From an uncultured Clostridia bacterium (GTDB lineage: Bacteria; Acidobacteriota; Blastocatellia; UBA7656): a stretch of 47,594 nucleotides of DNA. The notes below the pieces were generated by a model. It had not been told where the DNA came from. It did no database searches and saw only the letters and a list, made by a program, of their open reading frames with translations. Positions 1 to 47,594 of the stretch are shown here, piece by piece. Where the stretch lies: contig CAZOOE010000002.1 in assembly GCA_964581275.1 (NCBI GenBank), positions 1 to 47,594 of the forward strand, in the 5' to 3' direction. Every line of letters begins with the position of its first letter. Within the stretch, counting starts at the first letter, position 1. A program made the position numbers and the translations under genes.

Positions 1-134
1 TAGAGCTCGCTTCTCTTTCGCTGTAGGCTGGAGCGTGAAAGCACCCACGGCTGACGCCAGTGGGCATCCTAGAGCTCACTTCTCTCCGCTGTAGGTTGGA
101 ACGTGATGACCCACGGCTGACGCCAGGGCATCCT
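1..134. repeat. Tandem direct repeat of two ~65-69 bp units (1..69 and 70..134). The array may continue upstream of the window edge.
   Basis: Unit 1 (tagagctcgcttctctttcgctgtaggctggagcgtgaaagcacccacggctgacgccagtgggcatcc) aligns head-to-tail with unit 2 (tagagctcacttctctccgctgtaggttggaacgtgatgacccacggctgacgccagggcatcc). They differ by a few substitutions and 1-3 nt indels. There are no intervening spacers. Confidence 0.8.
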
Positions 135-224
135 AGCGGTAGACTATGTCTGCTGCTGGCAGTGTTCGCGCTCATCCCCTTTGATCACTCATCGGCAGCA
201 AGTCGGATGCTGGTGGTTCTCTCT

Positions 225-1328
225 ATGACTCGATCCTTCCAATTTCGGATCGAACAATCGGACGCGGGCCAAAGGCTTGATGAGCTTCTTGCGTCACGCT
301 TCGGCATGCTCAGCCGAATGCGGATTGCGAATCTGATTGAAGCAGGCGTTTGTCACGTTAACGGTGCAGTCACCCGAGCAGGCTACCGGATCCTCATCGA
401 TGACCTGGTTGATATAGCCTTCGCCGACGACGGGGCTCCTACCGCGATGACTCCCGAACCGATTCCTCTCGAAGTCATTCACGAAGACGAGCACATTATC
501 TTGGTCGTCAAGCCTGCCGGAATGCTTGTTCACCCAACGATGAATGTAAAGCGCGGGACGCTCCTTAATGCGCTGGCGTATCACTTGAATAGGTCGAGGA
601 TAGAAAATGGAGAGTGGAGAATTGAAGATGGAGGGTCGAGGATGGAAGATCTTGTTCAGACATCGTCCGAGTCGATCGTCCTCCTGACCCCAATCCTCAA
701 CCCTCCACCTTCAATCAGCGATCATCCCCGGGTCACTCGCCCCGGTCTCGTGCACCGCCCTGACCGCGCGAGATCAGGCTTGATCGTCATAGCAAAGAGG
801 CCTCGCGCGCTCACGGTGCTGTCGCGCCATTTTCGAAAGCGCCTTGTGGGAAAGAGGTATCTGGCTTTGGTCCACGGCAATGTTCAGGAGGGGGCCGGCT
901 CAATCAACGCGCCCATCGGCCGGGACCCAGAGCAGCGGCCCCGCTGGCGAGTAGTGGACGGCGGCAAGGTCGCGGAGACGCGATTCAAAGTTCTCGAGAG
1001 GTTTGGGCGGGCCACCCTTCTCGAGCTAGAGCCAGTCACCGGCCGGACTAATCAGTTGCGAATACACTGCGCTCATATGGGACATCCCATCATTGGCGAT
1101 GAGCTGTCTGAGGATTACCACCCTCAGACGTCGGATTTCGAATTTAAAACCGAAGCTCACGGTGGAACCCAGCAATCCGCGATTCCAAATCGGCAATTCG
1201 GAACCCGGCTCTGCCTGCACGCCGGTGGCCTTGCATTCCATCATCCGGTGGGCGGTGAGTGGATGGAATTTGTATCGCCTGCCCCGGTTCAAATGCAGGC
1301 AATCATCAGTCGGTATCGGGAAAAGTAG
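225..1328 (+). CDS. RluA/RluD-family pseudouridine synthase (S4-like N-terminus plus catalytic domain) with a ~49 aa in-frame insertion
   Basis: Motifs seen: GQRLDELL...NGAVTRAGYRI (S4-like), HIILVVKPAGMLVHP, GLVHRPDRARSGLIVIAK (HRxD catalytic Asp motif), TGRTNQLRIHCAHMGHPIIGD. The track ORF starts at 60, but the first ~55 codons lie over the tandem repeat and look non-genic. The ATG at 225 (or 207) fits the family N-terminus (MTRSFQFRIEQSDAGQRLD). Confidence 0.85.
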   Translation: MTRSFQFRIEQSDAGQRLDELLASRFGMLSRMRIANLIEAGVCHVNGAVTRAGYRILIDDLVDIAFADDGAPTAMTPEPIPLEVIHEDEHIILVVKPAGMLVHPTMNVKRGTLLNALAYHLNRSRIENGEWRIEDGGSRMEDLVQTSSESIVLLTPILNPPPSISDHPRVTRPGLVHRPDRARSGLIVIAKRPRALTVLSRHFRKRLVGKRYLALVHGNVQEGAGSINAPIGRDPEQRPRWRVVDGGKVAETRFKVLERFGRATLLELEPVTGRTNQLRIHCAHMGHPIIGDELSEDYHPQTSDFEFKTEAHGGTQQSAIPNRQFGTRLCLHAGGLAFHHPVGGEWMEFVSPAPVQMQAIISRYREK

Positions 1329-1500
1329 GTCATGGCAGATAGACGGATATGGACCAAACACTCTGGGCTGCCCTGGACACCCAAGATTCAAACGAGCTGG
1401 CTTACAAACCAGTCGTAGAGTAGTGGTTTCCCGATGGTCTCTAGTCCATCGCAGCTTGTGCTTTACGAAACCCTCACATTCTAGCGCGAGTGCGACCGTC

Positions 1501-2421
1501 TCATTCCCGCGCGACTGGGTGACCTTCACCGCGGATGTACGCGCGGCAGAGTTTCAGAAACGAATCCAGCGCGGGTGGAAGATAGTCGCTCTTTAGATAG
1601 GCAACGCCGAACTCCCACTTCACATCCAGGTCACGGACCGGTGCCGCGCGAAGCGTTCCGCGCGCCAAGTGGGTGTGAACCGAGCCGCGCGGGAGAATTG
1701 TTACGCCGAAGCCAAGCTCTACCATCTTGATGATTGCCTCGGTGCGTTGAAGCTCCATCACGATCTTCGGATCAAGCTTGTTCTTTTCGAAGAACAGGTC
1801 GATCAGGCGCCGTGTGTTGCCGCCCTTTTCTCCGAGTATCAGCGGTTCGGACGAGAGTCCTTCGGCGTTGATCACCCGCGAGCGTGCGAGCTTGTGCTGC
1901 GGGCTCATCGCCGCGACCAACCGATCGCTTCGCAGGGTCTCGGTCAGGACATCTGATGCTTCGACTGGAAGCGATATCAGACCGACGTCAACGCTGCCGG
2001 CAAGGATCTGGTCGATTATCCTTTCGCTGGTGCCCCCGACGACCGACAAGTCAAGCAGCGCGTACTTGCGTTTGATCTCGCTTAGGATTTCAGGCAAGGG
2101 ATGGGCGGTGACCGCGGTGGACGCGACGCCAACGTGCAAACGACCTCGCGAGGGCCCGCCGATCGCCGCAAGGTCGGCCTTGGCGTCGTCGTGAGCGCGA
2201 ATAATCGTCTCGGCGTGCCCGAGCAGCGCGCGCCCGGCTTCGGTCAGGTAGAGCTTCTTGTTGACTCGCAGGAAGAGCGGCGCGCCGACTTCTTCTTCGA
2301 GCTGGCGCATGTGAACGCTGACCGCGGCCTGAGTCAGGTGAATGCGGGACGCCGCCTGAGTAAAGGAGCCGGCCTCGGCAACTGCCTTGAATGTGCGTAA
2401 GAGCCTGAGTTCCATTTTCAC
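1501..2421 (-). CDS. LysR-family transcriptional regulator
   Basis: N-terminal HTH (LRLLRTFKAVAEAGSFTQAASRIHLTQAAVSVHMRQLEEEVGAPLF) followed by a LysR substrate-binding-type C-terminal domain. It is divergent from the 2635 gene. Confidence 0.9.
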   Translation of the reverse strand: MKMELRLLRTFKAVAEAGSFTQAASRIHLTQAAVSVHMRQLEEEVGAPLFLRVNKKLYLTEAGRALLGHAETIIRAHDDAKADLAAIGGPSRGRLHVGVASTAVTAHPLPEILSEIKRKYALLDLSVVGGTSERIIDQILAGSVDVGLISLPVEASDVLTETLRSDRLVAAMSPQHKLARSRVINAEGLSSEPLILGEKGGNTRRLIDLFFEKNKLDPKIVMELQRTEAIIKMVELGFGVTILPRGSVHTHLARGTLRAAPVRDLDVKWEFGVAYLKSDYLPPALDSFLKLCRAYIRGEGHPVARE

Positions 2422-2474
2422 TTCTCCGGCATCGATCTACACCGCGTGCGCCCTTACGATCGTTAGCGCGGCCC

Positions 2475-2501
2475 TTCCAGATCCCGCGGTATTCCAGATC
2501 C
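2475..2501. promoter_or_regulatory. Direct repeat ttccagatcc (x2, 17-nt register) in the LysR/beta-propeller divergent intergenic region; candidate regulator site
   Basis: Exact 10-mers at 2475..2484 and 2492..2501 lie between the divergent starts at 2421 and 2635. Function is not established. Confidence 0.25.
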
Positions 2502-2634
2502 TTCGCCAAGTGTCTTGCTCGCGGACAGCATTGTACCTAAATGAGACTGTCAAAATCACGCGACTGCTCTTCATATAACGACCCGCTGGCCGGGCGTTGG
2601 CCGTTGAGAGTACTATGAGAGAAAGGAGATTGAA

Positions 2635-3669
2635 ATGCGCAGCTTCGCACTCGCATTATCACTTGTCGCCGCCCCGGTACTGTTCGCCCAATCGTCCCCA
2701 GTCTATCGCGTTACCCACACGTACATCCTCGGTGGTGACGGCAGTTGGGACTACGTAATAGTTGATCCGCCACGGCATCGCTTGTTCATCGGCAGGCAGG
2801 ACCGAGTCATGGTTGTGGATGAGAACGACGGAAAGCTCCTGGGCGAAGTCACTGGCATCAATGGAGCGCACGGCGTGGCGTTGGTCGATCAGGCAGGCCA
2901 CGGATTCGCGACGTCCGGCAACGACGCTTCCGTGGTGATGTTCGACCTGCGAACTTTCAAGGTGCTCGGTCGGATTCCGGCCGCCGAGGACGCCGACGCC
3001 ATCATCTATGACCCGATCTCAAACCTCGTGTTCACGTTCAACGGGGACGCACATTCCTCCACTGTCATTGATCCGCGCGAGGGAAAGCTAGTAACGAACA
3101 TCCCACTCGGTGGCAAGCCCGAGTATGGAGTGTCGGCTAGGGACGGCAAGGTCTATGCGAATATTGTGGACAACGGCGAAGTGGTGGAGATAGACGCCAA
3201 GAAGCTCAGCGTCACGAGGCGGTGGTCCACCGCGCCGGCGAAACAACCCGTCGCGATTGCCATCGACCTTAAACATCATCGCCTGTTCAGCGGTTGCCGC
3301 AGCGGAGTAATGGCAATCTCTGACTACGATGCCGGTAAGATGGTAGCAACGCTGCCGATCGGAGCGGGCGTCGACGGCGCCGCATTCGATCCAGCCACAG
3401 GCGACGCTTTCGCTTCGAACGCCGACGGGACTCTCACCGTGATTCATCAGGATGGTCCTGACAAGTACCACGTCGTCGAAAGCGTCCGAACCGCCGAACG
3501 CGCGCGAAACATGGGACTCGATCCCACTACGCATCGAGTGTACGTGGTCTCGGCCAAGTTCGGTCCGCCGCCAGCGGAATCAACGACCGCAGACGCAAGG
3601 CGCCGCCCCACGATTGTGCCGGGATCCTTCATGATGATGGTGGTCGAGCGTGAGCGAGGAGCACGGTGA
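2635..3669 (+). CDS. Secreted YncE/YVTN-like beta-propeller repeat protein
   Basis: Signal peptide MRSFALALSLVAAPVLFAQS. Repeated blades follow, with motifs of the type G..P.G.A.D......v.n...g.v.viD. An RBS (aaaggag) lies 6 nt upstream of the ATG. Confidence 0.7.
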   Translation: MRSFALALSLVAAPVLFAQSSPVYRVTHTYILGGDGSWDYVIVDPPRHRLFIGRQDRVMVVDENDGKLLGEVTGINGAHGVALVDQAGHGFATSGNDASVVMFDLRTFKVLGRIPAAEDADAIIYDPISNLVFTFNGDAHSSTVIDPREGKLVTNIPLGGKPEYGVSARDGKVYANIVDNGEVVEIDAKKLSVTRRWSTAPAKQPVAIAIDLKHHRLFSGCRSGVMAISDYDAGKMVATLPIGAGVDGAAFDPATGDAFASNADGTLTVIHQDGPDKYHVVESVRTAERARNMGLDPTTHRVYVVSAKFGPPPAESTTADARRRPTIVPGSFMMMVVERERGAR

Positions 3670-3996
3670 AGGTTTCATTCTGCCGAAGTCAACCCCAGAA
3701 CCACGACGCGTCCCTCTCACCGAGAGAAACGCGACGATTCGTCATATCGGCGATGATCATTGCAACACTCTCCCCTACATCTCTGTCACTATCTGTGGCT
3801 GAATGGAGCTGCCTCAGCCTATTGGCGGAATCGATTCGAGCACCGTTCGGTTAAGCCAAGATCTAGGCAATAAGAGTTCCGGTCTGAATGTTAGTGCAAT
3901 CGACCTACTGGCCAAGGAGGACGATTCGAGTGGTCACATTCCGATTGCATCAGAGATGCTAACAATACCCAGCAGTCGTCAAAGGAGAATAAGAAC

Positions 3997-5019
3997 ATGA
4001 TCCTTAGAAAAACATTGTCAAGAATACTTCTACTGTTAGTCATACTTGCGCCGGGGTTCAGTCCTTTGGTCCTCGCCGGATTGGGTACTCAGGAGAACCC
4101 GAAGAAGGACAAGGCTGAAAAGAAGAAGGCGCAGGTGGTAGACGGCGGCGAGGGTCGCCCCATATTGTGGACGGAGCGCGATGCCATCGAGAGCCTCGAC
4201 CTGTTTTACGGGCCGGGTGGTAAGGAAGGCGCGCCGGACCTAACGGGGAAAATCATCTATGTTGATCGCGACACCAAAGGCACGCAAAAGAAAATCTACG
4301 TCAAAGACGACAAGGATAGGGAGTGGACCGTCAAGTTTGGTCCCGAGGCCAGACCCGAGACCGTGGCCACTCGTTTCGTATGGGCCGTGGGGTATCACAC
4401 AGATGAGGACTACTTCGTCGAGAGAGCGCACATAGACGGAATGTCCGGAGGCGACGCGCAAAACGTCAGGTTCAAGCGTCGCCATAGTGGTTATAAAGAG
4501 GTTGGACTGTGGACCTGGGAGAACAATCCGTTTGTTGGAACGCGGGAACTGAATGGGCTGAAGGTACTGATGGCGGTGATGAACAACTGGGATCTCAAAG
4601 TTGACAACAACAAAGTAGTTCGCCCGACCAAGAAGAGCGGCGAGGACCGTGATGAGCGAATCTACTATGTCGGGGATCTGGGGGCGACATTCGGCAAGAC
4701 CGGATCGTTCGCCCACGAGCTCCACCTCCCGGGTGATCCACCCGCTGGTAGCAAAGATAAACCGAGCCAGTACGCTGAACAGAGGTTTATAGATGGGGTT
4801 CGTGATGGAACAGTCCGGTTCCATTACAAGGGCAAAGACCCTTCCGCGCTGAAAGGAATATCTGTTGAGAACGCCCGGTGGATGGGGGCACTGCTTGCCC
4901 GGCTCTCTCAGAAACAACTCACAGATGCCTTCCGTGCCGGTGGATATAATGACTCCGAAATATCGACGTTGGTTCGGGCGATGCGGGCACGAATCAAGGA
5001 GCTTCAGGATCTTAAGTGA
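3997..5019 (+). CDS. Secreted hypothetical protein with protein-kinase-like catalytic motifs
   Basis: N-terminal signal/TM segment (ILLLLVILAPGFSPLVLAG) and an RBS (aaaggag) upstream. Internal motifs WTVKFG, NNWDLKVDNN and VGDLGATFG resemble the VAIK, HRDLKxxN and DFG elements. No family assignment is possible by eye. Confidence 0.6.
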   Translation: MILRKTLSRILLLLVILAPGFSPLVLAGLGTQENPKKDKAEKKKAQVVDGGEGRPILWTERDAIESLDLFYGPGGKEGAPDLTGKIIYVDRDTKGTQKKIYVKDDKDREWTVKFGPEARPETVATRFVWAVGYHTDEDYFVERAHIDGMSGGDAQNVRFKRRHSGYKEVGLWTWENNPFVGTRELNGLKVLMAVMNNWDLKVDNNKVVRPTKKSGEDRDERIYYVGDLGATFGKTGSFAHELHLPGDPPAGSKDKPSQYAEQRFIDGVRDGTVRFHYKGKDPSALKGISVENARWMGALLARLSQKQLTDAFRAGGYNDSEISTLVRAMRARIKELQDLK

Positions 5020-5045
5020 GGGTGAGGCTATTAGCGCGGATAGAG

Positions 5046-5071
5046 ACGGGAGGCCCAGTGCCTCCCGTTTT
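5046..5071 (+). terminator. Rho-independent terminator after the 3997..5019 gene
   Basis: A 9-bp GC-rich stem (acgggaggc / gcctcccgt) with loop ccagt is followed by tttt, 27 nt after the stop codon. Confidence 0.8.
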
Positions 5072-5760
5072 GCTGATTCGCTTACGATGCGAATCGAGCG
5101 TGCCTTAGGGCCAGCCACGCTCGACTTCAATCATTTGGCCCGGGCAGCACAGTGATCACACCCATCATTGGACTGCCGAAGTTCCCATTGGGGTCTGGAA
5201 TGCCGCCGTCCGGTCCCGGTGCAACAGGCTGGTGACAGGACGAAGTTTACCGTTCTGTGATTAATACCTCAATTCATTTAGGTTATGTTTAGCCTATTTG
5301 TGCATCAAGAGTCTATTCCTAATCAGAATTCGAAATGAGCACATGTTGTTATAGGGTCTGTACCTCGCTCGATTCGGGGCGGGTGTGCCTGCCGAAGGAG
5401 GGCCAGATCAAGCAACCAATCATCTTGGCGCATCCGTCGATGATCGGTCTTCGTCGAAGTGAAGCAAACAAAACGCGAGCATAACGGTTCACTATCATAA
5501 CCATAAAAACAAATCGTTTTACAAGCGGTCGACTACCGACTATAACGGGAGTAGACCTTTTGAAAGGCGAGCAATGTACGACGAGGACAGCGCCCCACTC
5601 ACGATCAATGTCACGCTTAAGATCTGTCATCAAGCCGCCTGTCAGCGGACCGTAGCGGTGGCTCCGGAACGCACCCACATATTCGAACAGTCCTTTCCTT
5701 TGGAACGTTTGAAAAAAAGAGACTATCGGCGACTCGAACGCAGATAGCAGCAGCAGCTTT

Positions 5761-6774
5761 ATGTCAAAGATCCTCACGACTGATACAGAAGCCCCGGAAG
5801 CCCCGACCCAATCGTCAACCGGCCCGCTCGTAACCGACGATCACGATGCATCTCGAGAGAAGTACTACCTGGGCATCGACGGCGGGGGTACCAAGACCCA
5901 TGCGGTTATCACCGACTCAGAACGCCGGGTGATGGGCGAAGGCTTTAGCGGCGCGGCAAATCCATTGCGGGTGGGATTGGAGGAGGCCGTCTCGCACATC
6001 GATCAGGCGGTAGGCGAAGCGTGCGCGCAGGCAGGAATCGACCTTAGAAGTATCGACTTTGCTTGCGCTGCCATCGCCGGGATCAATCATCCCATTCACT
6101 ATCACACAATGAAAGACGCGCTTGATGATGCATTGCACATCGCCGGGCTCGAGCTGGTCACCGACGCGCGTGCGGCGCTCGAAGGGGCGCTCGATGGCAA
6201 AGCGGGAGTCGTCGTGATCGCGGGCACCGGTTCTATCGCCATCGGGGTCAACCCGGACGGCCAGACAGCGCGCTCGGGCGGGTTTGGCCCTACCTTGAGT
6301 GATGAGGGATCGGGCTACTACATTGCGCAGCAGGCGCTGAAGGCCGTGGTGTCATCGTTCGACGGCCGCTCGGCCAAGACTACGTTGGCCGAGCGAATCT
6401 GTAATCGCCTTGGCGTGGCTGGTCCCAGCGATTTGCCGGGAGTTATCTATAACAGCGACTCGGAGCCGGTGGACATCGCGCCCCTGGCCGAGCTTGTTGA
6501 TGAGGCTGCGCACGAAGGCGATGAAGTAGCGCGCCAGATCTTGAGCGCCGCCGGACGCGAGCTCGGACGGCTCGCGGCATCGGTGATCGAAAAGCTGGGG
6601 CTGCATTCAGACGCCTTTCGAGTCGCTTGTGTCGGAAGCGTCTTCAGATCGGGCGAGTTCGTGCTGGAGCCTCTGCGCGAGGCGGTCTCGCGAGTCGCAC
6701 CGAACGCCGAGGTTGGACCGCCGCTGTATTCTCCGGCGATGGGCGCGGTGAAGCTTGCCCAGGAGCTCGCGTAA
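5761..6774 (+). CDS. BadF/BadG/BcrA/BcrD-type ATPase, N-acetylglucosamine (or MurNAc/GlcNAc) kinase-like
   Basis: Motifs seen: YYLGIDGGGTKTHAVITD (phosphate-1), VVIAGTGSIAIG, GGFGPTLSDEGSGYYIAQQAL. These are typical of the eukaryotic-type GlcNAc kinase / BadF family. Confidence 0.8.
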   Translation: MSKILTTDTEAPEAPTQSSTGPLVTDDHDASREKYYLGIDGGGTKTHAVITDSERRVMGEGFSGAANPLRVGLEEAVSHIDQAVGEACAQAGIDLRSIDFACAAIAGINHPIHYHTMKDALDDALHIAGLELVTDARAALEGALDGKAGVVVIAGTGSIAIGVNPDGQTARSGGFGPTLSDEGSGYYIAQQALKAVVSSFDGRSAKTTLAERICNRLGVAGPSDLPGVIYNSDSEPVDIAPLAELVDEAAHEGDEVARQILSAAGRELGRLAASVIEKLGLHSDAFRVACVGSVFRSGEFVLEPLREAVSRVAPNAEVGPPLYSPAMGAVKLAQELA

Positions 6775-6916
6775 GGTAACTACTCAAATGACGCGAGGTG
6801 GACCGGACTGGCGCCGGCGAATCTCGGTGCTTGGTTCTGATCTGAGTTTCTGTTATTCGTTTCTTTCTAGTCTTCTCAGTTCGAGCAACGCAACATCGCT
6901 TTGATGGAGTCTGGGC

Positions 6917-8437
6917 GTGGGTTTCTCCGCGATAGATTACGTCGTGCTGGTGGGCTACCTGGTGGGCATCACCATATTTGGCACGATGTTTCGGCGTTCC
7001 CGGCGAACGGTCAAAGATTATTTTATAGGCGCGAAGAACACGTCGTGGATTGTAATCAGTCTTTCAATCGTCGCCACCGAAACGAGCACGCTGACGCTGA
7101 TCGGGGTTCCGGCGCTGGCTTACTCGACTTTCGCGCGGCCCGAGCAGGGCGGCAGTCTGACCTACTTGCAGGTTGTCATCGGCTACATCGTCGCGCGAAT
7201 GATCATCAGCTTGCTATTCATCCCGGCTTATTTTCAGGGTGAGCTGCTGACTGCTTATGAGCTGTTGAAGCGCAGGTTCGGAGTGCAAGCAAAGAATTTC
7301 GCGGCTTCTCTGTTCCTGATCATGCGCGCGCTGGCCGAAGGCGTTCGGGTGTTTGCCGCCTCACTTGTTTTGAGCGCGGTGCTCAGCGCGAGTCTTCCCG
7401 GCTTGCCTCATTTATGGCTGTGGTCGATCTTCATCGTCGGGTTGCTGACGTTGATCTACACGTTCGAAGGTGGGATCGCCGCGGTGATCTGGACTGATTT
7501 GATTCAGCTCGTGATCTACATCGGTGGCTCGCTGCTGGCGGCTTACATGCTGCTGCGGTTGATACCGGGCGGATGGGGCGCTGTGGCTGCCGAAGCGGCG
7601 CCGGTAAACAAATTTCAGGTGTTCTCGTTTGCCTGGGATTTCAAGCTGCCGTTTACATTTTGGGCTGGGTTGTTGGGCGGCACCTTTTTGACCATGGCAT
7701 CGCACGGCACTGACCAATTGCTGGTTCAAAGGCTGCTTACGTGCCGTAACGCGCGAGACAGCCAGAAGGCTTTGGTGCTGAGTGGGTTTGTAGTGCTCTT
7801 TCAGTTCCTGCTCTTCTTGATCATCGGCATAATGCTTTTCGCTTACTACAGGTTTTATCCGCTCGAGACGCAGCTTGCAAGCAACGACGAGATTTTTCCC
7901 GCGTTTATCGTTCATCGCCTGCCGCACGGCGTGGCGGGTCTAGTGATCGCGGCGATATTTGCGGCGGCGATGTCGAATCTGAGCGGCTCGCTGAACTCGC
8001 TCGCGTCGACCACCGTGCTTGATTTCTACAAGCCGCTTGCCGGTCGAAACGCGAGCGACGAGAGTTTGTTGAAGCTGTCCCGATGGCTGACGGCAACTTG
8101 GGGCATAGTCCTGATCGGCATCGCGGTACTGGCGAGCAGATGGGGATCAGTTTTTACGACTGGTTTGACGATCGCGTCGCTGGTCTACGGACCGATGCTC
8201 GGGGCGTTTCTCTTGGGAGTTCTCACGCGGCGAGCGAATCAAGCTGGTGTAATGATTGGGATGGGGGTCTCTCTGGTCTCAATGCTTGCAGTGAAGTTCT
8301 TCACGCCGCTCGCCTGGACCTGGTATGTGCTGGCAGGGACGGCGGTGTGTTTGATGATTGGTTACGCGGTGAGCCTTATGACAAAGCGGCCGGCTGATGT
8401 GGCGTCGTTTGAAGAGGCGGCTGCCGCGACCGATTGA
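6917..8437 (+). CDS. Sodium:solute symporter (SSS) family transporter
   Basis: About 13 hydrophobic segments. An SSS-like N-terminus (DYVVLVGYLVGITIFGTMF...DYFIGAKN) is followed by TETSTLTLIGVPA. GTG start. The stop overlaps the next ORF. Confidence 0.85.
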   Translation: MGFSAIDYVVLVGYLVGITIFGTMFRRSRRTVKDYFIGAKNTSWIVISLSIVATETSTLTLIGVPALAYSTFARPEQGGSLTYLQVVIGYIVARMIISLLFIPAYFQGELLTAYELLKRRFGVQAKNFAASLFLIMRALAEGVRVFAASLVLSAVLSASLPGLPHLWLWSIFIVGLLTLIYTFEGGIAAVIWTDLIQLVIYIGGSLLAAYMLLRLIPGGWGAVAAEAAPVNKFQVFSFAWDFKLPFTFWAGLLGGTFLTMASHGTDQLLVQRLLTCRNARDSQKALVLSGFVVLFQFLLFLIIGIMLFAYYRFYPLETQLASNDEIFPAFIVHRLPHGVAGLVIAAIFAAAMSNLSGSLNSLASTTVLDFYKPLAGRNASDESLLKLSRWLTATWGIVLIGIAVLASRWGSVFTTGLTIASLVYGPMLGAFLLGVLTRRANQAGVMIGMGVSLVSMLAVKFFTPLAWTWYVLAGTAVCLMIGYAVSLMTKRPADVASFEEAAAATD

Positions 8438-8448
8438 TATCGGAGATT

Positions 8449-11002
8449 ATGGTAGCAAACGAAACGGCTATTTCAAGCCAAAGCGTCATTCCCAGACGGA
8501 CCGCTTTTCTCGTTTGTTTGACGCTTCTGCTTCCGTTGCCTCTTCTGGCTGAACGCCCCGACAGGGCTTCGCATAAAGAACCATCCCCGAGACTCACGAC
8601 GGCGACCCCCGAATCAGTCGGCATGTCCAGCGAGCGACTCGGCAAGATCGATGAAGCTGTGCTTGCGTCGATCGAGCGCAAAGAGACGCCGGGCGCGGTC
8701 GTGCTCGTCGCTCGAAAAGGCCGCATCGTTTATAGAAAAGCATTTGGCGATCGCGCTATCGAGCGGAAGCGTGAGGCGATGACGGTTGATACCATCTTCG
8801 ACCTCGCTTCACTGACTAAAGTAGTCGCCACTGCCACGTCGCTGATGATCCTTGTCGAGCGCGGCAAGATCAGTCTTGCCGGATCCTGTCGCGCTCTAAA
8901 TTCCCGAATTCGGAAAGTTCGGCAAAGAGCGAATCACGATCGAGCAGTTGATGACCCATCGCGCGGGATTGCCGCCGGACAACGAGATTTCGGACTACGT
9001 TGGAAAGACGGTGGACCCGCTCCCGATGATCTACGAATTGCGCCCCAGCTACGAGCCGGGCAAGCGATTCATCTACTCAGACGTGGGGTACATCGTTGCC
9101 GCCGAAATAGTCCGTCGAGTGTCTGGCAAACGGATCGACGAGTTCGCCCGCGAGCAGATCTTCTTGCCGCTCGGGATGAACGACACTTGGTTCAACAATT
9201 CAGAGCTTGTGAAGGCTGTTCTTGCTCTCCAAGGTCAATTGGGGAGGTTCGACCTTTCCGATGCGGCCTACGCGTTTATTGGCCGGATCAAGCGAACCGC
9301 CCCAACCGAAAACCGTGAAGGCAGATGGATGCGAGGTGAAGTCCACGACCCGCGAGCTTACGAGATGGGCGGGGTCGCCGGACACGCGGGTCTGTTTTCA
9401 ACGTCCGATGATCTGGCTATCTTCTGCCAGATGATCCTCAACAAAGGTGAGTACAACGGCGTTCGCATTCTTGCGCCCTATACCGTCGAGCGAATGGTGA
9501 GCGCGCAAACCCTTCCGACCTCTCAGATGCGAGGCATCGGCTGGGACGTCAATAGTTCGTACTCCTCGAATCGCGGAGACCTCTTTCCCGTGGGCACGTT
9601 TGGCCACACTGGTTTCACCGGCACCAGCATCTGGCTCGATCCTGCGAGCGAGAGTTTTGTAGTTCTATTGACAAATCGCGTTCACCCGAACGGCAAGGGC
9701 GATGTCACGCGACTACGCTCGTTCGTAGCCTCAATCGTCGCCGGCGCGATTACCGAGCCTCCCCACGCACCGGTGATGTCGCACCTCGATGCGCCTCCGG
9801 CTTATGTCGATGCGCCGCGCGCGGTGATCACACGAGGTGTTCCGTCGGGGCCGCTTCATCCGGTGTTGACGGGACTGGATGTTCTAGAACGCGATGGATT
9901 CAAACAGCTCGAGGGCAGGCGGATCGGTTTGATAACGAATCACACCGGCCGGGATGCAAAAGGCCGTTCGACAGTTGACGTTTTGGCGGGCGCTAAGAAC
10001 CTGAAGCTCGTAGCTCTGTTTTCCCCTGAGCACGGCCTGCGTGGAGCCGAAGACACCACCGTCGGCGACACCCGCGACGAAAAGACCGGGCTGCCGGTCT
10101 ACAGTCTTTATGCGAAAGACCGCCGGCGGCCGGCGCCGGATACGCTGAAAGACATCGACACACTGGTGTTCGACATTCAAGACGTCGGCGCTCGTTTCTA
10201 CACCTACCCGGCGACCTGCGGCTATGCGATGGAAGAGGCCGCGAAGAATAAGATCAAGTTTGTGGTGCTCGATCGTCCGAATCCGATCAACGGCTATGAT
10301 ATCGAGGGACCGGTCGCTGATAGAGATCTCACGGAGCAGCCGTCTTTTTCATTCACTTCCTATCACCCGGTACCGGTGCGCCACGGAATGACGATCGGCG
10401 AGCTTGCGATGCTGTTCAACTCCGAGCGCGAAATCGGCGCCGATTTGACGGTGATCAAGATGGAGGGCTGGCGCCGGGCAGACTACTTCGACGGCACGGC
10501 GCTGACGTGGGTGAATCCGTCGCCGAACATGCGCAGCCTGACTGAAGCCCAACTTTATCCCGGCATCGGGTTGCTCGAGACCACGAACTTGTCAGTCGGG
10601 CGGGGAACGGACACCCCGTTCGAGGTGATCGGTGCGCCTTGGCTGGATGGTCCGCGGCTGGCTGAGGCGCTCAACCGTGCCGGATTGTCAGGAGTCAGGT
10701 TTGTGCCCGTAGGATTCACGCCGAAATCATCAAAGTTTGCGAATGAAGAGTGTGGTGGAGTGAACATCGTGATCACCGATCGGGGAGCTTTCCATCCGGT
10801 CGCAGCTGGCATGGAGATCGCTTATCAGCTGGGCCGGCTCTATCCAGGTACGTGGAAGGTTGACGATTACATTCGCTTGCTGGTCAATCGCGTTACGCTT
10901 GCGGCCCTCAAGGAAGGAAAGACTGCTTCCCAGATATCCGCGACGTGGCAAGAGGGGCTGGCGCAGTTCGCTCGCATCAGGCAGAACTATTTGATCTACT
11001 GA
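8449..11002 (+). pseudogene. Disrupted fusion gene: beta-lactamase-family serine hydrolase domain plus DUF1343 (NamZ-like exo-beta-N-acetylmuramidase) domain. It is broken by a 1-nt frameshift (~8879) and an in-frame TAA (8897..8899).
   Basis: Frame 1 gives a signal peptide and the SxxK motif (FDLASLTKVVATATSLMILVERGKISLA), then degenerates. Frame 2 continues the family sequence as DPVAL*IPEFGKFGKERITIEQLMTHRAGLP...YSDVGY...GHTGFTG, followed by the DUF1343 region (GLITNHTGRD...LFSPEHG...FDIQDVGARFYTY...LDRPNPING). Confidence 0.7.
8948..11002 (+). CDS. Intact downstream ORF of the split gene: C-terminal two-thirds of the beta-lactamase-like domain plus a complete DUF1343/NamZ-like domain
   Basis: A 684-codon open frame with TTG/ATG at 8948/8951. 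It would lack the signal peptide and the SxxK nucleophile if expressed alone. Confidence 0.6.
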   Translation: MMTHRAGLPPDNEISDYVGKTVDPLPMIYELRPSYEPGKRFIYSDVGYIVAAEIVRRVSGKRIDEFAREQIFLPLGMNDTWFNNSELVKAVLALQGQLGRFDLSDAAYAFIGRIKRTAPTENREGRWMRGEVHDPRAYEMGGVAGHAGLFSTSDDLAIFCQMILNKGEYNGVRILAPYTVERMVSAQTLPTSQMRGIGWDVNSSYSSNRGDLFPVGTFGHTGFTGTSIWLDPASESFVVLLTNRVHPNGKGDVTRLRSFVASIVAGAITEPPHAPVMSHLDAPPAYVDAPRAVITRGVPSGPLHPVLTGLDVLERDGFKQLEGRRIGLITNHTGRDAKGRSTVDVLAGAKNLKLVALFSPEHGLRGAEDTTVGDTRDEKTGLPVYSLYAKDRRRPAPDTLKDIDTLVFDIQDVGARFYTYPATCGYAMEEAAKNKIKFVVLDRPNPINGYDIEGPVADRDLTEQPSFSFTSYHPVPVRHGMTIGELAMLFNSEREIGADLTVIKMEGWRRADYFDGTALTWVNPSPNMRSLTEAQLYPGIGLLETTNLSVGRGTDTPFEVIGAPWLDGPRLAEALNRAGLSGVRFVPVGFTPKSSKFANEECGGVNIVITDRGAFHPVAAGMEIAYQLGRLYPGTWKVDDYIRLLVNRVTLAALKEGKTASQISATWQEGLAQFARIRQNYLIY

Positions 11003-11233
11003 AGCGCTCGGTTGGCAGTTATAAGAGTCTTCGATGAGCATGTCTCGCCAGACTGGCGGGAGTCGAAACAACTTGACGCCAAGGGTGAGATGAGAGTATT
11101 AAGCACCCACTTGAAGCCTAAGAGTTTTGACTCCCGCGAGTTTGAAAAACAGGTGTTTTGACATAATCGGCACGGAAGAGTCGGATCTTTCATCGCTCTT
11201 TCAAATGACCGAAATAGGACTGGAGGAAGACCA

Positions 11234-14200
11234 ATGACGATAAGAGTCATCAAGCTACTTCGTCTGGTGATGTTGCTGCTGATATTGGGCGGCGCCTCTC
11301 TTGCAGCATCGGCGCAGGACGTCACCGCTAGCATAACAGGGTTTGTCACTGATACTGCTGGAGCCGTAGTGACTCACGCAGCAGTGACGGTCACAAACAG
11401 TGCTACAGGTGAGCAGCGAAAGGCAACCACCGATGATAACGGTCAGTACACCATCGCGTCGCTCTCTATTGGCACCTACACCGTGGTTGTCGAGCAGACG
11501 GGCTTCAAAAAGTACATCCAAGAAAACATAGTACTGCACGTCAATGACAAGACGCCGGTAAATGTCCAGCTCGAGGCGGGGAGCGTCCAAGAAACGGTGA
11601 TGGTGTCCGCGGGAAGCTCTCTGGTTAAGACAGAGACGCACACAGTTGAAGGACTGCTTACCGGCGAGATGATACGCGAGCTACCGCTGAACAACCGGAA
11701 CTTTGCGCAGCTCACTCAGGGTGTGCCGGGTGTTTCGTCCACTCAGGGAAGCACGGTAAACTTCGGCGGATTGTCGACCGTTGCAATCTCGATCAATGGC
11801 AGCCGGACAACCGCAATCAACTGGAGCATAGATGGATCACGCAATGTAGACACCGGTTCCAATGCCACTCTGTTCAACTATCCGAGCGTGGACGCCATTG
11901 CGGAATTCAAAATCCTGACTAACTCCTACGACGCGCAGTTTGGGCGTAACGCAGGCGGGGTGGTCAATGTCGTGACCAGAAGCGGGGGCAAGGCCTTCCA
12001 CGGAGGGCTCTATGAGTTCGTGCGCAACGACGTACTCCAGGCGCGTAACCCATTCCAAACGACACCGCTCAGGGGCCTGAGCCCAAATGACTGCTTCACC
12101 GAGGCTCACCCTGAGAACGACGATCGATGCAAATACAAAGGTCCTCTGCGCTACAATAACTTCGGCTACAACGTAGGCGGCCCGGTGTGGATACCTGGGA
12201 TCTACAGCAGAGGCCACGACAAAACCTTCTTCTTCTTCTCCGAAGAATTCCGCCGGCAGCGAGGAGTTAGCGTTCTCTCCGGTCTGTATCCGACCGACGC
12301 ACAGCGCAGGGGCATATTCACCACTCCAATAAAGGATCCGACGACCGGGCTGAATTTCACCAACAACACGATCCCCGACAATCGCATCGATGCGAATGCA
12401 AAAGCGATAATCGCAAACTTTATGCCGCTGCCCAACTCGCCCAGTGAGGGTCCGAACAACTTCAGGACCGTCGCATCAAGCCCGGCGGATTTTCGTCAGG
12501 AACTGCTCCGAGTTGATCACAATTTCAACGATAACTGGAGAATCTGGGGTCGCTATGTTCATGACGTTACCACAACCGTGGAGCCGGGCGGACTGTTTAA
12601 CGGGCTGATCTTCCCCGGCGTGGCGACTACCGCTACCACTTCACCCGCTGACAACGTGGTCGTCAGGCTCACGACCGTGCTTTCGCCAACGCTACTCAAC
12701 GAAGTTGGATATGATTACGCACGCAATGCAATCACAAGCGTTCTGACCGGCAACGCGCTCCGGTCAAATTTCCCGGACATCAAGATTCCCGAGATCTTTG
12801 ACGGAAGCCCAAGTGGCGGGTTACCAGCCGTCGCCATCACCGGATTCAGCAGCCCGCTCGGAGTTCTGGCGCCCTTCCAGAACGACAACCCGAGTCACAC
12901 AATTTCTGACAACCTGACCTGGAGCCGAGGTGCCCACACGCTCAGGGTAGGCGGCCTGATTTCGTTTGAAGCAAAGAACGAGAACTCGCAGGGAGCGTCC
13001 ACACCCGGCAGCTTCTCTTTCACCGGCAACACTACCGGCAATGCTGTGGCGGACTTCTTACTGGGCCGCGCCAGGAGCTACACCGAAGACCAGACGGATG
13101 TCACTGTGCACGAGCGGTACAGGGCCTTTGAATGGTACGCACAGGACACCTGGAAGGTGAGGCGAAACCTAACGATCGACCTCGGAGTGAGGCATTCAAT
13201 CTTCGGCAACCCCTACGACAAGAACAATATTTTGATTTCTTTCCTGCCTCAACTGTTTGATCCGGCCAAGGCGGTGACGCTTAATCCGGCGGCGGGCGCT
13301 CTGAACGGCACGATCATCCCCGGTAGCGGTGATCGGTTCAATGGGATCATCTTCGCGCGTGATAACTCTCCCTATGGCAAGTACGTGCAGAGCAGCACAT
13401 ACAACACTATAGGACCGCGCATTGGGTTTGCGTGGGATCCGTTTAATGATTCAAAGATGGCAGTGCGCGGAGGCTTCGGGGTCTACTACGACCGCAGCCT
13501 GATAGGCATTGTCGAGCAAAATGGATTTGCCGATCCGAAGGCGAACCAGAGGGTGAGCATCGATAACACCTTCTTGAGCAATCCTACCGGAGGCGCGCCC
13601 AACACGTCGATCTTCCCGCTTGGGCTTACTGCGACTGGCGATCCCTTCAAGATACCGACTACGATTCAATGGTCGCTCGGAGTCCAGCGCCAGCTGACTA
13701 AGGATACTGTGTTCGAGCTCACCTACGCAGGCTCTCACGGTTATCACCTGTTGCATCAATTCCAATTGAACCAGCCGCGTCCGCTGGTTGCTGCCCAAAA
13801 GGGGGGTGTGGGTCTGAATTTCGTCAGGCCGTTTGTCGGCTTTGCCGGCATCAACGTGCGAGAAACGACTGCCAACTCGAGCTACAACTCGTTCCAGGCA
13901 TCGTTCCGTAAGCGTTTGAATCATGGACTGCTGTTCAACGGTTCATACACCTTCGCCAAGACTCTGACGGATTCTTCAGATGACCGGGGCAACACGCCTC
14001 AAAACAGGCTCGACTACAGAAGCGAGCGTGGCCCGGCGGCCTTCCAGCGTGCTCATGTGGTGAATCTGAGCTACCTATGGGAGGTTCCTTTCCCGAAGGA
14101 TGCCCCTGCTCACCTGAACGCCGTTCTTGGAGGCTGGCAAATCGCCGGCGCGACCTTCTTCTGGAGTGGCCTCCCGCTAACCGTGACCCAGGGCGGAGAC

Positions 14201-14584
14201 TTGCTTGGAACAGGCGGCAACACCAGACCCAACTTGATCGCTAATCCGGACGGTCCGGAGACGATAGCCCAGTGGTTCAACACCGCGGCATTCGCGGCCG
14301 CCACCACCAATTTCGGCACCGCCGGGCGAGGAATCATCATCGGACCTGGAGTTCACAACTGGGATATTTCACTGGTCAAGAACTTCCGCTGGCGCGAGAA
14401 TCTGAGGTTGAGATTCAGCACAGACTTCGTCAATGCATTTAACCACTCGAACCCGGGCAACCCGAATGTGGCGCCTACCTATGACGCCGCCACGCTCAAA
14501 CAGACGAACACCAACTTTGGAAAAATCACTGCCTTGAGCCGCGACCCGCGAATCATCCAGTTCGGGCTCAAGTTCAATTTCTAA
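11234..14584 (+). CDS. TonB-dependent receptor with N-terminal carboxypeptidase-regulatory-like domain
   Basis: Signal peptide is followed by ITGFVTDTAGAVVTHAAVTVTNSATGEQRKATTDDNGQYTIASLSIGTYTVVVEQTGF (CarboxypepD_reg-like). A plug-like region (ELPLNNRNFAQLTQGVPGV) comes next, then a long beta-barrel ending in the aromatic terminus FGLKFNF. An RBS (ggagga) lies upstream. Confidence 0.9.
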   Translation: MTIRVIKLLRLVMLLLILGGASLAASAQDVTASITGFVTDTAGAVVTHAAVTVTNSATGEQRKATTDDNGQYTIASLSIGTYTVVVEQTGFKKYIQENIVLHVNDKTPVNVQLEAGSVQETVMVSAGSSLVKTETHTVEGLLTGEMIRELPLNNRNFAQLTQGVPGVSSTQGSTVNFGGLSTVAISINGSRTTAINWSIDGSRNVDTGSNATLFNYPSVDAIAEFKILTNSYDAQFGRNAGGVVNVVTRSGGKAFHGGLYEFVRNDVLQARNPFQTTPLRGLSPNDCFTEAHPENDDRCKYKGPLRYNNFGYNVGGPVWIPGIYSRGHDKTFFFFSEEFRRQRGVSVLSGLYPTDAQRRGIFTTPIKDPTTGLNFTNNTIPDNRIDANAKAIIANFMPLPNSPSEGPNNFRTVASSPADFRQELLRVDHNFNDNWRIWGRYVHDVTTTVEPGGLFNGLIFPGVATTATTSPADNVVVRLTTVLSPTLLNEVGYDYARNAITSVLTGNALRSNFPDIKIPEIFDGSPSGGLPAVAITGFSSPLGVLAPFQNDNPSHTISDNLTWSRGAHTLRVGGLISFEAKNENSQGASTPGSFSFTGNTTGNAVADFLLGRARSYTEDQTDVTVHERYRAFEWYAQDTWKVRRNLTIDLGVRHSIFGNPYDKNNILISFLPQLFDPAKAVTLNPAAGALNGTIIPGSGDRFNGIIFARDNSPYGKYVQSSTYNTIGPRIGFAWDPFNDSKMAVRGGFGVYYDRSLIGIVEQNGFADPKANQRVSIDNTFLSNPTGGAPNTSIFPLGLTATGDPFKIPTTIQWSLGVQRQLTKDTVFELTYAGSHGYHLLHQFQLNQPRPLVAAQKGGVGLNFVRPFVGFAGINVRETTANSSYNSFQASFRKRLNHGLLFNGSYTFAKTLTDSSDDRGNTPQNRLDYRSERGPAAFQRAHVVNLSYLWEVPFPKDAPAHLNAVLGGWQIAGATFFWSGLPLTVTQGGDLLGTGGNTRPNLIANPDGPETIAQWFNTAAFAAATTNFGTAGRGIIIGPGVHNWDISLVKNFRWRENLRLRFSTDFVNAFNHSNPGNPNVAPTYDAATLKQTNTNFGKITALSRDPRIIQFGLKFNF

Positions 14585-14606
14585 CCAAGTGCTTCAATTG
14601 ATGCAG

Positions 14607-14646
14607 AAACTCGGATCGTTCACAAAAGGGCGGTCCGAGTTTTTTT
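14607..14646 (+). terminator. Rho-independent terminator after the TonB-dependent receptor
   Basis: A 9-bp stem (aaactcgga / tccgagttt) with an 18-nt loop is followed by a run of T to 14646. Confidence 0.65.
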
Positions 14647-14672
14647 GTAAAGTGACACACGGCGGTCTTCTC

Positions 14673-16364
14673 ATGAGAGTAGTGTTTGTCTTGGTCACGG
14701 CATGCGTCCTTGTGTTGTCTCATATCGCCAGTTCCGGAGTGGATACGCGCTTCCATTTTGTTGATGCAACGACTGAGTCGGGGCTCGCCTCGTTTCACCA
14801 TCAGAGCGGCAACCCTCGCGAGAAACGTTACATACTCGAGGTAATGTCGGGAGGAGTGGCAATATTCGATTATGACAATGACGGACTTCCGGATATTTAC
14901 TTAGTCAATGGTTCTACCCTTGACGTACTGCGCGGAAAAGTTAAGCCGGATCTGAATGCGCAGTCCCGGCTCTATCACAATCTAGGCAATGGGAAATTCG
15001 AAGATGTTACAGATCGAGCAAGGGTCGGCAACATTGGGAATTGGGGTATGGGAGCCTGCGCAGCCGACTACGACAACGACGGTCGCACGGACCTGTTCGT
15101 GACCAATGCCTTCAGCCGCAATGTGCTTTACCACAACAACGGCGATGGAACGTTCACCGATGTGACCGCGAAGACTGCAATCGGAGGTGACCCCAGCCGT
15201 TGGAGCACGGGTTGTGCCTGGGCCGACTATGACAACGATGGCTATGTTGACTTGTTCGTTGCAGGCTATGTTGATCTCGACTTGAACAACCTGCCCGATC
15301 CGGGGACCAACAAGTTCTGTCGCTACCGCGGGCTGCCGGTCAATTGCGGGCCGCGCGGGCTCAAAGGCGCACGCGATTACCTCTACCACAATAACGGCGA
15401 TGGATCGTTTACTGAAGTGGGGGCGAAGGCCGGCGTGGATGACAAGGTCGGCTACTACGGTCTCGGTTGCGTTTGGTCCGATTTCGATAATGATGGGCTA
15501 ATTGATCTGTACGTAGCGAACGATTCGACGCCGAACTATCTCTATCACAACAATGGCAACGGGACCTTCAAAGAAATCGGTTTTGACGCTGGAGCAGCGG
15601 TCAGTGAGGACGGTCGGGAGCAAGCTTCGATGGGAGTTGATGCGGCAGACTACGACGGCGATGGCTACTTCGACATATTCACTACCAATTTTGTTGACGA
15701 CTACAGCACGCTCTATCACAACGAGGCGGGAAAGGAATTCACCGACGCGAGCAATCCGGCAGGACTCGCGGCGCCCGGATGGAACTTCCTGAAGTGGGGG
15801 ACAGGCTTTGTGGATTTCGACAATGACGGGCGTCTGGATATCTTCGTAGCTAATGGACATATCTACCCGGAAGTTGAGGGAAAGGGATTCGGGCAAACCT
15901 TTGGCCAGCGCAACCAGCTCTTTGAAAATATAGGAGAGGGTCGGTTCAGCGAAGTGAGCGAAGAAACACTAAACAAGATTCTGAAGGTCAGCCGTGGCGC
16001 AGCCTTCGCAGACCTTGATGGGGATGGACGCGTGGACGTAGTCATCAACAATCTGGACGATCAGCCAACCGTCTTACTCAATCGCAGCGCAAGCGGAAAC
16101 TGGATAGAGTTAAAACTGGTCGGCCGCACCAGTAATCGCGATGCGATCGGCGCCCGAGTGACGATTACCGCCGGCGGAAAAAGGCAGGTGGCAGAGGTAA
16201 GGGCAGGGCACAGCTATCTCTCCCAGAGCGATCTTAAATTGCACTTCGGGCTTGGAGTGGCAAGGAAGATTGAAGCCATCGAGATTCGGTGGCCTCGCGG
16301 CCGAGCGCAGAAGCTGAGCGATGTGGCACCAAACCAGGTGTTGAGAATAGAAGAGCAAAGGTAA
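14673..16364 (+). CDS. CRTAC1-family protein (FG-GAP/VCBS repeats plus ASPIC/UnbV C-terminal domain)
   Basis: Repeated D.DNDG..D(I/L)(F/Y)V.N motifs occur at least 7 times. The C-terminal region (NRDAIGARVTITAGGKRQVAEVRAGHSYLSQSD) is typical of ASPIC/UnbV. The start was moved to the ATG at 14673 (MRVVFVLVTACVLVL signal) because the track start at 14589 lies inside the upstream terminator. Confidence 0.85.
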   Translation: MRVVFVLVTACVLVLSHIASSGVDTRFHFVDATTESGLASFHHQSGNPREKRYILEVMSGGVAIFDYDNDGLPDIYLVNGSTLDVLRGKVKPDLNAQSRLYHNLGNGKFEDVTDRARVGNIGNWGMGACAADYDNDGRTDLFVTNAFSRNVLYHNNGDGTFTDVTAKTAIGGDPSRWSTGCAWADYDNDGYVDLFVAGYVDLDLNNLPDPGTNKFCRYRGLPVNCGPRGLKGARDYLYHNNGDGSFTEVGAKAGVDDKVGYYGLGCVWSDFDNDGLIDLYVANDSTPNYLYHNNGNGTFKEIGFDAGAAVSEDGREQASMGVDAADYDGDGYFDIFTTNFVDDYSTLYHNEAGKEFTDASNPAGLAAPGWNFLKWGTGFVDFDNDGRLDIFVANGHIYPEVEGKGFGQTFGQRNQLFENIGEGRFSEVSEETLNKILKVSRGAAFADLDGDGRVDVVINNLDDQPTVLLNRSASGNWIELKLVGRTSNRDAIGARVTITAGGKRQVAEVRAGHSYLSQSDLKLHFGLGVARKIEAIEIRWPRGRAQKLSDVAPNQVLRIEEQR

Positions 16365-16450
16365 GTGCGTTGTATTCGGTAAGCACTGCATAAACCGTCG
16401 GTCGAAAGAGCGCTTGCGTTCGCTCGGGACCTCAATGTCTTGGCGACACT

Positions 16451-17722
16451 TCAAGGTTTCTTCTTGCGCTCTTCACCTTGAACTTTTTGCTCCAGGTCTT
16501 CTCGCTCGGCCTTGTTTAGGTCACGAGCCACCATGAATTCGCGTTGAGCGTCGACCTCCCTCTTCAGGCGGCGGTATGCAAGCGCGAGCTGGTAGTGCGC
16601 GCCGGAGGTTTTCGAATTTAGCGCGATGGCTGCGAGCAGTTCATCAACCGCGCGCACTGCCTGTCCTGTTTGAAGTAGCGCCTTGCCCAAGTCGTAGCGC
16701 GCGGCAAAATCCTGTGGCATCGCGCCAACCGCGCGCGCCAGAAGCGGCAGGGCGCTCTTCCAGTCCCCACGAGTCATAGCGATGTTTCCAAGATAGTAAA
16801 CCGAGCGCGCATGATTGGGGTCCCGCACAAGCTCGCGTTGGAATGCAAGTTCTGCCTGGTCGTAGCGACGCAACTTCCACAAGACGTAGCCAAGCGCGAA
16901 ATGCAGCTCGGGTAACGTCGATGAGTCGCTAGCCGAAATTGCCTGGTTGAAATCCCGGATTGCTCCTTCGCTATCGCCGGCGTTGTCACGAGCCTCGCCA
17001 ATCAGCAAGTAAATTTCTGCGCCCGCGGGCAGCAACCGGGCGCGACTTTCGAGCACTCGAACCGCCTCTTCATAGAGGCGCACCTTGAGACAGGCGCGGC
17101 CGACAATTTCGAGCACCGCCGCGTTAGATGACGACGCTCGGAGAACCGCTTCGCCAAAGTCGATCACCTCACTGTAGTGTTCTAGAGCGAACAGGGTTAA
17201 CACCAGCAACTCACCAGCCTGGTTATTCGTCGGATCGATCGCCAGAGCCCGTCGGAGCGGCATCTCAGCCTCACGGAAACGCTTTGCTCGAAAGTATGTG
17301 ATTGCGAGATTGAGTTGCCCGCCGAGCAGCTGTGGCTTGATTTCAGAAGCGCGAGTGAACGCGACGATAGCCTCATTAGCCTTCCCCTGACGATTATAGA
17401 CTATGCCTAGGTTAACCATGGCTTCGGCCCAATCCGGCGCCAGCTTCAACGCTTCGCGGTACTCACGTTCAGCCGCTTGCCAGTCGGCGCGAGCCTCGGC
17501 GGTTTTCGCTTTCTCGAAATGTCGCGCAGCTTCTGTCTCGCCTTGGCCCTGAATCGACGTGGGACCCGAGGCCTGTTTGCGCACAAGCGATCGCGGTTCC
17601 GCACGGGTCGAGGGCAAAAAGAGAAAAAAAAGCAGAGACGCCGTAACGACGCTAGTGCACCGGGCAAGAGGGGTACCGCACCGACCGGCGAACTCATCTG
17701 TTTCGATACAGGAAATAACCAT
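16451..17722 (-). CDS. Secreted tetratricopeptide (TPR) repeat protein
   Basis: A hydrophobic N-terminus is followed by consecutive 34-aa TPR-like units (W..A...Y...L...P....A..NLG..Y...G....A...F..A). Confidence 0.8.
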   Translation of the reverse strand: MVISCIETDEFAGRCGTPLARCTSVVTASLLFFLFLPSTRAEPRSLVRKQASGPTSIQGQGETEAARHFEKAKTAEARADWQAAEREYREALKLAPDWAEAMVNLGIVYNRQGKANEAIVAFTRASEIKPQLLGGQLNLAITYFRAKRFREAEMPLRRALAIDPTNNQAGELLVLTLFALEHYSEVIDFGEAVLRASSSNAAVLEIVGRACLKVRLYEEAVRVLESRARLLPAGAEIYLLIGEARDNAGDSEGAIRDFNQAISASDSSTLPELHFALGYVLWKLRRYDQAELAFQRELVRDPNHARSVYYLGNIAMTRGDWKSALPLLARAVGAMPQDFAARYDLGKALLQTGQAVRAVDELLAAIALNSKTSGAHYQLALAYRRLKREVDAQREFMVARDLNKAEREDLEQKVQGEERKKKP

Positions 17723-17793
17723 CTTCTTTCAGTCGAACGCCCGAAATCTCATGCCGCTACGGATCACCCTCGCGTAACCAATGCCAAGACTAC

Positions 17794-19203
17794 TCATCGC
17801 CCAGAATAGAGATCAATCACCCGTTCAATTGCGCGGCGGCACACCGCGCAGAACGCTGGGCTTCGCGTGAACATGATGCAATCAATTTCCGGGCGGTAGT
17901 AACCCTTCGCTTCGTACATCGCGCCTTCGAACGCGCCGACTTTGCCCGCGTACTTCTCGGAGGCGAAGAACTTGATCTCAAACTCGCGGTTCTCTCGAAA
18001 CAGCGCTTCCATTTCAGCTTCGGGACGATTCTCGGCACGAATCTTTGCCCGACGTGTCCCGTACTCGCGTGAGTGCTTTTCGTATTCTTCCTTTTGCCAC
18101 GGAGTCGGAATCGGCGTGCCCGGCGCGACCAAGTCTTTCCACTTCAAAGACGATGGATCGAGCAGGGCAGTCACGTTTGGCTCCCACGGCTCGGCCTTAA
18201 CTGCCGCCGGGGTGTAAGCGACCGGGGACGTATAGTACTCGTCTGCGAGACCGGCGAAGTGATGCCCGAACTCATGAACGAAGACATAAGGCGCTTGCTC
18301 GCTGTCGGCGGCCACCGTGCTGTACAACCCGAAGATCCCACCGCCGCCGTAGGTGCCGGTGTTGGTGATGATTTCAATGAACTCGTAAGGCGCGAACTGT
18401 GCAGCGCTGCGGAGCGCGCGATTCTCAAATGTCAGTACGTATCTCTCGGAGCCGAATGCATCGTAGCTTGCGCCGAGCGGCGACGCTCGATGAACGCCGG
18501 TCGAGGGCCGCGAGATACCGGACTCTTCGGCGGCCGGGCACAGCGCCCAAACGTTGAAGTCCTTTCGCCGTTCTTTGTATGGTGAGGTCGCAAATAGAAT
18601 CTCGACCAGCCTGCGCGCGTCTTTTTCGAACTTCCCGCGCTCACCAGCAGTGTAGCCGTCACCCAGAATCAAGAAGTCGACTTTATCGGCCGGGTCGCCG
18701 CTGTTCTGAATTGCGATCAAAGGGCCTGGCGAGACCAGCTTGGAATTGTCGACAAACATATCTTTGGGATCGACGATGGTGGACCATATTTCGCGAAAAG
18801 CGTTGTTGGAATCGCGCTTCTTCAAGACTATCTGGACCGGCGCTTGCGGCTGCGGGAATCGCAATGATTCGTGAAAGGTGCGATTGGCCGTCTTGGCTTC
18901 GTCAGTCGTTTCCCACTCGCCGTAGATCGAAGCGAACCCGCGCGAAAAGAGCAGCCGATTCGTCGTCCGGTCGTGGACTTCGAACAGATACTTGCCCAGG
19001 TTTGTCTCGTCGATGTTCTTCCGCGGATTGCCGGCCCAGGGGAGAGGTTCGATCACTACTTTGTCGACGCTGAAGGTTTCCTGCGTAGCATTGCCGGTGT
19101 GGTAGTAATCAAGCCGCATGGTCGGCGAAGCGGCCGCCCGCGCAGTCGCCGCCAACAATAGAAGGACCAGGAGAATGAGTGAGGTCAACTTTCCCTTGAT
19201 CAT
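17794..19203 (-). CDS. M64-family (IgA peptidase-like) zinc metallopeptidase, secreted
   Basis: Signal peptide LILLVLLLLAATARAAA. The zinc motif VHEFGHHFAGLADEY matches the M64 HExxH...ADEY signature. Confidence 0.85.
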   Translation of the reverse strand: MIKGKLTSLILLVLLLLAATARAAASPTMRLDYYHTGNATQETFSVDKVVIEPLPWAGNPRKNIDETNLGKYLFEVHDRTTNRLLFSRGFASIYGEWETTDEAKTANRTFHESLRFPQPQAPVQIVLKKRDSNNAFREIWSTIVDPKDMFVDNSKLVSPGPLIAIQNSGDPADKVDFLILGDGYTAGERGKFEKDARRLVEILFATSPYKERRKDFNVWALCPAAEESGISRPSTGVHRASPLGASYDAFGSERYVLTFENRALRSAAQFAPYEFIEIITNTGTYGGGGIFGLYSTVAADSEQAPYVFVHEFGHHFAGLADEYYTSPVAYTPAAVKAEPWEPNVTALLDPSSLKWKDLVAPGTPIPTPWQKEEYEKHSREYGTRRAKIRAENRPEAEMEALFRENREFEIKFFASEKYAGKVGAFEGAMYEAKGYYRPEIDCIMFTRSPAFCAVCRRAIERVIDLYSGR

Positions 19204-19552
19204 GGCGTGATTGTATCAACACCTCCTCGATTGAGGTAGCAGGAGACGGACCAAGAGCCGCCAACAGGTATGAATCAAAAACGGGATTTGTCTGAAGTCA
19301 CCGGCCCACCCTACGACAAAGTCCTACTCTCGGACAAAGTCGCGCTTCCGATTACACCGTCCCCAACTTACAAGACGATCTGGTAGCACGCATTCCGCCC
19401 GCCGAATATAATAAACACACGGAGGTGGAGAATATTCTGAAGCAACTGCTTAATTCCATTGTTAGCGCATTGCCCAAGACTTACAAGAGGACTCCAAAAC
19501 GCATGATAGAAACCCGGCAAAGACCGGCTCTCAGTTTTCTGATTTAGCGTTC

Positions 19553-21763
19553 TTGACCCTCGAAGCTTACTTTCCTAGAATTCGACTCGATACGGTTCGG
19601 TCGCGACTCACCAGAGGCTGCCACTTGCTCGAGCTAACAACACCGCTGTACGAACTCCACCTGCACGAAATTCCCCGCGTGGCGATGAAGACCGCGCAGA
19701 AACTCGCACAGGGGGCAGCTTCGATATCAGTCGCAGATGCGCATCAGGCGACAGTCGAAGACCTGATTCACTACCTGCCTATGCGCTACGAGGACCGCTC
19801 CAACCTTGCGCGCATTCGCGATCTACAAAACGGCATGTGGGCCACGATCGAAGTCGAGGTGCGGATTTCCGGAACCTATCCAGTGAAGGGCGGGAGGCTG
19901 CGAATCTTTGAGATCTCAGGCACCGACGGCACGGGACAGGTGCGCGCGTTCTGGTGGAATCAGGGTTATCTTCAAGCCTCATTCAAGCAGGGGCGTAAGG
20001 TATTGTTGTACGGTCAGTGGAAGCGTAACAAGAGGGGTTTCTACGAAGTTGAGAACCCCGACTACGAGTTCGCCCTGGATGACGACGACGCGGATCCGAT
20101 TCATACGGGAAGGCGCGTCCCGGTCTATCGGAAGCTCGGGGAGCTGCGAACCAAGCAGCTTCGTTCGATCATACACCACGTGCTCGAACGGCTCGACCTT
20201 TCAGCGACCGAAGACCCTATTCCCCAAGAGATGCTGACCCGCAACAATCTCATCTCTCGTGCTGCGGCGTTTCGGCAAATTCACTTCCCCGCGGTCGATG
20301 CTCCGCTCGAGACGTATAACAAGTTCGCGTCGCCGGCTCATCAGCGGTTGATCTTCGAAGAGTTCTTCTGGTTGTCGCTTGCAATGGGACTTCGACGTCA
20401 GGGGCGCGAGCAGGCACCAAAGGGCACAGTGATCGAAGTCAATGACCGCGTGCGCAGCGCGGTCCGGACCATCTTACCGTTCAAACCAACTAACGCACAG
20501 AAGCGAGTTCTTGGGGAAATAGTGGGCGATATGACCGGTTCAAAGCCGATGAACCGGTTGTTGCAAGGGGACGTCGGGTCCGGCAAAACCATCGTCGCCG
20601 TTCAGTCGGCGATAGTCGCGATCGAGAACGGCTATCAGGCTGCGATCATGGCGCCGACCGAAATCCTTGCCGAACAGCATGCAAGAAGCGTAAAGCGAAT
20701 GGTGGCGCCGACGGCTTATCGGGTTGAGCTCCTCACGGGGTCGCTGACTCCCGCGCGCAAACGGCAGCTGCAGGCCGCAATCGAAGCAGGGGAAGTCGAC
20801 CTGGCGATCGGCACTCACGCGCTGATTCAAGATGCGGTCAAGTTTCACAAGCTGGGGTTTGTGGTGATCGACGAGCAACATCGTTTCGGTGTGCTTCAAC
20901 GCGCAGCGATGATAAAGCGTGGCTACAATCCAGACGTGCTGGTGATGACCGCCACCCCAATTCCGCGATCGCTGGTGATGAGCGTGTACGGCGATCTGGA
21001 TCTTTCGATCATCGACGAGATGCCCCCGGGAAGAAAGTCAGTGATAACCAGGGTGAGAGGCGAAGAGTCGCGGCGGAAGATCTACCAGTTCCTCGACAAG
21101 AAGATCCGCGAGGGCGGCCAGGTCTACATCGTCTACCCTCTTGTCGAGGAATCCGAAAAGCTGGACCTTCTCAACGCTACCCAGATGGCCGAGCATCTGC
21201 AGACATTGGTGTTTCCAAACTTCCGAGTCGGTCTTATTCACGGGCGGATGAAACAAGAAGAGAAAGACGCGGTAATGGAGGAGTTTCGAGCAGGAGAGAG
21301 TCACATCCTTGTCTCGACCACGGTGATCGAAGTGGGGGTAGACGTGCAGAACGCAAGCATCATGCTGGTCGAGCACGCCGAACGATTCGGTCTCTCACAG
21401 CTTCACCAGCTTCGAGGGCGAGTTGGCCGCGGCGACGAGCAGAGCTATTGCATACTGCTGGCGGGAGACAAGCGCTCGTCAGAAGCTCGCGAGCGGCTTG
21501 CGATAATGGAAGAGACCAGCGACGGCTTTAAGGTCGCCGAGAAGGACCTGGAGATACGAGGGCCAGGCGAGGTAATGGGCACTCGTCAATCAGGTTTACC
21601 GGCATTCCGAGTCGGCAACATCATCCGAGACTACGCGTTGCTTGAGATTGCCAAACGCGAAGCGGATCACATGCTCACCGCGCGGCGTAACTCACGCGAG
21701 ACTGCACGCCTGGTTGAGATTGTCAGGGAACAGGCGAAGTATGGATTGGCGGCGGTTGGTTAA
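19553..21763 (+). CDS. recG: ATP-dependent DNA helicase RecG
   Basis: Motifs seen: wedge/OB N-terminus (DLIHYLPMRYEDRS), FKPTNAQKRV, GDVGSGKT (Walker A), VIDEQHRFGV, MTATPIPRS, QLHQLRGRVGRG. The start is uncertain (TTG at 19553; another TTG at 19625). Confidence 0.95.
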   Translation: MTLEAYFPRIRLDTVRSRLTRGCHLLELTTPLYELHLHEIPRVAMKTAQKLAQGAASISVADAHQATVEDLIHYLPMRYEDRSNLARIRDLQNGMWATIEVEVRISGTYPVKGGRLRIFEISGTDGTGQVRAFWWNQGYLQASFKQGRKVLLYGQWKRNKRGFYEVENPDYEFALDDDDADPIHTGRRVPVYRKLGELRTKQLRSIIHHVLERLDLSATEDPIPQEMLTRNNLISRAAAFRQIHFPAVDAPLETYNKFASPAHQRLIFEEFFWLSLAMGLRRQGREQAPKGTVIEVNDRVRSAVRTILPFKPTNAQKRVLGEIVGDMTGSKPMNRLLQGDVGSGKTIVAVQSAIVAIENGYQAAIMAPTEILAEQHARSVKRMVAPTAYRVELLTGSLTPARKRQLQAAIEAGEVDLAIGTHALIQDAVKFHKLGFVVIDEQHRFGVLQRAAMIKRGYNPDVLVMTATPIPRSLVMSVYGDLDLSIIDEMPPGRKSVITRVRGEESRRKIYQFLDKKIREGGQVYIVYPLVEESEKLDLLNATQMAEHLQTLVFPNFRVGLIHGRMKQEEKDAVMEEFRAGESHILVSTTVIEVGVDVQNASIMLVEHAERFGLSQLHQLRGRVGRGDEQSYCILLAGDKRSSEARERLAIMEETSDGFKVAEKDLEIRGPGEVMGTRQSGLPAFRVGNIIRDYALLEIAKREADHMLTARRNSRETARLVEIVREQAKYGLAAVG

Positions 21764-21784
21764 CGACGGATTGCGGCGCAATGC

Positions 21785-21815
21785 AAAAGGCTGGCAGGTT
21801 GAACCCGCCAGCCTT
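21785..21815 (-). terminator. Hairpin terminator between convergent recG and the Clp-like ATPase gene
   Basis: A 9-bp stem (aaggctggc / gccagcctt) with an 11-nt loop. On the minus strand it is followed by tttt. Confidence 0.6.
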
Positions 21816-21840
21816 CATCCGAACATTCACTTTATCTGCT

Positions 21841-23106
21841 TCAAGCGGCTATTCGCGGTTGTTCGCTCATTTTCATCGCGTGAACCGCTTCCATCGCCGC
21901 GGCGGCCCTCGCCGAGTCAGAGTCGTCGCGATAAAACGCAAGCTTTTGCGTCTCCTCGTTTATGTCAACTACGACCACGTCGCCGACACGCAGCTGACCG
22001 GTCGCCGACAGGTTGGCGAGAGGGTTGACCAGGAATCGCTCGATTGCGCGCTTCAAGTGACGCGCACCGTAGCGATACTCGATGCCCTCCCTCAGGAGGA
22101 ACTCTCGAGCGCTCTCAGTCAGTGAAATCATGAACCGCTCACCGGCGCCTTCGTCCACTCGACGCTGGACCCCCTTGAGTTCCAGATCGAGGATCTGGCA
22201 AAGCTCCTGATGCTTGAGGCTGCGGAAGACCACGATCTTATCTATTCGGTTCATGAACTCGGGCGAGAACTTTCTCCGCGCCGCCTCCGAAGCGGTGCGA
22301 TAGATCTTTTGGTCCAGATCGTCAGCCGCCAGCGTTCCGCCTTTGGCCGGCGCGAACCCTATCGAGCCAGTGATCAACTCGCTCATCTCCTTCGCTCCGA
22401 GGTTCGACGTCATAAAAATCATCGTCTGCGAGAAGTCGACTCGTCGATTGTCCCCCAACGTCAGCGTCGCCTTGTCGAGCATGCCCAGCAGCAGTTGCCA
22501 CAGCGCATCTGACGCCTTCTCGATCTCGTCAAACAGCACGAACGTGAACGGATCGCGCTCGGTGCGATACTTCTCGAGATTCTCCTGGGTCAGCAGCGGC
22601 GTGGTCTCTCGGTGACCCAGATAGCCCGGCGGCGAGCCGATCAACTTGGCGATCTCGTGCGAATGCTGAAACTCCGCGCAGTCGATCTTTATCACCGCAT
22701 TGCGATCGCCAAAAAGGATCTCCGCGGCAGCTTCCACTACGTGAGTCTTTCCTGATCCGGTTGGACCAAGGAAAAGCATCGATCCCAGCGGACGAGTCGG
22801 ATTGGTCATCCCCGCTTGAAATACCTGATACAGCGACGTGATTGCCCGAACCGCTCGATCCTGGCCGACAACCCGACTGCGAAGGCCTGCTTCGAACTGC
22901 TCTGCAACAGCGCTCTTGGTTGTAGGATCAAGGGCTACCAGCTTTCTTTTTTGACCGTTGCTAACCATTTTCAATCTCTCTTTCAGCGCCCGTTCCTTAC
23001 TCTCCAGTCCGTTCTCGATTCTCGGTTGGTTCAATTGCCAACTCATCAATTCCCCTCTCATCTCAACCACTAGCCGCGTCATCCCTAGCCGGGTTGCGGC
23101 TGTCAT
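21841..23106 (-). CDS. Stand-alone AAA+ ATPase homologous to the D2 module of Clp/Hsp100 (ClpA/B/C) proteins
   Basis: Motifs seen: GQDRAV...NPTRPLGSMLFLGPTGSGKT (Walker A), IKIDCAEF, LIGSPPGYLGH, FVLFDEIEKA (Walker B), MTSNLGA, and a D2-small domain (ARHLKRAIE). No N-domain, D1 or M-domain is present. Confidence 0.8.
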   Translation of the reverse strand: MTAATRLGMTRLVVEMRGELMSWQLNQPRIENGLESKERALKERLKMVSNGQKRKLVALDPTTKSAVAEQFEAGLRSRVVGQDRAVRAITSLYQVFQAGMTNPTRPLGSMLFLGPTGSGKTHVVEAAAEILFGDRNAVIKIDCAEFQHSHEIAKLIGSPPGYLGHRETTPLLTQENLEKYRTERDPFTFVLFDEIEKASDALWQLLLGMLDKATLTLGDNRRVDFSQTMIFMTSNLGAKEMSELITGSIGFAPAKGGTLAADDLDQKIYRTASEAARRKFSPEFMNRIDKIVVFRSLKHQELCQILDLELKGVQRRVDEGAGERFMISLTESAREFLLREGIEYRYGARHLKRAIERFLVNPLANLSATGQLRVGDVVVVDINEETQKLAFYRDDSDSARAAAAMEAVHAMKMSEQPRIAA

Positions 23107-23572
23107 CGTTTCAGCAAGTTTGATGCCTCTCTCTACCTGTCAGTTGCTGTGGGCCTTTACGGCGTTCTGCCGTCCGATCGCCGCCGGCGAACCCGCTCGC
23201 AAATGTCCATCGTGCTGCGCATTAGGCATACCCGCGCGCGAGTGCATTGGTAGGATACGCGCGCGCGTTCACACAATCTGCGATTCACCAAAAGACAAAT
23301 TTCGTCACCACTCGTCACCCAAAAGGTGTTGTCGTTCACGTGTTGCGTCTCAAGTACGGTTCGGGCCCTAAAGCCCTCAGTTTATGGATGTCGGCAACCG
23401 AGTTGAATATTCCGAGCCTCCTGGAACATGAGACCCGATCTCGCGCAAGAAAATTCCCAGACTGGAGGCCTGGAAGCTACCGCATCGATGCACGAGTGGG
23501 CTATTATTGGCGGCGCTGCGAAATGGCAGGTATGGCAATTACATGCAAGAAAACCGGAACGAGGAGCGTCGA

Positions 23573-24352
23573 ATGAAACTCGAAGGCAAGGTTGCGATCG
23601 TAACAGGTGGAGGCGGCGGCATCGGCCGCGCTATCGCACTGCGGTTCGCTCGGGAGGGCGCGGGCGTTGTCGTGGCGGGCCCAACCGAAGAGAAGATCAA
23701 GTCAGTTGAAAAGGAGATTGGGGATAGCGGGGGCCGGGTGACTGCGGCACTCGGCGACGTGGCCGATGAGGCGGATGTCATGCGAATGGTTGCGGCCGCG
23801 CTGGGTGCGTACGGACGGATCGATATTCTGGTCAACAACGCTGGAATCGCCGGGCCGACTGCGCTTGTCCCCAACGTAAGCCGTGAAGATTGGGATCGAA
23901 CATTTGCCGTCAACCTAACCGGGGCCTTTCTTTGCGCGAAGCACGTGCTTCCCCATCTGATAGAGCAGCAAAGCGGATGCATCATCAATATAACGTCAAT
24001 CGCGGGGCTTCAGGCCTACGCTTACCGCAGCCCTTATTGCGCGTCGAAGTGGGGCATGATTGGCCTAACGCAGACATTGGCAGAAGAGGGTGGGCGCTAC
24101 GGCGTCACTGCAAACGCGATTGCCCCGGGCCCGGTGCGAGGCCCGCGTATCGAGCGGGTGATCCGGAATCGAGCGACGGAGATGAAGCTTCCGTATGAAG
24201 ACGTGGTGCGTCAATACGTCGAGCCGACCGCACTAAAGCGCATGGTTGAAGAGGAAGATATCGCTGCGATGGCAGTGTTCCTCGCGTCTGACGAGGGCGC
24301 GAACATCACTGGCGAAACGTTGAACATATCGGCCGGCTATCGACTATCTTGA
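23573..24352 (+). CDS. SDR-family oxidoreductase (FabG-like)
   Basis: Motifs seen: KVAIVTGGGGGIGRA (TGxxxGxG), NNAG, YCASK (YxxxK). The ATG at 23573 is preceded by gaggag; the track start at 23507 is an upstream extension. Confidence 0.9.
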   Translation: MKLEGKVAIVTGGGGGIGRAIALRFAREGAGVVVAGPTEEKIKSVEKEIGDSGGRVTAALGDVADEADVMRMVAAALGAYGRIDILVNNAGIAGPTALVPNVSREDWDRTFAVNLTGAFLCAKHVLPHLIEQQSGCIINITSIAGLQAYAYRSPYCASKWGMIGLTQTLAEEGGRYGVTANAIAPGPVRGPRIERVIRNRATEMKLPYEDVVRQYVEPTALKRMVEEEDIAAMAVFLASDEGANITGETLNISAGYRLS

Positions 24353-24431
24353 ACAGGCAGCACCTTTGCGGATGCGCGTCGGGTTCGCCAGCTTGCCGAA
24401 GAACGAGCAGCCGCTGCCGTCGTCAGGCTGA

Positions 24432-26939
24432 TTATCGGACCAGGGCTAATTGACCGCTCTTTCCTTTTTGTGAATATGCAACCGGGCTCACTTGTTGGGG
24501 CAAGACAAGCTGGCCGGTAACAAAAGAGGCCTTGCTCTGGCGAGTTGCGAGCGCCGCCGCAAGAAGCAATTCGTCAATGGATTGACCGTCGATTGCGGAT
24601 TCGGCCACGCCAAAGCCAATTCCAACTGAAGCATATTCCGCAGGCCTCACCTCCAGACGGAATGAGCCGATTCGAGCTTGCGCCTGTTCGCCCAGATTGA
24701 TGGCTTCATCGCGACTGAAATTCTTAAACAGGCAAACAAATTCATTGCCTGCGATCCGGCCCAGCATTCCCGCTTCCCCGACCGTCTTGCGAAGCAGCCC
24801 GGCAACTTCGGCCAGCATTCTATCTCCCGCCCGGTAGCCGTAGGAATCATTCACGCCACGCAGAGCGGTGACGTTGAAGCAGAGAACCGTCAACGATCTG
24901 CCGTGTTCATTCGCCGCCGCCAGCTGCTGATCGAAGTGCTTGTATAGCGCTCGCCCGTTCGGCAATCCGGTCAGCGCATCGGTCTGCTCGCTTGCTTTTG
25001 TTTGTTCATGAAGCATTGCGTGCTGAAGCGCGGTAGAAGCGAGACGTGATACCGATTCGAGCAGGTGCAGATGGTCACTTGTGTAAGACCCCAACTCGTT
25101 TGTGTAGAGCGCGAGAGCTCCAATCGTTTCGCCCCGTTCAGTCAAAGGGAACACCGCAGCGGTTCGATACCCCGTCTCGTTATTACCCAGAAACTCGTTT
25201 AGGTCCAGCATGGGATCGGTGTTGCTCATCGGGCGGCCGTTGATTACGACCCAGCCGGCAATCCCGTGTCCGGCGGCGAGGCTTCGCCCGCGAATCTGCT
25301 CGGCATTGCGACCGAAGGTATAGGCCGCAACCGATGAATCATCCTGTTGGCGTAGGTACACTGCGCAAGTGGTGAACGGAATCATTCGGCCGATGCGGTT
25401 GACGGTCAAAGTGACGACGTCTTGCACATCAAGACTTGCGCTGAAGGTCTGCGCCATCTCGTAAAGCGCCGCGACCTCCGAGTGCGCCGCGTGAATTTGC
25501 TTGACATAGTCAGGAGGCTCAGTCGCCGACTGCGCGAGTCCCGCGGCGGGAACCGCTCTCATGGCGCTCTCGGATAGACCAGCCTGGGTCGTCGGAGTCA
25601 GCAGCGGTTGCTGGTTGGCTTTGTGCGTTGCTATCTCATTCTCGTATGTGACCAGATTCGCCAGAAAGGCTTCGACAACGGTTGGGTCGAACTGCGTTGA
25701 TGCGTTGGCGCTCAGGAACTCGCAGGCCTCGTCGCGGCCCATGCCCTTGCGATACTGGCGGTCCTCGCGAACGGCATCGAAGCAGTCGACCACGGTCAGA
25801 ATTCTGGCAGTCAGTGGAATCTGTTCGCCCCTGAGTCCATCGGGGTAACCCCGCCCATCCCATCGCTCGTGATGATGGCGAACGATCGGGACTACAGGAT
25901 AGGGAAAGTTGACCCGCTCGAGAATCTGGGCGCCGACGACGGTGTGAATCTTCATCTTCTCGAACTCTGCGGCGGTAAGCTTGCCTGGCTTGTTCAGTAT
26001 GTAATCGGGGACGGCGATCTTTCCGACGTCATGCAGCAACGCGCCCGCTTGGAGCGCCTCGACCTCCAGTTCGGTCAGGCCAAAGTGGCGCGCAAGCCCG
26101 CAAGCATAGACTTGGACGCGATAGACGTGATCGTGCGTGATTTCGTCCTTCGCATCGATGGCTGTTGCAAGCGCTTCAACGGTGGCCAGATGAAGCCGGC
26201 TGATCCGCTCGGTCGCTTTGGTACGCTCGTCGGATTGCTTGAAGTAAAAGTGACAGGTCGCGAATATGACTGCGACAAGAGGTCCGGCAGCCAGCAATGA
26301 GCTGAAACCATATTGAATGACTGCCAAATAGATTAGCCCCGCTGCGGACGCACTCGCAGCATATGTCAGGCTGGTCCATGAATAGTTTGCCTGCCACAGC
26401 GCGTAGAGTCCGGTGTGCCGCTTGATCGCGTGGTGAGCCGCTGCGAGCAGCGAATTAAGCGCAAAGTGGGCAGCGGAGAACAGGAGCAAAGCCGCCAGCA
26501 GGCTGGGTGTGTTCAAGATATCGGAGTGTCTAAGCCAAGACAGCGTCAACTGAAACAGGCTGGCGGATGTCAGAGCCGCCAGGGACATCAAAGCCGGCCC
26601 GCCCAATCGGCTTGTCCAGCGACGTGACGTGCGGCAAGACCCGGCAAGCGCGTCGGTGGCGGCTACCAGCGTAGCCGCCGCTGGTCCCCAAAAAAGTGCC
26701 GTCAGAAAAACAAAGATATCTCCAGGGGTAATCGAAGTCTTCGTACCTGGAACGGTTATCGGCCGCAGGCCCGCCAGGAAAACGACTGCCATCAGCGCGG
26801 CAACGCCGAGCTGCCCGTTGATATCGAGACGCAGCACTCCGAATACTGCATAGCTAAACGCCAGCGCGCCTATCGAGGTGGTAGTCCACCAATAGGCGCG
26901 GGCGTTCCGGTTATAATCCGACATGTCTATGAATCGCAT
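24432..26939 (-). CDS. Membrane sensor protein: multi-TM N-terminus, HD-GYP phosphodiesterase domain, GAF domain and a degenerate GGDEF domain
   Basis: About 6-7 TM helices. HD-GYP motifs: HVYRV...LHDVGKIAVP...HHHERWDGRGYPDGL. A GAF-like segment follows. The GGDEF-domain fold (DALTGLPNGRAL...NDSYGYRAGD) has the signature replaced by AGNEF. Confidence 0.85.
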   Translation of the reverse strand: MRFIDMSDYNRNARAYWWTTTSIGALAFSYAVFGVLRLDINGQLGVAALMAVVFLAGLRPITVPGTKTSITPGDIFVFLTALFWGPAAATLVAATDALAGSCRTSRRWTSRLGGPALMSLAALTSASLFQLTLSWLRHSDILNTPSLLAALLLFSAAHFALNSLLAAAHHAIKRHTGLYALWQANYSWTSLTYAASASAAGLIYLAVIQYGFSSLLAAGPLVAVIFATCHFYFKQSDERTKATERISRLHLATVEALATAIDAKDEITHDHVYRVQVYACGLARHFGLTELEVEALQAGALLHDVGKIAVPDYILNKPGKLTAAEFEKMKIHTVVGAQILERVNFPYPVVPIVRHHHERWDGRGYPDGLRGEQIPLTARILTVVDCFDAVREDRQYRKGMGRDEACEFLSANASTQFDPTVVEAFLANLVTYENEIATHKANQQPLLTPTTQAGLSESAMRAVPAAGLAQSATEPPDYVKQIHAAHSEVAALYEMAQTFSASLDVQDVVTLTVNRIGRMIPFTTCAVYLRQQDDSSVAAYTFGRNAEQIRGRSLAAGHGIAGWVVINGRPMSNTDPMLDLNEFLGNNETGYRTAAVFPLTERGETIGALALYTNELGSYTSDHLHLLESVSRLASTALQHAMLHEQTKASEQTDALTGLPNGRALYKHFDQQLAAANEHGRSLTVLCFNVTALRGVNDSYGYRAGDRMLAEVAGLLRKTVGEAGMLGRIAGNEFVCLFKNFSRDEAINLGEQAQARIGSFRLEVRPAEYASVGIGFGVAESAIDGQSIDELLLAAALATRQSKASFVTGQLVLPQQVSPVAYSQKGKSGQLALVR

Positions 26940-27015
26940 TTGCGTCTCTCATTCAGTGACGCGGTGACAAACGGCTGCACGATGCTACGTTCACGCGTCG
27001 CCGGCTACGGTGATC

Positions 27016-29079
27016 TCAAGGCTCGCCTAGATCGACTGACTCGCTCAGAGTGATACCCTCGCTGAGGGTTATTCCTTCGCTCAACGTAATGCCTTCGGCT
27101 GACGGAATCCCTTCGCTCAGCGTTATGCCCTCGCTCAGCGTGATTCCATCGCCAAGGACGACCCCCTCGCTAAGAGTTATGCCTTCGCTCAGCGTGATCC
27201 CCTGACCTGCTGCAATGCTGTTGCTGAGTGCTACGCCGTTTATGAACACCGAGGACGAGCCCGCAACAACATCGGCGCTGACAACCCCGGACGTAATGAG
27301 CTGGGCGTTAGTTATCGGCGTTTCGTTGATTGTCACTCGGCCGCGTACCCACACGACTGCCGGACTGTATATTGCCTGGTAATGCGTGAAGAGATCCGGC
27401 CCTGCAAGGATGTGCGAACCGCCCGCGAAAATATACCCGCCCCAGGCGAAAGTCTGACCGGCAATCGTTGACCGAGGACTCAGCATAGTCACGCCCGCGC
27501 GAAGGAGATTGTCCCCCACTCGAAGCGTCCCTCGAGCCGCTGCCGTCGAAATATCAGTGCGCAGGACACCGGCCAGCTGGACAGCGCCGTCAATGTTCAA
27601 CAGCCCCGCCCCCTGTTGGATGATGTTGCCGGAGGCCGTCTGCCCCGCGGTGTATTGCAGGATTGCTTTCACCAACGAAGGAGTGAGGCCGGGGTTCTTC
27701 TGCAATAGGAGAGCGGCAGCGCCGGCAACTGTTGGAGCGGCGACAGACGTTCCGCTCAACTGCATGAACGCGTTCAGTGCGGAGCCGCTGTTGTGTAACT
27801 GAGGATACTCATTGATCAGCCGGGAGTTTCTCGATTCGGCGGCAACGATCCGGTTGCCCGGCGCCACCAGATCGGGCTTTAGCAGGTTGTCATACTGCTT
27901 CACGTTGGATGAATCAAGCCAGTTGCCGCGCGTCGGGCCCCGCGAGCTGAAGCAGGTTATCGTTTCGTCAGCGCGTGCGTCTGTTTGATGCGTGTTAGCC
28001 GCGCCGACGGTTATCACCGACGGGTCATCGCCTGGCGAGGTGATGCTGCCGTATTGTTCCAGCCCGGCAGCAGTCTGACCGTAGTTGCCCGCCGCAACGA
28101 CCACCGTGATACCTGAAGCAACCGCTCTCCGTACCGCGCGGCACAAGGGGTCAGTCCTATAAGATTCCGCCGACGCCGCACCCAAACTCAGGTTCATCAC
28201 CTTGATGTTTCGAAGAGAGCGATTGGCGATTACCCAATCGATGCCTGCGATCACATCGCTTGTCTGCCCGACGCCGCAGCTGTTGAGCACTCGGACATCA
28301 ATGAGATTCGCGTTCGGTGCTATGCCATTATATCCGCGCGATGCGCTGCTGGCGTTTGAGCGCCCGGCCGCAGTCCCCGCCACGTGCGTTCCGTGGCCGT
28401 ATGCGTCACCGTTGCCCAGGCCGAGCAAGTCCAGGAGCGAAGAAACAATGCCGAGCCGAAGCAGATACTGAGCCAAATTGGCATTGCCCGAGGCAATGTC
28501 CGTCTTTGCGGTAACACGCGAAAGGCCTAGCAGATTGGCCAGGTCGCCGAACTCACTGTGACTGGCCATTATCCCGGAATCAAGGATCGCGATCCCGACC
28601 CCGCTGCCATCGAGCCCGCCGGATGTTCGCACCCGGTCGGCACCGGTTGCGACCTCAAGATGGCTGGCGCTCTGCTGCGCTAGATGATCCGCCGACATAC
28701 GCTCGACGTCGGCGCGTGCCGCCAAGGAGAGAAGCCTGTTCTTTGGCAAGTCGGCGAGCAGGCCATTGATTGAAGCGAATTGGCGAACTACGGTTCCGCC
28801 CGCTTGAGCGATTGCAGTGGTCAATCCAGCCGCGACCGGGCCGTTCGTCTGGATAAGCGTTCGAACCCGTTGCCTTGATGTGTCCTGCCACACCGACGAT
28901 TGGCTGCTGTTTAGAGCTTGCTGCAACGCCACGGACAGCTTGCTTATCGGGGACGGCAGGTCGGCCAGGGTTCGACCAGGTGGCAGAAATGCGAAAACAA
29001 GGTTGAGCGTGAGCAACGTGGTAACGAGTCGGCGAAAACCACGGTGTTTTGGAGACGCGAATTCTAGGCGCTTAATCAT
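27016..29079 (-). CDS. Secreted S8 (subtilisin-family) serine peptidase with a C-terminal hexapeptide-repeat tail
   Basis: Catalytic triad contexts are GIAILDSGI (Asp), HGTHVAGTAAG (His) and SGTSVAAPTVAGAAALL (Ser). There is an N-terminal signal/TM segment. The C-terminus carries (GITLSE)n. Confidence 0.9.
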   Translation of the reverse strand: MIKRLEFASPKHRGFRRLVTTLLTLNLVFAFLPPGRTLADLPSPISKLSVALQQALNSSQSSVWQDTSRQRVRTLIQTNGPVAAGLTTAIAQAGGTVVRQFASINGLLADLPKNRLLSLAARADVERMSADHLAQQSASHLEVATGADRVRTSGGLDGSGVGIAILDSGIMASHSEFGDLANLLGLSRVTAKTDIASGNANLAQYLLRLGIVSSLLDLLGLGNGDAYGHGTHVAGTAAGRSNASSASRGYNGIAPNANLIDVRVLNSCGVGQTSDVIAGIDWVIANRSLRNIKVMNLSLGAASAESYRTDPLCRAVRRAVASGITVVVAAGNYGQTAAGLEQYGSITSPGDDPSVITVGAANTHQTDARADETITCFSSRGPTRGNWLDSSNVKQYDNLLKPDLVAPGNRIVAAESRNSRLINEYPQLHNSGSALNAFMQLSGTSVAAPTVAGAAALLLQKNPGLTPSLVKAILQYTAGQTASGNIIQQGAGLLNIDGAVQLAGVLRTDISTAAARGTLRVGDNLLRAGVTMLSPRSTIAGQTFAWGGYIFAGGSHILAGPDLFTHYQAIYSPAVVWVRGRVTINETPITNAQLITSGVVSADVVAGSSSVFINGVALSNSIAAGQGITLSEGITLSEGVVLGDGITLSEGITLSEGIPSAEGITLSEGITLSEGITLSESVDLGEP
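27040..27201 (-). repeat. Nine tandem 18-bp units encoding G-I-T-L-S-E (two variant units, GIPSAE and GVVLGD) at the 3' end of the S8 peptidase gene
   Basis: Exact 18-nt periodicity over 162 bp. Units differ mostly at synonymous positions (Gly GGT/GGA/GGC/GGG, Ile ATC/ATA/ATT, Leu CTG/CTC/TTG/CTT). Confidence 0.9.
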
Positions 29080-29556
29080 AATCGTTCATCACTAACCAAC
29101 TGCCGAGTCAGGTCCAAGAGGAAACAGCTACGATCCTCCCGTGAGGGTATCCAGCGCAACCCTGATGCCAGAAAGCTGGAATCGTCGCAAAACAACGGCT
29201 CTTGGGTAATGGGTCTGTTGTTTTCAGAAACTTGTGCGAGACCGTTTCATCACGAGACTAAGGTACCTGATTCGGTACTCTGACCACTGCGGGCGAGCGT
29301 GCGAATCATAATGAATGAAAGCGACCCGGTCAGGATGACTGTGTTGTCGCGGAGCGGTGTTCGTAGGACTCGATCCAAAGCTCGATGAGGAAGCGACAAG
29401 CTCCTTGTTTTGCTTGAAGCGAGTCTGGACGAGGATTACTATGTGGGCTCTGTCAAATGCTCGGTGACCACCAGACGGTGCATCCACCAAGATCGGGACA
29501 ACAAGATTGATGCGCATGGCGCCGCACCAATAACTGGTAATGAGGTTCTAAGAAAA

Positions 29557-30534
29557 ATGGCATTTGTAAACACCGTTAAAGGTCCGATCGATGTTGCGCA
29601 GGTCGGCGTGACTTTGATGCACGAGCACGTCTTTGTCCTGTCGACTGAAATCATGCAGAACTTCCCTGGACCTTGGGGAGAAGAAGAGAAGCGAGTTGCC
29701 GACGCGGTCGCACGATTGAGCGAACTCAAGTCGAGGGGTGTCGATTCGATCGTCGACCTTACGGTCATCGGGCTTGGGCGCTACATTCCGCGAATACAAC
29801 GAGTCGCAGCCCAAACGCAGCTCAACATCATTGTTGCAACCGGCGTCTATACCTACAACGACGTTCCATTCTACTTTCACTACCAGGGACCGGGAACGGC
29901 TCTTGGCGGCGAGGAGTTGATGGTTGATATGTTCGTCAGAGACATCGAAGAAGGGATTGCCGATACTGGTGTGAGGGCAGCCATTCTAAAGTGCGCGACC
30001 GACGTACAGGGCATCACCCCCGGTGTCGAGCGCGTGCTTCGGGCGGTCGCGCAGGCTCATCGGCGCACCGGGGTTCCGATATCCACTCACACACACGCGC
30101 ACACCGAGCGCGGACTTGAGCAGCAGCGCATTTTTCAAGAAGAGGGCGTCGATCTGTCGCGCGTAGTCATCGGTCACTCCGGCGACACGACGGATAAATA
30201 TTTTAGGGTAGGCTTTATCGGTAACGGCTGGAACATGGGAATGGACCGTTTTGGCTTTGATGGGCGGCTTCCGTTGGAGGATCGGGTGAAAACGGTTGCG
30301 AAGTTGTGCGAGCTCAGCTATGCCGGCAAGATGGTTCTCTCTCAGGACGCATCGTGTTTCATGGATGCACTGCCTGAAGCGGCCGTTCCGGTGATGCTGC
30401 CAAGGTGGCATTACCTTCACATTCACAACGATTTGATCCCCGCGTTAAGAGAGCGGGGCGTCACCGACGAACAGGTCAAGACCATGCTCGTTTACAACCC
30501 GAGGAAGATCTTTGAGAGGCAAGGTTCATACTGA
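29557..30534 (+). CDS. Phosphotriesterase-family (PTE/PLL-like) amidohydrolase-fold metal hydrolase
   Basis: Candidate metal ligands are all present: TLMHEHVF (HxH), AILKCAT (candidate carboxylated Lys), STHTHAH, IGHSGD, LSQDAS (Asp). The ATG at 29557 (MAFVNTVKGPI) replaces the long track extension from 29410. Confidence 0.8.
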   Translation: MAFVNTVKGPIDVAQVGVTLMHEHVFVLSTEIMQNFPGPWGEEEKRVADAVARLSELKSRGVDSIVDLTVIGLGRYIPRIQRVAAQTQLNIIVATGVYTYNDVPFYFHYQGPGTALGGEELMVDMFVRDIEEGIADTGVRAAILKCATDVQGITPGVERVLRAVAQAHRRTGVPISTHTHAHTERGLEQQRIFQEEGVDLSRVVIGHSGDTTDKYFRVGFIGNGWNMGMDRFGFDGRLPLEDRVKTVAKLCELSYAGKMVLSQDASCFMDALPEAAVPVMLPRWHYLHIHNDLIPALRERGVTDEQVKTMLVYNPRKIFERQGSY

Positions 30535-32036
30535 TGATTCGTCCCTTCGATTATTCGGGAATCACACGCGACTCCCACGGCATAGCTCATTACGACAACC
30601 GACCCAATTCGCTGGTCGAGATGCTACGGGCCACTGTTGATGAGTCCCCGGATCATGAGGCCATTATCGAGCTTGGCGGTGAGCGGGTGAGTTACCGCCA
30701 GCTTTGGGAACGCTCGGCACGCGTGGCAGGCGGCTTGAAGGAGACCGGTGTCAATCGAGGCGACCGAGTTGCGATTCGATTGGCGAACGGGCTTGATTGG
30801 TGCCTCGCGTTCTTCGGAACGCAGATGGCGGGGGCCGTTACCGTTCCGGTGAACACGCGTTTTAGCGAGTCAGAAGTCGAATATGTCATTACGGATTCCG
30901 GTTCACGGTTTTCGTTTTTGCCAGGTCAGCTGTTACCTGATGGTGCCCCTTTTGTCGTCGATGACCTGACCAACGTGGATGTTGCCGCGATCTTCTACAC
31001 TAGCGGAACGACCGGCTTCCCAAAGGGTGCGATGACCACTCACGAGAACTTCCTGTCAAACACCGAGAACTGCCGGCGCGTGGTGAAGCTGCCGGATGAC
31101 GGCAGCGTGCGCAACTTGGTATCCGTTCCGCTGTTCCACGTCACCGGGTGCAACAGTCAGTTGCTGCCTACCTGTGAAAACGGTGACGCGCTGGTGATAA
31201 TGCCGGCGTTCGAGGTGCAGGCATTCCTCCGGGCGATTCGGGATGAGCGCATTAACCTGCTGACTTCGGTTCCTGCGGTGTATTGGCTTGCCATCAACCA
31301 GCCGAACTTCCATGAAGTGGATGCGACAAACATCCGATGGGTGACCTACGGCGGAGCGCCGATCGCACCCGAGCTGGTAGCGCGAATCATGGACGCGTTC
31401 CTGAACGCTCGAGTTGGGAACGGCTTCGGGTTGACTGAGACATCATCGGTTGCAACCTTTCTTCCTCACGAGTACGCGCATTTGCGTCCGGAATCCGTCG
31501 GCTTCGCGGCGCCGGTTGTCGATCTGGAGCTCTTCGAGCCGGATTCATCGACCGGGGTGGGCGAGTTGCTGGTGCGCGGACCAAACGTAGTGAAGGGCTA
31601 CTGGAACAAATCGGAAGCGACTGCCGAAACCTTTGTGGACGGGTGGCTGCATACTGGCGACATGGCTCGTTTGGATGACGATGGTTTCGTGCAGATAGTC
31701 GACCGGAAGAAGGACATGATCTGCCGCGGGGGCGAGAACGTTTACTGCGTGGAGGTAGAGAACGCGCTTGCGGCCCACCCGGCCGTATTTGAAGTGGCAG
31801 TCATGGGAGTGCCCGACGCAATGATGGGGGAAAAAGTCGGAGCAGTGATCGTTCCGCGTCCCGGCCAGAGCGTCGATCTGGTCGATCTGATTGCGTTCGC
31901 GCGCAAGCACCTTGCGGATTTCAAGATCCCTCAGTATGTGGCGATGCGAACGGAGCCAATGCCTCGCAACCCCGGCGGCAAGATGCTAAAACCGCTGTTG
32001 CGAAGAGAGACAGAATGGGGAGAGCCGCTTCGATGA
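30534..32036 (+). CDS. AMP-forming acyl-CoA synthetase / fatty-acid--CoA ligase (ANL superfamily)
   Basis: Motifs seen: AMP-binding motif IFYTSGTTGFPKGAM, YGGAP, GWLHTGDMARLDDDGFVQIVDRKKDMI, GGKMLK. The start ATG overlaps the PTE stop (cTGATGa). Confidence 0.9.
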   Translation: MIRPFDYSGITRDSHGIAHYDNRPNSLVEMLRATVDESPDHEAIIELGGERVSYRQLWERSARVAGGLKETGVNRGDRVAIRLANGLDWCLAFFGTQMAGAVTVPVNTRFSESEVEYVITDSGSRFSFLPGQLLPDGAPFVVDDLTNVDVAAIFYTSGTTGFPKGAMTTHENFLSNTENCRRVVKLPDDGSVRNLVSVPLFHVTGCNSQLLPTCENGDALVIMPAFEVQAFLRAIRDERINLLTSVPAVYWLAINQPNFHEVDATNIRWVTYGGAPIAPELVARIMDAFLNARVGNGFGLTETSSVATFLPHEYAHLRPESVGFAAPVVDLELFEPDSSTGVGELLVRGPNVVKGYWNKSEATAETFVDGWLHTGDMARLDDDGFVQIVDRKKDMICRGGENVYCVEVENALAAHPAVFEVAVMGVPDAMMGEKVGAVIVPRPGQSVDLVDLIAFARKHLADFKIPQYVAMRTEPMPRNPGGKMLKPLLRRETEWGEPLR

Positions 32037-32309
32037 GAGCTGCTTGCTGCGTGACGACTTTTCATGTGGGCTATCCTCGCAAAAGACGCAAGAGGTCTTT
32101 CTGCAAACCAAACTCTTCACCACCTTTCTGATTTTCGGCCAAACCTGCAGTTTTCCGTCCGTACGTGCGCGACGTTACTGCTCGCCCGACCTATGATTCG
32201 CTCTCAACTGAACGTTGGGTGAATTGGAGCTACCTTGCCGCCGCGTGAAACAGAATCAGCTCGGTAGGTTGCCGGGTAAACACTCACACGCGACGGGGAG
32301 CACTCTTCT

Positions 32310-32792
32310 ATGAGCGCGGAGTCGACGACATTTTCGTTGGAGGGGTCAAAAGCGTTATCCGCAATTCTCTGGGGCGGTCTAGCAGCCGGCGTCCTCGATA
32401 TTTCGGCTGCGTTCGTCAATAGCGGTTTGCGCGGAAGAAGTCCGCTCTGGGTGCTGCAGTCGATCGCGAGCGGGCTGCTTGGTCCCGAATCCTTCAAGGG
32501 TGGTTTAGGGACCGCTGCGCTGGGTACCGCCTGTCACTTTCTAATCGCGTTTGTCGCGTGTGCGGTCTATTACGTAGCGAGCCGCAGGGCTCCGTTTTTG
32601 CTTCAGTACTTCATTCTAAGCGGGTTGCTATACGGTGTTGTGGTCTATGGTTTCATGAACTTGGTTGTCTTACGCATCGCCTTCCACAATAAGATCTTGT
32701 ATACACCCTCAACAGTGATAACTGGTTTGCTGATAATTATGATCTGCGTCGGGCTGCCCATCTCGGTTATCGTCCACCACTATTCAAAGTAG
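32310..32792 (+). CDS. Small integral membrane protein, function unknown
   Basis: Four predicted hydrophobic helices (ILWGGLAAGVLDISAAF, AALGTACHFLIAFVACAVYY, ILSGLLYGVVVYGFMNLVVL, VITGLLIIMICVGLPISVIV). Confidence 0.6.
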   Translation: MSAESTTFSLEGSKALSAILWGGLAAGVLDISAAFVNSGLRGRSPLWVLQSIASGLLGPESFKGGLGTAALGTACHFLIAFVACAVYYVASRRAPFLLQYFILSGLLYGVVVYGFMNLVVLRIAFHNKILYTPSTVITGLLIIMICVGLPISVIVHHYSK

Positions 32793-32814
32793 CGGGAGCA
32801 CCGGAGTCACTTCG

Positions 32815-34098
32815 TCAGTCCGACATCGGTTTCAAGTCCAGCGCCATGACGTTCTTGCGATCGCGAACATAAAGCGTCTTACCGGCTAACGTTGGTCCCG
32901 TCCATGAAAGACTGTGCACCAACTCAACCTTGGAGTCTATCTTGATTCCGTCAGGAGTGAGCGCCGCCAGCATTAGAAATCCATCTTCATCAAGAATGAT
33001 GAAATGCCCGTCGGCAAACAGAAAGCTGGCGCGCCCGAATCTTCGATCCCGCCAGGCAATCTTGCCGGTCTTAACATTGACCGCTGTGAAAGGCGCGGGT
33101 CCGAAGTCTCCGCTTGAGCCGTAGACGAGGTCGCCAACGCGAATACACGTGCCAAAATGCACTCGCATTAGCCGGTGGGACCAGAGCTCTTCAACACTGG
33201 TCTTGCCGTCGTTTCTGGTCAGCTTGATCACCCGGCTGCCGCCGTTGTAGCCGGACGACACGAACAGCAGATTGTCATCGCCCCAGACCGGAGTACTAGT
33301 GTTTAGACCAAATTCGGTCTCGTGCGGATGACTCCACAACAGGTCGCCGTTGTCCGGATCAATACCGACGATCTCGCCAAACATAAATGCCACGAGTTGA
33401 TTCTGTCCGTCGACATTTATGATGATCGGCGAGGACGTTGAATTCTTGTAGTCATGCCTCTTCCATGCCACGGCCCCGTCTTTCTGGTTGAATGAGATCA
33501 GTGCGTGCCCCTGGCCACCCACCATCATCACAACAGTGTTCTTGTAGGCTATCGGGCTGCAAGAGTATCCGTTCACTCGCACTGTCCCGTTGAATTCTTT
33601 GATGAGGTCGTGAGACCACACAGGCTTGCCGGTTCGCTTATCCAGGCAGTGAAGCTTTCCGGTCGCGCCTGCTGTAAAAACCAGATCACCGGCTATCAGC
33701 GGAGTGGCGTGAGGACCTGGTCCGTTCGACATATCGTATTCCTTTGAGAACGGCGCATCGTAGCTGTATTCCCAGAGAGTCCGGCCCGTTGCCGGGTCCA
33801 AAGCCACCACCAGCTCCTCCTCGCCCTTGCGATACATCGTGAAGAGCCTTCCACCTTCAACTGCGATCCCCGAGAAACCTTCACCCAACTCCCGGCTCCA
33901 CAGCCTTCGTGGGCCAGTCGGCGGCCACGACGTTGGCAGCCCGGTGACCGAAGCTTTGAAGTTACGGTTCGGTCCGCCCCATTGCGGCCAGTCCGCGGAT
34001 TGAGCGAGCACCACGCTTCCGGGCAGGCCGCAAAATGAGAGCAGCACAAACGACGCGGTTCGCAGCCCTCTGTTTCGCTTAAGACATGGCGGAATCAT
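32815..34098 (-). CDS. PQQ-like (BamB-type) beta-propeller repeat protein, secreted
   Basis: Signal peptide is followed by W.QWGGPNRN. Repeated G.LY..G..G.L.ALD..TGK..W blades are typical of PQQ-like propellers. Confidence 0.8.
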   Translation of the reverse strand: MIPPCLKRNRGLRTASFVLLSFCGLPGSVVLAQSADWPQWGGPNRNFKASVTGLPTSWPPTGPRRLWSRELGEGFSGIAVEGGRLFTMYRKGEEELVVALDPATGRTLWEYSYDAPFSKEYDMSNGPGPHATPLIAGDLVFTAGATGKLHCLDKRTGKPVWSHDLIKEFNGTVRVNGYSCSPIAYKNTVVMMVGGQGHALISFNQKDGAVAWKRHDYKNSTSSPIIINVDGQNQLVAFMFGEIVGIDPDNGDLLWSHPHETEFGLNTSTPVWGDDNLLFVSSGYNGGSRVIKLTRNDGKTSVEELWSHRLMRVHFGTCIRVGDLVYGSSGDFGPAPFTAVNVKTGKIAWRDRRFGRASFLFADGHFIILDEDGFLMLAALTPDGIKIDSKVELVHSLSWTGPTLAGKTLYVRDRKNVMALDLKPMSD

Positions 34099-34121
34099 GT
34101 GTACAGCCCTTAAAACCCGGA

Positions 34122-35288
34122 TTAAGGCGCCTTGCTGATCTGCGGCTTTTCAAAAAGAGCCGGATCAACTTTTCCGTTAACGGTGATCGCTTGGATGGTT
34201 GGTGATTGTTCTTTCCACGGCTTGCCGTCAAAGGTTGCGTTGATCTTGAATGGTAGAGTCAAACCGTCGACGGCGCGAAAGTCGGAAAAGACCTGGATGA
34301 ATTGTCCGAAGTTACCTTCCGGTCCGCGCCGCCAGGATGACTGACTCAGTATCCGTCCCGTAGAAGGATCGATGCCCAGAACTTTGCTGTTGCCATCAAT
34401 TTCGACTGCTACCTGTTCGACTAGCGTTTCACCCACCTTGTCGGTGCCGATGGCTGTAGCATTAAATCCTGAGCTCTTTCGGGCGCGTAGGATGGAGATG
34501 ATTCGTTGTTTGAGTTCCCTCTCCTGGTTAGCCCTGGCGCTGTTGGGTAGTTGTCGCGTGACGCCGCCCATCATTCCGAAAACCTCCCTTGAGGTTATGA
34601 CGAGAGCCATCCTTCTAATCTCTGCCGGGTTGTTCCAGTCCGGCATCGTTTGATCCATTCTTATGCGGTCCGGAAAAACAACGGTCACGTTGGTGCTGAT
34701 CTCGACATCACCTTCTTGTCTGGTCTGCAGCACGCTGCTCTTCTCCTGATAGCTGGCGAGGCCGTCGATTCGTGCGGCGCTGCCCACGGCTGCCACGGCT
34801 TTATCGATCAGCGCGAGCGCTTTGTGCACCGCTTCGGTGGTGGCCGTCGGCTTAGGCTTGGGCCCGTTCTCGGTTTCGAGGTAATTCGTCGGGGACGCAT
34901 CGAATCTCTTCTTGCATCCCTCAGTGCCGAAGATATAGATGCGGCCTTTGTAAACCGTATAGAGGTCGGGATTGCCAGTGACCGGTGCGCCCATTCTGGC
35001 GCAAGCCCCCTCCAACTGAATCTCATAGCGAGCCGGGTCCTTCTCGAATGTAGCCTTGTTCTCCGCGCTCGCAAATAGATATTGAAATTTGCCGCGAGTG
35101 ATCGCGATTGTCAGCTCGCCCTGGACTTCCTTTCCCTGCACCAGCATCACCGGATCAAGGCCTTCGAGCACCGGAACAGCTTCCCGCTCCTTTTGTTGAC
35201 TCAAGACTATGCTGCTTGAGCTCATCAGAATGACAATGAAGATGAACCCCGTTCCTGACTTCCGCAGGTTTTCAAAGTAACTTTTCAT
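34122..35288 (-). CDS. Secreted hypothetical protein with two YHS-like N-terminal modules and a LolA-like/beta-sandwich C-terminal region (tentative)
   Basis: Signal peptide. The segments DPVMLVQGKEV...KFQYLFASAENKATFEKDPARY and GAPVTGNPDLYTVYKGRIYIFGTEGCKKRFDASPTNY resemble YHS-type modules. It lies 23 nt upstream of the propeller gene on the same strand. Confidence 0.5.
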   Translation of the reverse strand: MKSYFENLRKSGTGFIFIVILMSSSSIVLSQQKEREAVPVLEGLDPVMLVQGKEVQGELTIAITRGKFQYLFASAENKATFEKDPARYEIQLEGACARMGAPVTGNPDLYTVYKGRIYIFGTEGCKKRFDASPTNYLETENGPKPKPTATTEAVHKALALIDKAVAAVGSAARIDGLASYQEKSSVLQTRQEGDVEISTNVTVVFPDRIRMDQTMPDWNNPAEIRRMALVITSREVFGMMGGVTRQLPNSARANQERELKQRIISILRARKSSGFNATAIGTDKVGETLVEQVAVEIDGNSKVLGIDPSTGRILSQSSWRRGPEGNFGQFIQVFSDFRAVDGLTLPFKINATFDGKPWKEQSPTIQAITVNGKVDPALFEKPQISKAP

Positions 35289-35330
35289 AGTCTACCTCAG
35301 TTTCTCAAGTGAATTGATGTCTGTCATATC

Positions 35331-38009
35331 TCACTCGCTGCGCAGCGCCAGCATCGGATCGATCGACGTTACGCGGCGCGCAGGAACAAAGCAGGCTGCT
35401 GCGGCGACTGCCATCAGCACCAACGCAACTGAGAGGAACGTGATCGGATCGGTCGCCTCCACCGCAAACAACAACGACGACATCAGCCGTCCAAGGAGCA
35501 GCGCTCCACCAAGACCAACCGACAAGCCCAGCACCACGAACGACATACCCTGTCGCATTACCATCCCGAGCACTTTCCCGGGCGTCGCGCCAAGAGCAAG
35601 CCGAACGCCGAGTTCGTGAGTTCGTTGGTTCACAGACAGCGCCATGACACCAGCGATTCCAGCCGCGGTTATCACGAGCGCGAGTCCTGCGAACATCGCC
35701 AGGAGAATGGCGGTCAATCGAGGCGAGGCCACCGCATCGCTGCGAACCTGCTCGAGGGTTTGAACCCGATCAACTGCCGTATCCGGATCAAACGCGTAAA
35801 CATCTTCGCGCATCAGCTTCGCTATGCTCATCGGATCGGCAGCGGTCCGAACGAGCAAGTTGTTGCCGAACTGTGCCTGAGCGACAGGGACATAGATCTC
35901 ATCAGTTGGGTCGCGATCCAACCCGTACTGTCTGACGTCACCCACTATACCGACTATGGTCAGCCATGTTTGACCACGGTCCAACGAAATGCGCCGGCCG
36001 ATCGGATCTTCATCGCCCCACCGGTGACGGGCGGTTGCTTGATTGATGACCGCTACCAGAGGTGCCTCGTCCTTATCGCCCTCTGAGAACGTGCGTCCCC
36101 GCACGAGCGGCTGGCGAACGGTCTCGAAATAGTCGGTGCTTGCGGTCCGCAAATCGCCCTGCGGCGCAAGCTCTCCTTGAGGGATCGGGTGGCCTTCGAT
36201 CTCAAAGCCCCGATTGAAAGGGCCGTTCGTGATTCCCAACTGGTTCAGCGGGAATGTTGAGCCTAACGCTGCCTGCAACACACCGGGCTCGGACCGGACC
36301 CTGTCGAGTATCCGAAGCAGAAGCGAGCGGGTTTCCTGCGGTGCGTTGTATTTGGACCAGTTTGGACTGATCCTCATCGCCAACACTCTCTCCGGATCAA
36401 AGCCAGGATTCACCTGCTGCAGCTTTATCAGGCTTCTGAGCATCAGCCCGGCCCAGATCAACAGAACGAACGAGACGCCCACCTGCGCGACGATCAAAAA
36501 GTTCCGCACACGCTGTCTCTTCAGCCCGGCGCTCGATCTACCGCTTCCTTCCTTGAGCGCGCCGCTCAAGTTTTGATCGGAGGCGAAGGCAGGCATCAAT
36601 CCGAATACCAGTCCGGTTGCGACGGAGATCAGCAGCGTGAACAGCAGTACCAGACCGTCGATTCTGATTTCAGCGGCCCGTGTCGTAAACCTGGCCGCGA
36701 AGCTTATGAGAAGTTGCAAACCTCCCGCGGCCAGCAGCAAGCCCAGCGCCCCGCCTCCTAGCGACAACAACGTGCTCTCCGTCAGCAACTGGCGAATGAG
36801 TCGTCCGCGTCCGGCGCCCAGGGCCGAGCGAATGGCCATCTCGCGTTCGCGGCGCATCAGTCTCGCGAGAGTAAGGTTCGCAACGTTGGCGCAGGCAATC
36901 AATAATACTAGCCCTGCGGTTCCCAGTAATATCAGAAAGGTTGGTTTGGCGCGGCGCGTCAACTCTTCTTGCAGCGAAATGACGCTGGCGGCGTAACCTC
37001 TGTTTGCCGGATATGAGTCCGGATACTGTTTCTGCAAGTTGCTGGCGAGCGTTGTCAAATCGGCCTGAGCCTGGGTGACCGGAAGGCCCGATTTCAGACG
37101 GCCGAACACGCTCATCATTCGAGAGTTTCGATCAGCCTTGAACTGCTCGGACGCGCGTGTCGGACACTGGGTAGTCGGCATGTACACGTCCTGTTCGACC
37201 GGGTACTGAGGTATCGGCGGCAGAACGCCGACCACCGTGTGCGGCCTGTTGTTCATCTGGAAAACTCTGCCCACGATGCCCGGATCGCCGCCATGGCTCT
37301 GCCGCCAGTACTCGTAGCTCAGTACGAGAACGGCATCGGACCCAGGTTCTTCATCGGCAGCCACAAATGTTCTTCCCAGGAGCGGTTTCACCCCAAGCAC
37401 ATCGAAGAAGTTCGCGGACACGACTCCGGTCTGGACGCGTTGCGCTTCCTTGCCGCCCAGAAGAGTGAAGCTCATCGAGTGATGCTCCACTACCGCGTCG
37501 AGGGTTTGGTTCTGCTCGCGGTAGTCCTGCACTTCTTTGACTGAGAACGGCACGTTGAGGACGTGAGCAAGCGGAGCTTGTTGTTGGACTATGACCAGCT
37601 GGTTTCCATCTTTGTAGGGCAGCGGTTTCATCAACACGCCATAAATCACGCTGAAGATCGCGGTGTTGGCTCCGATCCCAAGCCCCAGCGTCAATACGGC
37701 GACGATGGTGAATCCAGGATTGCGAAATAAGATCCGTACGCCGTAACGAACGTCCTGCAAGATCGACTCAGCAAGAGGGGCGCCGCGAACGTCGCGGCAT
37801 TCCTCCTTGAATTTTTCAACCCCGCCAAATCTCAGCAACGCCTCGCGACGTGCTTCCGGGAGGCTCATACCGCGCCTGACGTTTCCTTCAATCTCCATCT
37901 CCAGGTGGAAACGCAGTTCTCTATCCATGTCCTGCTCGTCCTTGTCCTTATGAAGAAGAGCGCGCACGTAGCTTGATAGTTTCCTGAACATCGACGCATC
38001 CTCCGGCAA
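35331..38009 (-). CDS. ADOP-family duplicated orphan permease (two MacB-like periplasmic domains plus FtsX permease modules)
   Basis: The N-terminal permease-prefix helix (DMDRELRFHLEMEIEGNVRRGMSLPEARREALLRFGGVEKFKEECRD) is followed by two TM-MacB_PCD-FtsX units. No ABC ATPase gene is adjacent. The start may instead be the second Met at 37991. Confidence 0.9.
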   Translation of the reverse strand: MPEDASMFRKLSSYVRALLHKDKDEQDMDRELRFHLEMEIEGNVRRGMSLPEARREALLRFGGVEKFKEECRDVRGAPLAESILQDVRYGVRILFRNPGFTIVAVLTLGLGIGANTAIFSVIYGVLMKPLPYKDGNQLVIVQQQAPLAHVLNVPFSVKEVQDYREQNQTLDAVVEHHSMSFTLLGGKEAQRVQTGVVSANFFDVLGVKPLLGRTFVAADEEPGSDAVLVLSYEYWRQSHGGDPGIVGRVFQMNNRPHTVVGVLPPIPQYPVEQDVYMPTTQCPTRASEQFKADRNSRMMSVFGRLKSGLPVTQAQADLTTLASNLQKQYPDSYPANRGYAASVISLQEELTRRAKPTFLILLGTAGLVLLIACANVANLTLARLMRREREMAIRSALGAGRGRLIRQLLTESTLLSLGGGALGLLLAAGGLQLLISFAARFTTRAAEIRIDGLVLLFTLLISVATGLVFGLMPAFASDQNLSGALKEGSGRSSAGLKRQRVRNFLIVAQVGVSFVLLIWAGLMLRSLIKLQQVNPGFDPERVLAMRISPNWSKYNAPQETRSLLLRILDRVRSEPGVLQAALGSTFPLNQLGITNGPFNRGFEIEGHPIPQGELAPQGDLRTASTDYFETVRQPLVRGRTFSEGDKDEAPLVAVINQATARHRWGDEDPIGRRISLDRGQTWLTIVGIVGDVRQYGLDRDPTDEIYVPVAQAQFGNNLLVRTAADPMSIAKLMREDVYAFDPDTAVDRVQTLEQVRSDAVASPRLTAILLAMFAGLALVITAAGIAGVMALSVNQRTHELGVRLALGATPGKVLGMVMRQGMSFVVLGLSVGLGGALLLGRLMSSLLFAVEATDPITFLSVALVLMAVAAAACFVPARRVTSIDPMLALRSE

Positions 38010-38077
38010 ACAGTTTCGACAAGGTGAAAGAGCGACGTCTGCGGCCGCCCCGTCTCACAAGCCTCTCTCAATTTCGC

Positions 38078-38407
38078 CTACGTAGTTTGCAAAATACGAT
38101 CAACGGCGGCCGAGAGCCTGGCCCAGTTCTCGGTCTCTTCGGTAAGTTGCTTCTTTCCCATTCGGGTCAACTCGTAGAACTTCGCCTGCCGGTTGTTCTC
38201 AGAGCTTCCCCACTCGGACTTGATGAGACCCTGCTGTTCCAGTCGGTAGAGCGCCGGGTAAAGCGAACCCTGGTTGATCACCAAAACATCTTCGGAAACC
38301 TGCTGTATTCGTTGCGAGATGCCCCAGCCGTGCATAGCCCCCAGAGCCAGGGTCTTCAGTATGAGCATATCCAGCGTGCCTTGTAGCAGGTCGGTTGGTT
38401 TAGCCAT
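38078..38407 (-). CDS. PadR-family transcriptional regulator
   Basis: Winged-helix signature: LDMLILKTLALGAMHGWGISQRIQQVSEDVLVINQGSLYPALYRLEQQGLIKSEW. An RBS (taggagg) lies upstream. It is immediately upstream of the ADOP permease. Confidence 0.9.
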   Translation of the reverse strand: MAKPTDLLQGTLDMLILKTLALGAMHGWGISQRIQQVSEDVLVINQGSLYPALYRLEQQGLIKSEWGSSENNRQAKFYELTRMGKKQLTEETENWARLSAAVDRILQTT

Positions 38408-38424
38408 TACAAGCCTCCTAGATC

Positions 38425-38461
38425 ATCTACAGGAGGGGATGATAGGGTCGTTCCTGTAGAT
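38425..38461. promoter_or_regulatory. Perfect 10-bp inverted repeat (atctacagga N17 tcctgtagat) just upstream of the padR RBS; candidate PadR operator
   Basis: Arms at 38425..38434 and 38452..38461. The element lies 18-54 nt upstream of the padR start codon, in the padR/S9-peptidase divergent region. Confidence 0.4.
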
Positions 38462-38618
38462 TGTCAAGGGGAAGGGATGGTCTGTTTGGGTAGCCGCCAG
38501 TGCGAACGGCCAGGCACCTCGCTAGAGGTGGAATGTTTGTAGACCCTGGTGCTCTCTTGAGCGGCTGGACGGCAAATTCAAACTGCATTATTGTCTCCAG
38601 ACACAAGGAGCGACTCTC

Positions 38619-41603
38619 ATGAATAGGATCCTATGGCGCCGCGCAACCCGCATCGCGGTCTGGAAAAAGCTGACAACACTTTGCCTGCTTGCTCTTCTGG
38701 GTTCCGCTTCAAGCTACGCGCAGCAAGGTGCGGCGAAGCGTCCGTTGACCCATAGCGACTACGATAGTTGGCGAGCGATTCAAGGGCAGTCACTATCACG
38801 CGATGGAAAGTTTGTTGGCTATGCGCTGGTGCCCCAGGATGGCGACGGCGAGGTGGTCGTGCGCAATCTCGCGACGGGGACCGATTGGCGCGCGCCGCGG
38901 GGCGCCGCGCCGGTGAACCCTCCACAACGGTCGCAGGAGGCGGAACCTGGTCCCGGTCCAGGCGCTGGATTTGGTCAGGCACCCTTCCCCGGCAGGCCGT
39001 TTTTCACCGCTGACAGTCGCTTCGCTGTGTTCCAGACTCTGCCAACGAAAGCTGAGACTGAAAAAGCCAGGAAGGAAAAGAAGAAGCCGGAGGAGATGCC
39101 CAAGACCGGGTTGGGTATTATGGATCTCAGCTCGGGTGAGGTCACTCGCATTGAGCGAGTGAAGAGCTTCCAGGTTCCCGAGGATGGCGCCGGCTTTATT
39201 GCTTACTCGCTCGAGGCGACGGTTGAAGAAAGTAGACCCGAAGACCGCAGAGCCGACGCCGCGCCCGCCCCTCCGGCGGCTAGAGGACGAAGGGACCCAA
39301 AGAAGAAAGAGTACGGCACCGACCTCGTGCTCCGGAACACGTCGGACAAGAGCGAACGCGTTTTCGCCGATGTGCTCGATTACACCCTGAGCAAGGATGC
39401 AAAGAGCCTGGTCTTCGCGGTGGCATCGAAGAAAGAAGAGGCCAACGGGGCGTACGCCGCCGCGACTGGTTCGGCTGATGCGCCGGTTGCGTTGCTCACA
39501 GGCAAAGGCAAATACACAAAGCTCACCTGGGATGAGAGCCAAACGCAACTCGCGCTTCTAAGCGACCGTGACGATGCCGCGTCTGCTCAGCCTCGATACA
39601 AGCTGTATCGTTGGGACCGAAAGACCGGCGCGGCAACCGAGCTTGTTTCAACCTCGACTCCGAACTTCAGACGGGGTTATGTCATCAGCGACAAGGGCGC
39701 GATCAACTTCTCTATCGATGGAAGCAAGATCTTCTTCGGTGTTGCGCCGCCCTCGGAATTGGAAAAGGATGAAAGTGAAGATTCGGGGACATCCGATGAC
39801 AACAAGGTCTCGGTTGATTTGTGGCACTGGAAGGACGACTACATCCAGCCGATGCAAAAGGTCCGCGCTGAACAAGACAGAAATCGTTCTTATCGCGCCG
39901 TGTTTCACATCGCAGACAAGAAGTACGCTCAGTTGGGCGATGAGACCATGCAGGGAGTCAGTCCGTCGAGTGACGGGCGATGGGCCATGGGCTCCGATGA
40001 TCGGCCGTACCGAATTCTGGTCGGATACGACGACGAGGCGAACTCGGCGGACGTGTCACTCGTCAACACCAGCGATGGCAGCCGTAAGCCCATTATGAAA
40101 AAGCACGCGAGGGGATTTACCTGGTCGCCGGGAGGGCGATTTGCGCTGTTCTACGACGGCAAGGACTGGAACACGCTTTCTATTCCTGACTCCAGGGTCG
40201 TCAACCTGACTCGTAACCTGCGAGTGAGTTTCTGGCGCGAGGACCACGACTCGCCCAGTACTCCCCCGGCCTACGGCAGCGCGGGCTGGACATCCGATGA
40301 CAAGTACGTGCTCCTCTATGACCAATATGACATCTGGCAAATTGCGCCCGACGGCTCCAACGCGAAAAACCTCACCGATGGAGTCGGTCGAAAAGAGAAG
40401 ATCCAGTTCCGCTACTCGAGGCTCGATCCGCAAGAGAAAGGCATCGATCCGTCAAAGCCGTTATTGTTGAGGGCCGAGAACGAATGGACTCGAGAATCCG
40501 GCTTCTATCGAGATAGGGTCGATGGCGGAATGCCTGAGAAGTTGATCATGGCGGCGAAGAGTTTTAATGCGCCGTCGAAGGCAAAAGACGCTGATGTATA
40601 CTTGCTCGCCGCGTCAACCTTCAGTGAGTTTCCGGATTTACTGGTCACGTCGTCTGCTTTCAAGGACCTCAAGAAAGTCAGCAACGCGAATCCGCAAAAG
40701 GCCCAGTTGTTGTGGGGCAATTCGGAGCTGGTGAGATTCAAGAACTCCGACGGCGTCCCGCTTTCGGCGATGCTGATCAAGCCTGAGAACTTCGACCCGA
40801 GCAAGAAGTACCCAATGATCGTGTACATCTACGAGACTTTGTCCGAGAACGTGCATCGCTTTGTCGATCCGCGTCCCGGTCACAGCATCAACCCCTCGTT
40901 CTATGCCAGCAACGGGTATCTAATACTCGAGCCGGACATCGTATACACGATTGGCCATCCTGGACAGAGCGCGCTGAAGTGCGTGCTCCCGGCGATTCAA
41001 TCGGTTGTCGACAAGGGCTACGTGGACGAAAAGGCGATCGGCATCCAGGGACACAGTTGGGGCGGCTATCAGATCGCGTATATGATCACCCAGACGACTC
41101 GTTTCAAAGCGGCCTCAGCCGGAGCACCGGTGGCCAACATGACCAGTGCATACAGCGGAATCCGGTGGGGCACCGGGCTGCCGCGGCAGTTTCAGTACGA
41201 ACACACCCAGAGCCGCATCGGTGGAAACTTGTGGGAGGCGCCGATGCTTTACCTCGAGAACTCTCCAGTGTTTAGAGCTGACCGGATTCAAACTCCGTTG
41301 CTGATGATTCACAACGACGCGGACGACGCCGTGCCGTGGTATCAAGGCATTGAATACTATCTGGCGTTGCGGCGCCTTGGGAAAGAAGTTTACCTGTTCA
41401 GCTACAACGGTGAGCCTCACGGTTTGCGCAAGCGGCAGAATCAGAAGGACTACACGATGCGGTTGCAGCAGTTCTTCGATTACTTTTTGAAAGGGGCCAC
41501 AAAACCGGAGTGGATGGAGAAGGGGATACCGTACCTCCAGAAGGACAAGGAGAAGGAGAAATACAAGGCGACGGCGGACATGAAAGAGAAGGCAGGGCAG
41601 TGA
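38619..41603 (+). CDS. S9-family serine peptidase (prolyl oligopeptidase / dipeptidyl-peptidase type) with a long N-terminal beta-propeller region
   Basis: Signal peptide. The C-terminal alpha/beta-hydrolase domain has the nucleophile elbow GIQGHSWGGYQ, plus HNDADDAVP (Asp) and GEPHGL (His). An RBS (aaggag) lies upstream. Confidence 0.9.
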   Translation: MNRILWRRATRIAVWKKLTTLCLLALLGSASSYAQQGAAKRPLTHSDYDSWRAIQGQSLSRDGKFVGYALVPQDGDGEVVVRNLATGTDWRAPRGAAPVNPPQRSQEAEPGPGPGAGFGQAPFPGRPFFTADSRFAVFQTLPTKAETEKARKEKKKPEEMPKTGLGIMDLSSGEVTRIERVKSFQVPEDGAGFIAYSLEATVEESRPEDRRADAAPAPPAARGRRDPKKKEYGTDLVLRNTSDKSERVFADVLDYTLSKDAKSLVFAVASKKEEANGAYAAATGSADAPVALLTGKGKYTKLTWDESQTQLALLSDRDDAASAQPRYKLYRWDRKTGAATELVSTSTPNFRRGYVISDKGAINFSIDGSKIFFGVAPPSELEKDESEDSGTSDDNKVSVDLWHWKDDYIQPMQKVRAEQDRNRSYRAVFHIADKKYAQLGDETMQGVSPSSDGRWAMGSDDRPYRILVGYDDEANSADVSLVNTSDGSRKPIMKKHARGFTWSPGGRFALFYDGKDWNTLSIPDSRVVNLTRNLRVSFWREDHDSPSTPPAYGSAGWTSDDKYVLLYDQYDIWQIAPDGSNAKNLTDGVGRKEKIQFRYSRLDPQEKGIDPSKPLLLRAENEWTRESGFYRDRVDGGMPEKLIMAAKSFNAPSKAKDADVYLLAASTFSEFPDLLVTSSAFKDLKKVSNANPQKAQLLWGNSELVRFKNSDGVPLSAMLIKPENFDPSKKYPMIVYIYETLSENVHRFVDPRPGHSINPSFYASNGYLILEPDIVYTIGHPGQSALKCVLPAIQSVVDKGYVDEKAIGIQGHSWGGYQIAYMITQTTRFKAASAGAPVANMTSAYSGIRWGTGLPRQFQYEHTQSRIGGNLWEAPMLYLENSPVFRADRIQTPLLMIHNDADDAVPWYQGIEYYLALRRLGKEVYLFSYNGEPHGLRKRQNQKDYTMRLQQFFDYFLKGATKPEWMEKGIPYLQKDKEKEKYKATADMKEKAGQ

Positions 41604-41628
41604 CGGCCTAAAGCGATGAAATCGCGCG

Positions 41629-41711
41629 ATGTCCGACAACTTCAGTTTGTCGAGGCCCGGATGTGAGCGCTTGTGAGTCAACGACAAACCGAAGTTTGTC
41701 GGACATTTTTT
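41629..41711 (+). terminator. Long-stem hairpin plus T-tract after the S9 peptidase gene
   Basis: The arms atgtccgacaacttcagtttgtcg (41629..41652) and cgacaaaccgaagtttgtcggacat (41682..41706) are complementary apart from 1 mismatch and 1 indel. They are followed by tttttt. Confidence 0.65.
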
Positions 41712-41724
41712 GAGGAGATCACAG

Positions 41725-42363
41725 ATGGACAGTTTCATCGAGCAAGCAGTCGAGCAATTCGCTTACGATCACACCAAACCTGAATCAGATCTGTTTCGCC
41801 GGCTGCGCGACGAGACCTATGCGGAAATGCGGTCGCCGCAGATGCAGGTCGGGCGCATCGAAGGAAGGTTTCTGAAAATGCTGGTTCGGCTGACCGGCGC
41901 GCGGCGAATCCTTGAGATCGGCATGTTCACCGGCTACAGCGCGCTGATGATGGCCGAAGGGCTTCCCGATGACGGACACCTGATCACCTGCGACGTCGAT
42001 CCGAAGGCCGAGGCCGTTGCGCGACGCTACTTCAGCGAGAGCCCCGACCGACACAAAATCGAGATTCGAATGGGACCGGCGCTCGATACGATAAGAACGC
42101 TCAAGGGCCCAATCGACATGGTCTTCATCGATGCGGACAAAACGAATTACTCAAACTACTATGAGGCGTGTTTTCCTCTGGTGAGGCCGGGCGGACTTAT
42201 CGTCGCCGACAATGTTCTATGGAGCGGCAGGGTGCTTGACCCTCACAGTGACGATGATCACGCAATCGTGGCGTTCGATAGGTTGGTTCAATCTGATCCG
42301 CGGGTTGAGAATGTCTGCCTGACCGTACGCGACGGTATGATGCTGGCGTGGAAACGTCCGTAG
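41725..42363 (+). CDS. Class I SAM-dependent O-methyltransferase (caffeoyl-CoA OMT-like, Methyltransf_3)
   Basis: Motifs seen: ILEIGMFTGYSALMMAE (motif I), VFIDADKTNY, GGLIVADNVLWSG. The ATG at 41725 is preceded by gaggag. Confidence 0.85.
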   Translation: MDSFIEQAVEQFAYDHTKPESDLFRRLRDETYAEMRSPQMQVGRIEGRFLKMLVRLTGARRILEIGMFTGYSALMMAEGLPDDGHLITCDVDPKAEAVARRYFSESPDRHKIEIRMGPALDTIRTLKGPIDMVFIDADKTNYSNYYEACFPLVRPGGLIVADNVLWSGRVLDPHSDDDHAIVAFDRLVQSDPRVENVCLTVRDGMMLAWKRP

Positions 42364-42606
42364 TGTTAGCACACTAGGTACGTCGAATCTATTTTGAGCC
42401 AGGAAGGCTTTGGAATTTCATCGCAACCCAGGCCGATTGATTCGCAAAAAACGGCTTCAGGAAACACTCTGTTCGGTCATTTAGTCGTAACCAGGTAGCA
42501 CTCTGCGACGTCTTGGTCCACAGCGGAAATTTCATCAGGTTCTATCAGCAGTCAGTTGTAAGTCTCCGCGAACAATTCCCATTGCAGCCTAAGGAGAGAG
42601 TTGAAT

Positions 42607-43113
42607 ATGAAGAGGTCTCTAGTATTTCTGAGTTTCTGTTGCGTATTGATGGTTGGCTTTTGGTCGGTAAGCGCTGCGGGCACTAATTTCGGCGGCACGT
42701 GGTCGCTGGACAAGAGCAAGAGCGAAGGTCTGCAGGGCCCTATGGCCAGCATGGACCAGACGTGGGTTGTCACCCAGGATGCAAAAACCTTCACCGTGGA
42801 AGCGAGCTATTCGGGCGGCGATCAGCCGAGACCGCCCCAAAAGAGAACCTACAACCTCGACGGCAGCGAAACCACCATGGACGTTACCGGACGGATGCCG
42901 GGAAAAGCTACGCTAACGGCGAAGTGGCAGGGCGATGGCAAGATCCTGGAGTTGAACTCGGTGACCAAGGCGAACGTTCAAGGCAACGACATCACCATAA
43001 CCAGCACCGAGCATTGGGAGCTGGCAGACGGCGGGAAGACGCTCAAGGTTCATCGCGTCTCCGAAAGCCCGCGCGGAAAGCAGGAAACATCGCTTGTCTT
43101 TGCTAAGAAGTAG
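42607..43113 (+). CDS. Small secreted hypothetical protein (beta-rich, lipocalin-like guess)
   Basis: Signal peptide MKRSLVFLSFCCVLMVGFWSVSAAG. An RBS (aaggagag) lies upstream of the ATG at 42607. No recognisable catalytic motif. Confidence 0.6.
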   Translation: MKRSLVFLSFCCVLMVGFWSVSAAGTNFGGTWSLDKSKSEGLQGPMASMDQTWVVTQDAKTFTVEASYSGGDQPRPPQKRTYNLDGSETTMDVTGRMPGKATLTAKWQGDGKILELNSVTKANVQGNDITITSTEHWELADGGKTLKVHRVSESPRGKQETSLVFAKK

Positions 43114-43136
43114 CTTCCGGGGACGCATACTCGTCG

Positions 43137-43925
43137 CTACTCTGCTTTCGACTTGTGCGTACTAAAACTCGCTTGAAGCCTTCTCATGCCGCGAAGCCAC
43201 CGATCGTAGTCGGTGGCTTTGCGGCTGAAGTATTCCGCTACCTCTGGGTGCGGCAACACCAGGAATCGCTCTTCGTCTATTGCCTTCACGACGGCATCGG
43301 CGACATCTGATGGCTCAAGGGCGTTAGCTCGCAGAAACTCGCCCGGCCCGCCCGCCGACCGTCTCAACAGATCCGTGTTCACACCTTGAGGACACAAGCA
43401 CGAAACCTTTATACCGGCGTCGCCGTGAGTTATGGACAGCCACTCCGCAAACGCGACCGCCGCGTGCTTGGTCACCGAGTACGGAGCAGAGCCGATCTGA
43501 GTCAGCAGTCCTGCGGCAGACGCTGTCGCCAGGATGTACCCTTCGCCTCGCGCGAGCATGCCGGGCAAAACATGACGCGCAGCATAAATGTGAGCCATAA
43601 CGTTCACTTCCCATATCTGCCGCCACATCTCGTTAGGCTCGTCGGCGCCGCCTGGAGTGCCGATGCCGGCGTTAGAGCAGAAAAGATCGATCGCACCATA
43701 AGCTTCGGTCGCCCGCGCTATGAGGTTGACAATGTCAGCTTCCACCCCGACGTTGGTTTTGATCGCGAGGCCCCCAATTCGTTTTGCGAGTGCTTCTGCG
43801 CCCACGGTGTCCTGGTCCGCGACGACAACGCCGCGCGCTCCTTCCGCGGCAAAGCGTTCGCAAAGCGCTCGCCCGATACCGTTGGCTCCACCGGTCACCA
43901 CTACGACTTTGTCTTTGAGTTTCAT
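43137..43925 (-). CDS. SDR-family oxidoreductase
   Basis: Motifs seen: [24 protein letters not shown] (YxxxK). It lies 12 nt downstream of the acyl-CoA dehydrogenase gene on the same strand. Confidence 0.9.
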
Positions 43926-43937
43926 GACATCCGTGGT

Positions 43938-45140
43938 CTATTCGTATTTCTTCAACTCGAGCTTGGCGACCGCCTCGCGATGAACCTCATCCGGCCCGTC
44001 GGCCAATCGCAAAGTTCGAGCCCCGGCCCATGCCGCCGCGAGCTCGAACTCCTGAGATACGCCGCCGCCGCCGCAGGCCTGAATCGCGCGGTCAATGATT
44101 CGCAAAGCCATACTGGGCGCGATGACTTTTATCATCGCAATCTCGGCGCGCGCGGCCTTGTTGCCGACGGTGTCCATCATATAAGCTGCCTTCAGGGTGA
44201 GCAGCCGTGACTGTTCGATCTCGATTCGCGAATTGGCAATGTCGGCGCGAATCGTTCCCTGCTCTGCGATCGGCTTTCCAAACGCAACCCGCGAGCGGAC
44301 GCGCTTGCACATCGTTTCGAGTGCGCGCTCCGCTAACCCAACCAGCCTCATGCAATGATGTATGCGTCCCGGGCCAAGCCGACCTTGAGCGATCTCGAAT
44401 CCGCGACCCTCACCCAACAGGATGTTTGAAGCAGGGACGCGGACGTTCTCATAGACAACTTCGGCGTGCCCGTGCGGCGCGTGATCATAGCCGAACACTG
44501 TGAGCATGCGCTTGATCTTCACGCCCGGCGTGTCCGTGGGAACGAGGATCATCGACTGCTGCTTGTGAAGCGGCGCCGAGGGATCGGTCTTGCCCATGAA
44601 AATCGAGATCTTGCAGCGGGGATCGCCGGCGCCTGAGCTCCACCACTTGTGTCCGTTGATTACGTAGTCGTCGCCGTCACGAACGATGCTCGATTGAATG
44701 TTGGTCGCATCCGACGACGCGACCGCCGGTTCGGTCATCGCAAAACACGAGCGAATCACACCGTTGAGAAGCGGCTTTAACCATCGCTCCCTCTGCTCTT
44801 CGCTGCCGTAGCGGGCGAGGACCTCCATGTTTCCGGTGTCGGGCGCCGAGCAGTTGAACACTTCTGGCGCCATCGGCGAGCGGCCCATGATCTCGCACAA
44901 CGGCGCATACTCGAGATTCGACAGACCCTCGCCGTAAGGGTTCTCGGGCAGGAACAGATTCCAGAGACCGGCGGCCCGGGCCTTCGGCTTGAGCTGCTCG
45001 ATGATTGCAGTCGGTTGCCACCTGTCCCCGTCATCGATCTGTTGATGGAAGACCTTCTCGTTTGGATACACGTACTCGTCCATGAATTCGAGAAGCCGCT
45101 TCTGGAGGGCTTTGACTTTGTCTGTGTATTCGAAGTGCAT
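43938..45140 (-). CDS. Acyl-CoA dehydrogenase (FadE2 / ACAD10-11-like)
   Basis: Segments seen: [28 protein letters not shown]..., [30 protein letters not shown], and the C-terminal region GGGGVS...DGPDEVH. The ATG at 45140 is preceded by aaggaa; the track ORF extends it to 45242. Confidence 0.9.
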
Positions 45141-45259
45141 ACGGATTCCTTTCTCTATGAGCGAGAGGCCATCACGATAGTTGATGAATGCCGGGAGTTC
45201 AACCTTGCGAGCTCGCCTTTGAAGTGCGCCGCCATTTATCACAGATTGTGCTACATCTC

Positions 45260-45332
45260 ATCGGCGGCGCTTTGGATTGTTACTCGAAGGCTCGCTTCAG
45301 CCTCACCCCGCCGAATGCAAAGCGCCGCCGAT
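45260..45332. repeat. Perfect 15-bp inverted repeat (atcggcggcgctttg ... caaagcgccgccgat) in the intergenic region downstream of the oxidoreductase gene
   Basis: Arms at 45260..45274 and 45318..45332. The right arm is nested in a second small palindrome (atgcaa...ttgcat). Confidence 0.6.
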
Positions 45333-45404
45333 TGCATGTCGAACGAGGCTCACGAACGAGGGCGGCGCACTCCAAAAGCGAGCTCTGTAAGGGTTACTCT
45401 AAAG

Positions 45405-46100
45405 CTATATCGATGTGTCCTTGCCGTTTGATCCCACTGCCGCCCGGACGTGAGCCAGGAATTCAGCCTCAGGCAGCGCTCCGACGAACTCGGTTGTCTC
45501 ATTGATCACGATCTTGGGCACGCCCCTCACAGCGTATCGGCGCGAGAGATCTGGAAACTCCATTGCTTCGATAACATCAGCCGTTACCTGTTCGCTCTCA
45601 ACCGCCATTTGGTGGGCCAACCTGGCCGCTGCCGGGCAGTAGGGTCAGGTGGGTGTCGTGAAGACCTTGATGTGCACATCCCTGGTGAGCGCGCTCAGGA
45701 ACTCTCGCGTCTCCTCCGAAAGATCGGTGCTACCAGTGGAGGCATCAACCAGATCGGCGATCAGAGCGGAGAACTCATAACCCGATGGTATGCCGAAGAA
45801 CCGCACACGGCCACGCGATGCTCCTTTGAAGATAAAGGCCGGCACACGGTCGATGCCAAGCGCCAAAGCCTCCTCTTTCGCGCTGGAGATGTCGTGCACG
45901 GTCAGCTTCAATTTCGCTGAAAGCGAAGCAACTTCCTCGAGAAGTTCCTCGGTCTGACCGCACATCTCGCAAGGCTCCCTTCCCGGAATGATGATCGGCG
46001 ATTCGCGCTCGGTGAACATAACGATCTCGACATCGCCGCTCAGGCTTTCGTCAAAGTGTGTTCGTATCGTCTCCCGGTCGTCTTCGGCTATGAGTGCCAT
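45405..46100 (-). CDS. Two-domain thioredoxin-fold protein disulfide oxidoreductase (PDO / glutaredoxin-like domain protein) with an in-frame TGA at 45645..45647 read as candidate selenocysteine
   Basis: Track ORFs 45645..46100 and 45405..45620 are in the same frame, separated only by the TGA and 8 sense codons. Read-through gives ...HIKVFTTPT-U-PYCPAAARLAHQMAVESE...VRGVPKIVIN.... The N-terminal half has the equivalent CEMC motif. An RBS (ggaggg) lies upstream of the ATG at 46100. Confidence 0.6.
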
Positions 46101-46132
46101 TGTCCCTCCAGATTAAGTTTGTAGCACAGTCT

Positions 46133-46381
46133 TCAAGCGGAGGCTTGTGACGACAGAAAACGCTGCCGTTGGACCAGTCGCCTGAGGTTACAAACTTCCC
46201 GCCTGAAGGAACTCGCATCGGTTCCTATCAAATCCTCAATCTTCTCAGCCAGCGCGAAGTCGTACCCGGTTATACCTCCGGTGGCGTGGGTCCAATTCCT
46301 CAGAAGCACCTGGTTGTTATGAATGACGATATCCGGGGTCTCGAGCAATCGCCACTCTCGCAGATCGGCCCGAAGAACCAT
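46133..46381 (-). CDS. Small hypothetical protein, probably co-transcribed with the oxidoreductase
   Basis: An 82-codon ORF with a good RBS (gggagg, 8 nt upstream of the ATG at 46381). It ends 32 nt before the oxidoreductase start. No recognisable motif. Confidence 0.35.
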   Translation of the reverse strand: MVLRADLREWRLLETPDIVIHNNQVLLRNWTHATGGITGYDFALAEKIEDLIGTDASSFRREVCNLRRLVQRQRFLSSQASA

Positions 46382-46534
46382 TGTGTTACCTCCCTCAGGC
46401 CCGAGTCAACCTCTGCGCCATACTCGCAGAAACCGGCGCGCTCGAGTTGCCCTGACATCGCTGAAACCTTTCGAACTGTCCTGCCACTCACTGGCGTAAC
46501 AGTAGTGAAAAGGTTCGGGAGGAGTTCACCAACT

Positions 46535-47278
46535 ATGAACAAAAAACTAATACGATTTTCCCTTGCGACCGCGCTGGTCGGATTTGCGCTGGCTGCTACC
46601 GCTTCCGCACAGGACTTTCAGAAAGCCTATCGGATCGGCGCAGGCGGCCAGATTCGAATCAGCAATATTTCAGGCGATGTGATCGTGACCGGCTACGACG
46701 GTGATTCGGTCGTGGTCAGGGGCATAAAGAAAGGGCGCGACCGCGACCAGATTGAGATCGAAGACCGCAGCGGCACCGCCAACGTAGATGTCGGAGTACG
46801 ATATCCAAAACACTGCAACTGCGATGCAAGCGTTCGCTTCGAAGTGCAGGTGCCTCGGTCGGTGAACTACGAGTTCGATCAGATTTCTTCAGCGAGTGGG
46901 GATGTTAAGGTGACCGGAGTGACCGGCAAGCTGCACGCTTCGGCGGTTAGCGGCGACGTTCACATTACCGACGTATCGGGATCCGTGAGCGCCTCGGCGG
47001 TGAGCGGTGACGTCAAGGTCGAAATAAACCGGCTTGATGGCTCCGACGACATGAAGTTCTCATCGGTTAGCGGCGACGTAAGCGTAATGCTCCCAAATAG
47101 CCTTGATGCGGATGTAGATATGTCGAGCTTTAGCGGTTCGATCAAGACTGACTTCGCGATCGAGGTTAAGTCGGAACGTTATGGCTCGCGGAACTCGGCT
47201 CGCGCAAAGCTTGGCGACGGGTCGCGGCGACTGAAGATGTCATCGGTGTCGGGCGACCTCAGCTTGCGGCATCCGTAG
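46535..47278 (+). CDS. DUF4097-like putative adhesin / beta-helix repeat protein, secreted
   Basis: The ATG at 46535 is preceded by gggaggag. Signal peptide MNKKLIRFSLATALVGFALAATASAQ. Repeated S(V/A)SGDV.V units occur at least 7 times. The track start at 46169 is an unsupported extension. Confidence 0.75.
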   Translation: MNKKLIRFSLATALVGFALAATASAQDFQKAYRIGAGGQIRISNISGDVIVTGYDGDSVVVRGIKKGRDRDQIEIEDRSGTANVDVGVRYPKHCNCDASVRFEVQVPRSVNYEFDQISSASGDVKVTGVTGKLHASAVSGDVHITDVSGSVSASAVSGDVKVEINRLDGSDDMKFSSVSGDVSVMLPNSLDADVDMSSFSGSIKTDFAIEVKSERYGSRNSARAKLGDGSRRLKMSSVSGDLSLRHP

Positions 47279-47314
47279 AGTAAGGATCAATCGCGAGAGT
47301 CAGAGCAATCGCGC

Positions 47315-47382
47315 AAAGACGCCAAGGCGCGCAAAGATCGCCAAGTTCTCTTAGCGATCCTTTGCCCGCCTTGGCGTCTTTT
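47315..47382 (+). terminator. Long hairpin after the DUF4097 gene, probable terminator
   Basis: A perfect 15-bp outer stem (aaagacgccaaggcg / cgccttggcgtcttt) encloses a second imperfect stem (gcaaagatcgc / gcgatcctttgc). It ends in tttt. Confidence 0.55.
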
Positions 47383-47397
47383 CGCGGACCCTCCTGG

Positions 47398-47594
47398 ATG
47401 GCTTTCCGCAACATCCTGTTGATGGGCTTCCTGGCGCCGGTTCTGATCGCCGCGTATCTGCCGTTACGCGTCAGGATTCCCCGCTTCGTGGCCCGAACGG
47501 TCCCAACATGGACGGTCCCACTGGTGTTGGCAGGCGGGCTGATTGCAGGCTTCGCCGGCGGGAGGTTCTTCCAACTTCGCGCGGCCGATTGGAC
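47398..47594 (+). CDS. 5' end of a membrane protein gene running off the window
   Basis: The frame is open from the ATG at 47398 to the window end. It encodes hydrophobic segments (MAFRNILLMGFLAPVLIAAYLP..., TVPLVLAGGLIAGFAGG). There is no clear RBS. Confidence 0.3.
   Translation, partial: MAFRNILLMGFLAPVLIAAYLPLRVRIPRFVARTVPTWTVPLVLAGGLIAGFAGGRFFQLRAADW

Follow-up and report, generated by a model that had tools for sequence, protein, structure and literature searches.

The minus-strand interval 45405..46100 very probably holds a single gene for a 231-residue selenoprotein of the TIGR02187 family, a protein disulfide oxidoreductase (PDO) of two thioredoxin folds whose active site, U152-P-Y-C155, would be recoded by means of a hairpin. 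Judged from its sequence, the TGA at 45645..45647 is almost certainly the selenocysteine (Sec) codon of a thiol-disulfide oxidoreductase from a soil acidobacterium. The preliminary description of the window (the whole stretch of 47,594 nucleotides that was analysed) had proposed one selenoprotein of about 231 residues rather than two ORFs, and this proposal is backed by the Cys/TGA column of homologues, by coding selection and by the hairpin.

Translation of the window in the minus-strand frame running from 46100 to 45405 revealed one internal stop, the TGA at 45645..45647, in agreement with the earlier reading of two minus-strand ORFs that share a frame with a single TGA between them. The first of these ORFs, 45645..46100, has 151 aa, and the second, 45405..45620, has 71 aa counted from an internal TTG; joined in frame, they give a complete recoded CDS of 231 codons, with ATG at 46100, the presumed Sec codon at 152 and TAG at 45405..45407; the product consists of 151 residues, Sec and 79 further residues. 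A putative GGAGG ribosome-binding site, read off tggagggaca-atg, is located on the same strand at 46105..46109, 4 nt before the ATG. The residues flanking the TGA read DVHIKVFTTPT-[TGA]-PYCPAAARLAHQMAVE, and the N-terminal half of the joined protein includes IIIPGREPCEMCGQ. Both motifs described earlier, the T-P-T-[TGA]-P-Y-C context and a CEMC in the first half, were thus found in the translation: the N-terminal redox motif C44-E-M-C47 at 45960..45971 (minus strand; translation and alignment A1, see below) and the C-terminal redox motif, probably U152-P-Y-C155, at 45636..45647 (minus strand).

Profile searches were carried out on the joined protein. With the TGA modelled as Cys, it scored 259.2 bits (E 2e-77) with the NCBIfam equivalog HMM TIGR02187 (PDO_seleno_TRX), whose curated cutoff is 185, and its residues 6-220 fell on profile positions 2-208 of 209. 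Pfam Thioredoxin_3 matched it in two stretches. TIGR00411 (MJ0307 family) gave 86 bits, under its cutoff. PDB entries 1J08 (E 7e-44) and 1A8L (E 8e-41) aligned end to end over residues 1-221, with correspondence of CEMC to CQYC, of UPYC to CPYC and of the VPK segments. In this alignment TGA codon 152 pairs with Cys146 of P. furiosus PDO, the first Cys of the C-terminal CPYC. A G-V-P-K loop at 45513..45524 (minus strand), aligned with AVPK of 1A8L and 1J08, occupies the cis-proline position of the second thioredoxin fold, facing U-P-Y-C; family membership would give it a cis conformation. The profile and PDB matches agree with the earlier assignment to two-domain PDO or glutaredoxin-like proteins with CPYC in the second domain, and they point to the TIGR02187 architecture of two thioredoxin folds, each with a CxxC (U/CPYC), and a cis-Pro loop.

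The column occupied by the TGA was followed across homologues, a check that had been suggested at the outset. In 80 species-representative genomes, the codon 152 position was TGA in 26 and TGC or TGT in 54, and TAA or TAG in none. Cys occupied this column in 16/16 full-length homologues (alignment A1), and a motif search found it there in 50 of 53 full-length database matches. C44 and C47 were invariant in alignment A1, and a CxxC was recovered by regular expression in 77/80 loci. As many as 67 of the best 120 database homologues end at this very codon, at ∼151 aa, with the terminus FTTP[T/N/S/G/P]. TGA forms were present in Blastocatellia, Ktedonobacteria and other Chloroflexota, Bacillota, Bryobacteraceae, Gemmatimonadota, Thermoleophilia, Methylomirabilota and Ignavibacteria. 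They belong mostly to one clade of soil Acidobacteriota and Chloroflexota, in which TGA is the majority state. Close MAGs with a TGA include CAVTUR01, DATNBZ01, DASXSR01 and GCA_016853205.1; the family as a whole counts 4859 homologues. On this alignment evidence, an in-frame UGA is paired with a conserved catalytic Cys, one of the criteria by which selenoproteins are recognised.

A candidate SECIS apical hairpin, GGCC-AGGUU-GGCC, is located at 45615..45627 on the minus strand, at nt 21-33 when the U of UGA is taken as nt 1. It has 4 G-C pairs and an optional A-U closing pair, and its loop carries G27/U28; a recount reproduced the GGCC/GGCC stem, the AGGUU loop and the GU at nt 27-28 of the preliminary description. 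[quoted passage not shown] Here, a 5-nt AGGUU loop stands on 4 G-C pairs, or a GGU loop on 5 pairs, both within the loop and stem limits; A-G-G-U-U with A:U pairable conforms to the loop pattern, and the spacing of 21 nt from UGA to hairpin (22 counting the A-U pair) lies in the range. The hairpin alone folds at -6.2 to -7.4 kcal/mol and reaches the -7.5 kcal/mol threshold only when flanking pairs are included (-14.7 to -15.7 kcal/mol), shuffled sequences folding equally well. The four published bSECIS criteria were passed by 27/27 Sec sequences and by 29/54 Cys sequences.

Folded as a single sequence, the region after the UGA showed no advantage over shuffled controls (z = 0.0 and +0.4), so support for the hairpin comes only from comparative data. 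RNAalifold predicted the hairpin (nt 21-24/30-33) for the Sec set, 90.8% of cells in the hairpin columns being paired, and returned no consensus fold for the Cys set. All four stem pairs could form in 21/27 Sec forms vs 9/54 Cys forms. Pair 21:33, which joins two synonymous wobble sites, covaries in Sec forms (GC17/AU5/CG1); the observed covariation score was reached by 0/500 shuffles and slid controls scored lower. Divergent lineages place the hairpin at the same position with another sequence. The G at column 26 is invariant, and 13 of 27 Sec forms have the AGGUU loop. Residue +7 is Ala instead of Val in 21/27 Sec forms, compared with 2/54 Cys forms, and the GCC codon of this Ala supplies the hairpin stem. 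Since the stem is made of Ala codons in a conserved peptide, part of its conservation is at the protein level. Scanning the whole window with Rfam gave no match at the gathering threshold, and at E <= 10 on 45500..45720 no SECIS family was hit, chance miRNA matches only; such a negative carries little weight because bacterial SECIS elements are too diverse. A possible extended SECIS at 45601..45640 (minus strand), in which a lower helix pairs ACUGCC (45635..45640) with GGCGGU (45601..45606), appeared in the centroid fold at -14.7 kcal/mol. Of its cells (nt 8-13/42-47), 87-88% are paired in Sec forms but also 76% in Cys forms; the lower helix therefore fails to discriminate the two, and may result from the conservation of the YCP...MAV codons. 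The earlier view of the hairpin as a suggestive SECIS has gained from its covariation in TGA homologues, its absence from most Cys forms and its fit to the bSECIS consensus. Taken together, these data support 45615..45627 as a candidate SECIS that fits the bSECIS model in loop, stem and spacing, is conserved with covariation and is tied to UGA forms.

We searched for genes of the Sec pathway and for other users of UGA. The 47.6-kb window and the flanks that were fetched contained none of selA, selB, selD and tRNA-Sec. E. coli SelA, SelB and SelD, used as tblastn queries on the window and on every fetched locus, found no Sel gene; 29 ORFs of the window, scanned with Pfam, showed no Sel domain; and ARAGORN found no tRNA whatever in the window or in 27 TGA-form loci. 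The same tblastn returned two weak AIRS-family matches, adjoining Cys-form genes. Within Blastocatellia, synteny is kept (DUF4097, pterin-4a dehydratase, PDO, acyl-CoA dehydrogenase, SDR), and the compared neighbourhoods contain no redox partner or reductase and no sel gene. At the phylum level, Acidobacteria have been reported with selenoproteins (PMC1794560); a literature search on selenocysteine in Blastocatellia found no report. A mechanical scan listed 76 other in-frame TGA sites in the window, and those inspected are alternative frames of real genes; none of the 76 has homology support.

The UGA might be decoded without selenium, an opal-suppressor tRNA inserting Cys, Ser or another residue to give a full-length protein. 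Two kinds of tRNA would be candidates: a tRNA-Cys of the selC* type, mimicking tRNA-Sec, or one of the allo-tRNAs of Acidobacteria, whose acceptor branches are 8/4 or 9/3. We consider it improbable that an acidobacterial lineage reads the PDO UGA in this way to give Cys or Ser. It is true that the selC* tRNA-Cys of other phyla is reported to mimic tRNA-Sec and to be a possible opal suppressor, and that Cys is tolerated at position 152, close relatives having TGC or TGT there. However, selC* has not been reported in Acidobacteria; TGA forms occur in about eight phyla without reported suppressors, while the Sec trait is found widely among bacteria; and the conserved hairpin fits the consensus of a SelB-dependent SECIS. 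Moreover, of 31 ordinary ORFs in the window, 17 end in TGA. These 17 stops, too, would be read through by a general opal suppressor, and by the same count genome-wide reassignment of TGA is ruled out.

Substitutions downstream of the TGA were counted against 8 acidobacterial orthologues, mostly from Blastocatellia. By codon position they numbered 55/38/258, i.e., 74% at third positions. Codon differences after the TGA were 198 synonymous vs 85 non-synonymous, a stronger synonymous excess than in the upstream part (330:208). The 79 codons after the TGA contain no other stop, and the position of the C-terminal stop is conserved. By this pattern of substitution, purifying selection acts on the frame after the TGA, which evolves as coding sequence. 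Such selection bears directly on the possibility of a pseudogene or truncation, in which a nonsense codon at 152 would have left a 151-aa N-terminal domain while the rest decays. Gene callers and public entries do give a 151-aa 'thioredoxin family protein' or 'AhpF', one locus (L087) is called as 151-aa and 67-aa ORFs, and the window has at least one truly broken gene, at 8434..11002. Yet decay would not be expected to leave 79 open codons, a conserved terminal stop and a synonymous excess above that of the upstream part, nor to produce TGA in 26 species of many phyla and TAA or TAG never. On these comparisons the pseudogene reading is effectively refuted, and we regard it as highly improbable.

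The same counts tell against a split gene, in which two polypeptides would associate non-covalently, the second starting from the TTG at 45620 or from an ATG three codons on (the Met of AHQM). A TTG start is indeed present at 45620, and single-domain thioredoxins of such a type are known (MJ0307 family, TIGR00411). But a product from 45620 would lack both the U/C-P-Y-C site and the beta-strand preceding it, no ribosome-binding site is evident ahead of 45620, and the PYCPAAARLAH that follows the TGA is conserved as protein, the codons from TGA to TTG being under coding selection; a split gene is thus very unlikely. Finally, a sequencing or assembly error is scarcely credible even though a single base separates TGA from TGC or TGT and a close Cys-form relative (P0001/L086) has TGC at this position: an independent assembly (GCA_016853205.1) carries the same gene with 550 nt identical including the TGA, which rules out sequencing error, dozens of independent metagenomic contigs show the truncation at the same place, and TGA goes together with the SECIS hairpin and with the V-to-A substitution.

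For the selenoprotein, we infer Sec insertion, SelB binding, a redox partner and substrates from the standard pathway and from homology. The ribosome would reach UGA-152, where the hairpin 21 nt downstream, inside the CDS, would serve as a bacterial SECIS. The hairpin would recruit SelB-GTP-Sec-tRNA(Sec), so that Sec is inserted and release factor 2 does not terminate. In the finished protein, Sec152, in place of the nucleophilic first Cys of CPYC, would attack substrate disulfides and form a selenenylsulfide with Cys155, to be reduced by an NAD(P)H-dependent partner of the thioredoxin-reductase type. The N-terminal CEMC would act as a second, less reactive centre.

The kind of selenoprotein concerned has already been described, and gene callers routinely split the Sec-PDO in two. 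Public annotation is systematically wrong here: the 67 entries among the best 120 are 151-aa truncations, and gene callers either miss the domain with the active site or give it as a 67-aa ORF of its own. In the clade of soil Acidobacteriota and Chloroflexota, Sec forms are not rare, which bears on the debate whether aerobes disfavour Sec. On a reading milder than that of a suppressor tRNA, though likewise improbable, aerobic soil Blastocatellia and Ktedonobacteria would keep the Sec trait mainly through the selenoprotein of this Sec-PDO clade. The candidate intragenic SECIS also constrains the protein, the Val-to-Ala change giving a stem codon. In recent Sec-to-Cys revertants the SECIS hairpin survives as a fossil.

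Compared with the SECIS of E. coli fdhF, the candidate described here is likewise a hairpin directly 3′ of the UGA within the ORF, with a small GGU apical loop. The loop region is GCA-GGUC-UGC in fdhF and GGCC-A-GGU-U-GGCC here. The GU of the loop is at nt 27-28 here vs 23-24 in fdhF, whose G23/U24 had been correctly given in the preliminary description. In contrast to fdhF and the bSECIS model, the upper stem here is only 4-5 bp, has no bulged U and goes unseen by Rfam models.

At the protein level, the PDOs of hyperthermophiles (1A8L, P. furiosus PfPDO; 1J08, P. horikoshii PDO; 2AYT/2YWM, Aquifex aeolicus; 2HLS, Aeropyrum pernix) align over the full length, with E from 7e-44 to 3e-28. As in our protein, they have two thioredoxin folds, an N-terminal CxxC, a C-terminal CPYC and a VPK cis-Pro loop. 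The solved PDOs differ in having Cys where the UGA stands here; the present protein has an insertion of 8-9 residues ahead of its first CxxC, and their second domain has short insertions that it does not share. The fold of the 231-residue protein would also be that of the AhpF N-terminal domain (1ZYN, 1HYU, 4O5Q; E 1e-7 to 5e-6), the double thioredoxin fold being common to both and the redox-active CxxC being in the second fold of each. The present protein lacks the flavoprotein reductase domain that is fused in AhpF, scores far under the AhpF cutoff (TIGR03140, 66 vs 503 bits) and keeps, as CEMC, the first-fold CxxC that AhpF has lost; ahpC is absent among the window ORFs.

The closest comparison is with the UxxC selenoproteins of TIGR02187, predicted in 2006 (PMC1794560) and listed as a UxxC selenoprotein family in reviews (PMC9312934, PMC13188914), where they count as 'predicted with high confidence', not verified. 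They share with this gene the NCBIfam family, a single Sec placed first in UxxC, a SECIS in the CDS just after the UGA and widespread Cys homologues, a likeness of family and description rather than of direct alignment to ABB15282.1. The host here is a Blastocatellia-like acidobacterium, whereas that of the earlier Sec member is a thermophilic anaerobe. Two Sec members of the family were known in 2006 (PMC1794560), compared with 26 of 80 related species genomes with the Sec form here. The gene at 45405..46100 adds an acidobacterial, Blastocatellia-like member to the selenoprotein family predicted in 2006.

The protein disulfide oxidoreductase (PDO) gene occupies a single minus-strand frame running from the ATG at 46100, with a GGAGG box 4 nt upstream, to the TAG at 45405..45407. 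A TGA at 45645..45647, codon 152 of 231, is its only internal stop; the frame reads ...DVHIKVFTTPT before it and PYCPAAARLAHQMAVE... after it, and C44-E-M-C47 lies in the N-terminal half. Mechanical ORF calling splits the two halves into 45645..46100 (151 aa) and 45405..45620 (71 aa, internal TTG start). The preliminary description had placed frame, TGA and motifs at these same coordinates and had assigned the product to two-domain PDO/glutaredoxin-like proteins with CPYC in the second domain, an assignment with which TIGR02187 and PDB alignments agree. When the TGA was translated as Cys, the joined product matched NCBIfam TIGR02187 ('PDO_seleno_TRX') along its entire length (259.2 bits, E 2e-77; curated cutoff 185 bits) and Pfam Thioredoxin_3 in two stretches. 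It aligned over residues 1-221 with the PDOs of Pyrococcus horikoshii (1J08, E 7e-44) and P. furiosus (1A8L, E 8e-41), and more remotely with the Aquifex and Aeropyrum PDOs and the AhpF N-terminal domain. In the solved PDOs, the residue aligned with the TGA is the leading Cys of the C-terminal CPYC (Cys146 of 1A8L by count); CEMC pairs with the N-terminal CQYC of the Pyrococcus enzymes in the alignment, and GVPK with their AVPK loop.

Genome-wide reassignment of TGA was ruled out, since TGA terminates 17/31 ORFs of the window, more than any other stop codon. A sequencing or assembly error was ruled out by the independent assembly GCA_016853205.1 (locus L001), 99.6% identical to the window over the shared 1.86 kb, which contains the same 550 nt, TGA included.

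Translation beyond the TGA was assessed on eight acidobacterial orthologues, seven of them from Blastocatellia. Over the 66 codons downstream, substitutions at codon positions 1/2/3 numbered 55/38/258, and synonymous to non-synonymous codon differences stood at 198:85, versus 330:208 in the 100 codons upstream; the coding signature is thus stronger after the TGA than before it. No further stop precedes the conserved C-terminus in any of the eight. We conclude from these results that the part downstream of the TGA is translated.

A database search with a cutoff of E <= 1e-10 returned 4859 homologues. Of the 120 best, 67 stop after ~151 aa with FTTP[T/N/S/G/P] as their last residues, indicating that they are cut at the TGA codon, and a motif search found Cys at the aligned position in 50 of the 53 full-length entries. 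Codon states were read from DNA at 80 loci from a one-genome-per-species scan: codon 152 was TGC/TGT in 54, TGA in 26 and TAA/TAG in none, the column of mostly Cys with a TGA subset that had been proposed as a check. TGA forms occur in Blastocatellia and another Acidobacteriota MAG, Bryobacteraceae, Ktedonobacteria and other Chloroflexota (SAR202 and Dehalococcoidia included), Bacillota, Gemmatimonadota, Thermoleophilia, Rokubacteria/Methylomirabilota and Ignavibacteria; only bacteria showed Sec forms, the archaeal members of the 80-genome sample all having Cys. In a neighbour-joining tree of loci L002-L081, the window gene fell within a mostly-Sec clade (Blastocatellia, Ktedonobacteria, other Chloroflexota, Bacillota, Gemmatimonadota), and five Sec lineages were scattered outside it, isolated among Cys relatives. 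Such a distribution points to several independent Cys/Sec switches, and matches the repeated interconversion described for thiol oxidoreductase selenoproteins.

A GGCC/GGCC hairpin after the UGA had at first been only suggestive. With the U of UGA as nt 1, nt 21-24 pair with nt 30-33 around the loop A25-G-G-U-U29 (45627..45615, minus strand). By itself the window sequence is weak SECIS evidence: the hairpin alone has an energy of -6.2 to -7.4 kcal/mol, longer post-UGA segments fold no better than shuffles, and Rfam gave no match for the SECIS region. Comparison among homologues provides good evidence. Exactly this hairpin emerged when RNAalifold was run on 27 TGA sequences, and none of any kind emerged from 54 Cys sequences; paired cells reached 90.8% in the TGA set, versus 9-54% with slid partners, and covariation scored as high as observed in 0/500 shuffles. 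The outer pair 21:33, which connects the synonymous third positions of two Ala codons, is GC in 17, AU in 5 and CG in 1 of the Sec forms, and in Cys forms these sites pair only at about chance frequency. All four pairs are present in 21/27 Sec forms versus 9/54 Cys forms. The divergent Sec forms of Thermoleophilia, Methylomirabilota, SAR202 and Ignavibacteria differ in sequence but still place a hairpin 17-22 nt past the UGA, with G at the first loop positions.

[quoted passage not shown] The loop is similar to that of E. coli fdhF (GCA-GGUC-UGC, G23/U24), although its GU lies four nucleotides farther from the UGA. In sum, the hairpin is conserved and covaries in TGA forms, is missing from most Cys forms and fits the bSECIS consensus. 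Residue +7 past the Sec/Cys site is Ala (GCC) in 21/27 Sec forms and Val in 52/54 Cys forms; since the GCC of this Ala (codon 159; 45624..45626, minus strand) supplies three stem nucleotides, the intragenic SECIS appears to dictate the amino-acid change. A candidate lower helix (nt 8-13/42-47) does not discriminate between the two forms, with pairing at 88% in the Sec set and 76% in the Cys set. Two Cys forms, L013 (Ktedonobacteraceae, TGT) and L086 859-1554 (P0001, TGC; 81% identical to the window protein), retain the hairpin codons GCN GCC AGG YTG GCC and look like recent Sec-to-Cys conversions with fossil SECIS.

Taken together, family match, Cys/TGA column, downstream coding selection and comparative SECIS support the initial reading of one selenoprotein gene, and the PDO gene is very probably a genuine one. 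Neither a tRNA gene nor, among the 29 large ORFs, a SelA, SelB or SelD domain was found in the window, and tblastn with the E. coli SelA, SelB and SelD proteins matched nothing in it or in any fetched flank. Sec decoding machinery is presumably present in the source genome, because TGA and hairpin are selectively maintained and some Acidobacteria are reported to have selenoproteins (PMC1794560). Decoding of the UGA as something other than Sec seems highly improbable, even though Acidobacteria carry unusual tRNA-Sec-like 'allo-tRNAs', possible nonsense suppressors, and in other phyla UGA may be decoded as Cys by selC* tRNA-Cys species (PMC5389517).

For Sec insertion, SelB-GTP-Sec-tRNA(Sec) would bind the 45615..45627 hairpin when the ribosome arrives at UGA-152 and deliver Sec there in competition with RF2. 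By homology with PDOs and the AhpF N-terminal domain, Sec152 would occupy the N-terminal end of the active-site helix in the second thioredoxin fold, facing its VP loop, and would be the attacking nucleophile, forming a selenenylsulfide with Cys155. A thioredoxin-reductase-type flavoenzyme encoded at another locus could return the oxidised U152/C155 site to its reduced state, and CEMC of the first fold is a likely second redox centre.

The neighbouring genes (DUF4097, pterin-4a-carbinolamine dehydratase, acyl-CoA dehydrogenase, SDR), in an order syntenic within Blastocatellia, gave no clue to substrate or partner. The dehydratase gene (82 aa; 46133..46381, minus strand) lies just upstream of PDO on the same strand; it is overlapped on the opposite strand by an over-extended mechanical ORF (46169..47278, +, 369 aa), the real DUF4097 ('toastrack') gene being ~247 aa in the L001 gene call. 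The window (GC 56.9%) shows its strongest synteny and identity to Blastocatellia MAGs, and a CarboxypepD_reg TonB-dependent receptor (11234..14584), FG-GAP/ASPIC (14589..16364) and a duplicated MacB/FtsX permease (35331..38009) are typically acidobacterial content. The plus strand at 8434..11002 carries a disrupted beta-lactamase-like/NamZ (exo-beta-N-acetylmuramidase) fusion gene, either a pseudogene or an assembly error. Its beta-lactamase Pfam match is spread over two ORFs that overlap but use different frames; the frame shifts near 8880-8900, and an in-frame TAA interrupts the conserved 'DPVAL*IPEFGK'. The surroundings, with a BadF/BcrA-type ATPase and an SSF symporter, resemble a cluster for MurNAc/peptidoglycan scavenging.

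The truncated entries among the best 120 homologues (P0010-P0120) are named 'thioredoxin family protein', 'glutaredoxin-like protein' or 'alkyl hydroperoxide reductase subunit AhpF' by NCBI/JGI, and at L087 10001-10696 the second half is called as its own 67-aa ORF. These entries represent systematic misannotation of a selenoprotein, and the chief practical consequence of our analysis is that widespread split or truncated annotation is to be corrected.

The earliest report of the Sec-type family concerned Carboxydothermus hydrogenoformans and Symbiobacterium thermophilum, with two members known in 2006 (PMC1794560), and the current NCBIfam model name 'PDO_seleno_TRX' flags selenoprotein members. 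The window gene has every computationally testable defining feature of this family and of a bacterial selenoprotein gene, and therefore belongs to an already known selenoprotein family. What is new is only the dominance of the Sec form in a large soil-bacterial clade and the Blastocatellia-like host lineage; the window shares 81% (PDO) and 89% (acyl-CoA dehydrogenase) identity with CAVTUR01, a MAG carrying a TGA-form gene.
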